From a virus (taxonomy: Duplodnaviria > Caudoviricetes): a DNA stretch of 64,000 nt. Location of the stretch: IMG/VR virus record IMGVR_UViG_3300010203_000021, positions 7,014-71,013 of that record. One strand, given 5' to 3'. Positions 1 to 64,000 of the stretch are shown piece by piece; position 1 is the first letter of the stretch; each line of letters opens with the position of its first letter. The position numbers and the translations under genes were made by a program. Under the pieces are notes generated by a model. It ran no database searches, was not told the DNA's origin, and was given only the letters and a program-made list of their open reading frames with translations.

Positions 1-1363
1 CGTTCAAATCATTGACGTGGGTGAAGGTGTGGACCTTCGCCTCAAAGCCGGCGAGCGTGGCGTCCCAATCCTCGGCGTCTTCGTCGCCGGGGTCCTCTGC
101 TGACGCCGACCCAGCTTCGGTTTTGGCCTCGGCCGCCGCCTCGGCGTAATGCCGCGCCGGCTTGTCTGCCGCGTTCGCCATCTTCATGAGCGCCGGCATT
201 TCAGGCTTCAGTGCATCGCTCAGCGCCGGTTCCAGCGCCAGGAACCACGCGTCGAAGTGACGGCGCCCCTGAACTGCCGCGCCGCGGGCGTTCTCAATCA
301 GCCCGGCGACGTCGATCACATCGCTCTGCTGCTGCGCCAAGGCGGCGATGGTCTCGCTCTGGAGCCGCGATGCCGCGGCGTCGGCTTCCGCGCGCTGGCT
401 GGAGATGGCCGCCTGTTCAGCCTTATTGGCGCGATTGGCGTCAACGGCTTTGGCTGCGGCGACGAATTCGGGTTCGCGCTCCTGAAAAATCGTGAAATCA
501 CCCTCGCTCAGTCCGCGCGTCCACTTATCCAGCGCCGCGAAGCCGTGCTCGGCGACGGTTACGGCCTCCACAAAAATCTTCGCGACGTGATCGGGGTCCA
601 GCTCCGTGATTGTCGTGATCTCGCCGGTCTGCGCGTCGTGTGCCGGCGCCGCGCCGCCGGAGATTTCCTTCTCGACGAACTCTTGGTTGAATCCGCGCGC
701 CGCCGGTTCTTGCGACGCCTTCAATTTCTGGATCAGCCGGCGCGCTTGATCGGTGTTGTCGGAAACCCGAAGCGGCTCGGCCTCCAACATCTCGTCGCGG
801 GAATAGACTCCGAGCAGCACGTCAGGGAAATGCCGGCGGCAGAGGCCCCGCGACGCGAAATAGAAAAACTGCTGGTCGGTATCGGAACTCCAAAGCGGCG
901 AGTTCTTGACCTTGATGTCCTTGAACATCGGGGATTCGTAATCGACAATTTCCCCAGGCTCGTCGGCGACGTCATCGCGCAAGCGCGCCCAGACGCGGCA
1001 TTTGCGCGTCGCTCCGTCGCCGCTGTACTCGACCTTGAGCCGGCCTTTGATCGGAGCCCGCTTGAGAATGACGGCGTGCATGAGCTGCGACTCGAACGCG
1101 AGCCGGTCATTGACCGAATAGGCTTTGTTGGCGACCTGGAACGGCGTCATCTGCCATTCGACGGCCTGCATGGTGACAGCGAGGCAGGCGCCAACATTCC
1201 CCCGCAGAAATTTGGGAATTGCGACCTCGGCTTTCGCCATCAACTGCGAAAACTCGATGACCTGCTGCATGCTGCCAAAGTGGACGCCGCCGGCCTCGCC
1301 GGTGATCGCGAGGCCGCGGTCGCGTGGCGTCTGGACTGTGAGGGCTGTGGACTGGTCGTTCAT
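1..1363 (-). CDS. recT: RecT-family single-strand annealing recombinase, 3' end runs off the window (absent from the ORF track)
   Basis: Manual translation from ATG at 1363: MNDQSTALTV...IPKFLRGNVGACLAVTMQAVEWQMTPFQVANKAYSVNDRLAFESQL...LCRRHFPDVLLGVYSRDE. Lies beside the exonuclease gene. Confidence 0.85.
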   Translation of the reverse strand, partial: MNDQSTALTVQTPRDRGLAITGEAGGVHFGSMQQVIEFSQLMAKAEVAIPKFLRGNVGACLAVTMQAVEWQMTPFQVANKAYSVNDRLAFESQLMHAVILKRAPIKGRLKVEYSGDGATRKCRVWARLRDDVADEPGEIVDYESPMFKDIKVKNSPLWSSDTDQQFFYFASRGLCRRHFPDVLLGVYSRDEMLEAEPLRVSDNTDQARRLIQKLKASQEPAARGFNQEFVEKEISGGAAPAHDAQTGEITTITELDPDHVAKIFVEAVTVAEHGFAALDKWTRGLSEGDFTIFQEREPEFVAAAKAVDANRANKAEQAAISSQRAEADAAASRLQSETIAALAQQQSDVIDVAGLIENARGAAVQGRRHFDAWFLALEPALSDALKPEMPALMKMANAADKPARHYAEAAAEAKTEAGSASAEDPGDEDAEDWDATLAGFEAKVHTFTHVNDLN

Positions 1364-1376
1364 GGAATTCCTCAAT

Positions 1377-1709
1377 TCAAAATGGGATTTCGGCCGTGGC
1401 GATTTCGCCTTCAGCTAGTCGAATGGCGCGTTCCAGCGCGTCGCGCAGGTCGCGGACCTGAAAGACGCCCATCGGGTGATCGTCGGCGTCAGGGCGCGCC
1501 GCGCGGAAACCAGCGGCCCAGCAAAGAATGTCCGCCATGCCAAGCGACATGCGACGGGCTTCCTCCAAATGGAGGACCATCCGCACTTTGGGGACGGGCA
1601 ACGCTCGCACTGCGGATTCACGGCGGGCGCGCATCACCGCAGCGTCACTGGCGAGCACGTGCGTTTCGCGACGATGGCGTACTCTGCGCATGTGGAGGCG
1701 CGCGCTCAT
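1377..1709 (-). CDS. Hypothetical phage protein
   Basis: ATGA-type overlap with the exonuclease gene; fits operon packing. Confidence 0.6.
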   Translation of the reverse strand: MSARLHMRRVRHRRETHVLASDAAVMRARRESAVRALPVPKVRMVLHLEEARRMSLGMADILCWAAGFRAARPDADDHPMGVFQVRDLRDALERAIRLAEGEIATAEIPF

Positions 1710-2740
1710 GCCGCGTCCGCCTCGTTCAGCAGGCCGCCCTTGATTTCAGCCTCAATCTGCTTCGCGCGCCACGGCGGCAGATAGAGTGTCCGAAGGTCTG
1801 AATCGTACGCAGGCCAATCGTCGGATTCGAACGCCGCCGCGATCTTGCGCAGCGCGCGCCGCGCCTGCATCCGTCCGATCGCCACGGCGCCAATATCGAC
1901 GGGGCGAACGACCACAGGAAACGGCCGCTTTGTCTCGCAGAAGACCAGCACATGATCATCGTTTCCCGGCGAGCGGCCGAAGTGCTGCTCGTAAACGATG
2001 CCGCCAAAACCAAACTGGAATTGGTACTCCCGATCCCCCATCGTGCGGTTAAGGCCGGCGTCGGACGCGTCGATGCAGGTCTTCAAATCGCAAAGTGTCG
2101 AAGCCGAAAGCGCCAGAACGTCGATCCGCGATTTCAGCCAAAGGCCGGTCTGGGCGTCCTTGACGATGATGCTCTGCTCGACCAATCCCGACAGCAGGCC
2201 GTCCCGCACCAGCGGATGTTTTGCGAGGTTGCTCGCGATCGCCTTGATCGTCTCCAGCTGGTCGGGGACCAGAACTTCGCGGCCGTCGGCAATTTGCGCG
2301 GCGCGCCAGGCTTTCGCGTCGTTCGTGCGCCAGTCCTTGAATTCCTTCGGGCGCACTGCGAATTTGCGCGCGAAATTTGCCTCTCCGAGCACCAGATGAT
2401 GCACGGCGCTTCCAAGCGTCATGGAGTCGGAACGATCGAAAGGCTCGCGCTCCGGGTTGACGTATTTGTCCCAGAAATGCAGCAGCGATTGCTGCTCGAC
2501 GACCAAGGCGCCAGACGACGACACGCTCGGCCCGTCGCAAAGATCCGGCGAGTGATAAAGCTCGATCGGCATGTCGTAGATGCCCGGCCGCGTGATCTTC
2601 GGCGCCCACACGGCGTCTTCGGGCAGATCAGCCGGGCGCGGTGGCGGCCACTTGATCGGGCGGGCCGCGTCGAGATTGGCGACCACGGTGCCGGCAGCGC
2701 TGCCGAGCGTGGTTTGTGGGAATGTGGCGATCTTGTTCAC
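1706..2740 (-). CDS. RecE/exonuclease VIII-like PD-(D/E)XK nuclease (DUF3799-like)
   Basis: Motifs IYDMPIELYH, SSSG, GSAVHHLVL, KSRID...DLKT, YQFQ, FCETKRPF; upstream of recT. Confidence 0.85.
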   Translation of the reverse strand: MNKIATFPQTTLGSAAGTVVANLDAARPIKWPPPRPADLPEDAVWAPKITRPGIYDMPIELYHSPDLCDGPSVSSSGALVVEQQSLLHFWDKYVNPEREPFDRSDSMTLGSAVHHLVLGEANFARKFAVRPKEFKDWRTNDAKAWRAAQIADGREVLVPDQLETIKAIASNLAKHPLVRDGLLSGLVEQSIIVKDAQTGLWLKSRIDVLALSASTLCDLKTCIDASDAGLNRTMGDREYQFQFGFGGIVYEQHFGRSPGNDDHVLVFCETKRPFPVVVRPVDIGAVAIGRMQARRALRKIAAAFESDDWPAYDSDLRTLYLPPWRAKQIEAEIKGGLLNEADAA

Positions 2741-3486
2741 AGGATTTCCTCATCGTCGGGAGTTGCGATAGGCGCAGGTGCGGGGAAGGAATTGGCAGCT
2801 CTTTCGCGCCAGAAATCGCGGCTTTCGTTCCAATGCTTTCCGCCGATTTCGTATTCTTTGAACTCGGGGTCTCTTCCGAAAAGACTCAGCGGGAATTCAG
2901 CAGCGATGGCGGTGTGCGCGTCGGGCGAAATGCGCGACAGCCTATCCATCATGTCGCGCCACAGTTGATTGACGCCAGCCATGACGTCGTACTGGTGCGC
3001 ACGGTTGCGGGCCTCGTATTCCTGCTTGTGCATGGCGTCGGCCAGCCGATCTAGCGCTTTGCTGTGGATGGCTTCCTTGACTTTTTGCAGCAGCTTGCGG
3101 CGCTCGCCATCGCCAATGCCGCCCTCGTTGTAGCGATTGGCCATGCAGTAGATAAATTCTTCCCGAACTTCCTCGCTTTCGGCCCAAAGCGATTTGGCGA
3201 GGTCCACGGGTTCAGCCCGCGCAACAATCTCGGTGACGAAATCAGAAATCGGGAGAACGAGCGCGCCGTCCCGGATCTCCATATTCGGGAGGACGCCGCG
3301 AGGGTCTGTTGACCTGCCACTCGAACCCCAGCGCGAGTCCTGCTTGATGACGGGCGTTCCAGCGGGGACCCGGACCTCAGTCGTGCCGTAAAAGCCAGAG
3401 ACGTGATAGACGTCCTCGCCTGTGTTGCCATCGGTATAATCGGGGGAAGCGACGGGGTGCTTCGTCAATGCAACAGTCTCGGTCAT
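2737..3486 (-). CDS. Hypothetical phage protein
   Basis: 249-aa ORF with natural composition, coupled to neighbours. Confidence 0.7.
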   Translation of the reverse strand: MTETVALTKHPVASPDYTDGNTGEDVYHVSGFYGTTEVRVPAGTPVIKQDSRWGSSGRSTDPRGVLPNMEIRDGALVLPISDFVTEIVARAEPVDLAKSLWAESEEVREEFIYCMANRYNEGGIGDGERRKLLQKVKEAIHSKALDRLADAMHKQEYEARNRAHQYDVMAGVNQLWRDMMDRLSRISPDAHTAIAAEFPLSLFGRDPEFKEYEIGGKHWNESRDFWRERAANSFPAPAPIATPDDEEIL

Positions 3487-3510
3487 AGCGTCCTCGTTTA
3501 TTGGCGTGAA

Positions 3511-3714
3511 CTATTCGGCGGCGGCGGACTGCGCCGGCGCGGGATCAGGAGAGAAGGCCAAGCGCCGTTTTTGCTCGTAGACGACGGCGCGGCCGGCGTT
3601 GGAAAACGGACCGGAAGTCTGAGCCGCGTAGGCGAGTTGCGCGTCGGACACCTCGCGCAGCCCGCGCGCTATGGCGCGGATTTCCTCGTCGCGGATGAGG
3701 TAGCCGGAAGTCAT
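3511..3714 (-). CDS. Small hypothetical protein
   Basis: 4-bp overlap packing in the early operon. Confidence 0.55.
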   Translation of the reverse strand: MTSGYLIRDEEIRAIARGLREVSDAQLAYAAQTSGPFSNAGRAVVYEQKRRLAFSPDPAPAQSAAAE

Positions 3715-3881
3715 TTCCGTTCATCCGCAATGATGATGCTGGTCATCAGATTGGCGTGGTTGCGGGTGTCGACCTCGACGTGCTCGATCTCGACGTCGTG
3801 CTCGCTGACGAAATCAAGCAGCAACCCTTGGATTTGCCTCTCCAACTGGAGAACGGCGATTTCGATGGCTGAACGGCCCAT
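3711..3881 (-). CDS. Small hypothetical protein (MGRSAIEIAV...)
   Basis: Start reassigned to ATG 3881, right after the upstream ORF ends; protein-like C-terminal half of the track ORF. Confidence 0.55.
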   Translation of the reverse strand: MGRSAIEIAVLQLERQIQGLLLDFVSEHDVEIEHVEVDTRNHANLMTSIIIADERK

Positions 3882-3882
3882 C

Positions 3883-4131
3883 TCAGCGGCCCTCCTCAAA
3901 CCTTGCGGCAGTCGCCCGCAGCGAGGGGTGTTGGAACCGCAGCGCGGCCGCGATTTCGAGGCCGATGATGATCGCGCCGTAGGGTGCCTCAAACGCCGTG
4001 CTGGCGTTGAGCTGGTCGCGGATCAGGCGGGCGCCGCGGAAGTCGCCGTGGTGCGCCATGTTCCTGGCGCGCTCGACTTTGGCGAGGACCGCTGCGGCCA
4101 TGTGGGAAATGGGGTGATCGGTCAATTTCAC
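3883..4131 (-). CDS. Small hypothetical protein
   Basis: Tightly packed, protein-like composition. Confidence 0.55.
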   Translation of the reverse strand: MKLTDHPISHMAAAVLAKVERARNMAHHGDFRGARLIRDQLNASTAFEAPYGAIIIGLEIAAALRFQHPSLRATAARFEEGR

Positions 4132-4346
4132 CTCCCGCTTTTCAGGTAGATGGCGAAGCGCAGGCCGATTCCGATTGACGCCGCAATCATCGCGGCGCCA
4201 GCGAGCCGTCCCGCTGCGATGATGACGTCGAGAATGGAAACCCCGGCCTCGACCGCGATCACCAGGGCGCAGAGTCCAGAGATCAGCGCGGGCCAGAGCA
4301 CCAGCGCAGAGAAGCCGATGAGGCTATCGAGGCCGGGGGCGCGCAT
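4128..4346 (-). CDS. Small two-TM membrane protein
   Basis: MRAPGLDSLIGFSALVLWPALISGLCALVIAV...AAMIAASIGIGLRF; two hydrophobic stretches. Confidence 0.55.
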   Translation of the reverse strand: MRAPGLDSLIGFSALVLWPALISGLCALVIAVEAGVSILDVIIAAGRLAGAAMIAASIGIGLRFAIYLKSGR

Positions 4347-4348
4347 GG

Positions 4349-4621
4349 TCAGCCCCTCCGAGGCCGGCACTCGCCGGGGCGCTTGAAGCCGCCGGCACGG
4401 CCGAAACGGCGCAGAGCGATGGTCGTCGTCTGCATGGCGTGGTGGATGACTCCGTTGGCGTTGCACGGCATGACGACCGCACAGGGTTCATCCTCTCCCG
4501 TCTTTGCCGACTTCTTCGTTCCGAGGCCGGAGACCTTCACAAAACGCGTCGTGTAATCGACGTCTTCCTGCCAAACCGAGCCGACGACGACCGTTGGTGG
4601 CGTGATCTTTGCGCGCGCCAT
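4349..4621 (-). CDS. Hypothetical protein
   Basis: Operon packing, protein-like composition. Confidence 0.55.
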   Translation of the reverse strand: MARAKITPPTVVVGSVWQEDVDYTTRFVKVSGLGTKKSAKTGEDEPCAVVMPCNANGVIHHAMQTTTIALRRFGRAGGFKRPGECRPRRG

Positions 4622-4623
4622 GA

Positions 4624-4893
4624 TCAGCCCTCCGCCTTGTGCGCGGAGCGGCCGCCCTTGTGCCCAGCAGCGGAGGCAAGTTCCCTGTCTCGGGCGAAGC
4701 TGCGGTTGCTGGGGTTTACGCTCTTGCCGCCCTTGCGACCGGCCGCTGCGGCGAGTTCGCGGTTCTTTGAGAAAGAGCGGTTTTCGCTCGGGATGGCCGA
4801 TCCGCCTTTGCTGGCTATGGCGCGCTGCTTCTCCGGGTCCATGCTCGCGAACCCGCGCTTGCTCTTGGGTCGGATTTCGGTGGTGACGGTCAT
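4624..4893 (-). CDS. KGG-repeat general stress protein (YciG/GsiB-like)
   Basis: RGFASMDPEKQRAIASKGG followed by two RSF.xRELA.AAG.KGG repeats. Confidence 0.9.
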   Translation of the reverse strand: MTVTTEIRPKSKRGFASMDPEKQRAIASKGGSAIPSENRSFSKNRELAAAAGRKGGKSVNPSNRSFARDRELASAAGHKGGRSAHKAEG

Positions 4894-4897
4894 CGGA

Positions 4898-5104
4898 TTA
4901 GCCTTTCTGGGCGGTGGCGTTTTTGAACTCGACGGCGAGAGCGACCAGTCGGCCCGCGATTTCGATAAGGGTGTCGGGAGTGAAAGCGGCGCTCGCGTGC
5001 ATCTCGCCGTCCTTGATCAGGATGACGGCGTGGCGCGAATTGGGTCCGATTTGCATCACCGCGCCGGACCCAAAATCGCAGCGGAATGTGTTTTCGCCGG
5101 CCAT
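4898..5104 (-). CDS. Small hypothetical protein
   Basis: Operon packing. Confidence 0.55.
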   Translation of the reverse strand: MAGENTFRCDFGSGAVMQIGPNSRHAVILIKDGEMHASAAFTPDTLIEIAGRLVALAVEFKNATAQKG

Positions 5105-5106
5105 GC

Positions 5107-5481
5107 TCAGACCTCCGCGTGGCGATCAGCCCACCGAGCGCGGAAGTCCGCTTCGGCGTGGTCGGTGAGGGCAGGAGTGTGGACAGGTGCCGGCGCAACA
5201 GGATCGGCGTCCTTGCGCGCTGTGTAGCCGGCCGGGAGAACCATCCGCGCCAGTTCCAGCCTCACTTCGTCGGGGATCGATTCACGGGCGCCGGTGTCTT
5301 CGCCCACGATCTCGCCGTCCTCGTCGCGCGTGACCACAGCAGGGGCGTGAAATTCTGTTCCGAACTCGTCTCGCCACTCGACAAATGCGAGGGCGGAAAT
5401 GGGCTTGCGGAGGCTGCTGGGCGCGGCGTCTGCGTCCCATTCGACATAGGTGACGCTGATAGGATTGCTCATGGCGCTCAC
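5107..5481 (-). CDS. Hypothetical protein
   Basis: Operon packing. Confidence 0.55.
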   Translation of the reverse strand: MSAMSNPISVTYVEWDADAAPSSLRKPISALAFVEWRDEFGTEFHAPAVVTRDEDGEIVGEDTGARESIPDEVRLELARMVLPAGYTARKDADPVAPAPVHTPALTDHAEADFRARWADRHAEV

Positions 5482-5786
5482 CCCTCCACGCGCACGTACT
5501 GGATTTCGGTCTTGGTGACCTCAACCTCGCGCTTTTCGACGCGGTAGAGAGTGTCGGGCATGTCGGATTCGCTGTTGCCGTATTCAGTGTCTCTAATCCA
5601 GCGGCCACTGATCCAAAGTCCCCAAAGCTGCGGGTAGTCGGGGTCAAATTCCTCGCTGATCGTGTGGAGCGACGTCACAAAGAAGTTGCTCCCGCGCCGA
5701 TGTTCCTCGGTGACGATGTCGTAATCGTCCATGATCTGCGGCCAGAGATCGGGGTATTCGGCCTTAGTGATCTTATTGATGGTCAT
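5478..5786 (-). CDS. Hypothetical protein (MTINKITK...)
   Basis: Start reassigned to ATG 5786; acidic/aromatic phage-like protein. Confidence 0.6.
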   Translation of the reverse strand: MTINKITKAEYPDLWPQIMDDYDIVTEEHRRGSNFFVTSLHTISEEFDPDYPQLWGLWISGRWIRDTEYGNSESDMPDTLYRVEKREVEVTKTEIQYVRVEG

Positions 5787-5793
5787 GTGGCCC

Positions 5794-6042
5794 TCATTCG
5801 GCAGCGATAAGTGCGGAAAGTTCGTCCAGCGTCGGAGCGGCTGGGAGCGGAAGCCAACAAAGCGGCTGATACGCGCGGCTGTGTTCTTCGAGATCACAGC
5901 GCCAATCGTTTTCGTGCCACCACATGACGGTCTGGACGATTTCACCGCCTTGACGGCCATATTTCCAAACGCAAGCAAGGAATTCCGAGCCATCTTCCGG
6001 CGCGGTATGTGGCGGTTTCCAAATGGTCTTCATGGCGCTCAC
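5794..6042 (-). CDS. DUF551-like phage protein
   Basis: WKPPHTAPEDGSEFL...QPLCWLPLPAAP matches the WQPIETAPKDG...PTHWMPLP pattern. Confidence 0.7.
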   Translation of the reverse strand: MSAMKTIWKPPHTAPEDGSEFLACVWKYGRQGGEIVQTVMWWHENDWRCDLEEHSRAYQPLCWLPLPAAPTLDELSALIAAE

Positions 6043-6245
6043 TCCGCAGCCAGAGCCATGGAAGCGTCGGCGTCGATCACGCGCGCCTCGTAGCCGTAAA
6101 TCTCGCCGTGCTTCTTGATGTGGGCGACCAGCGCGTCAGCGTTCGGCACGCGCTTGAAGTCTTCGCGCAGGCGGCCGACGACGCGATACGCAAACCCGGC
6201 AAAGGCGAGACGCCCGTCGAGATAGAGAAACACGATGTGCTTCAT
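6039..6245 (-). CDS. Small hypothetical protein
   Basis: Operon packing. Confidence 0.55.
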   Translation of the reverse strand: MKHIVFLYLDGRLAFAGFAYRVVGRLREDFKRVPNADALVAHIKKHGEIYGYEARVIDADASMALAAE

Positions 6246-6256
6246 GGCTTTGGTCC

Positions 6257-6535
6257 TTATTCTGCGGCTTGCTGGAAGACGGGGGCCGCGCGGCGTGCGG
6301 CGGCGAGACCGCGATTGCGCGCATTGAGCTTGTTCGTGAAATCGCGGTCCGCGATGAGCCGGCGGGCGACGATTTCCAGGGCTTCTTCGGTAAGGAGATC
6401 GAGCGTCGGGCGCCCGTCATCAAAGATGTGCATTGGGCAATTGTTGCCCGTGAAGACCCTGAACTGCGGAGCGTTCGGCCATGAAAGCGAAAGGCCAAGG
6501 ATGATGTTGGAAAGGCGATCTCGGCGTGTGAGCAT
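6257..6535 (-). CDS. Hypothetical protein (MLTRRDRLSN...)
   Basis: Start reassigned to ATG 6535. Confidence 0.5.
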   Translation of the reverse strand: MLTRRDRLSNIILGLSLSWPNAPQFRVFTGNNCPMHIFDDGRPTLDLLTEEALEIVARRLIADRDFTNKLNARNRGLAAARRAAPVFQQAAE

Positions 6536-6546
6536 GATGGCCTCAT

Positions 6547-6915
6547 TCAGACGTAAAGATCGGCGCGGCTTTCCTCGCGCACGTGCGCGTGGTCGAGCGC
6601 GGCTTCGGCGTCGTCGTCGTCCATGCTGGCGGCGATGGCGGATTGGCGGATGAGGTAGCCTGCGTTCTCGCGCCACGCGTCGAGACAGGCGGTCTTGGTG
6701 TCTTCGGTGTCGGCGCGGCGCATGTCGGTCTGCTTGCAGATTTCGGCGCAGAGGTCGGCCATCAGCGCGGCGACGAACTCGCCAAGATCGGCCAGCAGAG
6801 CGAGGCGCTGGCCTTCGGTGTCGAAGCGGCCTTGTATGGCGGCGTGCTGCAAAAGCTGCGTCACACGCAGGCCGATGCGGTGAAAGGAATATTCAAAGGC
6901 GGAATCGGGAGACAT
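6547..6915 (-). CDS. Hypothetical protein
   Basis: Operon packing, helical composition. Confidence 0.6.
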   Translation of the reverse strand: MSPDSAFEYSFHRIGLRVTQLLQHAAIQGRFDTEGQRLALLADLGEFVAALMADLCAEICKQTDMRRADTEDTKTACLDAWRENAGYLIRQSAIAASMDDDDAEAALDHAHVREESRADLYV

Positions 6916-6917
6916 GA

Positions 6918-7634
6918 TCAGCCCTCCACTTCGACAAATTCGCCGTCAGCACTCAGCGAATACCAGGTGTTCGGCTTGATGCCGTTTTCACCGACCTTGC
7001 TCGCGCGGATCGCGATGATTTTGTCATTGTCGTCGCGGTGAACGAGGCAGATGGCGCATCCTTCTGCGGCCTGTGCGCGGCCTTTCCAGCCGGTGGAAAT
7101 TGCAACGCCCTGATCGCCGGACGCCGTGGCCGCGCCCCGATTGCCGGACGCCGTGGCCGCGCCCCGATCGCCGGACGCCGTGGCCGCGCCCCGATTGCCG
7201 GACGCCGTGGCCGCGCCCCGATTGCCGGACGCCGTGGCCGCGCCCCGATTGCCGGACGCCGTGGCACCTTCGTTATCTTCGGTGGCAACCGGCCCGTCTT
7301 TCCAGTTCGCGCGTTTGAAAACCCATTCGATGGCGCGCTTGGTCAGATCGCCAATCGAAAGCTCAACGCCGATGGTGATCTTGGCCGATGCGAACTTGGT
7401 GCCGTCCTTGTCAGTGTCGCCGGATTGCTCGACCTCGCAAAAGCGCGACGACGGCGGGTAGTATTCCAGCACCGACAGCGGGTGCTCATCGACCGGGCAA
7501 GCGTGGAAACCGTTCACGCAGGCTTCGATATTTCCGCTGACCTCATAGGTCTTGCCGATTTCAAACTGAAACCCGCGACACGTCATGTCTGGGTTGAACG
7601 CTTTGATGGAAATTGTTTTTTCGTCAGCGGACAT
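6918..7634 (-). CDS. DUF7666-like phage protein with GAATASGNR repeats
   Basis: KAFNPDMTCRGFQFEIGKTY...ACVNGFHAC...PLSVLEYY N-terminus; 9-aa repeats; GIKPNTWYSL C-terminus. Confidence 0.8.
   Translation of the reverse strand: MSADEKTISIKAFNPDMTCRGFQFEIGKTYEVSGNIEACVNGFHACPVDEHPLSVLEYYPPSSRFCEVEQSGDTDKDGTKFASAKITIGVELSIGDLTKRAIEWVFKRANWKDGPVATEDNEGATASGNRGAATASGNRGAATASGNRGAATASGDRGAATASGNRGAATASGDQGVAISTGWKGRAQAAEGCAICLVHRDDNDKIIAIRASKVGENGIKPNTWYSLSADGEFVEVEG
7112..7267. repeat. In-frame 27-bp tandem repeat (~6 copies, CCGATTGCCGGACGCCGTGGCCGCGCC)
   Basis: Directly visible; encodes GAATASG(N/D)R. Confidence 0.95.
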
Positions 7635-7710
7635 GGCAACCTCATCTGCAATCAAGCGTCTAGCGCTTCCTGACGACCCCGGCGCGCGGGGCCGCTGGAA
7701 ACGTCAGGCA

Positions 7711-8226
7711 TCAATGGATTTGCCGAGGGTCGATGACCGGGAGCGCCGCGCCAGAACGCGGGGCCATGAACCGGGCGTCCAGAGCGCGCGCGCCGGCCGC
7801 AGCGAACGCCGTGACGGTCGAGAGCAGCTTGGAGACGTCGAGATCGCGCAGGGCGGCTCCAATCGTCGCCAGCGCGCCGCCATTGGTCAGGGCGAGAGCA
7901 CCGGCGCCAGAAACGGCAAGCGCGCCCTGTGTGGCCTGCTGGCGGGGATCATTGGCGCGGCGGGCGTCGGCCCATGCCTGCTTCAGAGCTCCGCCGAAAT
8001 CGACCGGCGTGGCCTTGATGATCGCAGCCAGCGTGCGCGGGTGATGCGGACGACCGGCGACGACAACCGTCTCGGCGCTGAAGATCGCGAGCGCAGCGGC
8101 TTCACGGCGTTCGCGCTTGATGATGTGAGCGGCGCGCATGATCGCGGCGCGGTCGAAATTGGTCGCCGGGCGGCGCTTGCCGCTGATGCGGTATTCGCTC
8201 CGGTCGAGGGTGATTGTCGCGGCCAT
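7711..8226 (-). CDS. First gene of the leftward (PL) operon, hypothetical
   Basis: GGAGG RBS before ATG 8226, immediately downstream of the OL operators. Confidence 0.65.
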   Translation of the reverse strand: MAATITLDRSEYRISGKRRPATNFDRAAIMRAAHIIKRERREAAALAIFSAETVVVAGRPHHPRTLAAIIKATPVDFGGALKQAWADARRANDPRQQATQGALAVSGAGALALTNGGALATIGAALRDLDVSKLLSTVTAFAAAGARALDARFMAPRSGAALPVIDPRQIH

Positions 8227-8260
8227 GGCGGCCTCCATCGGTGTTCGTCGATGGTCAGAG

Positions 8261-8311
8261 GTTCGCAGAACGCGAACTTCTCGTCAATCATAAAATTCGT
8301 GTTTTGCGAAC
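8261..8311 (-). promoter_or_regulatory. OL/PL: two 17-bp operators flanking a TTGACG -35 element
   Basis: GTTCGC-AGAAC-GCGAAC (8261-8277) and ATTCGT-GTTTT-GCGAAC (8295-8311); 17-bp spacer reads TTTATGATTGACGAGAA on the minus strand. Confidence 0.85.
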
Positions 8312-8920
8312 TTTGTTCCCGCAATCAAAAACCCGAACTGGATTTCGACGCGTCCAATGCCGCGATCTACCCCTGCGCGCTCGCGCACGCGCATACGGGC
8401 TAAAGATCGCGCGCGCGGATATAGTTATTATATATATCCTTATGGGGGCAATCTGACGGTGGTCTGCCGGAAAGGTGCCGGCGCTCCAGCAAGGTTGCAG
8501 GCCGCGCTTCGCGCTGCGATGCTAGCGCATCGCGGACTGATTCTCTTTTCACCACGGATTTGTTTGTATTTTTCAAAGGCTTCAGCGGCCGATAGGGAGG
8601 CTTATTCTTCGCAGCGTCTTTCCGTCTTCCAGAAAGCTAATCACTAGGGATTCAGCACTTTGCCGCGCGCGAGGCGGCGATTGCGGGTTGCCGCAGGTTG
8701 CGGTTGATCAAAGCGTAGCTGTGGCGCTTGGCTTAACTTTAACAATGATTTCAAGCAACGTTGCTCTCAAAGGCCGGCGTGACGTCGGCCAAGGAGCATC
8801 GCTAGCTGTCGCTCGGCGAAGGGGAGCCCGGTTTTTATTTCCGGGGTGGGGCTGCGCTCCTCGGTTCTCTTTAGCTTGGTGGCGAATTATGTCGGCGCTG
8901 CGCAAAGGGGTTCAAATAAG

Positions 8921-9238
8921 ATGACATCCGATGTTTGGGATAAGGATTTAGCAGAAATAGATTCTCTTTTAGTAGGTAAATGGATCGAGATTCCAAAGGA
9001 AAGTGTTATTTCTGTTGCGTTAACACGCGAAAACATTGATTGTATATATAACGCAATATCTAGCTTGATACTATCACAGGTCCTAAATACGTTGGGAACG
9101 TCAAGCTATATAAAAAATGAAAGGGCCGAAGCGCTAAAAAAATTGGAAAGTTCGATGGAAGCTTCAGCGGAAGCTCTGCAAAAATTAAATATTATCTATG
9201 CAGGTATTATGCAACAGGCTGTTATTCATGAGCAATAA
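8921..9238 (+). CDS. AT-rich accessory (moron) protein, unknown function
   Basis: ORF MTSDVWDKDL... in clearly lower-GC DNA, opposite to the PL operon. Confidence 0.65.
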   Translation: MTSDVWDKDLAEIDSLLVGKWIEIPKESVISVALTRENIDCIYNAISSLILSQVLNTLGTSSYIKNERAEALKKLESSMEASAEALQKLNIIYAGIMQQAVIHEQ

Positions 9239-9644
9239 GTCAATTTACGACAATTCAAAAATCGTAAGCCTGCTTATGGAAAAAGAGAAGCGCGAAAGCG
9301 CCCCGGACACGTCGGGGTTGAAAGGTGGTGGAGGCGGTGGCACATTGGATGGCATGGAAACACGCGTCGCCGCACTTGAAGTGCACATGGAATATCTGAA
9401 AAAGGATGTGGCAGACGTCAAAGCTGCTGTCCTGAAAAATTCAGAGTCTCTTGAGACCGTCAAGACGCAGGCTGCCGTTTTGACTGAGCGCGTTTCGCAT
9501 TTGCCAACGGTCGCACAAAGCGTCGCCATGCTTGGTTTGCTGCTCACGCTCATCGCCGGGTTAGTCACGTTCCAAGGGAATATCCAGAGGTTCGTTGGCG
9601 TACCAAGCGCGGTGCCTGCCGCCGCAACTCCAAGCCGATCTTAA
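9228..9644 (+). CDS. Coiled-coil plus C-terminal TM accessory protein
   Basis: LKGGGGGGTLDGMETRVAALE coiled coil, then MLGLLLTLIAGLVTF TM segment; overlaps the upstream ORF. Confidence 0.7.
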   Translation: MSNKSIYDNSKIVSLLMEKEKRESAPDTSGLKGGGGGGTLDGMETRVAALEVHMEYLKKDVADVKAAVLKNSESLETVKTQAAVLTERVSHLPTVAQSVAMLGLLLTLIAGLVTFQGNIQRFVGVPSAVPAAATPSRS

Positions 9645-9665
9645 GAGCATCACCCACCGATCGCG

Positions 9666-9692
9666 GCCCGGCCCATCGCCGGGCTTCTTCAT
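9666..9692 (+). terminator. Intrinsic terminator-like hairpin between convergent genes
   Basis: GCCCGGC-CCATC-GCCGGGC followed by TTCTTCATTT. Confidence 0.6.
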
Positions 9693-9703
9693 TTCGGGCC
9701 GGG

Positions 9704-9928
9704 TCAGTGCGACTCGCCGCCAGCCGACGCGTCATCCAGGCCCCGGATGCACTCCCATTCCTCTGGCGAAAGCGCGGCCTGCAAGACCACATCAACCTCG
9801 TCGAGGTAGCTCATCCACATCGGGCTGCCTTCAAAACTGGCATTTTCAGGGTTGCCAGCTTTGCGGCAAAGGGCGCGCGCGGCCCTCTCCCTTGGCGTTC
9901 GCGCCGCCGTGGTTTTCGAGGCTCGCAT
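9704..9928 (-). CDS. Small hypothetical protein
   Basis: Downstream of cI in the same orientation. Confidence 0.5.
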   Translation of the reverse strand: MRASKTTAARTPRERAARALCRKAGNPENASFEGSPMWMSYLDEVDVVLQAALSPEEWECIRGLDDASAGGESH

Positions 9929-9942
9929 CCGAATTGGCCCCC

Positions 9943-10257
9943 TCAGTGTGACTCGCCGCCGGGCGAGCCCAACCGCTCCTCAACCCGGCGCAAGCGTTCC
10001 TCGAACTCGCTGATGAGCACGCCGTGTCCGATGGCCGACGAGTGATATTCCATCACGGCCCGGCGAAGCCCGACGATTTGCTCGGACAAGCGCTTCTCGA
10101 TTGTCAGCAGGTCGCTGGCGACGTCGGCCCGGAGTGACTGGACTTCCGAGCGCACGTCCGCGATATCGCTCTTGGTCGCCATGGTTTCGCGCACGGTCGC
10201 CATATCGGCCCGCATGTCGCGCAGCAGTTCCAGGATCATGCTTTCGGGTTCGGGCAT
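9943..10257 (-). CDS. Coiled-coil protein co-transcribed with cI
   Basis: Heptad pattern MILELLRDMRADMATVRE...EERLRRVEERL; starts 4 bp after the cI stop. Confidence 0.75.
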   Translation of the reverse strand: MPEPESMILELLRDMRADMATVRETMATKSDIADVRSEVQSLRADVASDLLTIEKRLSEQIVGLRRAVMEYHSSAIGHGVLISEFEERLRRVEERLGSPGGESH

Positions 10258-10261
10258 AACG

Positions 10262-10618
10262 CTAACCGTCTGTTCCGTTTTTTAGAATAACCGTAACCCA
10301 CCGCAACACTTCAGCTTGTTTTTCAGGGGAAACGTCTCTCACTGCCTCAAATATTTTTCTTGGGGCTTCGCCAGCTTTTAGCAGTTCATTTCGAGACGGT
10401 GCATTCGGATTGGTCAGCAAGTCGCTAACCTCTATGCCAAACGCAAAAGCTAGTGGGCCGAGCAAGTCATCGTGGAGACGCTTTTTCCCGGACTCAATTT
10501 CTGAAATCATGCTCTTGGTCATCTCGGCGCGGTCCGCCAAGAATTCCTGCGTCCATCCACGATATTCTCGCCATTCTTTGACGAACCATCGCGGGCGCTT
10601 TGAGCCGATCCTGTCCAT
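10262..10618 (-). CDS. cI: CI-like XRE-family HTH repressor without an S24 peptidase domain
   Basis: WFVKEWREYRGWTQEFLADRAEMTKSMISEIESGKK HTH; divergent from cro across OR. Confidence 0.85.
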   Translation of the reverse strand: MDRIGSKRPRWFVKEWREYRGWTQEFLADRAEMTKSMISEIESGKKRLHDDLLGPLAFAFGIEVSDLLTNPNAPSRNELLKAGEAPRKIFEAVRDVSPEKQAEVLRWVTVILKNGTDG

Positions 10619-10651
10619 ACACCATTGTCGCAAAAGACGTTCGTGAATGCG

Positions 10652-10702
10652 TTACGCAAATTGCGAACTTTCTGATTGACAGAGTGTTCGTGAAATACGA
10701 AC
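10652..10702 (+). promoter_or_regulatory. OR/PR: two 17-bp operators flanking a TTGACA -35 element
   Basis: TTACGC-AAATT-GCGAAC (10652-10668) and GTTCGT-GAAAT-ACGAAC (10686-10702); 17-bp spacer TTTCTGATTGACAGAGT, nearly the same as at OL. Confidence 0.88.
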
Positions 10703-10711
10703 ATTGCGGCC

Positions 10712-10936
10712 ATGACACACCCCGTCCGCCAATTCCGCCGAGACGCTGGCCTTACCCTTTCGGCGCTCGCTGACAAGACCGGCTTGAGTAAGTCGTATCT
10801 CTCAGAAATTGAGACGTTTCGGCGCAAGGCTGGCCGTGATGCGATTGCTTCAATCTGCGACGCGACTGGGCTTGATCCGCGCGTGTTCTTCGCAAAATGC
10901 GCTGAAGATAGCACGCATAGCGGAGACGCAGCATGA
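10712..10936 (+). CDS. cro: Cro-like HTH protein
   Basis: VRQFRRDAGLTLSALADKTGLSKSYLSEIET HTH; first gene after OR. Confidence 0.85.
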   Translation: MTHPVRQFRRDAGLTLSALADKTGLSKSYLSEIETFRRKAGRDAIASICDATGLDPRVFFAKCAEDSTHSGDAA

Positions 10937-11489
10937 GCCGCGAGCGCACGTCATTTGCGCCGATCGGCGCCACCAGGGTTCGGCCGTTTGGCCGGACGAT
11001 TGCCCTCTTGGGCAGCATCCTCCCCGCCTGCCGGGCGCTTTGGCGTCCGGCTTTTTTCTCGCTGGGCGGGGATCGTCGGGGCGTTTTTCCGGCGCCGTCT
11101 GACGACGTTAAAATCGAGAAAAAAGCGGTCCAACATTGTGTCGTCGATTGCCGCGCGCAGTTCGCTGTTCCTGTCTGCGGAGATCGCGAACAGGCACAGA
11201 GCGCGCCAACTCTCGGCGGTGATCCGACCAGCTTCCAATTTTTTTCCTCCCGACAGCATCGCGCCGCCGCTGGTTGCCCGGCGACGGCTCGCGATTTCGT
11301 CCGAATTTGCGTGGTGTTGTGATGACCCTCTGCGCGCCTTCCACCTTTCCGACTGACTTGGCCTCATCCGCCAAGATCGATCCTCGTCAGTCTTCGATGG
11401 TGGGCCGCGCGGTGGGTGTGGCATCTGGTTCGTCTTCCGCTTCCGTCTCTCGACCTTCGATGCGTGAACAATCGCGTATCGGAGGCCAA

Positions 11490-11849
11490 ATGTCTGGTCA
11501 AAAAAGCGGGCAAACTTGCCTAAAAAACAAGGGCAACTCTGCCCATTGCACGGTGAGCGCGGCGGTTGCTTTTGTCGAAAAGCTCTATCCGCACAAGCCG
11601 GCTCAAGCCCTTCATCACGATACGAAAATCAGCCCTGAGACTTTCAGGAATTGGAAGGACGGGACCAGCGCGCCGACGTGGCGGCACACGATGGCGCTGA
11701 TCCGCGCATACGGCCTGCCTTTCGTCGCTGCCGTCATGCCTGACAACGAAGAAATCGTCGTCGCCGCCATGAGGGCGGAAATTGAAAAGCGCCGGTCTGA
11801 TCTGGACGCTCGCTTTGCGGAATTGAAGGCGCGCGAAGCTCGGGTTTGA
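11490..11849 (+). CDS. CII-like HTH regulator
   Basis: GGAGG RBS; KPAQALHHDTKISPETFRNWKDGTSAP HTH; position downstream of cro. Confidence 0.65.
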   Translation: MSGQKSGQTCLKNKGNSAHCTVSAAVAFVEKLYPHKPAQALHHDTKISPETFRNWKDGTSAPTWRHTMALIRAYGLPFVAAVMPDNEEIVVAAMRAEIEKRRSDLDARFAELKAREARV

Positions 11850-12229
11850 CCCGGTTTTTCAGCACCGCGCGCTCTATCTCACACTCGTTTTGGACGAACC
11901 CGAATGTCTATCCCACGCAAGGTCTCGCGCAAGGCGATGATCTGGACTGCCAGGATTTTCAACAAGATTGGCAGCGTCTTCGATGCGTGCGCCGAATGGA
12001 TTTTGGACAAGGTCGACGAGTTCGACGCCAGCATCGACGGGCCTCCGTGACGGCGGCGCCCCGGCTTTTTTGCCGCGCTCCGGCGAGGAGCGTCAGCCCT
12101 CCCACAACGATCAACGCCGCCTTCGGCGAACCGGTTCACCGCCAAGGCCCAACAAGATCGCGTGAGGGTGGCCAAGGTCGAGAGAAACACCGCGCGCGGC
12201 GGTCCCGCGCATCAGGAAGGACAGAGGAA

Positions 12230-12421
12230 ATGACCATCGCTCGTCTGATGCCGAAGCACATGGAGCCCATTGAGGTCGTCCGTGCTCGGAACATCCACAA
12301 TTCGGCGCCGCTCGTTCGCGCCAAGAAGCGCCGGCCCGCCGCCAGCTATCGGGCGGCGACACGCCCCGAACGGCTAGCGCGCAAGCTCGCTGAACGCGCG
12401 GCGCACCGGGCCAGCGCGTAA
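12230..12421 (+). CDS. Small basic hypothetical protein
   Basis: GAGG RBS before ATG 12230. Confidence 0.5.
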   Translation: MTIARLMPKHMEPIEVVRARNIHNSAPLVRAKKRRPAASYRAATRPERLARKLAERAAHRASA

Positions 12422-12456
12422 TCAGCCGCGCTTTTCCACGAAAGGAAGGAAATCAA

Positions 12457-12942
12457 ATGTCTGGCGACGAAAACGAAGTTGAGAAGCTGCCATCGCGGGA
12501 GGTTCTGAAATCTCTCGTCCTGCTGGCGGAGCAGACGAAGAAGAAGACGTCGGCGGCGACCGGCGAACTCGGCGCCCGCGTCAAAGCGCAGGTGGAAGAA
12601 GGCGACCTGAATGCCCACGCCTTTCGCATCCTGGCGGCGCTGCACCGCATGGACGAACTCAAGCGCAATGCCACCATCGATCATCTCTTGGCCTACATCG
12701 AGATCGCGCAGGAGACGATCTGGGACGATGGCCACGTCGGCGACCTCGACAAGCTCGCCAGGCAGGAAGCCGACGACGAGGAAGACGCTCAGGCCGCTGC
12801 TGACGCCGCTCACGTCGCCAAGAACGTGAAGGCGCTGGAAAAGGGCATCTCGGAACTTCCGCCCGAAGAAGCCGCCGCGTCCAAGAAACGGTCGCCCAAG
12901 GTCGTCGGGTTCCCCGGCGCCGAAGGGAAGGCGCTCAATTGA
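12457..12942 (+). CDS. Possible divergent GapR/DUF2312-like DNA-binding protein with acidic tail
   Basis: GELGARVKAQVEEGDLNAHAFRILAALHRMDELKRNATIDHLLAY parallels the GapR pattern DIKDVYAEAK..GFD.KALR.II.LRK.D...R.E...L..Y (by eye). Confidence 0.45.
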   Translation: MSGDENEVEKLPSREVLKSLVLLAEQTKKKTSAATGELGARVKAQVEEGDLNAHAFRILAALHRMDELKRNATIDHLLAYIEIAQETIWDDGHVGDLDKLARQEADDEEDAQAAADAAHVAKNVKALEKGISELPPEEAAASKKRSPKVVGFPGAEGKALN

Positions 12943-13511
12943 CCAAAGCCCTCGCTCTCGATCTTGCTGGCCTCACGGGCTATTGCGTCGGCGTCGCCGG
13001 CGAAACGCCGCGCGTTGGGACATGGCGCCTTCGGAAGCGGGGGCAAACCTCCGAAGACGCCGCGCGCAATCTTGGGTGCCTCCTGCGCGATATGTTCGTG
13101 CTGGACTTGCCAGACATTATTTTTGCCGAAGATTTCATGAGCCTCGCCGCCCAGCTGTCGGCGGATTCTGGCGAAATGGCGCTGCGGCTGCACGGCGCAT
13201 TGGACGCGGTTGCGGGGGCCTACGGAATCCCGGTGCGCCGCACGTCGGCTGCGACCATCAGGGTTCATTTTATCGGCAAGGCGACGGCGCATCCTCCCCG
13301 CAAGCGTGGCGATCCGCCGCGCACCGCGCGCCAGAAAGCGCAGATGCGCGAGGACACGAAGCGCCTCGTTTGGAGGCGCGCCGTCCAACTCGGCTACATC
13401 GCGCGCGGCGAGACCGAGCAGTTCGATATTTCCGACGCGATCGCAGTCTTTGACCATGGGGTCTCGACCTTCTGCAAGGTCCAGCGCTTCCAGCTTTTTG
13501 CCGAGGCCTGA
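12939..13511 (+). CDS. RuvC-like Holliday junction resolvase/nuclease
   Basis: LALDLAGLTGYC, IFAED, D.SDAIAV RNase H-fold acidic motifs. Confidence 0.7.
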   Translation: MTKALALDLAGLTGYCVGVAGETPRVGTWRLRKRGQTSEDAARNLGCLLRDMFVLDLPDIIFAEDFMSLAAQLSADSGEMALRLHGALDAVAGAYGIPVRRTSAATIRVHFIGKATAHPPRKRGDPPRTARQKAQMREDTKRLVWRRAVQLGYIARGETEQFDISDAIAVFDHGVSTFCKVQRFQLFAEA

Positions 13512-13514
13512 GCG

Positions 13515-13709
13515 ATGAAGCGCCCGCAACCCGCGCCATCGCTCGGCCTGTTCGGCACCGCGCCGCAGCCGCCGGCGGGCAATCCCGGCGATCAAATCTG
13601 CATCGTCTGCAAATCGCGCCGCGCCTGGTTCGGCCGGCGGATCAAGCGCGATGAGTACCGCTGGGCCTGCGCTCAGCACCGCGCCGAACTCGACACCCTC
13701 AACCCCTGA
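13515..13709 (+). CDS. Small Cys-containing (zinc-ribbon-like) protein
   Basis: CIVC...WACAQH. Confidence 0.6.
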   Translation: MKRPQPAPSLGLFGTAPQPPAGNPGDQICIVCKSRRAWFGRRIKRDEYRWACAQHRAELDTLNP

Positions 13710-13729
13710 CCCCGGAGCGCGCCACCCCC

Positions 13730-14986
13730 ATGGTTTACGGCACTATCACTCCACCTGGCACAACGCCGTTGACGATTGAGGTCAATGGCGTCGTCGCCGT
13801 GAAGCTCGACAATCTCGCCAAAGAGCGCGGGCAGACTCGCACGCGGTTCATCACCGACCTGTTCTTGGCTGCGTATTCGGCGCGCATCAAGCCGACTGGA
13901 GACGCGGCCCTCGACGCCGCCGTGCGCGATCTCGATGCGCCGTGCAGGAGCAGCACAAAACTGCAGGAGCTGCAGGAGCAGCACAAAACTGCAGGCGAAG
14001 CCGAGGATGGCAGGGCGGCGCTGCAGGCGATGCTCAAGACCCTACAGCAGAATTACGCCGCGAAAGAGCAAGAGTTGCGCGCCGTGCGCGCTGAACTGGC
14101 GGGTGCCAAGAAGTCGTCCGGCCCAGATCAGTCCGGCAACGTCCTCGAACTGCGTCGGAAGGCCATCGAAGCTGACGCTGTGATCGCGCGGGTGAAGCGT
14201 GAGGCCGCAGCCGAAGTCGCCGCGATGCGGAAGGAGCTGGAAGCCGCAGCGAAGGCCACGCGCGACGCCGGCAACAAGATCGGTGGGCTGACCGCCGAGA
14301 ACATGCGCCTGAAGAAGGCGAACGAGGCAGCGGCCGCAGATACGCGCGTCGTCGACGAACTGCGCCGGCAGATTGCCGAACTGACCAAGGAACGCGACAA
14401 GGCGGCTGATGCGCTTGTCGCGGCGGGGCAGGAGATCGAGCGGTGCGGGGATGCAGAGCGCGCCGCTGCTGACGAGTGCGAAAGCTTGCGGGAGCAGTTG
14501 CGCCGGGAGGCTGCGGCCGCCGCCAAGGAGATCGCCGCGCTCAAACGGCAGATTTGCGAGCACCAGGAAGCGCGGTTGGCGCTGGCCCGCAAGATTTCCG
14601 AGCAAGACGCCGCCATCCTCAGCCTGAGGGACCAGAACGCGGCGCTCCAAAAGCAGCAGCCTGTCGAAAGCCTCCCGCCGATGCTGCACGGCGCCGCCGG
14701 CGAGATCGCCAAAATCTGGTCGGCGATTAACGAGCTTCGAGCCAAGATTTTGGGGCCGGCTCCAGCGCCCGAGCCAGCGCGTCTATCCCCTCAGGAGGAG
14801 GCCGATCTTCTTTCCGCCGCCGTGGTCAAATCCATCAGGGGATTCCGCGCCGCCGGCAACGACATGGCCGCGATCTCCCGGTTCACCGGCGCCAGCGTCG
14901 AAGCGGTCAAGATCATCTGTGGCCTCGCGCCGACGAAGACCCAGCAAGACCTCGCCGCCGCGAAGGCGAAGGTGGGTGCGCGATGA
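13730..14986 (+). CDS. N-terminal ribbon-helix-helix-like domain plus long coiled coil
   Basis: LTIEVNGVVAVKLDNLAKERGQTRTRFITDL followed by ~250 aa of heptad repeats. Confidence 0.65.
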   Translation: MVYGTITPPGTTPLTIEVNGVVAVKLDNLAKERGQTRTRFITDLFLAAYSARIKPTGDAALDAAVRDLDAPCRSSTKLQELQEQHKTAGEAEDGRAALQAMLKTLQQNYAAKEQELRAVRAELAGAKKSSGPDQSGNVLELRRKAIEADAVIARVKREAAAEVAAMRKELEAAAKATRDAGNKIGGLTAENMRLKKANEAAAADTRVVDELRRQIAELTKERDKAADALVAAGQEIERCGDAERAAADECESLREQLRREAAAAAKEIAALKRQICEHQEARLALARKISEQDAAILSLRDQNAALQKQQPVESLPPMLHGAAGEIAKIWSAINELRAKILGPAPAPEPARLSPQEEADLLSAAVVKSIRGFRAAGNDMAAISRFTGASVEAVKIICGLAPTKTQQDLAAAKAKVGAR

Positions 14987-16374
14987 ATGACGCCTATCAC
15001 GCCTTTCTCGACCGCAAGCGCATGATCGACCCCGCGACAGGGATGGACCATGTTCAGGCGCTTCCTGATTTCCTCAAGCCCCACCAGCGCGACATTACGT
15101 CCTGGGCTCTCCGTAGAGGCCGCGCGGCGATCTTCGCCGGCACCGGGCTCGGGAAGACGCTTATGGAGTTGCTGTGGGCGTCGCGAGTTGCCGAACACAC
15201 GCAGAAGCCCGTCCTCACCTTTGCGCCGCTTGCCGTTTCGCAGCAGCATATTCGCGAGTCCGAAAAGTTCGGCCTGTCCGCGTTTCTCGCGCGCGTGCAG
15301 GAAGATGTTCGGAACGGCGTCCTCGTCACCAACTATCAGAAGATCGAGCATTTCGACCTTCGTGAGTTCGGCGGATGCGCCCTTGACGAATCCAGCATCC
15401 TGAAATCGACCGACGGTCACTATCGGACCCGGCTGATTGAGGAATGCTCGCAGATCCCGTTTCGGCTTGCCGCGACCGCGACGCCGGCGCCGAACGATTT
15501 CATGGAGCTTGGCAACCATGCCGAGTTCTTGGGGGTCATGTCCTATACCGACATGCTTTCCACGTTCTTTGTCCACGACGGCGGTGAGACGCAGAAATGG
15601 CGCCTCAAGGGCCATGCCGAGAACGATTTCTGGAAGTGGATGGCCTCTTGGGCGGTGATGATCCGCAAGCCGTCCGATCTTGGCTATGACGACGCCGGAT
15701 ATGACCTTCCCCCGCTGAACCAGCACCAGCATGCCGTCGGCGTCGAGTACGCGCCCAGCATGGAAACCGGGTTGCTGTTTCCGATGGAAGCCCGGTCAAT
15801 GTCCGAGCGCCTGGCGGCGCGGCGCGACACGGTCAAAGAGCGCGTCGAGATGGCCGCGAGCATCACGCCGACCGATCGACCATTTGTTTGGTGGTGCAAT
15901 CTCAATTCCGAAAGCGAACAGCTTGCTAAGGCGATCCCCGGCGCGGTCGAAGTGCGTGGATCGGATCGAGAGGAAGACAAGGAGCGCAAGCTCATTGATT
16001 TCTCGGAAGGCCGCATTCGCGTTCTGATCACAAAGCCGTCGATCTGCGGTTTTGGCATGAACTGGCAGCATTGCGCGGACACCGGGTTCGTCGGTCTGAA
16101 CGACAGCTTTGAGCAGGTCTATCAGGCGGTGCGCCGCTTTTGGCGGTTTGGCCAGACCAAGCCCGTCAACGTTCATTTCATAGCCGCAGAGACAGAAGGC
16201 GCCGTCGTCGCCAATCTCCGCCGCAAAGAGCATGACGCCGAGCGCATGGCGGCGGCCCTGGTGGCGCATATGGCCGATCTGAGCGCCGCGAATATCCGAG
16301 GCATGGTTCGCGACAAGCCGAACTATGACCCGCAACAACCCCTTGTCCTTCCATCATTCCTTGAGGTCGCGTGA
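14983..16374 (+). CDS. SNF2/DEAD-like superfamily 2 helicase
   Basis: GTGLGKT, LDESSILK, ATATP, QAVRRFWRFGQ motifs. Confidence 0.92.
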   Translation: MNDAYHAFLDRKRMIDPATGMDHVQALPDFLKPHQRDITSWALRRGRAAIFAGTGLGKTLMELLWASRVAEHTQKPVLTFAPLAVSQQHIRESEKFGLSAFLARVQEDVRNGVLVTNYQKIEHFDLREFGGCALDESSILKSTDGHYRTRLIEECSQIPFRLAATATPAPNDFMELGNHAEFLGVMSYTDMLSTFFVHDGGETQKWRLKGHAENDFWKWMASWAVMIRKPSDLGYDDAGYDLPPLNQHQHAVGVEYAPSMETGLLFPMEARSMSERLAARRDTVKERVEMAASITPTDRPFVWWCNLNSESEQLAKAIPGAVEVRGSDREEDKERKLIDFSEGRIRVLITKPSICGFGMNWQHCADTGFVGLNDSFEQVYQAVRRFWRFGQTKPVNVHFIAAETEGAVVANLRRKEHDAERMAAALVAHMADLSAANIRGMVRDKPNYDPQQPLVLPSFLEVA

Positions 16375-17393
16375 TGCTTATCAAAGCTGTTGATCAGGTC
16401 GTGGCGCCAGAATATGCGATCTACCAGGGCGATTGCTGCGAACTTATTCGCGCCATGCCGGGCGAGAGCGTCCATTTTGGGATTCATTCTCCGCCATTTG
16501 AGGGGCTCTACAAGTTTTCCAATTACGATCGCGACATCTCGAACAACGAGGGGGCGGCGTTCTGGGAGCATTATGCGTTCCTGATCCAAGAACTTTTGCG
16601 CGTCACCAAGCCCGGGCGGATCCACGCAGTTCACTGCATGCAATTGCCCATGTCCAAGATCCGGCATGGCAATATCGGCATGCGCGATTTCCGTGGAGAA
16701 ATCGTCCGCGCCTATGAAGACGCGGGTTGGGTCTTTCATAGCGAGATTTGCATTTGGAAAGACCCGGTGATCGCCCAGCAGCGCACCAAGTCCATCCGGC
16801 TTCTGCACAAGCAAATCACGAAGGACAGCGCGATCAGCGGGCAGGGGCTAGCCGACTACGTCGTGACTTTCCGCAAGCCTGGGGAAAACCCTGAGCCTGT
16901 CTCCGGCATGTTTGAGGAATTTGTCGGCACCGGCCTCGACGTCTCGCGTGAGGCGTATGAGCGCCATGCGGCCAAGACGCGCGCCGAAGGCAAGAAACCT
17001 TGGCCCTTCGACATGTGGGTGTCCGTGCTCGTCTGGCAGCGCTACGCGTCGCCGGTGTGGATGGACATTGACCAAACCCGCACTCTGCAAAACAAGCGGT
17101 TCAACCCGGCCGCGCAAGATGAGCGCGACGAGAACGACGAACAGCACATTTCGCCGCTGCAACTCGACGTGATCGAGCGCTGCATTGATTTGTGGAGCAA
17201 CCCCGGTGATGTGGTCTTAACCCCATTCCTCGGGATCGGTTCCGAAATTTGGGCCGCGGTCAACATGGGCCGCAAAGGCATTGGGTTCGAACTCAAGCCG
17301 TCATATTTTTCCCAGGCTAAGCGCAACATCGCGCATCTCGTCGAAAGCAAAAAAGGGAAGAAGCAGGGCGGTCTTTTCGAGGCTGCGGAATGA
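16371..17393 (+). CDS. N4-C/N6-A DNA methyltransferase (beta class)
   Basis: SPPF catalytic motif before VLTPFLGIGSE SAM-binding motif. Confidence 0.92.
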   Translation: MMLIKAVDQVVAPEYAIYQGDCCELIRAMPGESVHFGIHSPPFEGLYKFSNYDRDISNNEGAAFWEHYAFLIQELLRVTKPGRIHAVHCMQLPMSKIRHGNIGMRDFRGEIVRAYEDAGWVFHSEICIWKDPVIAQQRTKSIRLLHKQITKDSAISGQGLADYVVTFRKPGENPEPVSGMFEEFVGTGLDVSREAYERHAAKTRAEGKKPWPFDMWVSVLVWQRYASPVWMDIDQTRTLQNKRFNPAAQDERDENDEQHISPLQLDVIERCIDLWSNPGDVVLTPFLGIGSEIWAAVNMGRKGIGFELKPSYFSQAKRNIAHLVESKKGKKQGGLFEAAE

Positions 17394-17962
17394 TCTGGCC
17401 TTTTGGCGATCTTCGCCCGCTCTCCTACGGCTTGGGCATAATTGATCCCCCTTGGCGGCACGAGCTTCGTTCTGAAAAGGGCGTCACGCAGAAAGCTGCG
17501 GGCGGCCAATATCAAACGATGACCATGGCGGAAATCGCCGCACTGCCGGTCGCCGGCTTGTTCCGCGGCGACGCTGTGATCATCACATGGGCGACCCACG
17601 CCATGATCGACCAGCAGATTGAGGTCACGCGCAAGTGGGGGCTAAATTTCAGCACGACCGGGGTGTGGGTTAAGCGCACGAAGAACGGCAAGCTGGCGTT
17701 CGGCACCGGCCAACGCCTGCGCTGCGCCAGTGAACCGTTCATAGTTTCGACTCTCGGATCTCCGCTGACTTCCAAGAGCATTCGCACAGTCATCGAAGGC
17801 GAGGTTCGCGAGCATTCCCGTAAGCCCGACGCGGCATATGCGATGGCCGAGGCGCTCTATCCGACAGCTTTGAACCGCTGCGATATTTTCAGCCGAGAGA
17901 CGCGTCCAGGCTGGGAAAATTGGGGCTTTGAAGCGACCAAGTTCGACGGAGCCGCCGCATGA
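17390..17962 (+). CDS. MT-A70-family adenine methyltransferase
   Basis: IIDPPW, WAT, W.K.TKNG...G.G..LR..SE, HSRKPD. Confidence 0.93.
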   Translation: MIWPFGDLRPLSYGLGIIDPPWRHELRSEKGVTQKAAGGQYQTMTMAEIAALPVAGLFRGDAVIITWATHAMIDQQIEVTRKWGLNFSTTGVWVKRTKNGKLAFGTGQRLRCASEPFIVSTLGSPLTSKSIRTVIEGEVREHSRKPDAAYAMAEALYPTALNRCDIFSRETRPGWENWGFEATKFDGAAA

Positions 17963-19455
17963 ACGTGCTCGACCGGACCTATGACCAATCCGCGCCAGCG
18001 CCGGCCAATATCGAAGCGGAGCAAGCCCTTCTCGGCGCCATCTTCGTCAACAACGAAGCATTTCGGGAAGTCGAGGCGATCATCACCGCCCACGATTTTT
18101 CGGAAGAGATTCACAAGCTCATTTTCAAGGCCTGCTCTGACCTGATCGCAGCCGGGCGCGTAGCTACCCCGATCACAGTCAAAAGCGCCGTAGCCGATTT
18201 CGATTTAGGGCCAACGCTGACGCCCGCCCAATATCTGGCGCGTCTCACGTCCGAGGCCACTACGGTCATTAATGCGAGGGATTACGCGCGAACGATCCGG
18301 GATTATTCGATTTGCCGTGACGCGCTTGAAACGATCGCAGACGCCCGCGATTGCCTTCTGAACATTCGGTACGATTCCAACATCGGCGAAATCGTGTCGG
18401 ACGCGGCCGGCGAACTTCAGAAAATTATTGAGGGCGAAACCGGCGGCGCGGTGATCGAGACCGGCGCGGAGGGAACGGAGTCATTCTTCGAGCTTGCGGA
18501 GGCAAGAGCGCGCGGGGATAGCGACGCCACCTTGGTTGAGACGGGGTTCAAGTCGCTGGACCGGCTGACAGTGGGCGGCTTCAAAGCGGGCGATCTATGG
18601 GTCATTGGCGCCAGGTCCGCTGTCGGCAAGACCGCGCTGGCCTGCTGCATGAGCAAGGCGACGGCGGAAGCTGGAAATGCGGCGTTCCTCATTTCATGCG
18701 AGGTCCAGACAGCGCAGATCAAGGCGCGTCTCCTCAGTTCCATGACATTTTTTGCTGGGAAGATAATTCCTTACGGCGAGATCGAGTCTGGGCGGTTCAA
18801 CCCCAGCGACCAATCGTTGATATTCAAGCTGCGGAACGCGCAGCAGCGGCTTGCCGCGCTCCCGATTTCCTACGTGTCGGCGAACACTCCGACGATCGCC
18901 CAAATCCGGCTGATGATCCGCGCGGAAAAACGTCGGCTTCGGCGCCAGCGGCTCGGGCTGAAGGTCGTCTTTATCGACTTTCTCGAACTCATCGCACCCC
19001 CGACTGGCGTCCGCGACACGCACGACCAGTTGAACAAGATCGTCTATGCGCTCAAGGGGCTCGCGAAAGAGGAAGGGCTTTGCATTGTCCTCCTGGCGCA
19101 GATCAACCGCGACGTGGACAAGCGGGACAACAAGCGCCCGACAAAGGCCGACCTGAAAGGTTCTGCGGCAATCGAAGCAGCCGGCGACGTCGTCTTGCTG
19201 ATGCACCGCGAGGCGGCGCTGATTGAGCAAGACACCAAGTTTCAGAACTCAGACCCGGAAGCTCTGGCGAAATATGACGCCGTCAAACACACGGCTGAAT
19301 TGATCCTCGCGAAGAACAGGAGGGGAGCGACAGTGCTCCTGAAGACGGCCTGCGTGGTCGAATGTTCTGCGCTGTTCGAGGACAAGCGGTTTTATGTCAA
19401 CGGAAACAATGTCCCATGCTTCGGCGGCGACGTCGAAACATACGAGATGCTTTGA
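17959..19455 (+). CDS. DnaB-like replicative helicase
   Basis: NIEAEQALLGA, GARSAVGKT Walker A, VFIDFLELI, LAQINRDVDKRDNKRP..ADLKGS, AKNRRG. Confidence 0.93.
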   Translation: MNVLDRTYDQSAPAPANIEAEQALLGAIFVNNEAFREVEAIITAHDFSEEIHKLIFKACSDLIAAGRVATPITVKSAVADFDLGPTLTPAQYLARLTSEATTVINARDYARTIRDYSICRDALETIADARDCLLNIRYDSNIGEIVSDAAGELQKIIEGETGGAVIETGAEGTESFFELAEARARGDSDATLVETGFKSLDRLTVGGFKAGDLWVIGARSAVGKTALACCMSKATAEAGNAAFLISCEVQTAQIKARLLSSMTFFAGKIIPYGEIESGRFNPSDQSLIFKLRNAQQRLAALPISYVSANTPTIAQIRLMIRAEKRRLRRQRLGLKVVFIDFLELIAPPTGVRDTHDQLNKIVYALKGLAKEEGLCIVLLAQINRDVDKRDNKRPTKADLKGSAAIEAAGDVVLLMHREAALIEQDTKFQNSDPEALAKYDAVKHTAELILAKNRRGATVLLKTACVVECSALFEDKRFYVNGNNVPCFGGDVETYEML

Positions 19456-19466
19456 CGGAGGCGGTT

Positions 19467-20297
19467 ATGGCGGGAACGGCAGAGATACGATTCATCTGGT
19501 CGGACTGGAGCAACGACCGCCAATTGAAGATGTGCTCCATCGGCGCCAGGGGCCTTTGGATGGAGATGCTTTGCATCGCGTCCGAATGCGAGCCGGCCGG
19601 CTATGTGGCGATTGGGACGAAGGGATTGTGCGTCTCCGAGATCGCGTCCATTGCCGGGATCGACAAGACGCTGGCGGGGACGCTCATTGCCGAATTGGAG
19701 CGCAACGGCATTTTCTCCCGCACGGCGAGAGGGACGATCTTCTCGCGGCGCATGGTGCGCGAACGGCGCATGGCGGATCAGAGGGCCAAATCACAGGATC
19801 CGGCGTCGGGCGCCTTGTCGGCTGTCGCCAAGCCTGCGCGAAAGCCGAGGACGCCGAAAGCGGAAATCGCCGAGCCTGACGGTTTTGCCGAATTCTGGTC
19901 CGCCTATGGCCATAAGGTCGGCCGCAAGAACGCCGTAAAAGCCTACGTGAAGGCGGTCGCGAAGACACCCCACGCGACCATCATGGCGGGGATCGCGCCG
20001 TTCCATCGGGCGCACCCCGAGCGGGAATATTGGCCCCACCCGGCCACATGGCTCAACGGCGAGCGGTGGGCCGATGAATATCCGTCACTGGCGCCGGTTG
20101 TCCCGATCAATCCTGCCGCAGTTGATTGGGACCTGATCTGCCGCGCCTATCTCCGCACGAAAATTTGGACCTATGCCGGTTCCCCCGAGCCTGGGGAGGC
20201 CGGCTGCTTGGTCCCCGCCGACGTTCTGGCGCGTCACGGGCTCCCGCCGACGCCGGTTGCCTACCGCCCAGAACTCAAACTCGTCCAATCTGCGTGA
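19467..20297 (+). CDS. Putative replication initiation protein
   Basis: N-terminal ARGLWMEMLC helical/wHTH region; C-terminal FAEFWSAY..KVGRK.A...Y...HPATWLNGERW.DE domain. Confidence 0.75.
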   Translation: MAGTAEIRFIWSDWSNDRQLKMCSIGARGLWMEMLCIASECEPAGYVAIGTKGLCVSEIASIAGIDKTLAGTLIAELERNGIFSRTARGTIFSRRMVRERRMADQRAKSQDPASGALSAVAKPARKPRTPKAEIAEPDGFAEFWSAYGHKVGRKNAVKAYVKAVAKTPHATIMAGIAPFHRAHPEREYWPHPATWLNGERWADEYPSLAPVVPINPAAVDWDLICRAYLRTKIWTYAGSPEPGEAGCLVPADVLARHGLPPTPVAYRPELKLVQSA

Positions 20298-20307
20298 GGG
20301 AGGATCG

Positions 20308-21111
20308 ATGCCACCGCGGAAATTGAAGCCAGTATCTCTGGCGCCGGTGCGGCTGACGGATCGCCAGCCACGGAAATATCCTCGCGTCGATAAGACCGCG
20401 CTGGACGTCGCCGAAGAATTCCAGGACGAGCGCAGGAAATCGAAGCGCCAAATCGCGAAAGCCGAGCGCGCGCTGAAGGCGTTCCGCGACAAAGCCGGTG
20501 ATCGCCAGTCGTTGGGGCCGACGCCGGAACGCCTGCTCAAGGCCGCGGGCGCCGCCAGGATTGAGAAATTCGAGGAAAGCGCGGAGGTCGCCGGCAGCTT
20601 CAACGACGGCATGGTCGAGACGGTCGAAGTGACGCTGGCGCGGGTCCGACTTAGCGACGACGGGCCGATCACCCGCCTGTGCGCGCGCGGCCAGTTGGCG
20701 CCAGAGGACAAGGGGCTCAACGCCATCCTCGGCAAAGCAGCGCGCCGCCTGCGAGACGAATGGGCGCGGGCCGGGCGTGAGACGGTACAGGCGATCGACA
20801 CCACGCGCGAGCTTGTCGATGGCGGCCCCGGCCTGCTGGCGATGGAATCCGCGATTGACGCGTCGATCCACTATCGAGCGGCCCTCGCCGTAATCCCCGC
20901 TGGTTATCGGCCGTTCGTCGTCGGTGTCGTCATCGATCAGCAAGCGCCGAGGGTCGTCGGCCGAAAGATCACCGGCTATCGCAATGTGAACGCCGCGGCG
21001 GCGGTCTGCATGTGGGCGCTTCAGCGCGGGCTTCTGGCTCTGGCGAAGGACCGATACGGGCTGATCCAGGAAGACGAGGAAAACGCGGAAGCGGAAGGGG
21101 TTGAGGCATGA
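20308..21111 (+). CDS. DUF6456-like putative late transcription regulator (Q position)
   Basis: DGPITRLCARGQL...AARRLRDEW...YRAAL...VVIDQ...LQRGLLALA pattern; position after replication genes. Confidence 0.55.
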   Translation: MPPRKLKPVSLAPVRLTDRQPRKYPRVDKTALDVAEEFQDERRKSKRQIAKAERALKAFRDKAGDRQSLGPTPERLLKAAGAARIEKFEESAEVAGSFNDGMVETVEVTLARVRLSDDGPITRLCARGQLAPEDKGLNAILGKAARRLRDEWARAGRETVQAIDTTRELVDGGPGLLAMESAIDASIHYRAALAVIPAGYRPFVVGVVIDQQAPRVVGRKITGYRNVNAAAAVCMWALQRGLLALAKDRYGLIQEDEENAEAEGVEA

Positions 21112-22139
21112 CCGCTCGCGCCTATTACAACGAATTTGAGCCCGCTGCGGCCCATGTGCTGCGCCAACTGATCCGCGACGGCGTGATCGCGCCGGGCGAA
21201 GTCGATTCCCGTTCAATCAAGGAAGTGCAACCCGATGACCTTCGCGGCTTCACCCAAGCGCATTTCTTCGCCGGCGGCGGTCTCTGGTCCGTTGCAGCTC
21301 GACTTGCTGGATGGCCTGACGACAAACCCATCTGGACCGGCTCGTGTCCGTGCCAGCCGTTCAGCGTCGCAGGCAAAGGCGCCGGCGAAGACGACCCAAG
21401 GCATTTGTGGCCTGACTTCTTTCGCCTCATCCGCGCCGGTAGGCCCCCTGTCGTCATGGGAGAGCAGGTTAGCGGAAAGGCTGGCTATGGTTGGCTCGAC
21501 GGAATTCGATCTGATCTGGAGACAGAAGGTTACGCCAGCCGGGGCGTCGATATCCCGGCTTGCGCCGTCGACGCGCCGCACATCCGACAGCGGCTCTACT
21601 GGATCGCAGCCGGAGAGCAAGGCGTTGGCCTGGCCAACGCCTACGAGTTTGGCGCCGGCGAAGAACGGCAACAACGAGGCCGGGAATTCGTGTGGCTTGG
21701 TGGCGATCAGAACGCACGCCCTGGCGATGGAAGCGGCATGGCCGACGCCGGCGGTTGCGGACATCGAGGGTGGCCGGAAATCCAGGAGCGGGGCGCGCAA
21801 CGGGGAACTGTTGCTGAACGGCCTGGCGGCTGGAGAGGCGCGGCCATGGAGCGCGCCTCGCGCGACGGACGGCGAGAAGGGGGGCCCGAACATGGCATTT
21901 GGAGCGGGCGGCACGCCTCTGCCGGCCCAGGCATTTCAAACGGCACATTCTGGAGCGGCCACGAATGGCGCGTCGGCGCCGACGGCAAAGCGCGGCGCGT
22001 TAAACCCGGTCTTCGTCTTCTGGTTGATGGGATGGCCGGACGCGTGGGTCTCCTCCGCATTGGAGGCAATGGCATCGTGGTGCCCCTCGCGGCGGAAGTG
22101 ATCGCTGCGTTCATGGATGTCGAGGGGATGCGCCAATGA
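21108..22139 (+). CDS. C5-cytosine DNA methyltransferase, alpha polypeptide (motifs I-VIII and X)
   Basis: FFAGGG, GSCPCQPFS, EQV, HIRQRLYW, LRIGGNGIVVPLA; no motif IX in this frame. Confidence 0.88.
   Translation: MTARAYYNEFEPAAAHVLRQLIRDGVIAPGEVDSRSIKEVQPDDLRGFTQAHFFAGGGLWSVAARLAGWPDDKPIWTGSCPCQPFSVAGKGAGEDDPRHLWPDFFRLIRAGRPPVVMGEQVSGKAGYGWLDGIRSDLETEGYASRGVDIPACAVDAPHIRQRLYWIAAGEQGVGLANAYEFGAGEERQQRGREFVWLGGDQNARPGDGSGMADAGGCGHRGWPEIQERGAQRGTVAERPGGWRGAAMERASRDGRREGGPEHGIWSGRHASAGPGISNGTFWSGHEWRVGADGKARRVKPGLRLLVDGMAGRVGLLRIGGNGIVVPLAAEVIAAFMDVEGMRQ
21235..22101 (+). CDS. Nested +1-frame beta polypeptide of the C5 methyltransferase (motif IX, WPTP repeats)
   Basis: Open for 288 codons inside the alpha gene; WPTP, WPTP, WSAP repeats; LNPVFVFWLMGWPDAW resembles motif IX. 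Confidence 0.72.
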   Translation: MTFAASPKRISSPAAVSGPLQLDLLDGLTTNPSGPARVRASRSASQAKAPAKTTQGICGLTSFASSAPVGPLSSWESRLAERLAMVGSTEFDLIWRQKVTPAGASISRLAPSTRRTSDSGSTGSQPESKALAWPTPTSLAPAKNGNNEAGNSCGLVAIRTHALAMEAAWPTPAVADIEGGRKSRSGARNGELLLNGLAAGEARPWSAPRATDGEKGGPNMAFGAGGTPLPAQAFQTAHSGAATNGASAPTAKRGALNPVFVFWLMGWPDAWVSSALEAMASWCPSRRK

Positions 22140-22822
22140 CCCCCGATCTCTTTGCAGTCCGCCACGCCGCGGCGCCGATGCGAATCCTTGTTGGTTGCGA
22201 GACGAGCGGGATCGTGCGCCGCGCGTTCTCGGCCCGCGGGCATGATGTCTGGTCGGTCGATCTCCTTCCGGCCGAGGACGGCTCAAACCGCCACATCGTG
22301 GGCGACGTCCGCGATTATCTCAATGATAGCTGGGATTTGCTCGCGGTCATGCACCCGCCTTGCACCCGTCTGTGCAACAGCGGTGTCCGCTGGCTCTCCG
22401 TCCCGCCGCCCGGGCGCACGCGAGAAGAAATGTGGGCCGAGTTGGATGAGGGCGCCGCTCTGTTCTCGGATTGCTGGAACGCGCCGATCGAGCGTGTCTG
22501 CGTCGAAAACCCCGTCATGCACCGGCATGGCCGCGAGCGCATCCGCAACTACCAGCGCCCGCAGATCGTGCAACCGTGGTGGTTCGGTGAGCCATTTTTC
22601 AAGGCGACGGGCCTCTATCTGCGGGGACTTGCGCCGTTGCAGCCAACGCATTGCCTGACGCCGCCGGGGCAGGGGACGCCAGAACACAAGCGCTGGTCAG
22701 CCGTTCATCGCGCGCCGCCGAGCCCGGATCGTTGGAAGGACCGGAGCCGGTTCTTCCCCGGCATTGCCGCCGCCATGGCCGCGCAATGGTCGCCCCTCGT
22801 CGAGGATGAGGCCAGCGCATGA
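22136..22822 (+). CDS. Short C5-methyltransferase-like phage protein
   Basis: ILVGCETSGIVRRAF, HPPCT, ENP, PWWFG...K.T.L.L.GL, RS..FPGIA.AMA.QW. Confidence 0.8.
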   Translation: MTPDLFAVRHAAAPMRILVGCETSGIVRRAFSARGHDVWSVDLLPAEDGSNRHIVGDVRDYLNDSWDLLAVMHPPCTRLCNSGVRWLSVPPPGRTREEMWAELDEGAALFSDCWNAPIERVCVENPVMHRHGRERIRNYQRPQIVQPWWFGEPFFKATGLYLRGLAPLQPTHCLTPPGQGTPEHKRWSAVHRAPPSPDRWKDRSRFFPGIAAAMAAQWSPLVEDEASA

Positions 22823-23010
22823 CAAACACCCCAAAACCAGTCGCTTGCCCAGCCTGCAACGGGATTCGTGGCCATCATGTCGAGGGATGCCGTGTCTTCC
22901 TAGAAACCAAGGAGATGGGCCGGCTCGAAAAGGAAACCTACGAACAATGGCTGGACCGGCAGTTCGCGCGCTGGGCGGCTGAGGATGAAAAACGAAAGGG
23001 CGTAAAGTGA
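22819..23010 (+). CDS. Small hypothetical protein
   Basis: ATGA coupling; CPAC...H...C. Confidence 0.55.
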   Translation: MTNTPKPVACPACNGIRGHHVEGCRVFLETKEMGRLEKETYEQWLDRQFARWAAEDEKRKGVK

Positions 23011-23219
23011 TCGACAAGCAACAAGAACTCATCGCCCGGATGACCGGCGGCGAGCCATTCACATGCGGCGCTCTGTGCTCGTTGGCGCGCGGCAAAAGCG
23101 AGCGCTTTGCAATCATCATCACGATCTTGAAGCTCTGGTGCTTCGGCAAAATCGCGTTCACGCGCGAGGCCGGTCGCGTTGTGTGGCGCGCCGTGGCGCG
23201 GGAGGGCGGGAGGGCATGA
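23007..23219 (+). CDS. Small hypothetical protein
   Basis: GTGA coupling. Confidence 0.5.
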   Translation: MIDKQQELIARMTGGEPFTCGALCSLARGKSERFAIIITILKLWCFGKIAFTREAGRVVWRAVAREGGRA

Positions 23220-23699
23220 GCCGCCGGCTGATGAAATCCCACGATCGCTGGATCAAGTGCGGGCATGGCTCTCGGCGCCGCGTTCGACGGGTGCAGGTTT
23301 GGCTTGGGCGCTTGGACCCATGCCGAACGATCCGGCCTCGATCATCGGCGCCGTCGGACCTCTGGGCGACGATTTGCGCTGCTGCGATGGCCGAAATCAG
23401 CGCATCGGGGCAAATCAACGGGATAAAAAATTAATGCTTTTAATATCAATAAGATAGGTTGAAAAATCGGCCAATATTCCACATTGGAATAGAAAACGAT
23501 ATTGACATAGCTATCTGGAATGATTCGAATAGGCACATCAAGAATTGCGAATCGATTCAAGCGGTTCGCTTTAGACGCCGCCAGCTTCATCGGGCCGCCC
23601 TTATCGTCCAACACCGACCCACCCGGGTCGAGATATTGGGAGGTCGCGGGGCTGGCGGCGGCAGTTTCGCTCGACATGGGCCACAGGATCCAAGAGGGG

Positions 23700-24260
23700 A
23701 GCGTCGCGCGGATTTGGGTTTGACCCAATGCCCTCCGGAAGCCGCCGATGTCAAAGGATATCGGGCCAACGGCCAAGGGAACAGCGACCAGCCGGCCGAG
23801 CATAGAAGCGCCGACCTCCAGCTTTATGTTGGGGGGCGGATCGGGTGAAAGTCCCGAGGGCCGCGAGTTTCGCCCGAATGGGCACGAGTTTCATGCGGCA
23901 GCGCGGAAGGACGCGCAACGGCTTGTCGGAGTGAAGGCGGCCTAATCGACCCGCCGGCGAAAGCGACAAGGGCAAGCTGTCGAGGGTGAACCTCCAAGCC
24001 GGTTTCAAGCCCGACCCGCATGAACATCTTTCAGGCCGCCTCGCAAATTCCTCAGTCCCAAAGACTTTTGAATTTTTTAGGGAGCGGGGCGGCCTGAAGC
24101 AGTTTCGAGCGGAAGCGCGGTGCGTAGAGACAACCCGCGCCACACGGCGAAAGCCTTCAGTAAGTGGCTGGTACGCCCCGCAAGCTTCGGCTGGGTGCGG
24201 GCAACGTTGCAAACCAGATAGGACAGCCCGGCAGGGCCCGCCGCGTTGTCTGCCGCTCGA
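23700..24260 (+). ncRNA. Candidate large structured ncRNA (multi-domain, GNRA/UUCG loops, pseudoknot)
   Basis: Many nested perfect helices (see findings); no convincing ORF. Boundaries are approximate. Confidence 0.65.
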
Positions 24261-24298
24261 TTACCACGCGTTAATCCTCGACATGAGAGGCTAGGCAA

Positions 24299-24430
24299 AT
24301 GGACGATGCTACTATCCGGCTTAACGCTTTGAGCTTGGCTGTCCAGATTGGGCGCGATCTCCCTCCCGATGAGGTTTTGGCCCTGGCAAAGAAGATCGCG
24401 GATTTCATCGCAAAGGGCGCTTCCGTCTAA
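24299..24430 (+). CDS. 43-aa protein missed by the ORF track (MDDATIRLNALSLAVQIGRDLPPDEVLALAKKIADFIAKGASV)
   Basis: GAGAGG RBS, ATG 24299, TAA 24428-24430; amphipathic two-helix pattern. Confidence 0.65.
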   Translation: MDDATIRLNALSLAVQIGRDLPPDEVLALAKKIADFIAKGASV

Positions 24431-24437
24431 TTCAGTT

Positions 24438-24513
24438 TCGAGCGGCGCACGCCAGCGGGACGCTGCTGGACTTAGCTGGGTTTGCCGGGTTCGATTCCTC
24501 GGGGGCCGCTCGA
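24438..24513 (+). ncRNA. 76-nt tRNA-like element (non-canonical)
   Basis: Terminal stem TCGAGCGGC/GCCGCTCGA, hairpin CAGCG-GGA-CGCTG, T-arm GGTTCGATTCC; no proper anticodon arm. Confidence 0.45.
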
Positions 24514-24656
24514 ATCTTCATCGTGGATTTGCATCCGATAATGCAATTTTATCGGTCCTCGCCATTTCCCGACATGCGCGGCGTATTCGCGCCCACAACC
24601 CCATCAAAAGCGCCGCGAGCAATCGTCCGCCGAGCGCACATGTTGGACCCAAAATC

Positions 24657-24842
24657 ATGACCGACGACGTTTCCGCCCTTCGCCCAGCCGAAAGGCTGAT
24701 CGACGCCGCGCAAGAAATGCGCCGCATGGTCGGCGCAGATCGCGGGGAGATAGAGCGCGCGGCCGAGCGCGAGCGCCAGGCGAGGGCGAACGCCAAGACG
24801 TTCCCGACGTCCGAAAACCTCTGCGCTTCGGCACCGTTCTGA
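24657..24842 (+). CDS. Small hypothetical protein
   Basis: ATG 24657; TGA overlaps the next ATG. Confidence 0.5.
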   Translation: MTDDVSALRPAERLIDAAQEMRRMVGADRGEIERAAERERQARANAKTFPTSENLCASAPF

Positions 24843-25204
24843 TGGCTGACGAAGTCCTGAAGGGCGTCGTCGCGCCGAAATGCAAGCTATGCAGCCTGCG
24901 GCATTGGCGAACGCAGCCCGAGAAGTGTGGGCTTTACGAGAAGCCAGCGCGCCATGCCGAACCGCCTGCGCCCGTTGTGAGGCGTGAACCGCCGATCCGT
25001 GAGGCACAAGCGCCCTTGTCTGGCGCCGGTGAGACACAAAAGACCGCGCCCGGTATCGAGAAAACCGGGGGTGAGACCCGAGCGTCTTCCGCCAAAAACC
25101 CATCTGAACACACTGTTCAGAAAAAGAAAAACGCCGAAAAACCTCGGATAGGCGGCCGCCCCAAGAAGCGCGCTTTAGCGCCCAAGGCGAAGAAGACCGC
25201 CTGA
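24842..25204 (+). CDS. Hypothetical basic protein with CxxC...H
   Basis: CKLCSLRHW; Lys/Arg-rich tail. Confidence 0.55.
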   Translation: MADEVLKGVVAPKCKLCSLRHWRTQPEKCGLYEKPARHAEPPAPVVRREPPIREAQAPLSGAGETQKTAPGIEKTGGETRASSAKNPSEHTVQKKKNAEKPRIGGRPKKRALAPKAKKTA

Positions 25205-25343
25205 GCCCTTCCAAATTCACCCTTCTGCCAAGAGGGGCTGATGAGTGCGACCGTTTCCCAGCTTCTCCGGCCGGGGCGGTCGCTTTGCTGTGACCACCCG
25301 TGCGCACTCCGGGCCTTGGCAGGCCCCGGCTGGAGAAGAACCG

Positions 25344-26156
25344 ATGAAACTTGTCCCGTTCGCGTTTGAGAATGTGCCTGTCCGCGTCGCCGACCAGAAT
25401 GGCGAGCCGTGGTTCGTGGCCAAGGATGCCGTTTCTGCACTTGGCAAGACGTGGGATGGTCATTCTCTCGATACGATTCCAGACGCTTGGAAAGGGGTGG
25501 TAAAACTTACCACCCCCGGCGGCGACCAGGAATTGGTCACGATCAACGAGGCAGCGGTCTACAAACTGGCCTTTCGGTCGAACAAGCCCCAAGCTGACCG
25601 CTTCACAAATTGGGTCGCCGGCGACGTCCTTCCGACAATTCGCAAGACCGGAGGATATGGCCTCCCGGCCGACGATGCCGAGCGCGAGTTCGGTATGGTC
25701 AAGAGCCTTGTCCGCGATCTGAAGAAGGCGCGCGACGAGGCCGCAGAATATTGCGCTGAGTTGCGGCGCGGCGTTGAGGATTTGCGCGAGCAAAACCTTC
25801 TCGCCGCGCGCCGCCCCGCCGGCTTTTCCAGTTCGCGCGACTACAAGCTCGCCATCACTGTCGCCGACGAGCAACGCATCCCCGTCGAAGGGCGCGGGCG
25901 TCTCGTCCATTCGATGAAGGCCGCGCTGATCAGGTTCACGGCAGAGCGTAATTTTCCGCAGCCCCGCGAAGAACAGCGAGACGACGGCAGGAAGCCGCGC
26001 CCCATGTTCCATGTTGACGCCATCGCGGCGTGGTTGGTCGCGGAAGGTTATGCCATGATCGCCGCGCATCTCGCCAAGCGTCCGTTCGCACGCCAGCAAA
26101 ATTCGGCGCAGAACGTGTTCAGCTTTGACCAAAAGCGCAAGGCTGGAAAGGCATGA
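25344..26156 (+). CDS. BRO-N family antirepressor-like protein
   Basis: FAFENVPVRV...GEPWFVAKD...INEAAVYKLAFRSNKPQA.RF..WV..DVLPTIRKTGGY. Confidence 0.92.
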   Translation: MKLVPFAFENVPVRVADQNGEPWFVAKDAVSALGKTWDGHSLDTIPDAWKGVVKLTTPGGDQELVTINEAAVYKLAFRSNKPQADRFTNWVAGDVLPTIRKTGGYGLPADDAEREFGMVKSLVRDLKKARDEAAEYCAELRRGVEDLREQNLLAARRPAGFSSSRDYKLAITVADEQRIPVEGRGRLVHSMKAALIRFTAERNFPQPREEQRDDGRKPRPMFHVDAIAAWLVAEGYAMIAAHLAKRPFARQQNSAQNVFSFDQKRKAGKA

Positions 26157-26407
26157 CCGACATTCGTAAGGAAGTCATGGCCACCCTGATCGATGATGCC
26201 GTTCGCCTCGATGAGGCGGGCTTGGATTGTTGGAAAGACCTTCAGAGGCTGCACCCGGCCGTCCCCGCCACAGTTATCGCCCAAGCGTGCGCCGAAGCGA
26301 TGCACGCCGAGGAAGAAGCCTGGTGGCGAACCCTCGAAAAGACCATCGGCGGCGAAATCATTAAGAACGCGCTCGCCAGCGCGCCCACCAACAAGCATAA
26401 GGCCTGA
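26153..26407 (+). CDS. Hypothetical protein
   Basis: ATGA coupling. Confidence 0.6.
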   Translation: MTDIRKEVMATLIDDAVRLDEAGLDCWKDLQRLHPAVPATVIAQACAEAMHAEEEAWWRTLEKTIGGEIIKNALASAPTNKHKA

Positions 26408-26417
26408 TAAGTGACCC

Positions 26418-26891
26418 ATGCCGCGCCCATCTGAATTCACCGCTGAAAAGGCCGATGAAATCGTCTCACGCCTCTTGAGCGGCGAAAGCATGCGGAAGAT
26501 TTGCCGCGATGACCACATGCCAAACCGGCAGACGGTCATTAGATGGCAGTTGGCGAATGCTGATTTCGCGGCCAAGTGTGCGCGCGCGAGGGAGCAGCGG
26601 GCCGACGACGACTTCGACCGCATGAGCGAGATCGAGGACGACACGCTTTCAGGCGCGATTGATCCACAAGTCGCCAGGGTGGTGCTCTCGTCCATGCAGT
26701 GGCGCACGGCGAAGCTCGCCCCGAAGAAGTACGGCGACAAGCAGCAGATCGAGCACTCTGGCCCCGGGGGTGGTCCGATCCAGACCGAGGAAATCAGCGC
26801 GCGTGACCGCATCGCTAGCCGCCTCGCTCGCATCGCTTCCAGAAGACGAGAGGGCGGCGATCCTGGCAAGCCTGACGGACCAGGAAATTGA
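26418..26891 (+). CDS. terS: Terminase small subunit
   Basis: RPSEFT.E.ADEI..RL.SGESMRKIC...MP...T..RW; RVVLSSMQWR.AKL.PKKYGDK. Confidence 0.92.
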   Translation: MPRPSEFTAEKADEIVSRLLSGESMRKICRDDHMPNRQTVIRWQLANADFAAKCARAREQRADDDFDRMSEIEDDTLSGAIDPQVARVVLSSMQWRTAKLAPKKYGDKQQIEHSGPGGGPIQTEEISARDRIASRLARIASRRREGGDPGKPDGPGN

Positions 26892-28335
26892 AAAACTCGA
26901 ATATGACTGGCTGTTCTGGGCGCGTCCTGATCAACTGCTTCCTCCGCCGCGGGCGGATGACGATCCCCGGGGCGATTGGGTTTACTGGCTTCCGCTTGCC
27001 GGACGTGGCTGGGGTAAAACTCGCACAGGGGCTGAGACGGTTCGGGCATGGGTCAATGCGGGGTTCGATTATGTGAACCTGATCGGCGCGACGACCGACG
27101 ACGTGATTTCGGTCATGATTGAGGGCGAGTCTGGCATTCTCGCGATTTGTCCCAACGGAGAGCGCCCGCGGTTCAATTCGAACAAGCGCCGGCTCGAATG
27201 GCCCAACGGGGCCAAGTCGATGTATTTCTCGGCCGAGGAACCGGAGCGCCTTCGAGGCAAACAGCATTCAAAGCTATGGGCCGATGAGCTTGCATCGTGG
27301 CGTTATTCGGCGGCATGGGATCAAGCGCAATTTGGTCTGCGCCTCGGATCGAAGCCCCAGGCGATAATCACGACGACGCCGCGCCCGACACAGATCATGC
27401 GCGACTTGGTCGAAGATCCTTTGACCCATCTCACGCGCGGCCGTACTTACGACAATATCGGCAATTTGGCCGAGACCTTCCTGAATAAGGTCATCAAGAA
27501 ATACGAAGGAACCCGCCTCGGTCGACAGGAGCTTGAAGCTCACCTGTTGATGGACGTCCCTGGCGCGCTATGGAACCGGGCTATTCTGGACGCCGCCCGG
27601 GTCGTCAAAGTTCCGGCGTTTAAGCGGGTTGTGGTCGGGCTCGACCCCCCAGCGACAAGCGGCGAGGGCGCCGACGAGTGCGGAATTATCGTCGCCGGGC
27701 TTGGCGAAGACGATCACGGCTATGTGCTTGAGGATTGTTCAAGCCAGGGCGAGACGCCCAACGAATGGGCAAAGCGCGCTATTGCAGCCTATCACCGACA
27801 CGAAGCCTCTTGCATCGTCGCTGAGGTCAATAATGGCGGTGAAATGATCGCCACCATCATGCGCGCGATCGACGCGAATATCCCGGTGCGAGAGGTACGC
27901 GCCAGCCAAGGCAAGTTCACCCGGGCCGAGCCTGTATCAATGCTTTACGCGCAAGGGCGCGTCCACCATCAAGGGTCCTTCGCGACCCTTGAGGACCAAA
28001 TGTGCATTATGACTCCTGATTTCGATCGGAAAGCCATGAAGCTTTCGCCGGATCGTGTGGACGCGCTGGTCTGGGCGTTCAAGGAACTGATGCTCAAGGA
28101 CGCCGATGCTTCGGCCATTATTGAACACTACCGCCGCGAGGCCGCCAGCCGAACTAAACCGAAAGAATCAAACAAGAGCGAAATCGCGATTGCGCTGATT
28201 GCGCCCCCCCAAATTTCAACCGCCTACAGCATCACCGGCAAAATGTACCAAGTCGGCGCGAATGGGCGCGTTCTGGTTGAACCAGAGGACGTGGATGGGT
28301 TTGTCGCGTCAGGGTTTAGAAAGGAAAATGGATGA
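26803..28335 (+). CDS. terL: Terminase large subunit (start reassigned to GTG 26803)
   Basis: AGRGWGKT, LRGKQHSKLWADE, VGLDPP, DRVDALVWA; GAGG RBS before GTG. Confidence 0.95.
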   Translation: MTASLAASLASLPEDERAAILASLTDQEIEKLEYDWLFWARPDQLLPPPRADDDPRGDWVYWLPLAGRGWGKTRTGAETVRAWVNAGFDYVNLIGATTDDVISVMIEGESGILAICPNGERPRFNSNKRRLEWPNGAKSMYFSAEEPERLRGKQHSKLWADELASWRYSAAWDQAQFGLRLGSKPQAIITTTPRPTQIMRDLVEDPLTHLTRGRTYDNIGNLAETFLNKVIKKYEGTRLGRQELEAHLLMDVPGALWNRAILDAARVVKVPAFKRVVVGLDPPATSGEGADECGIIVAGLGEDDHGYVLEDCSSQGETPNEWAKRAIAAYHRHEASCIVAEVNNGGEMIATIMRAIDANIPVREVRASQGKFTRAEPVSMLYAQGRVHHQGSFATLEDQMCIMTPDFDRKAMKLSPDRVDALVWAFKELMLKDADASAIIEHYRREAASRTKPKESNKSEIAIALIAPPQISTAYSITGKMYQVGANGRVLVEPEDVDGFVASGFRKENG

Positions 28336-28805
28336 GCATTTCGCTGAAAGCCCGTGACGGGCTGACCGGTCAAATCAACGCCAGCCGGTCAGGCAAAGTC
28401 TATCAGATCGCCGAGAACGGGCGTGTGGACATTGATCCTGCGGATCTGCTGGACCTGCTCAACGCCGGGTTCACCTATTGGCAGAAACCTGCACTCGTGG
28501 CGCCTGTTTTCACTACTGCGGCGATCGAGGCTGCAGTTGCGGCTGCTTCCGCTTCAATAAGCAATTCAGCTGCGAGTAAAGCGGCCAACCCCACCGTCGA
28601 AGCCACCATCGCGACCACCGCCCCGGTCGAGAGCGTCGCCGCCGCGCAGACGCAGGAAAGCCCCGTCGCCGCTGCGGCGCCGACCGACGCCATCACGCCG
28701 GCAACTGCTGATCCTGCTCCTACGGCGATCGCCACCGAAGTCGCCGCGCCGGGCCCCGAAGCTCAACCCGCGTCGGCTGGCGCCACCCTCGTCGGAGGAC
28801 AGTAA
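28332..28805 (+). CDS. Virion-associated protein: small beta domain plus Ala/Thr/Pro-rich tail
   Basis: Between terL and portal; shares a domain with the TerL C-terminus. Confidence 0.7.
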   Translation: MSISLKARDGLTGQINASRSGKVYQIAENGRVDIDPADLLDLLNAGFTYWQKPALVAPVFTTAAIEAAVAAASASISNSAASKAANPTVEATIATTAPVESVAAAQTQESPVAAAAPTDAITPATADPAPTAIATEVAAPGPEAQPASAGATLVGGQ

Positions 28806-28807
28806 CC

Positions 28808-29089
28808 ATGACGCATCAGATGATGCCGCCGCCCGGCGGCGCGACCACGAGAGTCAGTGGGCGCGCCTATACAGCCGCATCGGGAACCGCCATCACGGTT
28901 CAGGACTCGGATGTCACCGCGCTCGAAGCGAATGGCTGGATCGACGTCGCCACCGGCGGCGCCAACACCACGGCGAACCGCCCGATCAATCCGCCCAAGA
29001 ACACAATGTTTCACGACCAAACGCTTGGCTACAACGTGATTTGGGACGGCCGCACCTGGCGGAACCCCGCTACAGGCGCCGCAGTGTGA
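28808..29089 (+). CDS. Small virion-associated protein
   Basis: Same small domain plus RPINPP..TMFHDQTLGYNVIWDG.TW tail. Confidence 0.7.
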   Translation: MTHQMMPPPGGATTRVSGRAYTAASGTAITVQDSDVTALEANGWIDVATGGANTTANRPINPPKNTMFHDQTLGYNVIWDGRTWRNPATGAAV

Positions 29090-29147
29090 AAGGCGCCATC
29101 GAGCGCGTTGGCGAAGAAAAGCAATCTGAGCAATTGAGGACGAACTG

Positions 29148-32048
29148 ATGGCGGAGCGTGGCGAAGGTTTGCCCCAATGGTCGCTGTCGCCCGCCACGGT
29201 GAACATCTCTTATGGCCAGCAGCCTGGAAACCAGGCCGCTGGCGTTGGAACGGGAGCCGGGTGGTTTGACCCGCTCACGCCCCTTGCGCCGCTCGCTCCC
29301 AACAGTGTGGCCGGGCGCCAGTTCGATTTCCCGGCTGGCTACAATATCCAGACACAGCCGCGCGCTTACGAGGGAATCACCTTCGTCAATTTGCGCATGT
29401 TGGCCGATGCCTACGATTTGCTGCGCCTTGTGATTGAAACGCGCAAGGATCAGGTCGAGCGCATGGAGTGGACGATCAAGGCCAAAAGCGGCGCCAAGGT
29501 CGACCAGGGCGAGATCGGCCGGATCACTGATTTTTTCAATTCCCCAGACGGCCCGGACGGCGAACACGATTTCGCGTCTTGGATGCGCGCGCTTCTGGAA
29601 GACCTGTTTGTGATCGACGCACCAGCGATTTGGTGCGAGCGCACCCGCGGCGGCCAGTTGATCGGCCTGCACCCGCTTGATGGCGCGACGATCAAGCCCG
29701 TCATCGACGCATGGGGCCGCCGGCCGCGCCCGGTCCAGTCATTTGGTCGGGTGATCTATCCGGTCGCCTATCAGCAGATTTTGAAGGGCCTCCCCGCCGT
29801 CGACTATACGGCGCGTGACCTGATTTATGCCCCGCGCAACCGCCGCGCCAATCGTGTTTACGGATTGGGGCCGGTCGAGCAAATCATCATGACGGTGTCG
29901 ATTGCCCTGCGCCGGCAGCAGCACCAGCTTAACTACTACACCGAGGGAAATATTCCCGAGTCCCTGATAGGCGTCCCGGACACATGGACGCCCGACCAGA
30001 TCAAGACGTTTCAAGATTACTGGGATATGTACTTCACCGGGGACAGCGCCAGACGCCGGCGCGCCAAGTTTGTGCCCGGCGGCGTGGCGAAAACGTTCAT
30101 TCAAACCCGCGAGCCTGAGCTCAAGAACGTCTTCGACGAATGGCTTGCTCGTGTGGTCTGCTACGCCTTCTCAGTTTCATCGCAACCCCTGATTAACCAG
30201 GTGAACCGCGCCACTGCTGAAACGCAGAAGGAAAGCGCGGAGGAAGAAGGGCTCTGGCCAGTCCTGAATTGGATCAAACGTCTCTGTGACCGCGTGATCC
30301 GGGATGAATTGAACCAGCCGAACGTTGAATTCGCGTGGGGCGGCGAGGACAAGACCGACCCGACCGTCCAGCGAGAAAATCTCGTATCTTATGTCAACGC
30401 CGGCATGATGACCCGCCGCCGCGCCGCCCAGATTATGGGTGAAGAACTGCCGCAGGACCCGGCCGTGGACACACTCATGGTTATGACGAGTTCTGGGCCT
30501 GTCCCTCTGGATCAATATCAACAGGCGCGGGAACAAGCTCAAGCCCTTGCGGAGACGCAAGCAAAGGCAGCACAAGCCCATGTGCAGGCGCAGCAGGCGG
30601 CGCCACAGGGGCAAGAAGGCAGCGCTGGGGGGGATGAGCCAGCCAAAAGCGAAACCGCCACCGGCGCGCCGCTGCGGACCACAGAGGACCCGGCGAAGCC
30701 GGAGCCGAAGCTTGAGGCCAAAAAGTTGGCCAAGGCTGACACCCGCACGCTCTACGTCAATCGTGCTTTGGAGAATGCTGATGATTTAATCGCTTGGGCG
30801 AAAGGGCAGGGGTTCGAAACCACACTTCAAGCCCAGGACATGCACGCTACCATCGTCTATTCCAAGACCCCGCTGGAGTGGCCGGAACCCAGCGAAGCCA
30901 GCAAGGTCACCGCGGGGAACGCGCAGGGGCGCTCAATCGAACGGTTCGGCGAAGACGCCGTTGTGCTGACCTTCAGTTCCGCACAACTCGCGGCTGACCA
31001 TGCGCGACTGCGCGCTGCGGGGGCATCAAGCGATTACCCCGAGTTCCGCCCCCATATCACCCTGACCTATGACGCCGGCGACATCGATCTGAATCAGGTC
31101 GAGCCCTACGCCGGTCCGCTGCATTTCGGCCCTGAGGTCTATCAGGAAATCAAGAAGGGCTGGGCTGACGGCATTGGCGAGAAGATGGCTTTTGCCCCAG
31201 CCGGAACTTTCACCAAGGCGGCGCCGAGCCCGAAAGCGCGCCGCGCGCATCGCGCCATCAAGGCGGTAATGCTCGACGTGTTCAAGACCGCGTCGGCCAA
31301 GGTCGCGAAGACGGTGCGGGATGAACTGTCCGAGAAAATCGGGAAGTTGGCCAAGGCCGAGGACGGTGACGACGATGGCCAAGGCTTGCCAAAGTCTCAG
31401 GCGTCCGATTTGGCCAAGTCAATTTCGGCCAAGGTGGACCTGTCAGCGTTCGATGATGCGGCTGGTGCCGTGGGGGACGCGCTGGCTGACTTCGCCGCCG
31501 ATGCCGCTGAGCAGGCAATCTTGCGCATAGGGCCGGACGTCGCCGACGGTTTGGTCGATCAGGTGAACGCCGGCGCCGTGGCGTGGGCGCGCGATCGGGC
31601 GGCGGAACTTGTCGGCAAACGCATCCTGCCGAATGGGGACATTATCGACAATCCGCGCGCTGAAATGGCGATCACGGGCTCAACGCGAGACATGATCCGT
31701 AACGCGGTGGCCGAGGGCCTTGAGCAGAACACAGGCATCGATGCCATTGTCGAAAAGATTGAGAGCCTGGCGTTCTCACCCGAGCGTGCGGACCTAATCG
31801 CCGAGGTCGAGGTTGGCAATGCGAACAGCAACGCGGCACTGATCGGGTTCAAGGGCGCGCGGGAGGGCGGGGTGAAAGTGAAAAAAGCCTGGTCCACAGC
31901 CCAGGACGAAAAGGTCGAGGAAGAATGCCGCAAAAACGAGGAGGCCGGCGCCATCGACCTTGACGATGTTTTCCCATCGGGGCACGCTGCTCCTCTATGC
32001 CACCCGCGCTGTCGGTGCGCGCTGATTCCGGTTGTTGAGGACGATTGA
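29148..32048 (+). CDS. Portal protein fused to an Acb1-like 2H phosphodiesterase and a Mu gpF (MuF) head-morphogenesis domain
   Basis: N-terminal portal motifs (LLEDLFVIDA, LHPLDGATI, YGLGPVEQ); HATI and HITL 2H motifs at aa 566 and 636; C-terminal MuF ending PLCHPRCRC. Confidence 0.9.
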   Translation: MAERGEGLPQWSLSPATVNISYGQQPGNQAAGVGTGAGWFDPLTPLAPLAPNSVAGRQFDFPAGYNIQTQPRAYEGITFVNLRMLADAYDLLRLVIETRKDQVERMEWTIKAKSGAKVDQGEIGRITDFFNSPDGPDGEHDFASWMRALLEDLFVIDAPAIWCERTRGGQLIGLHPLDGATIKPVIDAWGRRPRPVQSFGRVIYPVAYQQILKGLPAVDYTARDLIYAPRNRRANRVYGLGPVEQIIMTVSIALRRQQHQLNYYTEGNIPESLIGVPDTWTPDQIKTFQDYWDMYFTGDSARRRRAKFVPGGVAKTFIQTREPELKNVFDEWLARVVCYAFSVSSQPLINQVNRATAETQKESAEEEGLWPVLNWIKRLCDRVIRDELNQPNVEFAWGGEDKTDPTVQRENLVSYVNAGMMTRRRAAQIMGEELPQDPAVDTLMVMTSSGPVPLDQYQQAREQAQALAETQAKAAQAHVQAQQAAPQGQEGSAGGDEPAKSETATGAPLRTTEDPAKPEPKLEAKKLAKADTRTLYVNRALENADDLIAWAKGQGFETTLQAQDMHATIVYSKTPLEWPEPSEASKVTAGNAQGRSIERFGEDAVVLTFSSAQLAADHARLRAAGASSDYPEFRPHITLTYDAGDIDLNQVEPYAGPLHFGPEVYQEIKKGWADGIGEKMAFAPAGTFTKAAPSPKARRAHRAIKAVMLDVFKTASAKVAKTVRDELSEKIGKLAKAEDGDDDGQGLPKSQASDLAKSISAKVDLSAFDDAAGAVGDALADFAADAAEQAILRIGPDVADGLVDQVNAGAVAWARDRAAELVGKRILPNGDIIDNPRAEMAITGSTRDMIRNAVAEGLEQNTGIDAIVEKIESLAFSPERADLIAEVEVGNANSNAALIGFKGAREGGVKVKKAWSTAQDEKVEEECRKNEEAGAIDLDDVFPSGHAAPLCHPRCRCALIPVVEDD

Positions 32049-32266
32049 CAAACCTTCGCCCTGTCTTCGTGGTGATGAAGGCCCCCGTCGGGATCGACGG
32101 GGCGGAGGAATTCGTTGGCGCCTTCTGGACCCATGAGGAAGCCAAGGCGGTTTGCCGCAAAGGGGGAACCTTTCGCATCGCCAGGATGGAGATCGGGCGC
32201 GTCTATCGCTCCGGTGAAATGCTGGATGTGCAGATCCTCCGATCGCTGAGCATCAAAGAACTTTAA
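32045..32266 (+). CDS. Small hypothetical protein
   Basis: TTGA coupling with the portal stop. Confidence 0.55.
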   Translation: MTNLRPVFVVMKAPVGIDGAEEFVGAFWTHEEAKAVCRKGGTFRIARMEIGRVYRSGEMLDVQILRSLSIKEL

Positions 32267-32333
32267 TCTTCGAACAAAGCTGAAACCTGACGGGCTCGCA
32301 TGTTGCGGGCCTTGTTGCATTGGAGAACCGCCG

Positions 32334-34019
32334 ATGTCCGGCCTGAACGTCTTTGTCCCGATCACGAAAATCGACGCGGCGAAGCGTCTGGTTTATGGCG
32401 TCGCTACCGCTGAACAGCCCGACCGGGCCGGCGAAGTCTGCGATTACGAGTCCACCAAGCCGCATTACCAGAAATGGAGCGGCGATATCGCCAAGGCTTC
32501 GGACGGCAAGAGCCTGGGCAATCTTCGCGCCATGCACGGCAAGGTCGCCGCCGGGAAGGTGACTGATATCGCCTTCAATGACAGCGCCAAGCAGGTCGAG
32601 ATTTGCGCAAAGGTAGTCGACGACACCGAATGGAAGAAGGTCGAGGAGGGAGTCTACACCGGCTTCAGCCAGGGCGGCGCGTACGAAAAGCGTTGGACGG
32701 ACCCGGAAAACCCTGGATTGACGCGCTACACCGCTATTCCCTCGGAAATCTCGCTGGTGGATCTTCCTTGCCTCCCGGGCGCGACGTTCTCGTTCGTCAA
32801 AACTGATGGTTCGACCGAACTGCGCAAGTTCCATGAGCCGGCGCCGGCCGCGGCCAAGGAACCGACAAACGCCGAAATTGCTGAAAAGGCCACGGAATTG
32901 GCGAAAGCGGCGGGGAACGAAACAAAATGGGTTGAGCATCTGGACGCCGCGCGCGCTGAGCTGATGAAAGCGGCGGCGCCGGTTGACAAAGGCCCCAATA
33001 CGAACGCCGAGCCGGTCGCGGAGGCGGTCAAAACGGCTGGATCGGGGGACATGGCTGACCTGGGAGCCAAGCCCGAGACCCCTGTCAACAGCGACGGTGT
33101 CGAACAGGTCTGGAAGGCCAAGGACGGCTCCACGTTCGCCAAGAAGGCTGACGCCATCGCGCACAATGCGCATTTGGATGCTCAAGCCGCCGCGAAGGCG
33201 GTCGCCGGCCCAGCCGAAGCCGCGCTCGCCGCATTGGAGGCAAAATTCGGCAAGGGTACCGAACAGGACGCCAAGGCCATTACCGCCGCCAATGAGGGTG
33301 AGAAGATCGCCGAGGCGCTAAAAGCTGCGCGCGGTGAGTTCCAAAAGGCGCTCGCCGGTGCGTTTGAAGGCGACGACCTTGCGAAATACATCGGGGAAGA
33401 AGCTTGGGACGCCGCACAGGCGATCCAGGCGGTGAATTCGATTTTCTCGCTGCTCGTTGGGGAAATGGGAGAAGCCGAAGATCATCCGGAACAGATCGCT
33501 GCGTTGCGCGCCGCCATCGCGAGCCTCAAGGATTTCATCGTCTCGGAGATCCAGGAGGACAACGACCCCGACGCCGCGATGGAGCGCGCCGTTGCCGCTC
33601 TCGATCTCGCCAAGAAGGGCGCGCGCAACAGTGCTAAGGACGCCAGTCGCATCCAGGCTGTCCACGATCACTCGTGCGGGCTCGGCGCCAAGTGCAACAA
33701 GGACAATTGCGGCGATGACGCCGAAAAGGCCATGGCGGCGGATCAGATGGCCAAGGTGGTCGCTGAAAAGGACGCCCTCAAGGCGCAGATCGAGGCACTC
33801 ACTAAGCGCGTCGAGGAAATCGCGGCCATGCCGATGCGCCCTTATTGGGCGCCGGGAACGCAGCCGATCGACAAGGCGGCCGATAATGGCCAAGGCCAGC
33901 TGAGCCCGGTCGAACAGGATTTCGTCAAGCTCCCCCCCGACGAACAGGCCAAGGTGCTCTTCAAGCTCGCCCAGCAGCAGGGCAAACCCATTCTCGCCCG
34001 CGGCACCAGCCAGGGGTGA
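32334..34019 (+). CDS. Prohead protease/scaffold fusion
   Basis: KIDAAKRLVYG, MHG, GVYTGFSQGG, EISLVDLPC protease-like N-terminus; Ala/Glu/Lys-rich coiled-coil C-terminus; precedes the capsid gene. Confidence 0.85.
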   Translation: MSGLNVFVPITKIDAAKRLVYGVATAEQPDRAGEVCDYESTKPHYQKWSGDIAKASDGKSLGNLRAMHGKVAAGKVTDIAFNDSAKQVEICAKVVDDTEWKKVEEGVYTGFSQGGAYEKRWTDPENPGLTRYTAIPSEISLVDLPCLPGATFSFVKTDGSTELRKFHEPAPAAAKEPTNAEIAEKATELAKAAGNETKWVEHLDAARAELMKAAAPVDKGPNTNAEPVAEAVKTAGSGDMADLGAKPETPVNSDGVEQVWKAKDGSTFAKKADAIAHNAHLDAQAAAKAVAGPAEAALAALEAKFGKGTEQDAKAITAANEGEKIAEALKAARGEFQKALAGAFEGDDLAKYIGEEAWDAAQAIQAVNSIFSLLVGEMGEAEDHPEQIAALRAAIASLKDFIVSEIQEDNDPDAAMERAVAALDLAKKGARNSAKDASRIQAVHDHSCGLGAKCNKDNCGDDAEKAMAADQMAKVVAEKDALKAQIEALTKRVEEIAAMPMRPYWAPGTQPIDKAADNGQGQLSPVEQDFVKLPPDEQAKVLFKLAQQQGKPILARGTSQG

Positions 34020-34147
34020 ATTCCAGTGCGCCAGAACCGGGGACGGGAACGGCGCACCTACCAAACCAACATGAAACCATCAGCGATTGAACGGCGTGCC
34101 GGAGACGGCGGCGGCGAACGGTTGGCTGCAACTTTCTGGACAGGAAA

Positions 34148-35662
34148 ATGAACGACCACGTCAACGTCCTCGCCGCCATGAAGAAAGCGCACGAGGCGCC
34201 CATCACCGACCCGCGCCTTGCCGCGATCGCTGGGCTCGAAAAGTCCACCTTTGCGCAGGCGGTCTCCGCCACCTCCGGCCTCACCTATTACGACCTCGAG
34301 ACCGGCGCGAAGCTCCTCTACCCGGTTTTGACCCCCCTTCGCAATGAAACGCCCCGCGTTTCGGGCAAGGGCGGCATTCAGGCCGCTTGGCGCGGCGTGA
34401 CCGCGATCAATACCTCGGGCCTGCGCGTCGGCGTCTCCGGCGGCAACCGTGGCGGCGTGATGGCCGTCACCACCAAAGACTACAGCGCCTCCTATAAGGG
34501 GATCGGCATCGAGTCCAACGTCGACTTCGAAGCGCAGTATGCCGGCCAGGGCTTTGACGACATCCGCGCGCTCGCGGCGCGCCAAGGTCTCGAAGCCCTC
34601 ATGCTCGGGGAGGAAGCCCTGATCCTCGGCGGCAACAGTGGCGCGAATCTCGCGCTAGGCACGACCCCGACCCCGACTCTCACCGGCTCGACCTCCGGCG
34701 GCGCGCTCGCAGCGCAGACTTGGTCCGTGATCTGCGTCGCCCTGACGCTTGACGGCGTGATCAACGGCTCGGTCGCCGGCGGCATTCAGGCCTCCATCAC
34801 CCGCACCAACGCCGACGGCTCGTCGGACACCTATGGTGGCGGCGCGGCGCGCAAATCCTCCAGCGCCACCGTGGCGACCACCGGATCGACCTCATCGATC
34901 TCGGCCTCCGTCGCCGCAGTCAACGGCGCTCTCGGCTACGCCTGGTTCTGGGGTGCGGCGGGCTCCGAACTGCTCGGCGCCATCACCACGATCAACTCCG
35001 TGGTCGTCACCGCCGCCGCGACGGGAACCCAGACGGCCGCCTCGCTCCCGGCCACCGACTATTCGGGCAATTCGCTCGTTTTCGACGGTCTTCTGACCCT
35101 GGCGCAGTCCTCGGGCTCGGGCGCCTATGTGCTGACACAGCCGACCGGCACGGCTGGCGCGGGCACGCCGCTGACTGCGGACGGCGCCGGCGGCATCGTG
35201 GAAATTGATCAGGTCCTGAAATACCAGTGGGACTATTACCGCCTGTCGCCCGACACGATCTGGGTCTCCTCGCAGGAAGCCCAGAACATCGGCAAGAAGA
35301 TTCTCGCCGGCGGCACGTCGGCGGCCCAGCGGTTTGTGATCCAGACCACGCCGGACGCCCTGGCGGGCGGCATCATGGCCGTCGCCTATCGAAACAAGTT
35401 CTCGATGGCCGGCGCCAAGACGCTGGACATCAAGATCCACCCGAACCTGCCGAACGGCACGACGCTGTTCACGTCGAAGTCGCTGCCCTATCCGCTGGCG
35501 AATGTCGCCAACGTGTTCCAGATTCGGACGCGCCAGGACTATTACCAGATCGAATGGCCGCTGCGCTCGCGCAAGTACGAATACGGCGTCTATGCCGACG
35601 AGGTGCTTCAGCACTTCTTCCCGCCGTCCATGGCCGTTATCACCAACATCGGCAACGGCTGA
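34148..35662 (+). CDS. Major capsid protein
   Basis: Position and size; LTYYDLE, PVLTPLRN.TPRV, KIHPNLP.GT; internal Thr/Ser/Gly-rich insertion. Confidence 0.88.
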   Translation: MNDHVNVLAAMKKAHEAPITDPRLAAIAGLEKSTFAQAVSATSGLTYYDLETGAKLLYPVLTPLRNETPRVSGKGGIQAAWRGVTAINTSGLRVGVSGGNRGGVMAVTTKDYSASYKGIGIESNVDFEAQYAGQGFDDIRALAARQGLEALMLGEEALILGGNSGANLALGTTPTPTLTGSTSGGALAAQTWSVICVALTLDGVINGSVAGGIQASITRTNADGSSDTYGGGAARKSSSATVATTGSTSSISASVAAVNGALGYAWFWGAAGSELLGAITTINSVVVTAAATGTQTAASLPATDYSGNSLVFDGLLTLAQSSGSGAYVLTQPTGTAGAGTPLTADGAGGIVEIDQVLKYQWDYYRLSPDTIWVSSQEAQNIGKKILAGGTSAAQRFVIQTTPDALAGGIMAVAYRNKFSMAGAKTLDIKIHPNLPNGTTLFTSKSLPYPLANVANVFQIRTRQDYYQIEWPLRSRKYEYGVYADEVLQHFFPPSMAVITNIGNG

Positions 35663-35768
35663 CCGCGAGTTGCGCCGGGGAGCTCTTTTCCTCGGCGCCC
35701 GGCGCGACAAAGGGGCGGTGTGTCGGTGCGCGCCGCCCCGGATCGCGCAAACAGCAAGAGGGAAATCC

Positions 35769-36359
35769 ATGTCTCAAATTCGTATGCGGCCGCCAGAAGG
35801 CGTGTCTGGGTTCAGTTTTCGCGGTTCGAATATCGACCTGTCGCGTGGATATATTGATGTGTTCCCCGATCAGGTGGACGAGCTCCGCTCGCACAGTTTC
35901 ACGGTCGACGGCGGCGACGAAGCTCTGGACCGCGCGGGGCTGCTGGCGAAATTCGCCATTGCGGCCCGCAACTGTGCGGAAACGTGGCCCGACGAGGGGC
36001 TGCGCCTGGTTATGGGCCTGAATTTCGAGGCGCACCGCGCGCTGTTCGACGGCTTGCTTAAGGTGGCGGCCTTGGGCGCCGCGCCTCCCACCGTGGTCGG
36101 ACCGGCCGATGGAGCAGCGGAAGAACCTGCCGCAGTCGTCGAGCCCACGCCGCCGGCCGCCGTCGGGCCTGTTCCCGATGACTCCACCGCGCCGGCTGGT
36201 GCAGGCCCTGCGTCTGCGCCCGACACCTTTTCGACCATGGAGCGCGCCGAACTGTTTGCCTTCCTAAAAGAGCGGGGCGTTTCCGCGCACAGTGCTACCG
36301 GGACTGAAACATTGCGCGCCATTGCGCGGGAACACGCCGCTCAGGTCGGCGGGGGCTAA
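35769..36359 (+). CDS. Post-capsid protein (small beta domain, linker, C-terminal HeH-like helices)
   Basis: GAGGG RBS; MERAELFAFLKERGVS...TETLRAIA C-terminus. Confidence 0.65.
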   Translation: MSQIRMRPPEGVSGFSFRGSNIDLSRGYIDVFPDQVDELRSHSFTVDGGDEALDRAGLLAKFAIAARNCAETWPDEGLRLVMGLNFEAHRALFDGLLKVAALGAAPPTVVGPADGAAEEPAAVVEPTPPAAVGPVPDDSTAPAGAGPASAPDTFSTMERAELFAFLKERGVSAHSATGTETLRAIAREHAAQVGGG

Positions 36360-36368
36360 GAGGGGCAA

Positions 36369-37199
36369 ATGGCCGCGCCGAATGATCTTGTCTCGCTGCA
36401 GGACGTCAAAGCCTTCCTCGGCGTGCAAAGCGGAAACGACGACGCCCTGCTCACCGGCATGATAGCGGGCGTCAGCCAGGCGATCCGAAATTATCTGAAC
36501 CGCCCCTTTTTTCTGCCGAAAGTCGTCACCGAGAACTATGACGGGATCGGCGGCGATGCGCTCCTGCTGCGAAATTGGCCGGTGACGTCGGTTCAATCGG
36601 TTTCGGTAAATGGTCAGATTGTCCCGCCGGCGCCGACACCTGGTCCCAATGTCGCACCGGGCGCAGGCTGGCAATTGGAGGATGACGGCGGCATCCCTCC
36701 AGGCGCAATGCAACGCATCTTCTTGACAGGTTACAGCTTTGCCAAGGGGCGTCGCAATGTGACGGTGACTTACCGCGCCGGATATCAGCTCATCGGCGAG
36801 CACGCCACAATTCCGGCCGGCGGCGGCCAGATCGCACCGGAACAGCCTCATGGAGCTTGGGCCAGCGATCAGGGGGTCGCTTTCGCTGACGGAACTGTGT
36901 TGACTGCAGTGAGTGGGGCGCCGAACGCGGGCCAATATTCGGTCAACGCCGCCATCATCAGGTACACTTTCGCTGCCGCGGACGCCGGTAAGGCCGTGTT
37001 GCTTTCCTACGGCTATATCCCGTCGGCGCTTGCTGACGCGGCGAAAGAGTGGATCGCGGACCGGTACAGGCACAAAGACCGTATCGCTCAGGTCAGCAAG
37101 TCTTTGGGTGGCCAGGAAACAACGGCATTCCGCATCACAGACATGCCTGGCTATGTGAAACTGCTGCTCGTCAATTTCAACTGCATCCTGTCGGTGTGA
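36369..37199 (+). CDS. Head-tail connector (gp6-like adaptor) with inserted beta domain
   Basis: LVSLQDVKAFLG...DDALL..MI..VS..I.NYLNR; VTVTYRAGY; YGYIPSALADA. Confidence 0.85.
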   Translation: MAAPNDLVSLQDVKAFLGVQSGNDDALLTGMIAGVSQAIRNYLNRPFFLPKVVTENYDGIGGDALLLRNWPVTSVQSVSVNGQIVPPAPTPGPNVAPGAGWQLEDDGGIPPGAMQRIFLTGYSFAKGRRNVTVTYRAGYQLIGEHATIPAGGGQIAPEQPHGAWASDQGVAFADGTVLTAVSGAPNAGQYSVNAAIIRYTFAAADAGKAVLLSYGYIPSALADAAKEWIADRYRHKDRIAQVSKSLGGQETTAFRITDMPGYVKLLLVNFNCILSV

Positions 37200-37203
37200 C
37201 GCC

Positions 37204-37698
37204 ATGGCGTTCAACATCCAAATCGTGGGAGACCGCGAGGTCATCGCCCGGTTTGCCGCTATGCCGGAAGGGGTTCGGCAGGCATTGAAAAACAAGGTGA
37301 CGGTTCTCGCCTACAAATTGCAGGCGAAAGTTGTCTCCGAAAAGCTTTCAGGGCAGGTCCTGAATCGTGTGACCGGAAAGTTAGCTCGGTCGATCCATAA
37401 CGTGATCGATGATGAAGGGCTCAAGGTCACCGGGAAAGTCGCATCCTCCGGCGATGTGAAGTATGCCGCCCGCCATGAGTTCGGATTCACCGGGACCGAG
37501 AGCATCAAGGCGCACACCCGCACGATCACGCAGGCCTTCGGCGAGCAATTGAGTGAGGCCAAGCAAGTCGCCGTGCGCGCCTATAGTCGTCAGGCGAAGA
37601 CGCCCGAGCGGTCATTCTTGCGATCCAGTCTCGACGATATGCGGGAGGAGATCATCAAAGGGCTCACCGACGCCGTGCAGAAAGCCATCAAGGAATGA
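37204..37698 (+). CDS. Neck/tail-completion protein (HK97 gp10-like)
   Basis: TGKLARSI, YAARHEFG, PERSFLRSSL. Confidence 0.8.
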   Translation: MAFNIQIVGDREVIARFAAMPEGVRQALKNKVTVLAYKLQAKVVSEKLSGQVLNRVTGKLARSIHNVIDDEGLKVTGKVASSGDVKYAARHEFGFTGTESIKAHTRTITQAFGEQLSEAKQVAVRAYSRQAKTPERSFLRSSLDDMREEIIKGLTDAVQKAIKE

Positions 37699-38153
37699 TC
37701 AGCAGTCGCGATTCCATCCTCGCCGCGCTGTTCGGCCGCCTGTGCGCGGCGCAGTTGCCTGGCGTTGGGCCTAATGGCTCAACCATGTGGGAAACGACCG
37801 GGCGCCGCCTGAAACTATGGTCCGATGTCCCGGCCGGCGAGCGCCCAGCTATGTTCATGGCCGACCACCTCGAAAACGTGGCGGAAGTCGTTCGCACCAT
37901 GCCAGGCGTTGCAACCATGGAGGTCGAAGTCTTCGTTTACATCGACGCCTCGGACCGCACGGCTATTCCGTCCACCGATTTGAACAACTGCATCGACGCC
38001 ATTGCCGCTGTGCTGGAGCCAACCGCAGCTGGCCCGCAAACCCTGGGGGGCTTGGTCACGTCCTGCCGCATCGAGGGACGCATCCTGAAAGACCCCGGCG
38101 ATCTCGACGGGGAAGGCCTGGCGGTCATCCCGATTAAAATCCTGGCACCCTGA
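37695..38153 (+). CDS. Tail terminator protein
   Basis: Position before the tail tube gene; QTLGGLV..C.IEG motif. Confidence 0.75.
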   Translation: MISSRDSILAALFGRLCAAQLPGVGPNGSTMWETTGRRLKLWSDVPAGERPAMFMADHLENVAEVVRTMPGVATMEVEVFVYIDASDRTAIPSTDLNNCIDAIAAVLEPTAAGPQTLGGLVTSCRIEGRILKDPGDLDGEGLAVIPIKILAP

Positions 38154-38163
38154 AGGACCAAAA

Positions 38164-38415
38164 ATGATCGACGAAACCGCAACCGCGCAGGAAGCCCCTG
38201 CCGCGACCGCTGACGCCGTTTCCTCTTTCTCCGCTCCCATCGCAGAGGTGGCTACTGAGGCACCGCCTGCGGTTGCGCCTCCCGCGACTGACGCTGCCGT
38301 CGACGCCTGGTTCGTCGAGAGCTTCTACAATTCGCCGGTCAGCCGCGACACGGCGGTTTTCAACTGCGTCCGCTCGGCCGTGGACGATCTCAAGACGCGG
38401 CTCGCCAAACTCTGA
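38164..38415 (+). CDS. Small hypothetical virion protein
   Basis: GAAGGA RBS; between terminator and tube genes. Confidence 0.6.
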   Translation: MIDETATAQEAPAATADAVSSFSAPIAEVATEAPPAVAPPATDAAVDAWFVESFYNSPVSRDTAVFNCVRSAVDDLKTRLAKL

Positions 38416-38433
38416 TCCACGGAGAACCTGAAA

Positions 38434-39189
38434 ATGTCGTCCAAGAATTCCATTGCCTTCGGCTCGGGCGTCCTGATCGCCACACCTTCCGGCGCAACGC
38501 CGACGCCGGTACAATTCGGCACACTGCAGGATGTCTCGATCGACATCGACGCGGAATCCAAGAAGCTTTTTGGTCAATATCAGTTCCCGGTCGCTGTCGG
38601 GCGGGGACAGGCCAAGATCACGGGCAAGGCCAAATTCGCTAATATAGACGGCGGTGTCTACAATTCGATCTTCTTCGGCACCACTCAGGCCGCTGGCCAG
38701 AAGCTTTGGTCTTACAACGAGGCCGGAACGGTCGGTTCGTCGCCCTACACCGTCACCGTGGCCAACAGCGCGGCTTTCGATGCCGATCTCGGCGTCAATT
38801 ACGCATCAACGGGGACTCCCCTTACCAGGGTCGCCAGTGCTCCGACTACGGGCCAATATTCGGTTGCCGCCGGCGTCTACACCTTCGCCGCCGCCGACAC
38901 AGGCAAGGCAGTGCTGGTCTCTTACAGCTATACGCAGACGGCGTCCGGTTCGGGCTTCAAGTCGACCATCTCAAACAATTTGATGGGCGTCGCGCCGACT
39001 TTCCAGATCGACTTCTACCAGACCAACCCGAATGTTTCGGGCGCCCAGTGGTCGCTCCGTCTCTATGCCTGCATGGCGTCGAAGCTTTCGATGGCGTCGA
39101 AAAACTCGGATTTCATTATTCCAGAGCTTGATTTCGAAGCCTTCGCCAATTCGTCGAACATGGTCGGCGAACTGAACACGGCCGGCTAA
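38434..39189 (+). CDS. Major tail tube protein
   Basis: FGSG.L...P..ATP..FGTLQDVSID; DF.IPELDFEAFA. Confidence 0.88.
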   Translation: MSSKNSIAFGSGVLIATPSGATPTPVQFGTLQDVSIDIDAESKKLFGQYQFPVAVGRGQAKITGKAKFANIDGGVYNSIFFGTTQAAGQKLWSYNEAGTVGSSPYTVTVANSAAFDADLGVNYASTGTPLTRVASAPTTGQYSVAAGVYTFAAADTGKAVLVSYSYTQTASGSGFKSTISNNLMGVAPTFQIDFYQTNPNVSGAQWSLRLYACMASKLSMASKNSDFIIPELDFEAFANSSNMVGELNTAG

Positions 39190-39236
39190 CGCATAGGCCG
39201 CGCCGATCGCGCCGCTCCCACAACAAGAGGAACCCC

Positions 39237-39701
39237 ATGTTTCAGATCGACCCGAAAATCGACTGCGCGAAGGCGCCCGTCATCACGCTTGCAGGCGTGG
39301 AGTATTTCATACCGGCTCTGTCCCTCCGCCAATCGCGGGTTGTTGTGCCTGGGTTGCTGAAAATGCTACCGCGGCTCAACGCGATCCAGGCGCGCCTTGC
39401 TGCGGGCGATGTGCTCGCGGCCATAGCGATTGACGAGAGCGACGTCGAATTGATGATCGACATCATTCATGCGGGATTGAGCCGCGCCTATCCGTCGGCC
39501 TCGCGCGATGATTTGCTGGACACGTGCGCCAGTTTTCCGGAGATGGCGGCGGCTTTGGCGATCATCGCGAAGCAGACCGGCCTTTTTTCCCAGAACGCAC
39601 AGAACGCGGGGGAACCGAAGGGGGAGGCGACGCCCCCGACTTCGATTACATCGTCGCCCGATACTGCCAATTCGCCGGAGAAGCGTGGACCGACGATTTA
39701 G
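39237..39701 (+). CDS. Tail assembly chaperone (G-like)
   Basis: Position between the tube and tape measure genes. Confidence 0.8.
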   Translation: MFQIDPKIDCAKAPVITLAGVEYFIPALSLRQSRVVVPGLLKMLPRLNAIQARLAAGDVLAAIAIDESDVELMIDIIHAGLSRAYPSASRDDLLDTCASFPEMAAALAIIAKQTGLFSQNAQNAGEPKGEATPPTSITSSPDTANSPEKRGPTI

Positions 39702-39883
39702 AAAGCGAGTTGACCATGCAGCGCGTTCTTGCGCGGTTTCGCTATTGGGAGGACGAACCTCCCCCCGCCGTCATGTTGCAGGTCTTGGCCTGCATGTGGG
39801 GATGGAAACCGAAAGACAAAGCGGCCGCGCCTGAGGACGCGATGGACGCGCTGCGGGCGATGTTCCCGAGCGGAAAAATTTAG
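39600..39883 (+). CDS. Tail assembly chaperone C-terminal (T-like) segment in the -1 frame
   Basis: Overlapping -1 frame ORF ...DFDYIVARYC...AMDALRAMFPSG with no good own start; 5' boundary approximate. Confidence 0.65.
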
Positions 39884-39930
39884 CCCTCGGGTCGCGACGA
39901 AAAAGACAGCGATAGATCAATTGGCGATTT

Positions 39931-40260
39931 TCAGGCGCCGCTCAACGGGCGCGGGGGCGCGGCGTTCTCCAATTCGGCGATGCGATCTTCGAGTTGGGCC
40001 AGTCTCTTGTTGTAGGAGGACTCGAACTTGGTGAAGTGGCCGATCGCTTCAAGGCGAGTGGTCATGTCAAAATCGCCGCGGATATTACGGAGATGGCCTT
40101 CAAAATCGTCAAACCGACGGTTGATGGCGTCAAATCGTTGCTCCATGAGGCGTATCGCATCGTTGTTCGACTGGACGGACCTCCGCATGTCCCGCAAGTC
40201 GGCGACAATGTCCCTGAGGGTGGAGAGGATCAAAGCGGTATCGGTGTCGGTCATGATCAA
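39931..40260 (-). CDS. Coiled-coil accessory protein
   Basis: LILSTLRDIVADLRDMRR...RLAQLEDRIAELE heptads. Confidence 0.7.
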   Translation of the reverse strand: MIMTDTDTALILSTLRDIVADLRDMRRSVQSNNDAIRLMEQRFDAINRRFDDFEGHLRNIRGDFDMTTRLEAIGHFTKFESSYNKRLAQLEDRIAELENAAPPRPLSGA

Positions 40261-40302
40261 CGTTCCCTCTACGGCGGTCCCTGGCCTTCAGTAATCGACG
40301 GC

Positions 40303-40527
40303 TTAACCAAAATGGGGGAAGAAAGCCTTCAAGAGAAGCGCGGTCACGCCGGCGATGACAACACCGAGCATCCACTTCACAATGGCGATTTCTTTATCGA
40401 GTTTGGCTATATCGCCTTTCGTGGCGCTCTGGTCGTCGGCCATCGCCTTTGCTGCGGCTCGGGCCTTATCTTCCGGGACGCCGGCCGACAAGAACGCCTC
40501 ATAGACTTCAATGATCAGCGTGCTCAT
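40303..40527 (-). CDS. DUF1640/CCDC90-like small membrane-anchored protein
   Basis: YEAFLSAGVPEDKARAAA...ATKGDIAKL...KWMLGVVIAG. Confidence 0.8.
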   Translation of the reverse strand: MSTLIIEVYEAFLSAGVPEDKARAAAKAMADDQSATKGDIAKLDKEIAIVKWMLGVVIAGVTALLLKAFFPHFG

Positions 40528-40577
40528 TCGTCCTCTCCTTTGAGTGTCTTCTCAACAAGCCGGCGGACGGCCTACCA

Positions 40578-40979
40578 TTATATCTTGATGTCTCGCATTT
40601 TCTTCGCAAATCCGCCCTGCATGACCTTGGATGAAAGATCCTCGGCCTCTGGCTCGGGGAGGGCCGGCCCAGGGGAAGACGCACTTGGCGGGTTTGGGCT
40701 TCTTGATGGGGGCGGCTGCTTTCGGATCGTATTTGCAAACTGACCCATCAAGCTTTCGATCGCGTCATATCTGGCTTCCAGCGCATCGATCCGCGCTTGC
40801 AGTGATGCGGCGGATTGCGGGTCGCTGGAAGCGTCAAAGCTACATTCGAGCCGCGCGATGATCTCGGCGTTCACCGACCGATCGCCAGCCGCAGCCTGCA
40901 CACGTTGGTACAGGCTCGCCGGGACTCGGATCGTGTAGCGGACGTAGTCGTCTTGTTTTGCCATGCGCCAATTATGCAC
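40578..40979 (-). CDS. Arc/Mnt-family ribbon-helix-helix repressor
   Basis: YVRYTIRVPASLYQRVQAAAGDRSVNAEIIARLE. Confidence 0.88.
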   Translation of the reverse strand: MHNWRMAKQDDYVRYTIRVPASLYQRVQAAAGDRSVNAEIIARLECSFDASSDPQSAASLQARIDALEARYDAIESLMGQFANTIRKQPPPSRSPNPPSASSPGPALPEPEAEDLSSKVMQGGFAKKMRDIKI

Positions 40980-41013
40980 GAATTTGGTGAAAGTTTCAAA
41001 GTCGCCACTTGCG

Positions 41014-41050
41014 CACCAATTTAGTGAGTGATACGTTCACTAAATTGGTG
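41014..41050. promoter_or_regulatory. Perfect 14-bp inverted repeat, probable Arc/Mnt operator
   Basis: CACCAATTTAGTGA-N9-TCACTAAATTGGTG between divergent RHH genes; related half-site AATTTGGTG at 40981. Confidence 0.75.
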
Positions 41051-41063
41051 AACGGAGGGCGTT

Positions 41064-41291
41064 TTGAAGCCGGAAAAAGTTCGCATGACTGTTTCGCTCC
41101 CGGTTGATGCAACCGAGTTCTTGGACCGGGAGGCTGAAAAAGACTGCACATCGCGCAATGCGCAGATCGTCCGCTCTATTCGTGAGCGGATGGAAAAGGT
41201 GACGGCGGGGGAAGCTTTGGTCGGCGAAGCCCCGCCGTCACTGAACGAAACCACCGCCCTGGCAAGCGGTGTCCCTAACCACCACGGTTGA
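41064..41291 (+). CDS. Arc-like ribbon-helix-helix protein
   Basis: VRMTVSLPVDATEFLDREAEKDCTSRNAQIVRSIRE. Confidence 0.82.
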   Translation: MKPEKVRMTVSLPVDATEFLDREAEKDCTSRNAQIVRSIRERMEKVTAGEALVGEAPPSLNETTALASGVPNHHG

Positions 41292-41304
41292 TGAAGGAAC
41301 CGAA

Positions 41305-42048
41305 ATGGCTGACTTGATGAATACAGGCGAACCAGCCGCCATGTCGAGCCGCGAAATTGCGACTTTGACCGGCAAACAGCACAAGAACGTGTTGCGCGAC
41401 ATTCGCGACATGGTGACGGCAGTTTACGGTGCTGAAATCGATGGCTCAGATTTGAGCCATGAACAAATTCAAGGGGTTGCGTGGGAGCGCGATGACCGAG
41501 GCTATCTCGCCGTCGTTCATCTGGACAAATCGAACACGCTCACGCTCTTGACCGGCTATGACGCCAAGGCGCGCAAACGCGTCATTGATCGTTGGCAGCA
41601 GCTTGAAGAACAGGTTCGCGCCCCGGCTTTCGACCCCGCAAAGTTTTTGGAAAGCCCCGCCGCCATGCGCGGCCTGCTCCTGACCTACACCGAGAAGGTT
41701 ATTGCCCTTCAGGGAGAAGTCGAAGAGATGCGGCCCGCTGTGCAGGCCCTTGATCTGATCGCCGGGACGGATGGCAGTATGTCCATTACGGAAGCCGCCA
41801 AAAACCTTCAGGTGCAGCCCAAGCAGCTTTTCGGATGGATGCGCTCCAACGAGTGGATCTATCGCCGCCCCGGCGCCGCCGCCGACCTCGCATATCAGGC
41901 CCGGCTTCTGACCGGCTATCTCGAACACAAGATGACGACGGTCACGCGGAGCGACGGCAGCGAGAAATCCGTGACGCAAGTCCGCGTGACCCCCAAAGGG
42001 CTGGCGCGGCTGGCTAAGGAATTCTCGCAGGAACGTGCGCTGGCCTGA
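41305..42048 (+). CDS. Rha-N / KilAC (ANT) antirepressor
   Basis: MSSREIATLTGKQHKNVLRDI; LTGYDAK.R.RVIDRWQQLE; SITEAAK.L...PK.LF.WM; QVRVTPKGLARL. Confidence 0.93.
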   Translation: MADLMNTGEPAAMSSREIATLTGKQHKNVLRDIRDMVTAVYGAEIDGSDLSHEQIQGVAWERDDRGYLAVVHLDKSNTLTLLTGYDAKARKRVIDRWQQLEEQVRAPAFDPAKFLESPAAMRGLLLTYTEKVIALQGEVEEMRPAVQALDLIAGTDGSMSITEAAKNLQVQPKQLFGWMRSNEWIYRRPGAAADLAYQARLLTGYLEHKMTTVTRSDGSEKSVTQVRVTPKGLARLAKEFSQERALA

Positions 42049-42128
42049 ACGCCAGCGCACATGATCAGCCCGCCAAGGCGCTACCAACACCAAGGCGGGC
42101 CTAACCTCCAACAAGGGACCAGACTCCC

Positions 42129-42308
42129 ATGTCACAAGCTATCGCATTTATATCACGGGTCCGCCTGTCGCGTCTCACCTCTGATCCGGTGTTGCGCGCG
42201 TTCTTTGGGCGCGGCGAAGACTTCACGGGCGACATGTTCGCTGTGCCTTCGCCTCGGAAGCCCGGCCCGAAGGCTGGCGCGTCCGTCCGCATCCCTGAAT
42301 TTGCGTGA
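42129..42308 (+). CDS. Small hypothetical protein (MSQAIAFISR...)
   Basis: Manual 59-aa ORF; stop adjacent to the RBS of the next gene. Confidence 0.4.
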   Translation: MSQAIAFISRVRLSRLTSDPVLRAFFGRGEDFTGDMFAVPSPRKPGPKAGASVRIPEFA

Positions 42309-42318
42309 GGGGGCGGAC

Positions 42319-42711
42319 ATGGACGAACAAGACAACGGCGCCGGCCCGAGCCGGCGCGAATTCGGGTCGCTGTTTTTCGGTTCTGCTGTGGCAACTGGCG
42401 CGCTGATTGGTGCCGCTGAAGTCGTCGGGAAGGCCCACCCGGATCAGCATATCTTCGACATGATCGCGGAAATGCAGGCGTGGATCGCCAAGGCAAACGC
42501 GCCGGAATCTGATGAGGAAATGACAAGTTTCTGCTGCGGCAAGCAGGAGGATCTTTTTGACAGGTTCCTCCAACAATCTCCGCAGACGAAAGCGGGCATT
42601 CGCGCTTCGCTCGAATATCTCGTCGAAGCAAAAGAACATTTTTCCTACGACACCGACGAAATCCGCCCGCTGATCGAGGGGATTCTCGCAAGCCCCGTTC
42701 TCGCGGCCTGA
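42319..42711 (+). CDS. Hypothetical protein with a Tat-like SRREF N-terminus
   Basis: GAGGGG RBS; PSRREFGSLFFGSAVATGALIGAA. Confidence 0.65.
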   Translation: MDEQDNGAGPSRREFGSLFFGSAVATGALIGAAEVVGKAHPDQHIFDMIAEMQAWIAKANAPESDEEMTSFCCGKQEDLFDRFLQQSPQTKAGIRASLEYLVEAKEHFSYDTDEIRPLIEGILASPVLAA

Positions 42712-42843
42712 ACACCCGAACAACCGAATTCCCCACCGCCATGGGGATATGCACGACCGAGCGAGCTTCATCGGCCCGGCGGTCGTAACGCGACCACCTG
42801 ACGTGCACAGGTCTTGGCGGGCCGGTGCCGATGGAGACAGATC

Positions 42844-43599
42844 ATGGCAAAGAAAGATGAAGGACAGGCTGAAATCACGATTCAGCCGTTGAAACGCGCG
42901 ACCGTGAAGCTTCGGATTATTGGCACGACGCCGTTGTTTCAAAACCGAATGGCCGAAAAAGCGCGCCAGCAATTGCTGGTCGGTGGCGGCAAGAAGACCA
43001 GGGCGGACAAGGCTGGGATCAAGCACGATCCGTTTACCGAATTCCGCGCCAGCGCTGAGACGCTTCCGTCCGGTCCGACCGCGCTCGGGCTGCGCGTCGT
43101 CGCCGTCAAGGCGGCTATGTGCACAGCGGCATTGGAAACGCCCGGGCTGACGAAGACGTCGGCGCAACGCCTGCTTTATCTGGCCGGCGATCACTTTCCG
43201 CTCTACGGAACGCCGCAACTTCGATGCGACGTGGTGCGCAGCGCCGACATCAACAAGACCCCTGACATCAGGACGCGCGCGTTCCTGCCGCGGTGGGGCG
43301 CCGAGATCGAGGTTTCATTCATCACGCCGCAACTCAGTCTGTCGTCGGTCATCGCTCTGCTTTGCAACGCGGGCGTTCTGGTCGGCGTCGGTGATTTTCG
43401 CCAAGAAAAAGGAAAAGGCGCGTTCGGCAGCTTCCGCGTTCTTGGAGACGGGGAGGAAGACGACGAATGGGACGATCTCGTCGCCAACCACGGGCGAGAG
43501 GCACAACTCGCGGCGCTCAAGAACCCGGAATTCGCCAACGATGAAACCGAAGAACTGATGCACTTCTTTGCGTCCGAAGTGAAGCGGAGGGCTGCGTGA
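42844..43599 (+). CDS. RAMP/Cas7-like (Vipr-type) RNA-binding protein, 251 aa
   Basis: N-terminal strand KLRIIGTTPLF; AVKAAMCTAA helix; RTRAFLPRWGAEIEVSF; C-terminal Gly-rich loop AGVLVGVGDFRQEKGKGAFGSFRV; adjacent to the GGY-NN array. Confidence 0.78.
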   Translation: MAKKDEGQAEITIQPLKRATVKLRIIGTTPLFQNRMAEKARQQLLVGGGKKTRADKAGIKHDPFTEFRASAETLPSGPTALGLRVVAVKAAMCTAALETPGLTKTSAQRLLYLAGDHFPLYGTPQLRCDVVRSADINKTPDIRTRAFLPRWGAEIEVSFITPQLSLSSVIALLCNAGVLVGVGDFRQEKGKGAFGSFRVLGDGEEDDEWDDLVANHGREAQLAALKNPEFANDETEELMHFFASEVKRRAA

Positions 43600-44102
43600 T
43601 GGCTACGTTCACCAAAGAGCTTCGGCAGCAGATCGTCGAGGATTTCGCCCGGCGCCATAACGGGCTCTACGACCCGGCGCTGTTCCTTCAGGAGGTCAAG
43701 GACGCCGGAAAGGAGCATCCTGCGCATTCATGGTTCACATGGAATGACATCGACGCGGCGGCGGCTCACCGGCTGGATCAAGCGCGTGATTTCGCGCGCG
43801 GTCTGAAAGTCGTTTTCCGCATCGAACAGGTTACCGGCCCGAGTCAGGTGCGCGTGCATCAGGTTGAGGCGCCGTTGGTCCACAGTCCGCGAGAAGGGCG
43901 CAAGGATGGCGGCGGTTACCGATTGACCGTCCCGACGCTGGACGATCATCTGCACGAACTCGCTGGCCAAGCGGCCGACGATCTTCGCGCGTGGGCTGCG
44001 CGCTACAAGGCGCCGCTGACAGCCGCCGGTATTGCTGACGGGAAAATCGAGGCGATCATCGCAAAACTCGAACTGCTTGCTGAAGACCGTAAATCGGCCT
44101 GA
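43596..44102 (+). CDS. Accessory protein coupled to the RAMP-like gene
   Basis: GTGA overlap; YDPALFLQEV...HPAHSWFTWND.DAAAAHRLDQARDFARGLKV. Confidence 0.8.
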   Translation: MMATFTKELRQQIVEDFARRHNGLYDPALFLQEVKDAGKEHPAHSWFTWNDIDAAAAHRLDQARDFARGLKVVFRIEQVTGPSQVRVHQVEAPLVHSPREGRKDGGGYRLTVPTLDDHLHELAGQAADDLRAWAARYKAPLTAAGIADGKIEAIIAKLELLAEDRKSA

Positions 44103-44136
44103 GCAAGAATAGCCAGCGCTCTGCCGCAAGGGCGCT

Positions 44137-44504
44137 GGTTTGGCACGGAGCGGCATGCGTGGCGAGGCTGGGTTTGGTCAGGCTGGGCGAGATGAGGCGC
44201 GGCAGGGCAGGCGTGGCTAGGATAGGCGATGCAGGGCATGGCGCGTCTCGGTCAGGCAGGCAAGGCAAGGAATGACCCGGCGCGGCAAGTCATGGCGTGG
44301 CACGGCGAGGCAGGCGAGGTCTGGATTGGCGTGGAAGCGCGTGGATCGGTTAGGCGTGGCAGGCGCGGCGTCGCGAGGCGTGGCTAGGCTAGGCAAGGCC
44401 CGGATAGGCGTGGCGAGCCAAGGCAGGCGAGGCTTGGCGCGGCTGGGCAAGCCAAGGCACGGTAGGGCTTGGTTCGGAGGGGCGAGACCCGGTTGGGCAG
44501 GTAA
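44137..44504 (+). repeat. GGY-NN pentamer array (candidate guide RNA locus): 68 pentamers plus 7 GGCA tetramers
   Basis: Exact parse with no leftover bases (68x5 + 7x4 = 368 bp); bracketed by hairpins at 44111-44140 and 44514-44536. Confidence 0.93.
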
Positions 44505-44706
44505 CCCTTTTACGGGGAGCGCCACTGGCGTTCCCCATCCCCCCATAAGCAGCAGGAACACGCCATAAACGGTTTTTCTCAAGTGTAATAAATGACCAAA
44601 ATAATGTGCTCCGCAAGGCAGTAGGTGTATCCAGCGGGCCGCATCTGATTGACGGGTTCCGTCAGACCGTGCATGTGATCATTATTTGCTTGCACGGAGA
44701 TTTCAG

Positions 44707-45171
44707 ATGAAAACCAGCGCGAAAGTTTTGCTGATCGCTGTCGCAACCGTGGCGTTTTGGGGTGTGGCCGCGCCGTTTATCGCCAAGATACCGGCCTCCG
44801 AGCCGCACCCGTCAAATGTAAAAATCTATCAAATTACCGCAGATCACCCGCAATTTGGATCGCTCGACCTCGACGGCTGGCTCGATGTTTCCGCATGGGG
44901 TTCATCGACGAAGGCAGCTGTTTTGGCTCAGTTGAGAGACCCCGATTCCGCGAAGTTCTCAGAGATCTTTGCTGTTGGGGACAGAAAAGTCGGCAAAGCG
45001 TTCCCAGTAATTATTTGCGGTAAAGTCAATGCAAAAAATGGATTTGGCGGCTTCACTGGGGATCAACCATTTGTTCGCTTCATGGCGACCGGGGCTGTAA
45101 CGCTCGAAAAGCAGACAGCGATTAAAGAATGGAACGCTTATTGCGCTGGTGGGCACAAAGATCCAGCGTAA
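44707..45171 (+). CDS. Exported/membrane-anchored accessory protein
   Basis: N-terminal hydrophobic signal; QLRDPDSAKF...CGKVNAKNGFGGFTG.QPF; lower GC. Confidence 0.8.
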   Translation: MKTSAKVLLIAVATVAFWGVAAPFIAKIPASEPHPSNVKIYQITADHPQFGSLDLDGWLDVSAWGSSTKAAVLAQLRDPDSAKFSEIFAVGDRKVGKAFPVIICGKVNAKNGFGGFTGDQPFVRFMATGAVTLEKQTAIKEWNAYCAGGHKDPA

Positions 45172-45194
45172 TAGCGAGCGCCATTCACGACACC

Positions 45195-45220
45195 AAGCCG
45201 CCCGGAGGCGGCTTTTTCTT
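45195..45220 (+). terminator. Rho-independent terminator
   Basis: AAGCCGCC-CGGA-GGCGGCTT followed by a T-run. Confidence 0.88.
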
Positions 45221-47844
45221 TGGCCTTGGGAGCGTGGCACTTGGACAATGACGTCTCGGTCAAATTTACCGCTGATGCAAGCGACCTGAGCCGCGGCGCG
45301 CAGCAGGCGCAACAGGCGGTCGAAAATGTGGGGCGCAGCGCTAGCGACGTCGCCAAGCAGTTCGGAAAGCTTACGCCTGAAATCAAGGCGAGCATCGACA
45401 AGGTCGGTGACGCCGCTTGGAATTTCGGTCCTTGGTCGGGCAGCCAAGTCCAGATGGCGCAATTCGGCGTTCAGGGGCTCGTTGCCGCCTTCGGCGCCGT
45501 GGGCGCTTCTGGCGTCGCCGCCGCTACGCTTATTGGTGCCGCGTTCACCGCCATACTCCACCATGTCACCTCGTCCGTGGTCGATCTTGGCGTCGAAATG
45601 GACAAGTTGGCGAACAATTTTAATCAATCGCTGGGCGGAATGGGAGGCCTTGCTTCGTTCTCCGTCCGTGCCGGTGCCGACACCAAGGACGTCGCCACAG
45701 CATTCGGAAAGCTGCAGAAGAACGCCAACGACGGCGATGACGATACAGAAAAAGCCCTCAAGGCCATTGGCCTGCGGATGGACGAGATCAAGGGCAAAAA
45801 CTTCAACCAATTGCTTGAAACTTTCGCCCGAACTTTTTCGGGCACTGCTGACTCCGCAAACAAATTGGCGGCGGCGAACGCCCTGCTTGGCGAGGATCTG
45901 GCTTCAAAGCTGTTGCCCGAACTGAACCGAGGCGTGGACCATGTCCGCGATATGGAGGCCGCAGCCACGCGCGCAGGGGTCTCGCTCGACCAGGGAATGC
46001 GGGTTAAGATCCTTGGGACGAACGAGAGCATCCAAAGGGTCAAGGACGCCACTCATGAACTGAGCATGGCGTTTTCCGGGGTTTCCGTCACCATTTACAG
46101 CATATTCAAGCCGGCCATCGACGGCGTGATTGAAGGCTTTGGCGACCTGATCCGCAATATCGCCAGCGGCGTCGAATGGCTTAATCAGGCCGCGCGCACA
46201 AGCGGCGCTTTTCATGAGGCCATGAACCTCCTGGCGGGGGCAGTCAAAGTCGTCGTGACCGCGATCGGATTGCTGATCGATGCGATTGAGGCGTTGGTCG
46301 CGCTTGGGGTAGGCTCGGCGTCTATTATATCAGACGCATTTCACGGCATGGCCAATGTGATCGCCGCCGTGTTCCTCGATATAGCGGTCAACGGGCAAGC
46401 CGCTTTCACCGGATTGGCGAATGCTGCATCGGCAGTGACCACGTCAATCGGCAAAATGTTTGACGATGTCGGGGGCGTGATCAAAAACGCGCTGAGCGGC
46501 GACGTGAGCGGCGCCTCAGCGGCTTATGGGCAATTGAAGGATCATGCTGCCTCGGCGGCCGCTGGCATTAGTTCGGCATTTTCCGACATGCCTGGCATGA
46601 AGAACACTGACCGCGCCGTGCAAGACATGGGCGCGCGGCTCAAGAAAGACTATGCCGACACAGCATCAGGGGTCGTAGAGGTCGCGAAGCAGACCGTCGC
46701 ACAACTCAAGACAATCTGGGGTGACGGCGCGTCCAAGCCCCAGGCGTCCGGGCTTAAGAACGCGAGCGCAATCCCTAAGGACGGCAGCGGCGGCAAGGCT
46801 GACACTGCCCAGCAGCAGGCCGACATTAAGGCGATCGAGGATCAAATCCGAGCGGTGCAAACCACCGAACGCGCGAAAGCGGCGCTCTATGCCGATGCAG
46901 TCCGCATCTACCAGATGACGGAAGAACAGAAAGTCGCCGCGACCCGCGTCGCCGCGAACGAGGCCTATCAGGCGCAGAGGGCGCTTCTCGAAAAAGAGGC
47001 TCAGATCGCCGGCTTATCCCTGGCGCAGAAACAATCGGTCGAGGACAAGAAAAAGGCCCTCGACATCAAATATGCTGCCGAAAGCCAGCGTCTCGCGATT
47101 CAGGCCGCAGAGGCCTCCATGCGGCCTTGGACGCAAATGGTAGACGCCATGTCATCTTCCATGAGCAGCGGCATCATGGGGATGATCCGTGGCACGCAAA
47201 ATTTCCGCCAAGTCCTTGGAAGTTTGACCAGCGCCATCATTCAGTCGTTCGTCAACATGGGCGTTCAGATGGTCGCTAATTGGGCGAAGCAGGAGTTATT
47301 CAGCCTAGCGCTTCACCAGACCACCGAAGGGGCGAAGACTGCAGCTTCGATCACTGGTGCGGCGGCGCGGAGCGGGGTTGCCGCCGGTGAGGCGTCGGCG
47401 GTTTCTCTTCCGGTTATCGGGGCCGCGATCAGAAGCATTACGGCGTCGGCGGCCGAGACCTTTGCCGGCGTGTTTGGCTTCCTCTCGCCTGTCATGGGGC
47501 CGGCGGCGGCGGCGCCCGCTGCAGCGGCGCAAAGCACGGTTGCGGCAGTCGCCGCTTTCGACGTCGGGGCCTGGAGCATCAATCAGGATCAGCTCGCAAT
47601 GGTCCACAAAGGCGAAATGGTGATGACCGCTGGACAATCCAAAGGGCTGCGAAGTGTCATCAACGCGGCACAGAGCGCCTACGGCGGCGCTGGCGGGAGC
47701 GCCAGGAGCGGCGACACTTACAACGGTGACATTCACGTGCACGCCACCACGGCGGGGATCGAGGACCTTGTGAACGCAAACCCGAAAGGCTTTGTCAATG
47801 CGATGCGGCGTCTGCAGCGCCATGGCCATTTGAAATTTGCATGA
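45220..47844 (+). CDS. Tail tape measure protein
   Basis: 874 aa, Ala/Gly-rich helical; precedes the distal tail gene. Exact start uncertain (TTG ~45220-45241). Confidence 0.9.
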   Translation: MALGAWHLDNDVSVKFTADASDLSRGAQQAQQAVENVGRSASDVAKQFGKLTPEIKASIDKVGDAAWNFGPWSGSQVQMAQFGVQGLVAAFGAVGASGVAAATLIGAAFTAILHHVTSSVVDLGVEMDKLANNFNQSLGGMGGLASFSVRAGADTKDVATAFGKLQKNANDGDDDTEKALKAIGLRMDEIKGKNFNQLLETFARTFSGTADSANKLAAANALLGEDLASKLLPELNRGVDHVRDMEAAATRAGVSLDQGMRVKILGTNESIQRVKDATHELSMAFSGVSVTIYSIFKPAIDGVIEGFGDLIRNIASGVEWLNQAARTSGAFHEAMNLLAGAVKVVVTAIGLLIDAIEALVALGVGSASIISDAFHGMANVIAAVFLDIAVNGQAAFTGLANAASAVTTSIGKMFDDVGGVIKNALSGDVSGASAAYGQLKDHAASAAAGISSAFSDMPGMKNTDRAVQDMGARLKKDYADTASGVVEVAKQTVAQLKTIWGDGASKPQASGLKNASAIPKDGSGGKADTAQQQADIKAIEDQIRAVQTTERAKAALYADAVRIYQMTEEQKVAATRVAANEAYQAQRALLEKEAQIAGLSLAQKQSVEDKKKALDIKYAAESQRLAIQAAEASMRPWTQMVDAMSSSMSSGIMGMIRGTQNFRQVLGSLTSAIIQSFVNMGVQMVANWAKQELFSLALHQTTEGAKTAASITGAAARSGVAAGEASAVSLPVIGAAIRSITASAAETFAGVFGFLSPVMGPAAAAPAAAAQSTVAAVAAFDVGAWSINQDQLAMVHKGEMVMTAGQSKGLRSVINAAQSAYGGAGGSARSGDTYNGDIHVHATTAGIEDLVNANPKGFVNAMRRLQRHGHLKFA

Positions 47845-48440
47845 CCCTCGCGACCTTTCCCACGTTGCCGGGCCAGGGTTGGAGCCTCAAGAAGACGCCG
47901 ACCTTCTCGACGCGGGTCGCCCAGCATGTGTCCGGGCGCGAGGTGCGGGCGCAGAATTACGCCCACGCGCTCTATCACTTCGAACTGACCTTCGAGGGCC
48001 TGGACAGCCTCGGGCTTTATCCGGGGCTGCAGGCGCAAAGCGAGCAGGCGCTGCGCGGGTTTTATCTCGCTTGCGCAGGCCAATACGGGACGTTCCTCTA
48101 TGTCGATCCAAACGACAATGCGGTGACCAACTGCACTTTCGGGCAGGGCGACGGCGCGTCGACGCAATTCACGCTCTATCGGTCGGTGAACGGGTTCTAT
48201 GAGCCGGCCAGCTATGTGACCAACGTTGCAAACGCTTATGTCAACGGCGTTTCGCAACCATTCGTGCTGCTGGCGCCGAACACGATCCAGTTCGCTTCGC
48301 CGCCGGCGGCAGGCCTATCGTTGGCTTGGACCGGCTCTTTCGGCTGGCAATGCCGGTTCTCTGACGATTCGGCCGAGTTCGAGAACGCCATGAAGGGACT
48401 TTGGTCCCTGTCTTCGCTCAAATTTCAACAGGTCCGATGA
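47841..48440 (+). CDS. Distal tail protein (DUF2460-like)
   Basis: P.FSTRV...VSGREVR...Y; FGQGDG.STQFTL.R. Confidence 0.88.
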   Translation: MTLATFPTLPGQGWSLKKTPTFSTRVAQHVSGREVRAQNYAHALYHFELTFEGLDSLGLYPGLQAQSEQALRGFYLACAGQYGTFLYVDPNDNAVTNCTFGQGDGASTQFTLYRSVNGFYEPASYVTNVANAYVNGVSQPFVLLAPNTIQFASPPAAGLSLAWTGSFGWQCRFSDDSAEFENAMKGLWSLSSLKFQQVR

Positions 48441-49360
48441 AATCCATCACGCCGGCGCTCCTGACGTATCTCAACGCGTTCAGGCCGACCCTCGACACGC
48501 CGTTGGCCAAGGCGAATCTGTTCACGATCACGCTCATGAACGGCGCTGTTTGGACGTTCTGCGATTTCGAACTGCCGTTTTCGTGGAATTCCCTCACCTA
48601 TTCTGTGACCGGCCTGCGCGTCTCCGGCCTGAAATACAAGGCCAGCATCGGGCTCAACGTGGACAAGCAGGATATCAGCGTCGTCGCGGCGCCCACCGAC
48701 ACTTACGGCGGAATCCCGTTTCTGCAGGCGCTCCAGCAGGGCGTCTTCGACGCCGCCCATATCCAGCGCGATCTGGCGTTTTTCACCCCGGCGGCCAATG
48801 GCCTCTATCCGCCGGTCATCACGCCGATCGGCACGATCACCATGTTCAAAGGGCGCGTCGCCGACGTTAAAAGCATCGGCCGCACCACGGCGACGATCGA
48901 AGTCGCGTCGGACACCGTGCTGCTCGACATCGACATGCCCCGGAACCTCTATAAGGCGAACTGCTGCAACATTTTCTGCGATTCCGGCTGTGGCCTGAAT
49001 AAGGCGAGCTTCCAGACCGCCGGGAACGTCGGGCTCAACTCGACCTTTTCGGCCATTCGATGGGTTGGCGCCGCGATGGCGCATCAACAGGGCACTATCG
49101 CGTTCACCAGCGGCGCGAACGCGGGCTACGAGGCGACCATCAAGAGTGTGGCGGCGGGATTTGAGCTCCAGCTCATGTATTCGCTGCCGAACGCGCCAGG
49201 GGTAGGCGACAGCTTTATCGTGACGAAGGGCTGCGCGCACACCAAGGACGCCTGCGCGGCTTATGGAAACCTCGGAAACTTCCGCGGCTTCCCCTATGTG
49301 CCGCCGCCGCAGATCATGACCGGGCCGATGGCCACGCAATTCACGACGGGCGGGAAATGA
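48437..49360 (+). CDS. Tail hub protein (DUF2163/BR0599-like)
   Basis: C.NIFCD.GCGL, GD.F.VTKGC.HT...C...GNL.NFRGFPYVP. Confidence 0.9.
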   Translation: MKSITPALLTYLNAFRPTLDTPLAKANLFTITLMNGAVWTFCDFELPFSWNSLTYSVTGLRVSGLKYKASIGLNVDKQDISVVAAPTDTYGGIPFLQALQQGVFDAAHIQRDLAFFTPAANGLYPPVITPIGTITMFKGRVADVKSIGRTTATIEVASDTVLLDIDMPRNLYKANCCNIFCDSGCGLNKASFQTAGNVGLNSTFSAIRWVGAAMAHQQGTIAFTSGANAGYEATIKSVAAGFELQLMYSLPNAPGVGDSFIVTKGCAHTKDACAAYGNLGNFRGFPYVPPPQIMTGPMATQFTTGGK

Positions 49361-49428
49361 CCTAAGCGCGGGCCGCGCCGCCTGACGTGCCCGCGCCCGT
49401 CAAGTTGGCGTAGCCAAGGCCTGGGCGC

Positions 49429-49713
49429 TCAAGCAACCTTTGCAACCGTCAATCGGAGACCTAACGCCGTCGCGGCTTTCGTCAGCGTCTCCAGCGTCGG
49501 GTTCCCGCCCGGGACCAACCCTTTATAGATCGCTTCGCGGCTCAAGCCGGTTTGTCGGGCAAACTCGGTGACGCCGATGGCTCTGGCGATCTCTCCAAGC
49601 CCCGACGCGATGAAGGAAGGGTCGCCTTCTTCAAGAAGAACCTCGAAATAGGCGGCCCGCTCCTCCGGGGTGTTGAGATAATTCCGAATGTCGAATTCCC
49701 GAGTCTCGACCAT
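49429..49713 (-). CDS. Addiction-module antidote, HTH (HI1420-like)
   Basis: FD...YL...EE...Y....LEEGDP..I...LG.IARA.G.T..AR.TGLSRE.IYK.L...GNPT. Confidence 0.92.
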   Translation of the reverse strand: MVETREFDIRNYLNTPEERAAYFEVLLEEGDPSFIASGLGEIARAIGVTEFARQTGLSREAIYKGLVPGGNPTLETLTKAATALGLRLTVAKVA

Positions 49714-49716
49714 AGA

Positions 49717-50010
49717 TTAGACCTCCTTTGCGAGCGCCTTCGCGGCGCGAATGTCGCGCGCTTGCGATCCCTTGTCGCCGCCGCCCAGCAGAATGATGAT
49801 TTCGGTCCCGCGGCGGCAGAAATAAATGCGGTAGCCGGGGCCGAAATGGAAACGCAGCTCGCCCACGCCGTCGCCTACATCCTTGTGATCCCCGAGCGAG
49901 CCAGTTTCTTGAACCCGGCGCAACCGCTCCGCGATCCGAAGGCGCGTCTTCAAATCTTTCTGGCTGCTCAGCCAGTGCTGAAAGGGGAGCGTTTCCAAGA
50001 GCTTCAACAT
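49717..50010 (-). CDS. Addiction-module killer, RelE/ParE fold (HI1419-like)
   Basis: F..WL...KD...R.RI..RL.R....G.LGD.K.VG.GV.ELR...GPGYRIYF...LLGGGDK.SQ.RDI. Confidence 0.93.
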   Translation of the reverse strand: MLKLLETLPFQHWLSSQKDLKTRLRIAERLRRVQETGSLGDHKDVGDGVGELRFHFGPGYRIYFCRRGTEIIILLGGGDKGSQARDIRAAKALAKEV

Positions 50011-50161
50011 GAGTAATTTAATACACACTCTGGCGCTGATCGTCAACTATAATACACACATGCTTTCGGCATGAAGCCGCGCCCGGTTCCGCGATTCCTC
50101 GCCAATTGCCTTGGCGCAGCGCCGGTCTGCGGCGTTCCCCTCAACAGCAGGATCAGATGAC

Positions 50162-50617
50162 ATGACCGAACAGGAGCAACGCGCCGCCGTGGTCGCAGAG
50201 GCCCGGTCCTGGCTGGCGACGCCCTATCACAATTGCGCCGACATCAAGGGCGCCGGTTGCGATTGCGGAATGCTGCTGGTCCGCGTGTTCTGCGACCTCG
50301 GGCTCGTCGCGCCGTTCGACCCGCGGCCCTATGCGCCGGACTGGCATCTTCACCGCGACGCGGAGCGCTATCTCGGTTGGGTGCGCTCCTGGTGCGCGGA
50401 GGTCGAGACGCCGGCGCCCGGCGACCTCGTCGTGTTCAAATACGGCCGCTGCTACAGCCACGGCGGCATTGTGACCGAAGCCGACCCTTTGACCATCGTT
50501 CACGCCTTCATGGACGCAGGGCAGGTGGTCGAGGAGGCCGTTCACCGTAATCCCCGCCTGAAAGACCCGGCGCGCGCGCGGCTGTTCTTCTCATTCTGGG
50601 CCAAGGATAAGGCGTAA
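50162..50617 (+). CDS. Tail-associated NlpC/P60 peptidase
   Basis: ARSWL.TPYH...GCDC.MLL, PGDL..F..GRC..HGGI. Confidence 0.92.
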   Translation: MTEQEQRAAVVAEARSWLATPYHNCADIKGAGCDCGMLLVRVFCDLGLVAPFDPRPYAPDWHLHRDAERYLGWVRSWCAEVETPAPGDLVVFKYGRCYSHGGIVTEADPLTIVHAFMDAGQVVEEAVHRNPRLKDPARARLFFSFWAKDKA

Positions 50618-53592
50618 TGGCGGGCTTTCTTGGCGGCGGCGCCCCGAAGACGCAGGTCACGGTCTATTCCGGCCTGCAAATCCAAAGCACGTCGTCCGCG
50701 CTGCCGATCCCGGTGGGATGGGGCAAGAACATCCTCACGCCGAACTGCGTCTATTATGACGACTTCCAGGCGCACGCGAACAGCAGCAAGTCGGCCGGCG
50801 GCAAGGGTGGCGGCGGCCGCGCGACCAGCTACACCTATTCGGCGACGCTCGTCCTCGCGCTGTGCGAAGGGCCTGTCTCCGGCATTGAGAATGTCTGGCA
50901 GGCGTCCCCGACGCCGGTCACGCTGGCGACGACCGGTCTCACGCTGTTCGAGGGCGCGGCCGGGCAGGGCGCCTGGTCCTATCTGGCCACGAACCATCCC
51001 GACAAGGCGCTCGCCTATCCGCACACGGCCTATCTCTGCGCGGCCAATTACAATCTGGGTTCGTCGGCCTCGATCAATTCGAACACCTATGAGGTCGAAT
51101 TCCCCCTGATGGGGACGGGCTGCAACGGCGTCGACGCCGATCCTGCCCAGATCGTCTATGATTTCCTGACCAACCCGCGCTATGGCGTCGGTTTTCCCGC
51201 CGGCTCGATCGATCTCGGATCGCTTTACGGAGGGACGAACACGAGCTCGTACCAGTGCTATTGCTGGGCGGCCGGGATCGCGCTGTCGCCGGTGCTGAAC
51301 AACCAGGAAAGCGCCTCGTCGATCCTGGCGCGCTGGCTGCAACTGACCAATTCCACCGCAGTCTGGTCCGGCGGCCTGCTCAAGTTCATCCCGCTCGGCG
51401 ACATGGACCTGACGGGGAACAGCAAGACGTGGCTGGCCAACGACGCCCCGCTCTATGATCTGACCGACGACGATTTCCTCGCCGCCGATGGCGAAGACCC
51501 CGTCAAGATCACGCGGTCCGATCCCTTCGCCGCCTATAATCGCCAGAGCGTCGAAATTCAGTCGCGCGATGACGATTACAACACCGGCCCGGTCGAGGCG
51601 TTCGACCAGGCGGCCATTGATCGTTTCGGATCGCGCATCGGGTCCAGCGTCACCGCGCACGAAATCTGCGACCTCTCGATCGCGCAGACCGTCGCGCAGC
51701 TGATCCTGCAGCGCGGTCTCTATGTCCGAAACACTTACACTTTCAGCCTGTCGCTCGAATTTTCGCATCTCGACCCGATGGATTTGGTCACGCTGACGGA
51801 CCCCGCCATCGGGCTGAACAAGACCGTGGTTCGGATCACGGACATCGAGGAGGATGACGACGGCAATCTGACGGTCACGGCTGAGGAGTTCCCGCAGGGC
51901 GTCCAGACCGCGAGCAAATATGCGGTGCAATCGAAGGTTTCGACGGCGCCCAACAATCAGGTCGCGCCCGGCTCAATCAATCCGCCGATCATTTTCGAGC
52001 CGCCGGGATCGCTCGCCGGCGCGCTGGAGGTGTGGGTGGTCGGCTCCGGCGTCGAGCCGCAGAATTGGGGCGGCGCGCACGTCTGGGCGTCCTACGACGG
52101 CGCGACCTATTCGCAGATCGGGACGATCCAGCCTGGCGCCCAGGGCGTTTTGACGGCGCCGCTGGCGGCGGTTGCGACGACGGCGGGCGGCCCGACGATC
52201 GACACCGCGAACACCCTTTCGGTCAGCCTCGCGGAATCGGGCGGCGCGTTGCAATCGACCTCGCAGACCGGCGCGCAGCAGGGCGCGACCCTCTGCTTCG
52301 TCGGGGGCGAGCTGCTCGCCTATGAGAACGCGGCCCTCACGGGGACGAACGCCTACAATCTCAGCTATCTGGTGCGCGGCCTTTACGGGACGCAGGCCAG
52401 CGTCGGCGCTCACGCCACCGGCGCGCAGTTCGGCCGGGTGGACGGGAACGTCTTCAAATACGGCTATTCGAACTACCAGATCGGCGCGACCGTCTATCTG
52501 AAGTTCACGTCGTTCAACATTTATGGCGCTGCCGAGGAATCGCTTGCGGACGTGGCGGTTTACACCCACACGCTCGGGGGCTCGCCGACGCCGTCGGCGG
52601 TGACGATCCTGACCGGCGCGCTGACGCAGGCGCCGGGCGGCGTCTCGCTCACGCTGGACGCGACGTGGACGGCGGATCCTTTGGCGGTCACCTATATCGC
52701 CGAAATTTCCACCGATACCGGCGTGACCTGGCGCACGATCTATAACGCCGCGGACACGGCGCTTGATGTCGGCGGCCTTGGGCAGCAGAACCTTGTTTTC
52801 CGGGTGGCTGGCGTCAACGCCAACGGCATCCGTGGAGCTTGGGCGACCATTGGGATTGTCTCGCCGGTCATCAACTATGCGGCGGCGCACACGGCGGCCT
52901 ATATCGGCTATGACCAGCTCGCGACGCTGCCGGCGCAGTTGATCGCGTTTTCGCAGTTCGACTCGCTGGACGATACGACCCTTGCGCAGATCGGGACGAT
53001 CCTCGACCAGAGCAAGAAGACTGCGACCCTGCAGGCTCAGGCGGCGGCGGCGCAGGCTGGCGTGACGCAAACGAGCCAAGCGGTCGCGGCGCTGACCGGC
53101 TCGTTCGCGAGCTACCAGACAACGGTGTCGGCGTCGTTCAGCAATGTGAACGCGCAGATTTCGAACGAGGCGACGACGCGGGCAAGCGCGGATCAGGCGC
53201 TGGCCAACCAGATTTTAGCGGTCTCGGCTTCGACTTCGGTCGGCACGGCGCAAGGCAAGTTGGAGATCACGGCGGCGTCCGGCCTGTCCGGCGTATCGGC
53301 GGCGATCCAGTTAGGCGTTTCGGCGACGGCGAATGGTGTGGGGGCGTCCTACGCAGGGGCGTACATCCTCGCGATGAGCGACGGGACGAGCCGGTTCGTT
53401 ATCAACGCCACGAACTTCTACGTCCTTGGCGCCAACACCACCGTCTTCGGCACGAATGCAGACGGCTCGCTCTCGCTCAACGGCGTGACGAGGGTCAACA
53501 GCACAATCGAGAGCGCGGCGACCACTGCAAGTGGAACGCCGAAAATGCGGCTCGATTTCGTTAATGGAATTCTCCAGATCGCGCGGTCCTGA
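50617..53592 (+). CDS. Tail tip / central fibre (host-specificity J-like) protein
   Basis: 991 aa; LDPMDLVTLTD, W.GA.VWAS.DG.TY, YLVRGLYGT, LKFTSFN; C-terminal coiled coil and DG.SRF.INA.NF. Confidence 0.9.
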   Translation: MAGFLGGGAPKTQVTVYSGLQIQSTSSALPIPVGWGKNILTPNCVYYDDFQAHANSSKSAGGKGGGGRATSYTYSATLVLALCEGPVSGIENVWQASPTPVTLATTGLTLFEGAAGQGAWSYLATNHPDKALAYPHTAYLCAANYNLGSSASINSNTYEVEFPLMGTGCNGVDADPAQIVYDFLTNPRYGVGFPAGSIDLGSLYGGTNTSSYQCYCWAAGIALSPVLNNQESASSILARWLQLTNSTAVWSGGLLKFIPLGDMDLTGNSKTWLANDAPLYDLTDDDFLAADGEDPVKITRSDPFAAYNRQSVEIQSRDDDYNTGPVEAFDQAAIDRFGSRIGSSVTAHEICDLSIAQTVAQLILQRGLYVRNTYTFSLSLEFSHLDPMDLVTLTDPAIGLNKTVVRITDIEEDDDGNLTVTAEEFPQGVQTASKYAVQSKVSTAPNNQVAPGSINPPIIFEPPGSLAGALEVWVVGSGVEPQNWGGAHVWASYDGATYSQIGTIQPGAQGVLTAPLAAVATTAGGPTIDTANTLSVSLAESGGALQSTSQTGAQQGATLCFVGGELLAYENAALTGTNAYNLSYLVRGLYGTQASVGAHATGAQFGRVDGNVFKYGYSNYQIGATVYLKFTSFNIYGAAEESLADVAVYTHTLGGSPTPSAVTILTGALTQAPGGVSLTLDATWTADPLAVTYIAEISTDTGVTWRTIYNAADTALDVGGLGQQNLVFRVAGVNANGIRGAWATIGIVSPVINYAAAHTAAYIGYDQLATLPAQLIAFSQFDSLDDTTLAQIGTILDQSKKTATLQAQAAAAQAGVTQTSQAVAALTGSFASYQTTVSASFSNVNAQISNEATTRASADQALANQILAVSASTSVGTAQGKLEITAASGLSGVSAAIQLGVSATANGVGASYAGAYILAMSDGTSRFVINATNFYVLGANTTVFGTNADGSLSLNGVTRVNSTIESAATTASGTPKMRLDFVNGILQIARS

Positions 53593-54047
53593 TGGTCGAT
53601 GGCGTCAATATCGGGCAATTCCATGATGGAAGCGCCGGCATCCGCGTCTCTGTGCCTGGGTACGATGGCGATCCGCCAACAGGGACAGTCGATCCCACGC
53701 ATCTGCAATTCTCGACGGGCTGGTCGTCGTCTCTGCCAATTTGGTGGGTCAGCGGCAATATCGCGTTCTCTGCCGGGTCAACCATAACGATCAATTTTCC
53801 CGGCGCGTTGCCTTATACGCCGTTCATATCGACAATGATTACTTCCGAAGGCATCACGCATTCTCCCGCCTACACAGATTGGTCCGGTGTTGGCGGATAT
53901 TATGCGCAAGCTCTGACGATAGAGACGTTTCCTGACCGCGTCACACTGACGGTAGGGTCCGGGTGGACATCTGCAGCGCCGGGCGGCGCGGGCACTGCGA
54001 CAAATGGAACTATAAAGATCATCGTCTACCGCATAGGCATGTTCTGA
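53592..54047 (+). CDS. Tail-tip accessory protein 1
   Basis: TGATG coupling; N-terminal DGV.I...IRVSVPGYD. Confidence 0.75.
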   Translation: MVDGVNIGQFHDGSAGIRVSVPGYDGDPPTGTVDPTHLQFSTGWSSSLPIWWVSGNIAFSAGSTITINFPGALPYTPFISTMITSEGITHSPAYTDWSGVGGYYAQALTIETFPDRVTLTVGSGWTSAAPGGAGTATNGTIKIIVYRIGMF

Positions 54048-54394
54048 TGGTTGATGGCGTTTATCTGTCGGCAGAAAAACTGCGTATCACCAAGCCAGGG
54101 AAGGACACGGAATCAACAAACCTGGATGATTTCATTTTGCATGAATCGTTCTCGGCGTTGGAATTGGTTATCGGCGGCGTACAGACGATTTACACGTTGC
54201 CGGCGACAATTGCTCATAACCTCGGTTACCCGCCCGTGGTCATCCCTTGCGGAGGCCCCGCAACCTCAATCGGAGGCGTCGAGCCCATTTCTGTTCGAGT
54301 GGACGCGACCAATGTTTATGTCACTGCCGCAGATGGGGCGTCGACGTACCCGACGCCAATGTCTTTGCTGATCCTTGGGGCTCCCGCCACATGA
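54047..54394 (+). CDS. Tail-tip accessory protein 2
   Basis: TGATG coupling; MVDGVYL...LRITKPGKD; HNLGYPP. Confidence 0.75.
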   Translation: MVDGVYLSAEKLRITKPGKDTESTNLDDFILHESFSALELVIGGVQTIYTLPATIAHNLGYPPVVIPCGGPATSIGGVEPISVRVDATNVYVTAADGASTYPTPMSLLILGAPAT

Positions 54395-54876
54395 GCGAGG
54401 TCCATATCAATGAGGCCGCGATCAAGATCGCGAAACTCGGATTTAACGGCGCGACGGAGACCGACCTGCGCAATATGATACTCGACACGTCTCGCGGGAG
54501 ATACGTGGGGATTTATCAACCGCCGACCGCTCTTAATATGTCGAATTTCGTATTAACGTCGACAATAAGTAACTCAAGCACAACAACAAAAAAGTATACA
54601 AATACCGTAAGTCTTGGGAAAACATTCGACGTTCCGCCAGCCGTTTTCGTTATGTACAAAAGCCAAAGATTTTCAGGGGCGCTTCCATATTTTTCCGAAT
54701 CGAATGCGAGCCTCGTCAACGATGGCGCATTGACAATCGCACAAGGCGGTGTGGTTCGTGCGGGCTACAGTGTGACGACAAAAAGTATAATATTCGTATA
54801 TTTTCAAACCTACTACGCGCGTAACCCGTCAATTCTTCCGGGGCCGTCTGCAATAACCTATTTCGTTGCGTACTGA
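54391..54876 (+). CDS. Tail-tip accessory protein 3 (AT-rich)
   Basis: ATGA coupling; IKIAKLGFN; lower GC. Confidence 0.7.
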   Translation: MSEVHINEAAIKIAKLGFNGATETDLRNMILDTSRGRYVGIYQPPTALNMSNFVLTSTISNSSTTTKKYTNTVSLGKTFDVPPAVFVMYKSQRFSGALPYFSESNASLVNDGALTIAQGGVVRAGYSVTTKSIIFVYFQTYYARNPSILPGPSAITYFVAY

Positions 54877-54913
54877 CGGCTGCTCGACCGAAACAATCTG
54901 AGGCCTCCTCATC

Positions 54914-56368
54914 ATGACTGCATCCCTGCAAATCCCGGCCTATTCGGTCGGGACGATCTCCATTGGCGCGCAATCGGGCGGCGTCTGGCCCGTCGTGGGC
55001 TCAGGCACGTCATGGCTTTCGACGGATGGCACGCCCTATTGGCCGATATCGCCGGGCGAATGGCTGATTTGCGGCGGCAATTTTGGCATCGTTGGCTCGA
55101 TCGTGGACACGACGCATCTCAACTTGTCCTATTGGTCGGGCGGCGCGGTTGCGGCCGGCGCCAGTTATCAGATTTTCCGCTTCGTCCCGACCACGGCGAA
55201 CAATGTCTCCGGCCTCGTCCAGAGCCTCCTTGCCATGCTCGGCAACAACGGCGTGCGCTTCACCCCGGATGGCTCGGGCAACATGCTGCTTCAGACGCTC
55301 AACGCGTCGAGCTCGTGGGTGACCGTGGCGACGATCAACACGGCGACAGGGCTTTTCGCTTTCGCCAATCCGCAAGTGGCGTCGCCCACCACGCTCGGGC
55401 TGGTCAAAACCGGCGCAGGTTTTTCCGCCGCCGCTGACGGGACGCTGTCGGCGCAGATCGCGACAACGTCGCAAGTCGGCGTGGTCAAAGCTGGGCCGGG
55501 CGTCTCGGTTGCGGGAGACGGCGCGCTTACGGTTAACGCGGCCACGTCGAGCGTTCTCGGCGCGGTCAAGGCGGGGGCGACCGCCAATATTGCCGCCGAC
55601 GGAACGCTCGCTGACGCCGTGGGCTTCCGCAACCGGCTTCGGAACGCGTCTTTCGCCATCAATCAGCGAAGCGTTTCCGGGGCCGTCACGCTCGCCGCTG
55701 GCGCATATGGCCACGACGGCGTCAAAGCGGGATCGGCGGGTGCAACCTACACTTTCGCGGCCAGTGGTATCGACACGACGATCACGGTCACGGCAGGCTC
55801 GATCATTCTGCCCGTCGAAGCCGGCATGATCGAGGGCGGGACGTTCGTGCTGTCGCATGACGGCACGGCGCAAGTGCGCGTTTGGCAAGGAACTGGCGCG
55901 AGCGGATCAGGCTCCTATGCTGCTGACCCTGTTGTGGTTTCGCTCACGGCCAACACGCAAGCCAACGTGGAGTTTGGAACCGGCACCATCCTGCGCCCGC
56001 AGCTTGAGCCGGGGGCGACCCCGACTGTGTTCGAGCGCCGCCCTCCACATCTCGAACTGATGTACTGTCAGCGATATTATGAAGTTGGCGGAATGGTTGG
56101 TCATTATATTGGAACAAATGCAAGCACATCTGGGTACGTTTCGATTATAGCGCAATTTAAAACAGTAAAACGCACCGGCTCCGTCGTTGTTTCCATAAGT
56201 GCTGACGGTGTTGCCGGAAGAATTAGAATTAGCGACGGTCCGGCATATTCAACCAGCTACGGCATCAATCAAGCTGATGCGTTGAACGGGTTTGACGTCG
56301 TTTCTACTGGCGACGTCGCCACGCGAACGATGATCGGCTTCGGCTGGACCGCCAGCGCCGAAATCTGA
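54914..56368 (+). CDS. Tail fibre / receptor-binding protein
   Basis: A.T..LG.VK.G fibre repeats; FRNRLRNASF.INQR; PQLE.G..PT.FERRP...EL..CQRYY. Confidence 0.85.
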   Translation: MTASLQIPAYSVGTISIGAQSGGVWPVVGSGTSWLSTDGTPYWPISPGEWLICGGNFGIVGSIVDTTHLNLSYWSGGAVAAGASYQIFRFVPTTANNVSGLVQSLLAMLGNNGVRFTPDGSGNMLLQTLNASSSWVTVATINTATGLFAFANPQVASPTTLGLVKTGAGFSAAADGTLSAQIATTSQVGVVKAGPGVSVAGDGALTVNAATSSVLGAVKAGATANIAADGTLADAVGFRNRLRNASFAINQRSVSGAVTLAAGAYGHDGVKAGSAGATYTFAASGIDTTITVTAGSIILPVEAGMIEGGTFVLSHDGTAQVRVWQGTGASGSGSYAADPVVVSLTANTQANVEFGTGTILRPQLEPGATPTVFERRPPHLELMYCQRYYEVGGMVGHYIGTNASTSGYVSIIAQFKTVKRTGSVVVSISADGVAGRIRISDGPAYSTSYGINQADALNGFDVVSTGDVATRTMIGFGWTASAEI

Positions 56369-56406
56369 CCCGGCGCGTCGCGCCACCTCACCAAGGACAA
56401 TCCAAC

Positions 56407-56826
56407 ATGTTGAAACGTCTGCTCATCGCGGGCGCGCTCGCCCTCGGCTGCGCGTCGCTTGCCGTCGCCGGCCAGCATAAAAATGCCGCTGACGGGTCTG
56501 TGGTCAACGGCAATTACGACGAGTCCTATTCGACCATTGTCCCGACCTATGCGGCGATCAGCGTCGCGACCACGGCTCAGACGCTGGCGCAGATGGGCGC
56601 GACGCCTCCGGCCGGCGCGACGCTGGCCTTTGTCGTCCCCACCGCCTCCGGCTCTGGGGTGACCGTCCGCTACCGGTGCGACGGCACAGCGCCAACGGCC
56701 TCTGTCGGCATGCCGATCCAGGCGGGTCAGGCCTGGCCGATCCAGGGCGCGGCGGCGCTCGCCGCCTGCCAGTTCATCTCGGCCACGGGATCGGCCGTGA
56801 CTGCTGACGTCGAATTCCGGGGCTGA
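56407..56826 (+). CDS. Signal-peptide-bearing protein
   Basis: MLKRLLIAGALALGCASLAVA; VRYRCDGTAPTASVGMPI. Confidence 0.75.
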   Translation: MLKRLLIAGALALGCASLAVAGQHKNAADGSVVNGNYDESYSTIVPTYAAISVATTAQTLAQMGATPPAGATLAFVVPTASGSGVTVRYRCDGTAPTASVGMPIQAGQAWPIQGAAALAACQFISATGSAVTADVEFRG

Positions 56827-56831
56827 CCGCC

Positions 56832-58049
56832 ATGACGATCGTGCGCAACCTCCTCAAAGCTGCGGCCTTCGGCCTTGCGCTGCTGCTTGCGGCGCAAATC
56901 CCCTCCGGCGCCGGTCTGGTCATGCCGCCAGCGCCCGCCGGCGTGACTTCGCCCGCGAACGCCATCCCCGGCGTTTACAATTTCGACCCGATCCTTCTGC
57001 CTCGAGCGCGCGCCGCTTTCGCGCGGGTGAGGTCCGGGACTGGTCGCGCCGTGGTCGCCACGCTCGGCGATTCGACCTGGGCGGGCATCGGCGCCGGAGC
57101 GACCAGCGATCACAATCTGCAGGGCGCGCGGCAGCACACGGTCGCGTGGATCACGTCCAACATCCTAAACGGGCGTGGCATCCCGTCGACGCCCGACGCT
57201 GTTTTCAGCACCGGCGCTGTCTCGACCACGGCGGCCTCCTGGCAAATGTACAACCCGGCCGTCGTCGTGGGTTCGGGCTGGGTGATATCGAGCCAGACGA
57301 CCGCTGGCGGCTATCTCTGGCAGAATGGCACGACCACCGGGACGGCTCTGTCCGTCACGACCACGCAGCCCGCCAACACCTGCGACGTCTATTACGCCAA
57401 TACCAATGTGGCGCAATTTACGCTCGATCTGGATGGCGGCGCGGCGGTCACTGTCAATGTGACCTCGTCCGGCGCCAGCCTGCTCAAGGCGACGGTCACC
57501 GGGACCGACGCCATCCACACCCTCAACATCAAGCGGACGGGGGCGTCGGGGAATGTCTTCATTGGCGCCATCGATTGCTACAGCACGGCGACGTACCGGG
57601 CCGCGATATGGAACATGGGCATCGGCGGCAGCCAGACCAGCACATGGATCAACGCCACGGCATCGTGGTCGCCACTCAACGCGCTCGGGACCTATGCGCC
57701 CGATCTCACTATCATCAATCTCGGCATCAATGATGAGGGCTACAGCGTCGCGCCGGCCGTCTATGCCGCCAATCTCCAAACCATCATCAACACCGCCAAA
57801 ATCTCCGGCGATGTCATCCTGATCATGCACCACAGCTGCTCGGGGCATGAAACGCAGGAGCCGGCGACCTATGCGGCGCTGCGGCAACTCGCGGCCAACA
57901 ACAATGTCCCGCTGGTCGATTTCCGTGCGCGGCTCGGGTCCTATACGGCGGCGTCCGGCAATGGACAGATGTTCGACGGCCTGCACGCGACCGGCCTGGG
58001 CTATGCCGACGAGGGCGCCATGGTCGCTGACCTCCTCGCGCGGCTGTAA
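56832..58049 (+). CDS. SGNH/GDSL esterase with signal peptide
   Basis: LGDSTWAG, NMGIGG, INLGIND, FDGLHATGLG. Confidence 0.88.
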   Translation: MTIVRNLLKAAAFGLALLLAAQIPSGAGLVMPPAPAGVTSPANAIPGVYNFDPILLPRARAAFARVRSGTGRAVVATLGDSTWAGIGAGATSDHNLQGARQHTVAWITSNILNGRGIPSTPDAVFSTGAVSTTAASWQMYNPAVVVGSGWVISSQTTAGGYLWQNGTTTGTALSVTTTQPANTCDVYYANTNVAQFTLDLDGGAAVTVNVTSSGASLLKATVTGTDAIHTLNIKRTGASGNVFIGAIDCYSTATYRAAIWNMGIGGSQTSTWINATASWSPLNALGTYAPDLTIINLGINDEGYSVAPAVYAANLQTIINTAKISGDVILIMHHSCSGHETQEPATYAALRQLAANNNVPLVDFRARLGSYTAASGNGQMFDGLHATGLGYADEGAMVADLLARL

Positions 58050-58054
58050 TCGCC

Positions 58055-58618
58055 ATGACCACAACTTACAATCTCCGCGCGCGGACCAATTGCACGTTCC
58101 GGCTGACCCGAGACCTGTCTCAGGTCGCGTCGGTCTATAATGTGCCCGCCGCCATCATCCGTATGCAGGCGCGCGTCACGGCGGCGTCTGGCTCTGTGGT
58201 CTATGGGTGGGCGTCGGATGGCTCTGAGCAGGGGGGCGTCTCATTCGACGCGGCCACTGGCCTCTGCGTCTTCTCCGCGCCCCAAGCCGACATGGCGACC
58301 ATGCAACCCAGCCTTGTCTATGACGCGCGGCTTGAGCTTCCGGGCGGCGTCCGCGTCCCGCTGTTCGTCGGGCGCATGTCTTTTACGGCTGGCGTCACAC
58401 GCACAACCGCCGACACCTCCGCAGCCGGAGCAGGGCTGACCGGCGACACGGTGACCGTGGACGGCGAGGCGTCGTCTTTGCCCGGGACCGTGCCCGTATC
58501 GCTGACGGCGGCTATCGCGGCGGCGCAGGCCGCCGCCGCGCAGGCCGAAGCCATCATGACCCCCGTCACCCTCACGCTTGATCTCTCGACCCCGGGCGAC
58601 GCCCTGCTCGATTTCTAG
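58055..58618 (+). CDS. BppU-like baseplate/fibre-adaptor protein
   Basis: IRMQAR...YDARLE.P.G....LF.G..SF..GVT. Confidence 0.6.
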   Translation: MTTTYNLRARTNCTFRLTRDLSQVASVYNVPAAIIRMQARVTAASGSVVYGWASDGSEQGGVSFDAATGLCVFSAPQADMATMQPSLVYDARLELPGGVRVPLFVGRMSFTAGVTRTTADTSAAGAGLTGDTVTVDGEASSLPGTVPVSLTAAIAAAQAAAAQAEAIMTPVTLTLDLSTPGDALLDF

Positions 58619-58630
58619 GAGCGCTCATTT

Positions 58631-59281
58631 ATGGCACTGCAAAAAACATCTCTCCAAGCGCGGACGGCTGATCCGCGCGGGGTGGGAGTCGCCACCTTTA
58701 CGGATGGAGCATCGACGCCGACCTATTATCGCGGCGATGTGATCCTCGACGAAAATGGCAACCCGTTCGACGCGAGTAATCCTCTGCCCGTCGCGCCGCC
58801 GGCAGGCCTCGCATCCGACGCCAATCTGACGAGCATCGCGGGCGCGGCCATCTCCGGCGCGTCCATGCCTGCGGGCGGCTCTGGGCTGACGGGGTGGCTG
58901 TCTGCCATCTGGTCGAAGCTTTCGGGCACGCTGGCCGTTTCCGCTGCGTCTCTCCCGCTGCCGACTGGCGCTGCGACCAGTGCAAAACAAGACGCGATCC
59001 TCGCCGCCCTCGGCTCGCCGCTCCAGGTGGGCGGGACCGTCAATGACGCGCAGAGCGCGCCATTTCAGGGCGCAGTCGCCATGACTGTGGGCACGACCTA
59101 TGCGGCGCAGCGCAGCGTCGGCGTGCTCTGCACGGTCGCCGGCAATGTGCAAATGACGCTGGCGGACGGGTCCTCGATCATGCTGCCGGTAACGCCGGGA
59201 TGGCAGACGTTCCCCTTCGCGGCGACCCAGATAGTCGGTGCCGGCACGACCGCGACCGCGACCTTCTACAACCTGAAATAA
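58631..59281 (+). CDS. Virion-associated hypothetical protein
   Basis: C-terminal V.C...GNV..T.ADGS.....V..G...FP....QI...GTTAT motif typical of small spike-base domains. Confidence 0.65.
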   Translation: MALQKTSLQARTADPRGVGVATFTDGASTPTYYRGDVILDENGNPFDASNPLPVAPPAGLASDANLTSIAGAAISGASMPAGGSGLTGWLSAIWSKLSGTLAVSAASLPLPTGAATSAKQDAILAALGSPLQVGGTVNDAQSAPFQGAVAMTVGTTYAAQRSVGVLCTVAGNVQMTLADGSSIMLPVTPGWQTFPFAATQIVGAGTTATATFYNLK

Positions 59282-59297
59282 CTCAGGATTTCCTCAC

Positions 59298-61436
59298 ATG
59301 ATAAAGCGTTTCACCGCCGCGCTCGCGGCGATTGCGATCCTATGTCTGCCTGCCGGCGCTGTGCCGGGCGGCACCGTTGCGCCGTATAGCGCGCCCGTAG
59401 CCAAAATTTCGCGCTCGACGCCAACCGTGACCGACGACGCGAGCAAGGGCTATGCTGCGGGGGCGATCTGGACCACGCGGCGCACCGGCGCTCCCACCGA
59501 CGCCTACGTGCTGACTGACGCCACCGCAGGACGAGCGGTCTGGCAAAAAATGCAATCGGGCTTACTGCCGGGCGATGCCATCAATAATTCGGCAGGCGGC
59601 GTCGTTGGTCTTTATGGATCCGCGCTGCTCAATTCGAGCTACACCGGCCCGCTGATGCAGGTGCGGCGTCTGGTTGACGGCGCGACCCAGGACATTGGCG
59701 CTGTCGTCAATGGCAATGGCCAGCGTGTGCTGGACACTGCCGCTGCACTGGCGTTCGCTGCGGCCGCCCCTGCCCAGGGCGCGGTCATGTTCTCGTCTAA
59801 CGCCTCCGCGAACGACACGATCACGCTCAACGGGTTCACGGTCACGTTCGTAGCGTCCGGGGCAACTGGTCAGCAAGTCAACATCGGCGCCAACGGGGCG
59901 GCCACCGCCGCCAATCTAGCCACCTATCTCAGCGCGCAGTCGGACACGCGGCTGACGGCCGCCACGTATGCCAGCCAGACATTTGGATCAACGCCTGCGG
60001 TAGCGATCACGTCAAAAATTGGCGGAGCGGCGATTGTCGGCAACTATCCGATGTCTCAAACCGGGTCTGGCGGGTTTTTCAGGATTTCCCCGACCAATAT
60101 AATCCAATCGACGGCGCTATATCAGCAAGCAAATAAGGCGCTCACGGTCTCAAAAATCTATGATCAATCCGGGGCCGGAAACCATGCCGTATCTGCTGGC
60201 GTAGGGTATGAGCCTGTTATCGTTTATCAAAACCAGCAAGGCGGGTTTGTCTTCGCGCAAATCAACGGTCTCCCTGCCGTATCTTTTGACAGTCAGGTTG
60301 CGTCGTCTTTGGGCGCCCAAACCACGAAATTCTTGACGCTGCCCAGCAGCTTGTCTGTCCCTGGATCGACATGGTCATTTTGGGGCGCTATCCGGCCGGC
60401 GACAACTCGCCGCAGCAATGGGTTTGCCTATTTCGGGTCATATGGGTCCGGTGTGGCCATATCCAGCGCCAGCGGCGTCCCGTCGATAAACGGGTACACT
60501 ACGGTCACAAACACAAACCTGACAATGCCGGCGTCCCCTGTCATATTTGGGGCGTATGCTTCGAGCCAATCGGTCCATTCCGTCTACATCGACAATTGGA
60601 CATCGACCATAGGCGGCGCAACGGCCGTTCCCACAGCGACCCAAACGGGCGGATATCTTGGCATCCCGAACTCAATTTCGGGGTCTGGCGAGACAAATTC
60701 AAGCGGGCTTGTCTCATCCCCGTCGATGTTTGACGCGTGCGCTATGATCATCGTCAACCGCCCCTTGGGGTCGGGTGAGATGACGGCGCTAAAGGCGTCT
60801 CTGGCTGCTACGTGCAATATCGCCCCGCAAATCCGTGACGTGTACGTTCTTGGCGGCGATAGTATCGATCAAGGATATGGGGCGAGCATAAACCGAAACT
60901 ATTCGACTATTCTGCAAGAGACCTTGAACAGAGATTATCGTTTTTACAATCTGTCATTTTACGGGACAAACACATCTACGCAGCTTTCAGAACTGTCAAC
61001 GTCTGGCGCCCCCGTTTTTGCGCAGAACTCATATGCGAATTATGTTGTCTATCACTCAATGATAGGGACAAACGATCTAACTGCTGGAACGGCGGCGGCC
61101 ACAATTTCAAGCAATGTCGCGTCAATATTCTCATCCGTCAAATCTATCTCGCCTGCCGCGATTACGATTGTGGAGACGATACCGGCACAGAACGGATTCT
61201 CTGGGGCGTCGCTCACAAACTGGCCGTTGGTCAACGCGTCGATCTTGGCCTTGCCTGTCAGCGCAGTTGTTGACGTCGCAGGCGTGACGCCTCTTGGCGT
61301 CATGAGCAACGCCACGGCCACGACGCCATATTTCTATGACCACGTTCACCCGACGACGCTCGGGCATGAAATCCGCGCCTCAGTCGCCAAGCCTATCATT
61401 GACGGGCTGACGCCTGCGGTCGCGCCGGCGCAATAA
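59298..61436 (+). CDS. Large multidomain protein: lectin-like region plus C-terminal SGNH hydrolase
   Basis: Signal peptide; YTGPL.QVRR..D, KIYDQSG.GNH; GGDSIDQG, GTND, DHVHPTTLGH. Confidence 0.82.
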   Translation: MIKRFTAALAAIAILCLPAGAVPGGTVAPYSAPVAKISRSTPTVTDDASKGYAAGAIWTTRRTGAPTDAYVLTDATAGRAVWQKMQSGLLPGDAINNSAGGVVGLYGSALLNSSYTGPLMQVRRLVDGATQDIGAVVNGNGQRVLDTAAALAFAAAAPAQGAVMFSSNASANDTITLNGFTVTFVASGATGQQVNIGANGAATAANLATYLSAQSDTRLTAATYASQTFGSTPAVAITSKIGGAAIVGNYPMSQTGSGGFFRISPTNIIQSTALYQQANKALTVSKIYDQSGAGNHAVSAGVGYEPVIVYQNQQGGFVFAQINGLPAVSFDSQVASSLGAQTTKFLTLPSSLSVPGSTWSFWGAIRPATTRRSNGFAYFGSYGSGVAISSASGVPSINGYTTVTNTNLTMPASPVIFGAYASSQSVHSVYIDNWTSTIGGATAVPTATQTGGYLGIPNSISGSGETNSSGLVSSPSMFDACAMIIVNRPLGSGEMTALKASLAATCNIAPQIRDVYVLGGDSIDQGYGASINRNYSTILQETLNRDYRFYNLSFYGTNTSTQLSELSTSGAPVFAQNSYANYVVYHSMIGTNDLTAGTAAATISSNVASIFSSVKSISPAAITIVETIPAQNGFSGASLTNWPLVNASILALPVSAVVDVAGVTPLGVMSNATATTPYFYDHVHPTTLGHEIRASVAKPIIDGLTPAVAPAQ

Positions 61437-61450
61437 CCCAAGGACAATTC

Positions 61451-62008
61451 ATGCTCAAACGAACGCTCATCGCGGGCGCGCTGCTGTGCGCCTGCTCTCC
61501 CGCCATGGCTGGAGGATTCTGGGATGATGTTTTCGGGGCTGCTCCGTCGCCTGCGCACCATTTTGTTGGCGTCACCAAAAAGGTCAGGCCCGCGCGTGGT
61601 CATCACGCTCGGGTATCGTGGGCGCGTGGCGCGGCTGTGAACGCGAGCGAAGATGAAGACGCCCCGACTGGATTCTCTCCGCTCCTGAGCGTCGCTAGGC
61701 GGTTCTTGGGCGTGGGCAACATTTTCGGTCATCGTGGCCCCTGGTGTCGCGATTTCGTTAACACGGTCGCCGCGCAAGCTGGCTACCGGCTCAACGATCA
61801 TTCGCGCCGCGCGATTGATGCGCTGCGGCTCGGTCATCGCGTCGCGTCGCCGCGCCCCGGCGATCTCGTAGTCATGAAGCACCACGTCACGATCTACGCC
61901 GGTCAGCGGGGCGGACGCGTCCTCGGCCTCGGCGGCAATCAGGGGCATGGGCGCGTGAAGGTCTCAGCCTATCCGCTCGGACGCGTGCTCGCCTTCGTGC
62001 GACTCTGA
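61451..62008 (+). CDS. TIGR02594-like CHAP/NlpC cell-wall peptidase with signal peptide
   Basis: PWCRDFVN, PGDLVVM..HVT.Y, LGGNQG..V..S.YP..RVL.F. Confidence 0.82.
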   Translation: MLKRTLIAGALLCACSPAMAGGFWDDVFGAAPSPAHHFVGVTKKVRPARGHHARVSWARGAAVNASEDEDAPTGFSPLLSVARRFLGVGNIFGHRGPWCRDFVNTVAAQAGYRLNDHSRRAIDALRLGHRVASPRPGDLVVMKHHVTIYAGQRGGRVLGLGGNQGHGRVKVSAYPLGRVLAFVRL

Positions 62009-62107
62009 CATGCGCCAGTTCCGCCGCTTGCTGACCTTCGCGGCCCTTCTCGGCCTCTACGTCGGCGCGCTCTGGCTCGGCGCTCATCTCTCCTGAAAGG
62101 AAAATCC

Positions 62108-62563
62108 ATGAACGCGACCTTCCGCGCGAAGGCCCCGGCTGTGATCGGCTGGCTGATGCGCGATTTCGGCTTGGCCGATTATCAAGCGGCCGGCATCGTC
62201 GGCAACCTCGGGCGCGAATCCTCCGGCTTCACACTCCTGCGCGAGATCGGCGCGAAGTGCGACAGAGGCGGGTGGGGATGGGCTCAATGGACGGCGGCCC
62301 GCGCCCGCACATTCTTGGCGTGGTGCCGCGCCAAGGGCCTACTTTGGCAGTCCGATGCCGCGAACTATGGCTATCTCAAGCACGACCTGAGCGGCGAATA
62401 CGCCTCCGTCATCGTGGCCATGCGCAAGACGCAATCGGTTGATCAGGCCAGCGACACGTTCGAGCGCCTTTTTGAACGCGCGGGCGTCCCGGCGCTGGCT
62501 GACCGCCGCGCATGGTCGCGCGACGCTCTGGCCGCCTATCGAGCCACGAAGAAATCCGCATGA
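62108..62563 (+). CDS. Phage tail lysozyme-like endolysin
   Basis: AAGIVGNLGRESSG, G.GWAQWT..R...F. Confidence 0.88.
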   Translation: MNATFRAKAPAVIGWLMRDFGLADYQAAGIVGNLGRESSGFTLLREIGAKCDRGGWGWAQWTAARARTFLAWCRAKGLLWQSDAANYGYLKHDLSGEYASVIVAMRKTQSVDQASDTFERLFERAGVPALADRRAWSRDALAAYRATKKSA

Positions 62564-62635
62564 CGAGCGCCGGCAGCATCGCCGTTCTCGTGCGCCGCCT
62601 TTTCGGCACTCCCGCCGGAAATGAAGGGGACCAGA

Positions 62636-62929
62636 TGAACACGTCCCTGAGACTGAAAATCCTCGAACGAAAGGTAAGCACCATCATGAGCGCCATCGAA
62701 GACCTCAACGCCGCTGTCTCCAACATCGGCGTCGCCGTGTCCGCCGCCGTGGCGGATATTCAGGAGCAGGCTGCGAAAATTGCCGCCGTCGCCGCGCAGC
62801 CGTCCGTCGTGCCGGAAGACACCGCCGCCATCGAGGACGCCGTCGCCAAGCTCAACGCCAGCGCCGCCGCGCTCACCGCCGCCGTGGCGCCCGTCGCCGC
62901 GCCGGCCGCCGAAGTTCCGGCCGCTTCCT
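62636..62929 (+). CDS. Small Ala-rich coiled-coil protein
   Basis: IMSAIEDLNAAV..I...V...V..I. Confidence 0.65.
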
Positions 62930-63014
62930 AAACCAGGGACAACGCGCGGGAGGATTGCCCGGCCGGCCCGCGCGGCCTTTCCCCGGCCGGGCGCAATCCT
63001 GAAAGGAAAACACA

Positions 63015-63197
63015 ATGCTCTCCACCATCATCGCCCGTCTGCGCGAACCGTCCACCTATGCCGGCATCGCTGGCGTCGTCGCTGGCCTGTCGTTCATTCC
63101 GCACGCCGCCGACATCGCACAGACCGTGACCGCCGTGGGCGCTGCCGCCGTCAGCCTGCTGGCGATCTGGCTCCCCGAAACCAAGACCGGCGCCTAA
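63015..63197 (+). CDS. Holin-like two-TM protein
   Basis: LREPSTYAGIAGVVAGL...AVGAAAVSLLAIWLPE; located in the lysis cluster. Confidence 0.7.
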   Translation: MLSTIIARLREPSTYAGIAGVVAGLSFIPHAADIAQTVTAVGAAAVSLLAIWLPETKTGA

Positions 63198-63415
63198 TGC
63201 CGACCTGGGCGACGGCGCTCGCTGCCGCCATCAAGGCTATCGCAACTCTGCTCGGGCTGATCCAGTCCGGGCAGGAGCGACAAGCCGGCCGCGACGAAAT
63301 CAGAGCCGCCGACGCGGAAGCCGAAGCCGCCGCGCAGCGCAAAATCAGCGAGATCGCCACGCAGGGGCAGACAAATGACCAGACGCAAGCCGATCTTGAT
63401 CGTGGCGAGTTTTAG
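63197..63415 (+). CDS. i-spanin (Rz-like) candidate
   Basis: N-terminal TM followed by a short helical periplasmic part; ...DLDRGEF end. Confidence 0.6.
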   Translation: MPTWATALAAAIKAIATLLGLIQSGQERQAGRDEIRAADAEAEAAAQRKISEIATQGQTNDQTQADLDRGEF

Positions 63416-63605
63416 CGTCGCGCTGGCGCTCGCCGGGTGCGACCCCAGCAAGCAGACCGCGTGCCCGCCTCTGAAACGGTATTCGGCGGCGAAGATCAAC
63501 GAAGTCGCCAAGCAGTACAAGCTCTTGCCGGAAGTGGTGAGAGACTGGCTTTCCGATTATCGGCTGCTTCGTCGCCAATGTGACAGCCTCGCGAAAACCG
63601 CGTGA
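63375..63605 (+). CDS. o-spanin (Rz1-like) lipoprotein candidate
   Basis: Lipobox LALAGC, CPPL, overlaps the Rz-like gene; start uncertain. Confidence 0.65.
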   Translation: MTRRKPILIVASFSVALALAGCDPSKQTACPPLKRYSAAKINEVAKQYKLLPEVVRDWLSDYRLLRRQCDSLAKTA

Positions 63606-63679
63606 CCACGCCGGGACGCTTGCCCCGGCTCTCTCTTGCATCGGAAGACCCGCCGCGCCGTGCGGGCGAAGGATTAGAT

Positions 63680-64000
63680 ATGGCGGATTGGTCCCCATCG
63701 GATTGGGCAGGCATCGGGGCGCTCGGGGCGACATTCGCCAGTTGGTTGCATCTTCGAGGGCGAAAAGACGCGGACGCCGCCGCCGCAAAGGAAAAGGCCG
63801 AGGAGGCGACGCGCCGCGCTGAACAGGTCGCCGCCGATCTCGCGGCGCACAAGCTTTATGCAGCCGAACGGTTCGTCCCGCGCGGGGAACTGGCCGCGAT
63901 GGAATCCCGGCTTGCAGACCGGATCGACGGCCTCGGCGCTCGCCTGGAGGCCTCTGTCTCAAAGCTCGGGGAACGAGTCGACCGGATTTCGGAGAAATAG
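63680..64000 (+). CDS. TM plus coiled-coil lysis-region protein
   Basis: GAAGGA RBS; DWAGIGALGATFASWL; H(K)LYAAERFV...LE.RL..RID.L..RL; stop at 63998-64000. Confidence 0.7.
   Translation: MADWSPSDWAGIGALGATFASWLHLRGRKDADAAAAKEKAEEATRRAEQVAADLAAHKLYAAERFVPRGELAAMESRLADRIDGLGARLEASVSKLGERVDRISEK

What the first reader, a model, noticed from the sequence alone, without database searches (positions are those of the whole stretch)
44152..44499. GGCA tetramers divide the array into six guide-sized segments with a readable dinucleotide code
GGCA occurs at 44152, 44206, 44255, 44309, 44358, 44422 and 44496, each time shifting the 5-nt register by one. NN strings: S1 (44156-44205) GT GA TG TT CA TG GA GA GC AG; S2 (44210-44254) GT TA TA GA AG AT GC TC CA; S3 (44259-44308) AA AA AT CC GC AA AT GT AC GA; S4 (44313-44357) GA CT TT GT AG GT TC TA GT; S5 (44362-44421) GC GT GA GT TA TA AA CC TA GT GA AA; S6 (44426-44495) GA TT GC TG AA AA AC AG TT TC GG GA CC TG. 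The segments carry 9-14 dinucleotides (18-28 informative nt), the information content of a guide, and all differ, so this is not slippage-generated VNTR. Inference: the tetramers are processing sites or filament boundaries.
Basis: partly seen in the sequence, partly recalled or inferred. Interest (0 to 1): 0.85.

Follow-up and report, generated by a model that had tools for sequence, protein, structure and literature searches.

The report
Phage VIPR guide-RNA array, staggered type
The five-base repeat tract cut by four-base GGCA steps is the guide-RNA array of a prophage VIPR system, a CRISPR-related, RNA-guided DNA-silencing device first described in 2026 preprints, so the feature is real and was read well but is a new example of a known kind.

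Summary
Window 44152-44499 holds 64 GGYNN pentamers cut by seven GGCA tetramers into segments of 10, 9, 10, 9, 12 and 14 units. Each tetramer shifts the phase by one base.

The array is the vrRNA array of a VIPR system (Viral Interference Programmable Repeat; bioRxiv 10.64898/2026.04.26.720920 and .720927). The gene at 42844-43599 encodes a Vipr protein: a family profile hits PDB 36pp 'SUSP1 Vipr protein' at E=1.3e-30, and the model has a Csm3/Cas7-like fold. The coupled 168-aa gene is a candidate accessory (vap) gene.

The 4-nt step fits the 'staggered vrRNA arrays' in that preprint's fig. S18 legend, an architecture the paper did not list as confirmed by RNA sequencing.

- Across 50 punctuated arrays from phage contigs, 187 of 224 GGCN steps are GGCA.
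- Step spacing peaks at 7-12 units.
- Close relatives keep GGCA with entirely different NN content. A more distant clade uses GGCG-GTC.
- One relative's GGCA-bounded guide spells the last codons of rival vipr genes, including this window's (16/18).

I found no credible target for the six guides here, and RNA ends could not be tested. This scan has already met VIPR arrays in at least 37 other genomes.

The parts
42844..43599 (+). vipr gene (251 aa), a minimal RAMP/Cas7-like protein that reads GGYNN units
   Evidence: A family profile (A1) hits PDB 36pp 'SUSP1 Vipr protein' at E=1.3e-30. The AF2 model has pLDDT 87 and its top Foldseek hits are Csm3/Cas7. SUSP1 contact residues H17/R138/D177/W178/R179 align with N34/R145/D184/F185/R186. 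Homologues flank such arrays in 67 of about 90 viral loci, with one exception on the G-rich strand.
43596..44102 (+). candidate vipr-accessory (vap) gene, 168 aa, overlapping the vipr stop codon
   Evidence: The family (A2) recurs next to vipr and the array in 23 loci. The model has pLDDT 85 with no informative fold match. It is unrelated to the SUSP1-type vap of phage HY02 (hhalign probability 0.3%).
44111..44140 (+). 12-bp hairpin directly upstream of the array
   Evidence: RNA fold -22.5 kcal/mol. Hairpins occupy the same position in relatives L126, L127 and L132.
44137..44151 (+). three leader units GGTTT GGCAC GGAGC before the first GGCA
   Evidence: Parser output. Relatives share a 'GGCAC (GGNNC) GGCA' leader: L124, L126, L130, L131.
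44152..44155 (+). GGCA step 1 (start of guide S1)
44156..44205 (+). guide segment S1, 10 units
44206..44209 (+). GGCA step 2
44210..44254 (+). guide segment S2, 9 units
44255..44258 (+). GGCA step 3
44259..44308 (+). guide segment S3, 10 units
44309..44312 (+). GGCA step 4
44313..44357 (+). guide segment S4, 9 units
44358..44361 (+). GGCA step 5
44362..44421 (+). guide segment S5, 12 units
44422..44425 (+). GGCA step 6
44426..44495 (+). guide segment S6, 14 units
44496..44499 (+). GGCA step 7 (end of the array)
44514..44536 (+). 10-bp GC-rich hairpin after the array, a possible 3' cap or terminator (no T-run)
   Evidence: RNA fold. Relatives end their arrays with GC-rich hairpins, several followed by T-runs. 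The consensus scan calls no terminator here.
43576..43601 (+). predicted target site of a rival prophage's guide, across the vipr stop and vap start
   Evidence: [quoted passage not shown]

Best explanation
This is the guide-RNA (vrRNA) array of a prophage VIPR system of the 'staggered' architecture. The tract is transcribed on the + strand with, or just after, vipr and the accessory gene. Vipr protomers coat the RNA one per GGYNN unit. They bury each GGY and present each NN dinucleotide. The NN series pairs with double-stranded DNA that carries the same dinucleotides separated by one skipped base, and this silences the target, typically a gene of a rival phage or satellite. Each 4-nt GGCA unit leaves only one base between a pyrimidine and the next GG. 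A protomer cannot span that gap, so the filament register breaks there, giving six separate guides of 9-14 units. Shown here: the anatomy, the homology of the protein, conservation of the step and of its spacing, and one relative's guide whose match is confined between two steps. Taken from the preprints: filament structure, the pairing rule and silencing. Inferred: that RNA is cut, or filaments end, exactly at GGCA in this array.
For: The protein is a Vipr: a family profile hits PDB 36pp at E=1.3e-30 across residues 2-188. The model has a RAMP fold with Csm3/Cas7 as top hits, and the thumb Arg and the G-loop D-[W/F]-R are conserved.

The array has 64 GGYNN units with hypervariable NN. It is non-coding, since no ORF spans it.

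Vipr homologues flank such arrays in 67 of about 90 viral loci, with one exception on the G-rich strand.

Across 50 punctuated arrays, 187 of 224 GGCN steps are GGCA (binomial p about 8e-41 against a 0.40 background) and 186 are followed by GGC. Step spacing peaks at 7-12 units, close to the published 9-16 repeats per vrRNA.

Cluster F mycobacteriophages show the same grammar. Alphaproteobacterial relatives with 65-78% identical Vipr keep GGCA while every NN differs. A clade at 43-54% identity uses GGCG followed by GTC.

The L126 guide lies exactly between two GGCA steps. It spells E-V-K-R-R-A-A-stop of rival vipr genes at 17/18 or 16/18, with the skipped base on the wobble position, and the match does not extend past either step.

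The preprint's fig. S18 legend describes staggered arrays with vrRNAs meeting at 1-nt overlapping positions.
Against: No credible target was found for any of the six guides. The exact S1 hit in L142 puts the skipped base on codon position 2 in a contig of about 49% GC, and is best read as chance. S2-S5 whole and part of S6 gave no exact hit in IMG/VR, and parts of S5 and S6 gave none in metagenomes. S6 gave nothing at up to 3 mismatches in 401 genomes of the order, and S5 nothing in 121 Bradyrhizobium genomes. No RNA data could be obtained. The preprint lists sRNA-seq confirmation only for ribozyme-interspersed and single-vrRNA systems, not for staggered arrays. Eighteen of the 64 units depart from GGY. 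H17 of SUSP1 Vipr is Asn here. I could read only the legend of fig. S18, not the figure.
Confidence: 0.85

Rival explanations
1. It is a VIPR array, but the GGCA steps are tolerated one-base deletions with no role. Guides would then be delimited otherwise, by host RNases or filament length, or a single long filament would read through.
For: No RNA ends are available for this array type. The preprint does not report experimental confirmation of staggered arrays. Short inter-step intervals of 0-3 units exist in some arrays.
Against: The step is GGCA in 187 of 224 GGCN cases (p about 8e-41), not a random loss of N. Spacing is peaked at 7-12 units instead of geometric. The step motif varies with Vipr lineage, GGCA against GGCG-GTC. 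A single-guide array in L126 is flanked by GGCA on both sides, and its target match ends at both.
Confidence: 0.08
2. It is a degenerate pentanucleotide microsatellite or VNTR made by slippage, with no sequence-specific function.
For: Tandem Repeats Finder reports low-scoring periods of 5, 10, 15 and 29 within the tract.
Against: Positions 1-3 are conserved while positions 4-5 use 15 of the 16 dinucleotides. The same grammar sits beside the same protein family in phages of Actinobacteria and Alphaproteobacteria. That protein family has a solved structure bound to exactly such RNA.
Confidence: 0.02
3. The tract acts at the DNA level or as a structural nucleic acid: a protein-binding iteron or centromere array, a G-quadruplex or R-loop former, or a C-rich Rho-loading site on the opposite strand.
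For: GG spaced every 5 nt could form two-tetrad quadruplexes, and the antisense strand is C-rich (sequence). These were my leading ideas before the protein family was identified.
Against: Orientation relative to the vipr gene is conserved in 101 of 102 cases, whether the array lies upstream or downstream, which points to a strand-specific RNA. Published cryo-EM and pull-downs show that Vipr binds the RNA. Arrays in relatives end in terminator-like hairpins.
Confidence: 0.03
4. The tract is protein-coding, a 15-nt-period pentapeptide-type repeat.
For: High-GC sequence gives spurious ORFs over parts of the tract, such as 44272-44568 on + and 44217-44582 on -.
Against: No ORF spans the array. Segment periods of 54, 49, 54, 49, 64 and 74 nt show no preference for multiples of 3. 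Arrays of 1.3-1.6 kb in other phages have no covering ORF.
Confidence: 0.01

Closest known systems
VIPR systems with 'staggered' vrRNA arrays (bioRxiv 10.64898/2026.04.26.720920, fig. S18 legend)
   Same: A lone Vipr RAMP protein plus an accessory gene in a prophage. A continuous tract of GGYNN units on the same strand. Neighbouring guides meet at a 1-nt overlap, equivalent to the 4-nt GGCA step. Guides have 9-14 units.
   Different: I found nothing that sets it apart in kind. The explicit GGCA consensus, its lineage-specific GGCG-GTC variant, the spacing distribution and the shared 'GGCAC ... GGCA' leader come from my survey. I could not find them in the text I could read ('GGCA' has 0 occurrences; the figure was not available). 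The VIPR type (I-VII) could not be assigned.
Type II VIPR of Escherichia phage SUSP1 and related Felixounaviruses (Vipr + Vap1 + vrRNAs; PDB 36pp)
   Same: Homologous Vipr protein. GGYNN units with one protomer per unit. NN-only pairing under the 1-nt-skip rule, as published. Guides of 10-12 units. Role in conflict between phages.
   Different: In the HY02 locus each vrRNA is a separate unit with its own leader, about 12-13 GGTNN units and a structured 3' tail. Here there are no tails or leaders between guides, only GGCA steps, and the units are GGC-rich. The accessory protein is unrelated. Single-sequence similarity of the Vipr proteins is marginal (E=0.057).
Class 1 CRISPR-Cas backbone (Cas7/Csm3 filament on crRNA)
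   Same: RAMP fold, glycine-rich loop and thumb. A helical protein filament on a guide RNA with periodic disruption of pairing.
   Different: There is no repeat-spacer array and there are no cas genes. The period is 5 nt with 2 pairing bases, against 6 nt with 5. Guides abut without repeats. The system is encoded by the phage, not the host.

Membership tests
VIPR system | A Vipr protein: a minimal RAMP homologous to SUSP1 Vipr | tested here: met
   Profile A1 against PDB 36pp gives E=1.3e-30 over chain residues 2-188. The model's top Foldseek hits are Csm3/Cas7 at E about 1e-4. The single sequence alone is marginal (E=0.057).
VIPR system | Residues that grip GGY in SUSP1 Vipr (H17, R138, D177, W178, R179) | tested here: met
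   Read by eye: R145, D184 and R186 are conserved, W178 is replaced by F185 (aromatic kept), and H17 by N34 (a conservative substitution shared with the close relative P0039).
VIPR system | A tandem GGYNN (YNNGG) array with conserved GGY and hypervariable NN, next to vipr on the same strand | tested here: met
   64 units: G1 in 60, G2 in 57, Y3 in 57; NN uses 15 of 16 kinds. The array starts 35 nt after the accessory gene on the + strand.
VIPR system | Guide length of about 9-16 units | tested here: met
   GGCA-bounded segments have 10, 9, 10, 9, 12 and 14 units. The published range is quoted.
VIPR system | A vipr-accessory (vap) gene | tested here: inconclusive
   A coupled 168-aa gene belongs to a family that recurs in 23 array loci. 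It is not related to the SUSP1-type vap, and its fold is not informative. I could not compare it with vap2-6.
VIPR system | Natural DNA targets that match NN under the 1-nt-skip rule | tested here: inconclusive
   No credible target for S1-S6 in the collections searched. A close relative's guide does match rival vipr genes, this window's included.
VIPR system | vrRNAs expressed and bound by Vipr | not testable with these tools
VIPR staggered-array architecture | Adjacent guides meet at a 1-nt overlap (a 4-nt unit) with no tail or ribozyme between them | tested here: met
   Seven 4-nt GGCA units, each shifting the phase by -1, and no other off-length unit. Rfam finds no ribozyme within 43000-46000.
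VIPR type II (SUSP1-like) | Each vrRNA ends in a conserved structured 3' tail (pseudoknot) | tested here: not met
   No inter-guide tails here, whereas the HY02 locus shows leader, repeats and tail for each vrRNA. So this is not type II.
CRISPR-Cas | A repeat-spacer array with cas genes (adaptation and effector modules) | tested here: not met
   No direct-repeat/spacer structure. PADLOC gives no hit for the four neighbouring proteins, and Pfam none for the vipr or accessory gene.

The most novel reading that the evidence does not exclude
The 4-nt step is a lineage-specific punctuation signal read by the Vipr filament itself: GGCA in this clade, in actinophages and in many others, GGCG-GTC in a sister clade. 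It would let tail-less, ribozyme-less arrays mature into discrete guides without a dedicated processing enzyme. In addition, these prophages may aim guides at the vipr-vap junction of rivals while protecting their own copy by synonymous Arg-codon swaps, so that this window's VIPR is itself a target.
Probability: 0.4. Interest if true: 0.5.

Novelty: new member of a known kind. Interest (0 to 1): 0.3.

Why it matters
VIPR is a very recently described RNA-guided system, proposed as the ancestor of the CRISPR RAMP proteins. This locus adds a clear alphaproteobacterial prophage example of the least-tested array architecture, the staggered type.

It also comes with comparative rules that could guide annotation and experiments:
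- the step is GGCA or a clade-specific variant
- spacing is 7-12 units
- relatives share a leader before the first step
- arrays end in a hairpin

The one decoded guide in a relative supports two published ideas. VIPR systems target each other, and self-targeting is avoided, here by synonymous recoding. None of this changes the known picture. It refines it.

Tried and rejected
Before the protein family was identified I considered several alternatives: a TRAP-like ring-binding RNA, a G-quadruplex or R-loop former, a Rho-loading site on the antisense strand, a Chi-like array and a pac or centromere site. I dropped all of them once the flanking family hit PDB 36pp.

- **Rfam:** only a sub-threshold P9 match at 45134-45216, outside the array.
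- **Literature:** 'mycobacteriophage + pentanucleotide' and 'GGCNN' gave nothing relevant.
- **Neighbouring proteins:** BLASTP between the window's 168-aa or 261-aa proteins and Quico gp56 found no similarity. The real homologues in Quico are the genes after the array.
- **Accessory protein fold:** Foldseek and VIA-align returned only generic helical-hairpin matches.
- **Self-targets:** none in the 71-kb contig above shuffled controls.
- **Target searches:** negative or chance for S1-S6.
- **All segments against all fetched loci:** no better than order-shuffled controls overall.
- **Near-identical contig L143:** the same element, 0 mismatches over 600 nt, so no turnover information.
- **Other:** The genome search by family failed because the window is a virus record.
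- **GGCAG as an extra 'AG' guide unit:** reading the step this way is not supported by the one decoded guide, which matches 0 of 2 at that position in the three of the four targets I read.

Full report
**1. The observation.** The tract downstream of the 168-aa ORF is visibly 5-nt periodic. GGCA lies at all seven stated coordinates, and each one moves the GGC phase by one base. Of the 64 pentamers, 60 have G at position 1, 57 have G at position 2 and 57 have C or T at position 3. Positions 4-5 use 15 of the 16 dinucleotides and are 59% A+T, in a window that is 38% A+T. The periodicity score is 44 here and 9 or less elsewhere in the window. A parser that may choose units of 3-7 nt recovers seven 4-nt units, all GGCA, and no other off-length unit. 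Nine more GGCA strings are ordinary in-phase GGCAN units, so the mark is the 4-nt unit, not the string.

**2. Setting.** The window is a prophage. An Rha/KilAC antirepressor lies at 41269-42048. It is followed by unknown ORFs, the array and a small signal-peptide protein, then by the tape measure, DUF2460 and hub genes. A 12-bp hairpin (44111-44140) precedes the array, and a 10-bp GC hairpin (44514-44536) follows it.

**3. The same element in distant phages.** A low-stringency DNA search with the region hit only the array, in 26 records of Cluster F mycobacteriophages (Cheoctovirus). There it lies in an intergenic gap after an antirepressor gene. Those arrays have the same grammar, GGCA steps included. 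I parsed 108 arrays in 90 loci. Of these, 50 are punctuated by 4-nt units and the rest run unbroken. Arrays of 1.3-1.6 kb have no covering ORF, so the tracts are non-coding.

**4. The associated proteins.** I clustered the ORFs flanking these arrays. One family of about 200 aa lies next to arrays in 67 of about 90 loci. In 101 of 102 cases it is on the array's G-rich strand, whether it is upstream or downstream. The window's member is 42814/42844-43599. Quico gp57 and Brocalys gp45 also belong to the family. A second family, to which window 43596-44102 belongs, is present in 23 loci, usually between the first gene and the array. The first family has more than 2,200 members, all listed as 'hypothetical' and none with a Pfam domain.

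**5. Identification.** A profile of the first family hits PDB entry 36pp, 'SUSP1 Vipr protein', at E=1.3e-30. That name led to three 2026 preprints on VIPR systems. According to them:
- Vipr is a minimal RAMP protein.
- vrRNAs consist of 9-16 YNNGG (GGYNN) repeats.
- One protomer binds each repeat, buries the GGY and presents the NN.
- The NN series pairs with double-stranded DNA, skipping one target base per unit.
- The result is transcriptional silencing of rival phages or satellites.

My AF2 model of the window protein (pLDDT 87) finds Csm3/Cas7 chains as its top hits. The published contact residues R138, D177 and R179 are conserved as R145, D184 and R186. W178 is replaced by Phe and H17 by Asn.

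**6. The GGCA steps.** The first preprint names 'staggered arrays with overlapping vrRNAs'. The fig. S18 legend says that individual vrRNAs derive from 1-nt overlapping positions, and that the end of one marks the start of the next. A GGCA followed by GGC is exactly such a one-base overlap of two pentamers. The paper states that sRNA-seq confirmed the ribozyme-interspersed and single-vrRNA architectures, and does not say this for the staggered type. The string 'GGCA' does not occur in its text.

My survey adds the following:
- 187 of 224 GGCN steps are GGCA (p about 8e-41 against a 0.40 background), and 186 are followed by GGC.
- The number of units between steps peaks at 7-12.
- Relatives with 65-78% identical Vipr (Bradyrhizobium, Microvirga, Methylobacterium, Aureimonas and others) keep GGCA while every NN differs.
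- Several of these relatives share a 'GGCAC (GGNNC) GGCA' leader.
- A clade at 43-54% identity uses GGCG followed by GTC instead.

**7. Mechanism of the step (inference).** In the published structure a protomer spans Y3, N4 and N5 of one unit and G1 and G2 of the next. At C-A-GG only one base separates the pyrimidine from the next GG. That spacing cannot be spanned in the same way, so the filament register should break there.

**8. Contrast with type II.** In the Felixounavirus HY02 locus each vrRNA is a separate unit with a leader, 12-13 GGTNN units and a structured tail. The window has one continuous tract without tails. Its accessory protein is unrelated to the HY02 vap. I could not assign the VIPR type.

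**9. Targets.** I found no self-target above shuffled controls. Exact 1-nt-skip patterns gave a single hit, for S1 in L142. There the skipped base falls on codon position 2, in a contig of about 49% GC. The preprint reports that real targets place the skip on the wobble position, so I read this hit as chance. All the other scans were empty. Targets were not found in what I searched, which is not evidence that they do not exist.

**10. One decoded guide in a relative.** I scanned all GGCA-bounded segments against all fetched loci. Overall they matched no better than order-shuffled controls. One case stands out. The single guide of the Microvirga zambiensis prophage (L126) lies between two GGCA steps. 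Its NN series reads GA GT AA CG AG GC GC TA TT, which spells the codons for E-V-K-R-R-A-A-stop. It matches the 3' end of vipr at 17/18 in L123 and L128. It matches at 16/18 in L132 and in this window, at 43576-43601. Every skipped base falls on the wobble position. L126's own vipr encodes the same peptide but with the two Arg codons swapped, which gives only 14/18. The match does not continue across either step. I estimate about 0.014 chance hits of this quality for segments of 9 or more units in that 293-kb space (my calculation). This agrees with the published reports of guides aimed at the 3' end of rival vipr genes, and of self-match scores that are lower than match scores to rival phages.

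**11. Verdict.** The element is a new member of a known kind that has so far been described only in preprints. Other agents of this scan have reported VIPR arrays in at least 37 genomes and the GGCA grammar in at least 8. I treat those notes as leads, not as evidence.

Noticed in passing
window 43576-43601: This window's vipr stop / accessory-gene start is a 16/18 match, with the skipped base on the wobble position, to a guide of a Microvirga zambiensis prophage (L126 4777-4821). L126's own copy avoids the match through swapped Arg codons.
   Followed up: yes
L135-L140 (Vipr 43-54% identical): A sister clade punctuates its arrays with GGCG followed by GTCNN instead of GGCA followed by GGCNN, so the boundary motif varies with the Vipr lineage.
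   Followed up: partly
L126 4768-4842, L131 4763-4823, L133 4753-4995, L136 4798-4995: Several relatives carry a second, short array between vipr and the accessory gene. In the window the two genes overlap and there is a single array.
   Followed up: partly
L130 577-750: A whole 54-nt guide, including its GGCA, is tandemly duplicated. This hints that guides can multiply as GGCA-bounded units.
   Followed up: no
window 41269-42048; L001 2171-2965; L002 2192-2971: In this alphaproteobacterial prophage and in Cluster F mycobacteriophages the VIPR module lies shortly downstream of a Rha/KilAC antirepressor gene. This could be coincidence or a shared early/immunity-region placement.
   Followed up: no
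L011, L047, L093, L109, L114 (IMG/VR): Long GGCNN arrays of 100-255 units show no 4-nt steps at all, yet have a Vipr homologue alongside. How their guides are delimited is unclear.
   Followed up: no
window 44686-45171: A 161-aa protein (phrog_2320, unknown function) whose N-terminus looks to me like a signal peptide sits between the array and the tape-measure gene, as a moron-like insert.
   Followed up: no
window 45134-45216: Sub-threshold Rfam match to Pseudomonas sRNA P9 (25 bits against a gathering score of 43), just after the 161-aa ORF. I suspect it is only a terminator hairpin.
   Followed up: no
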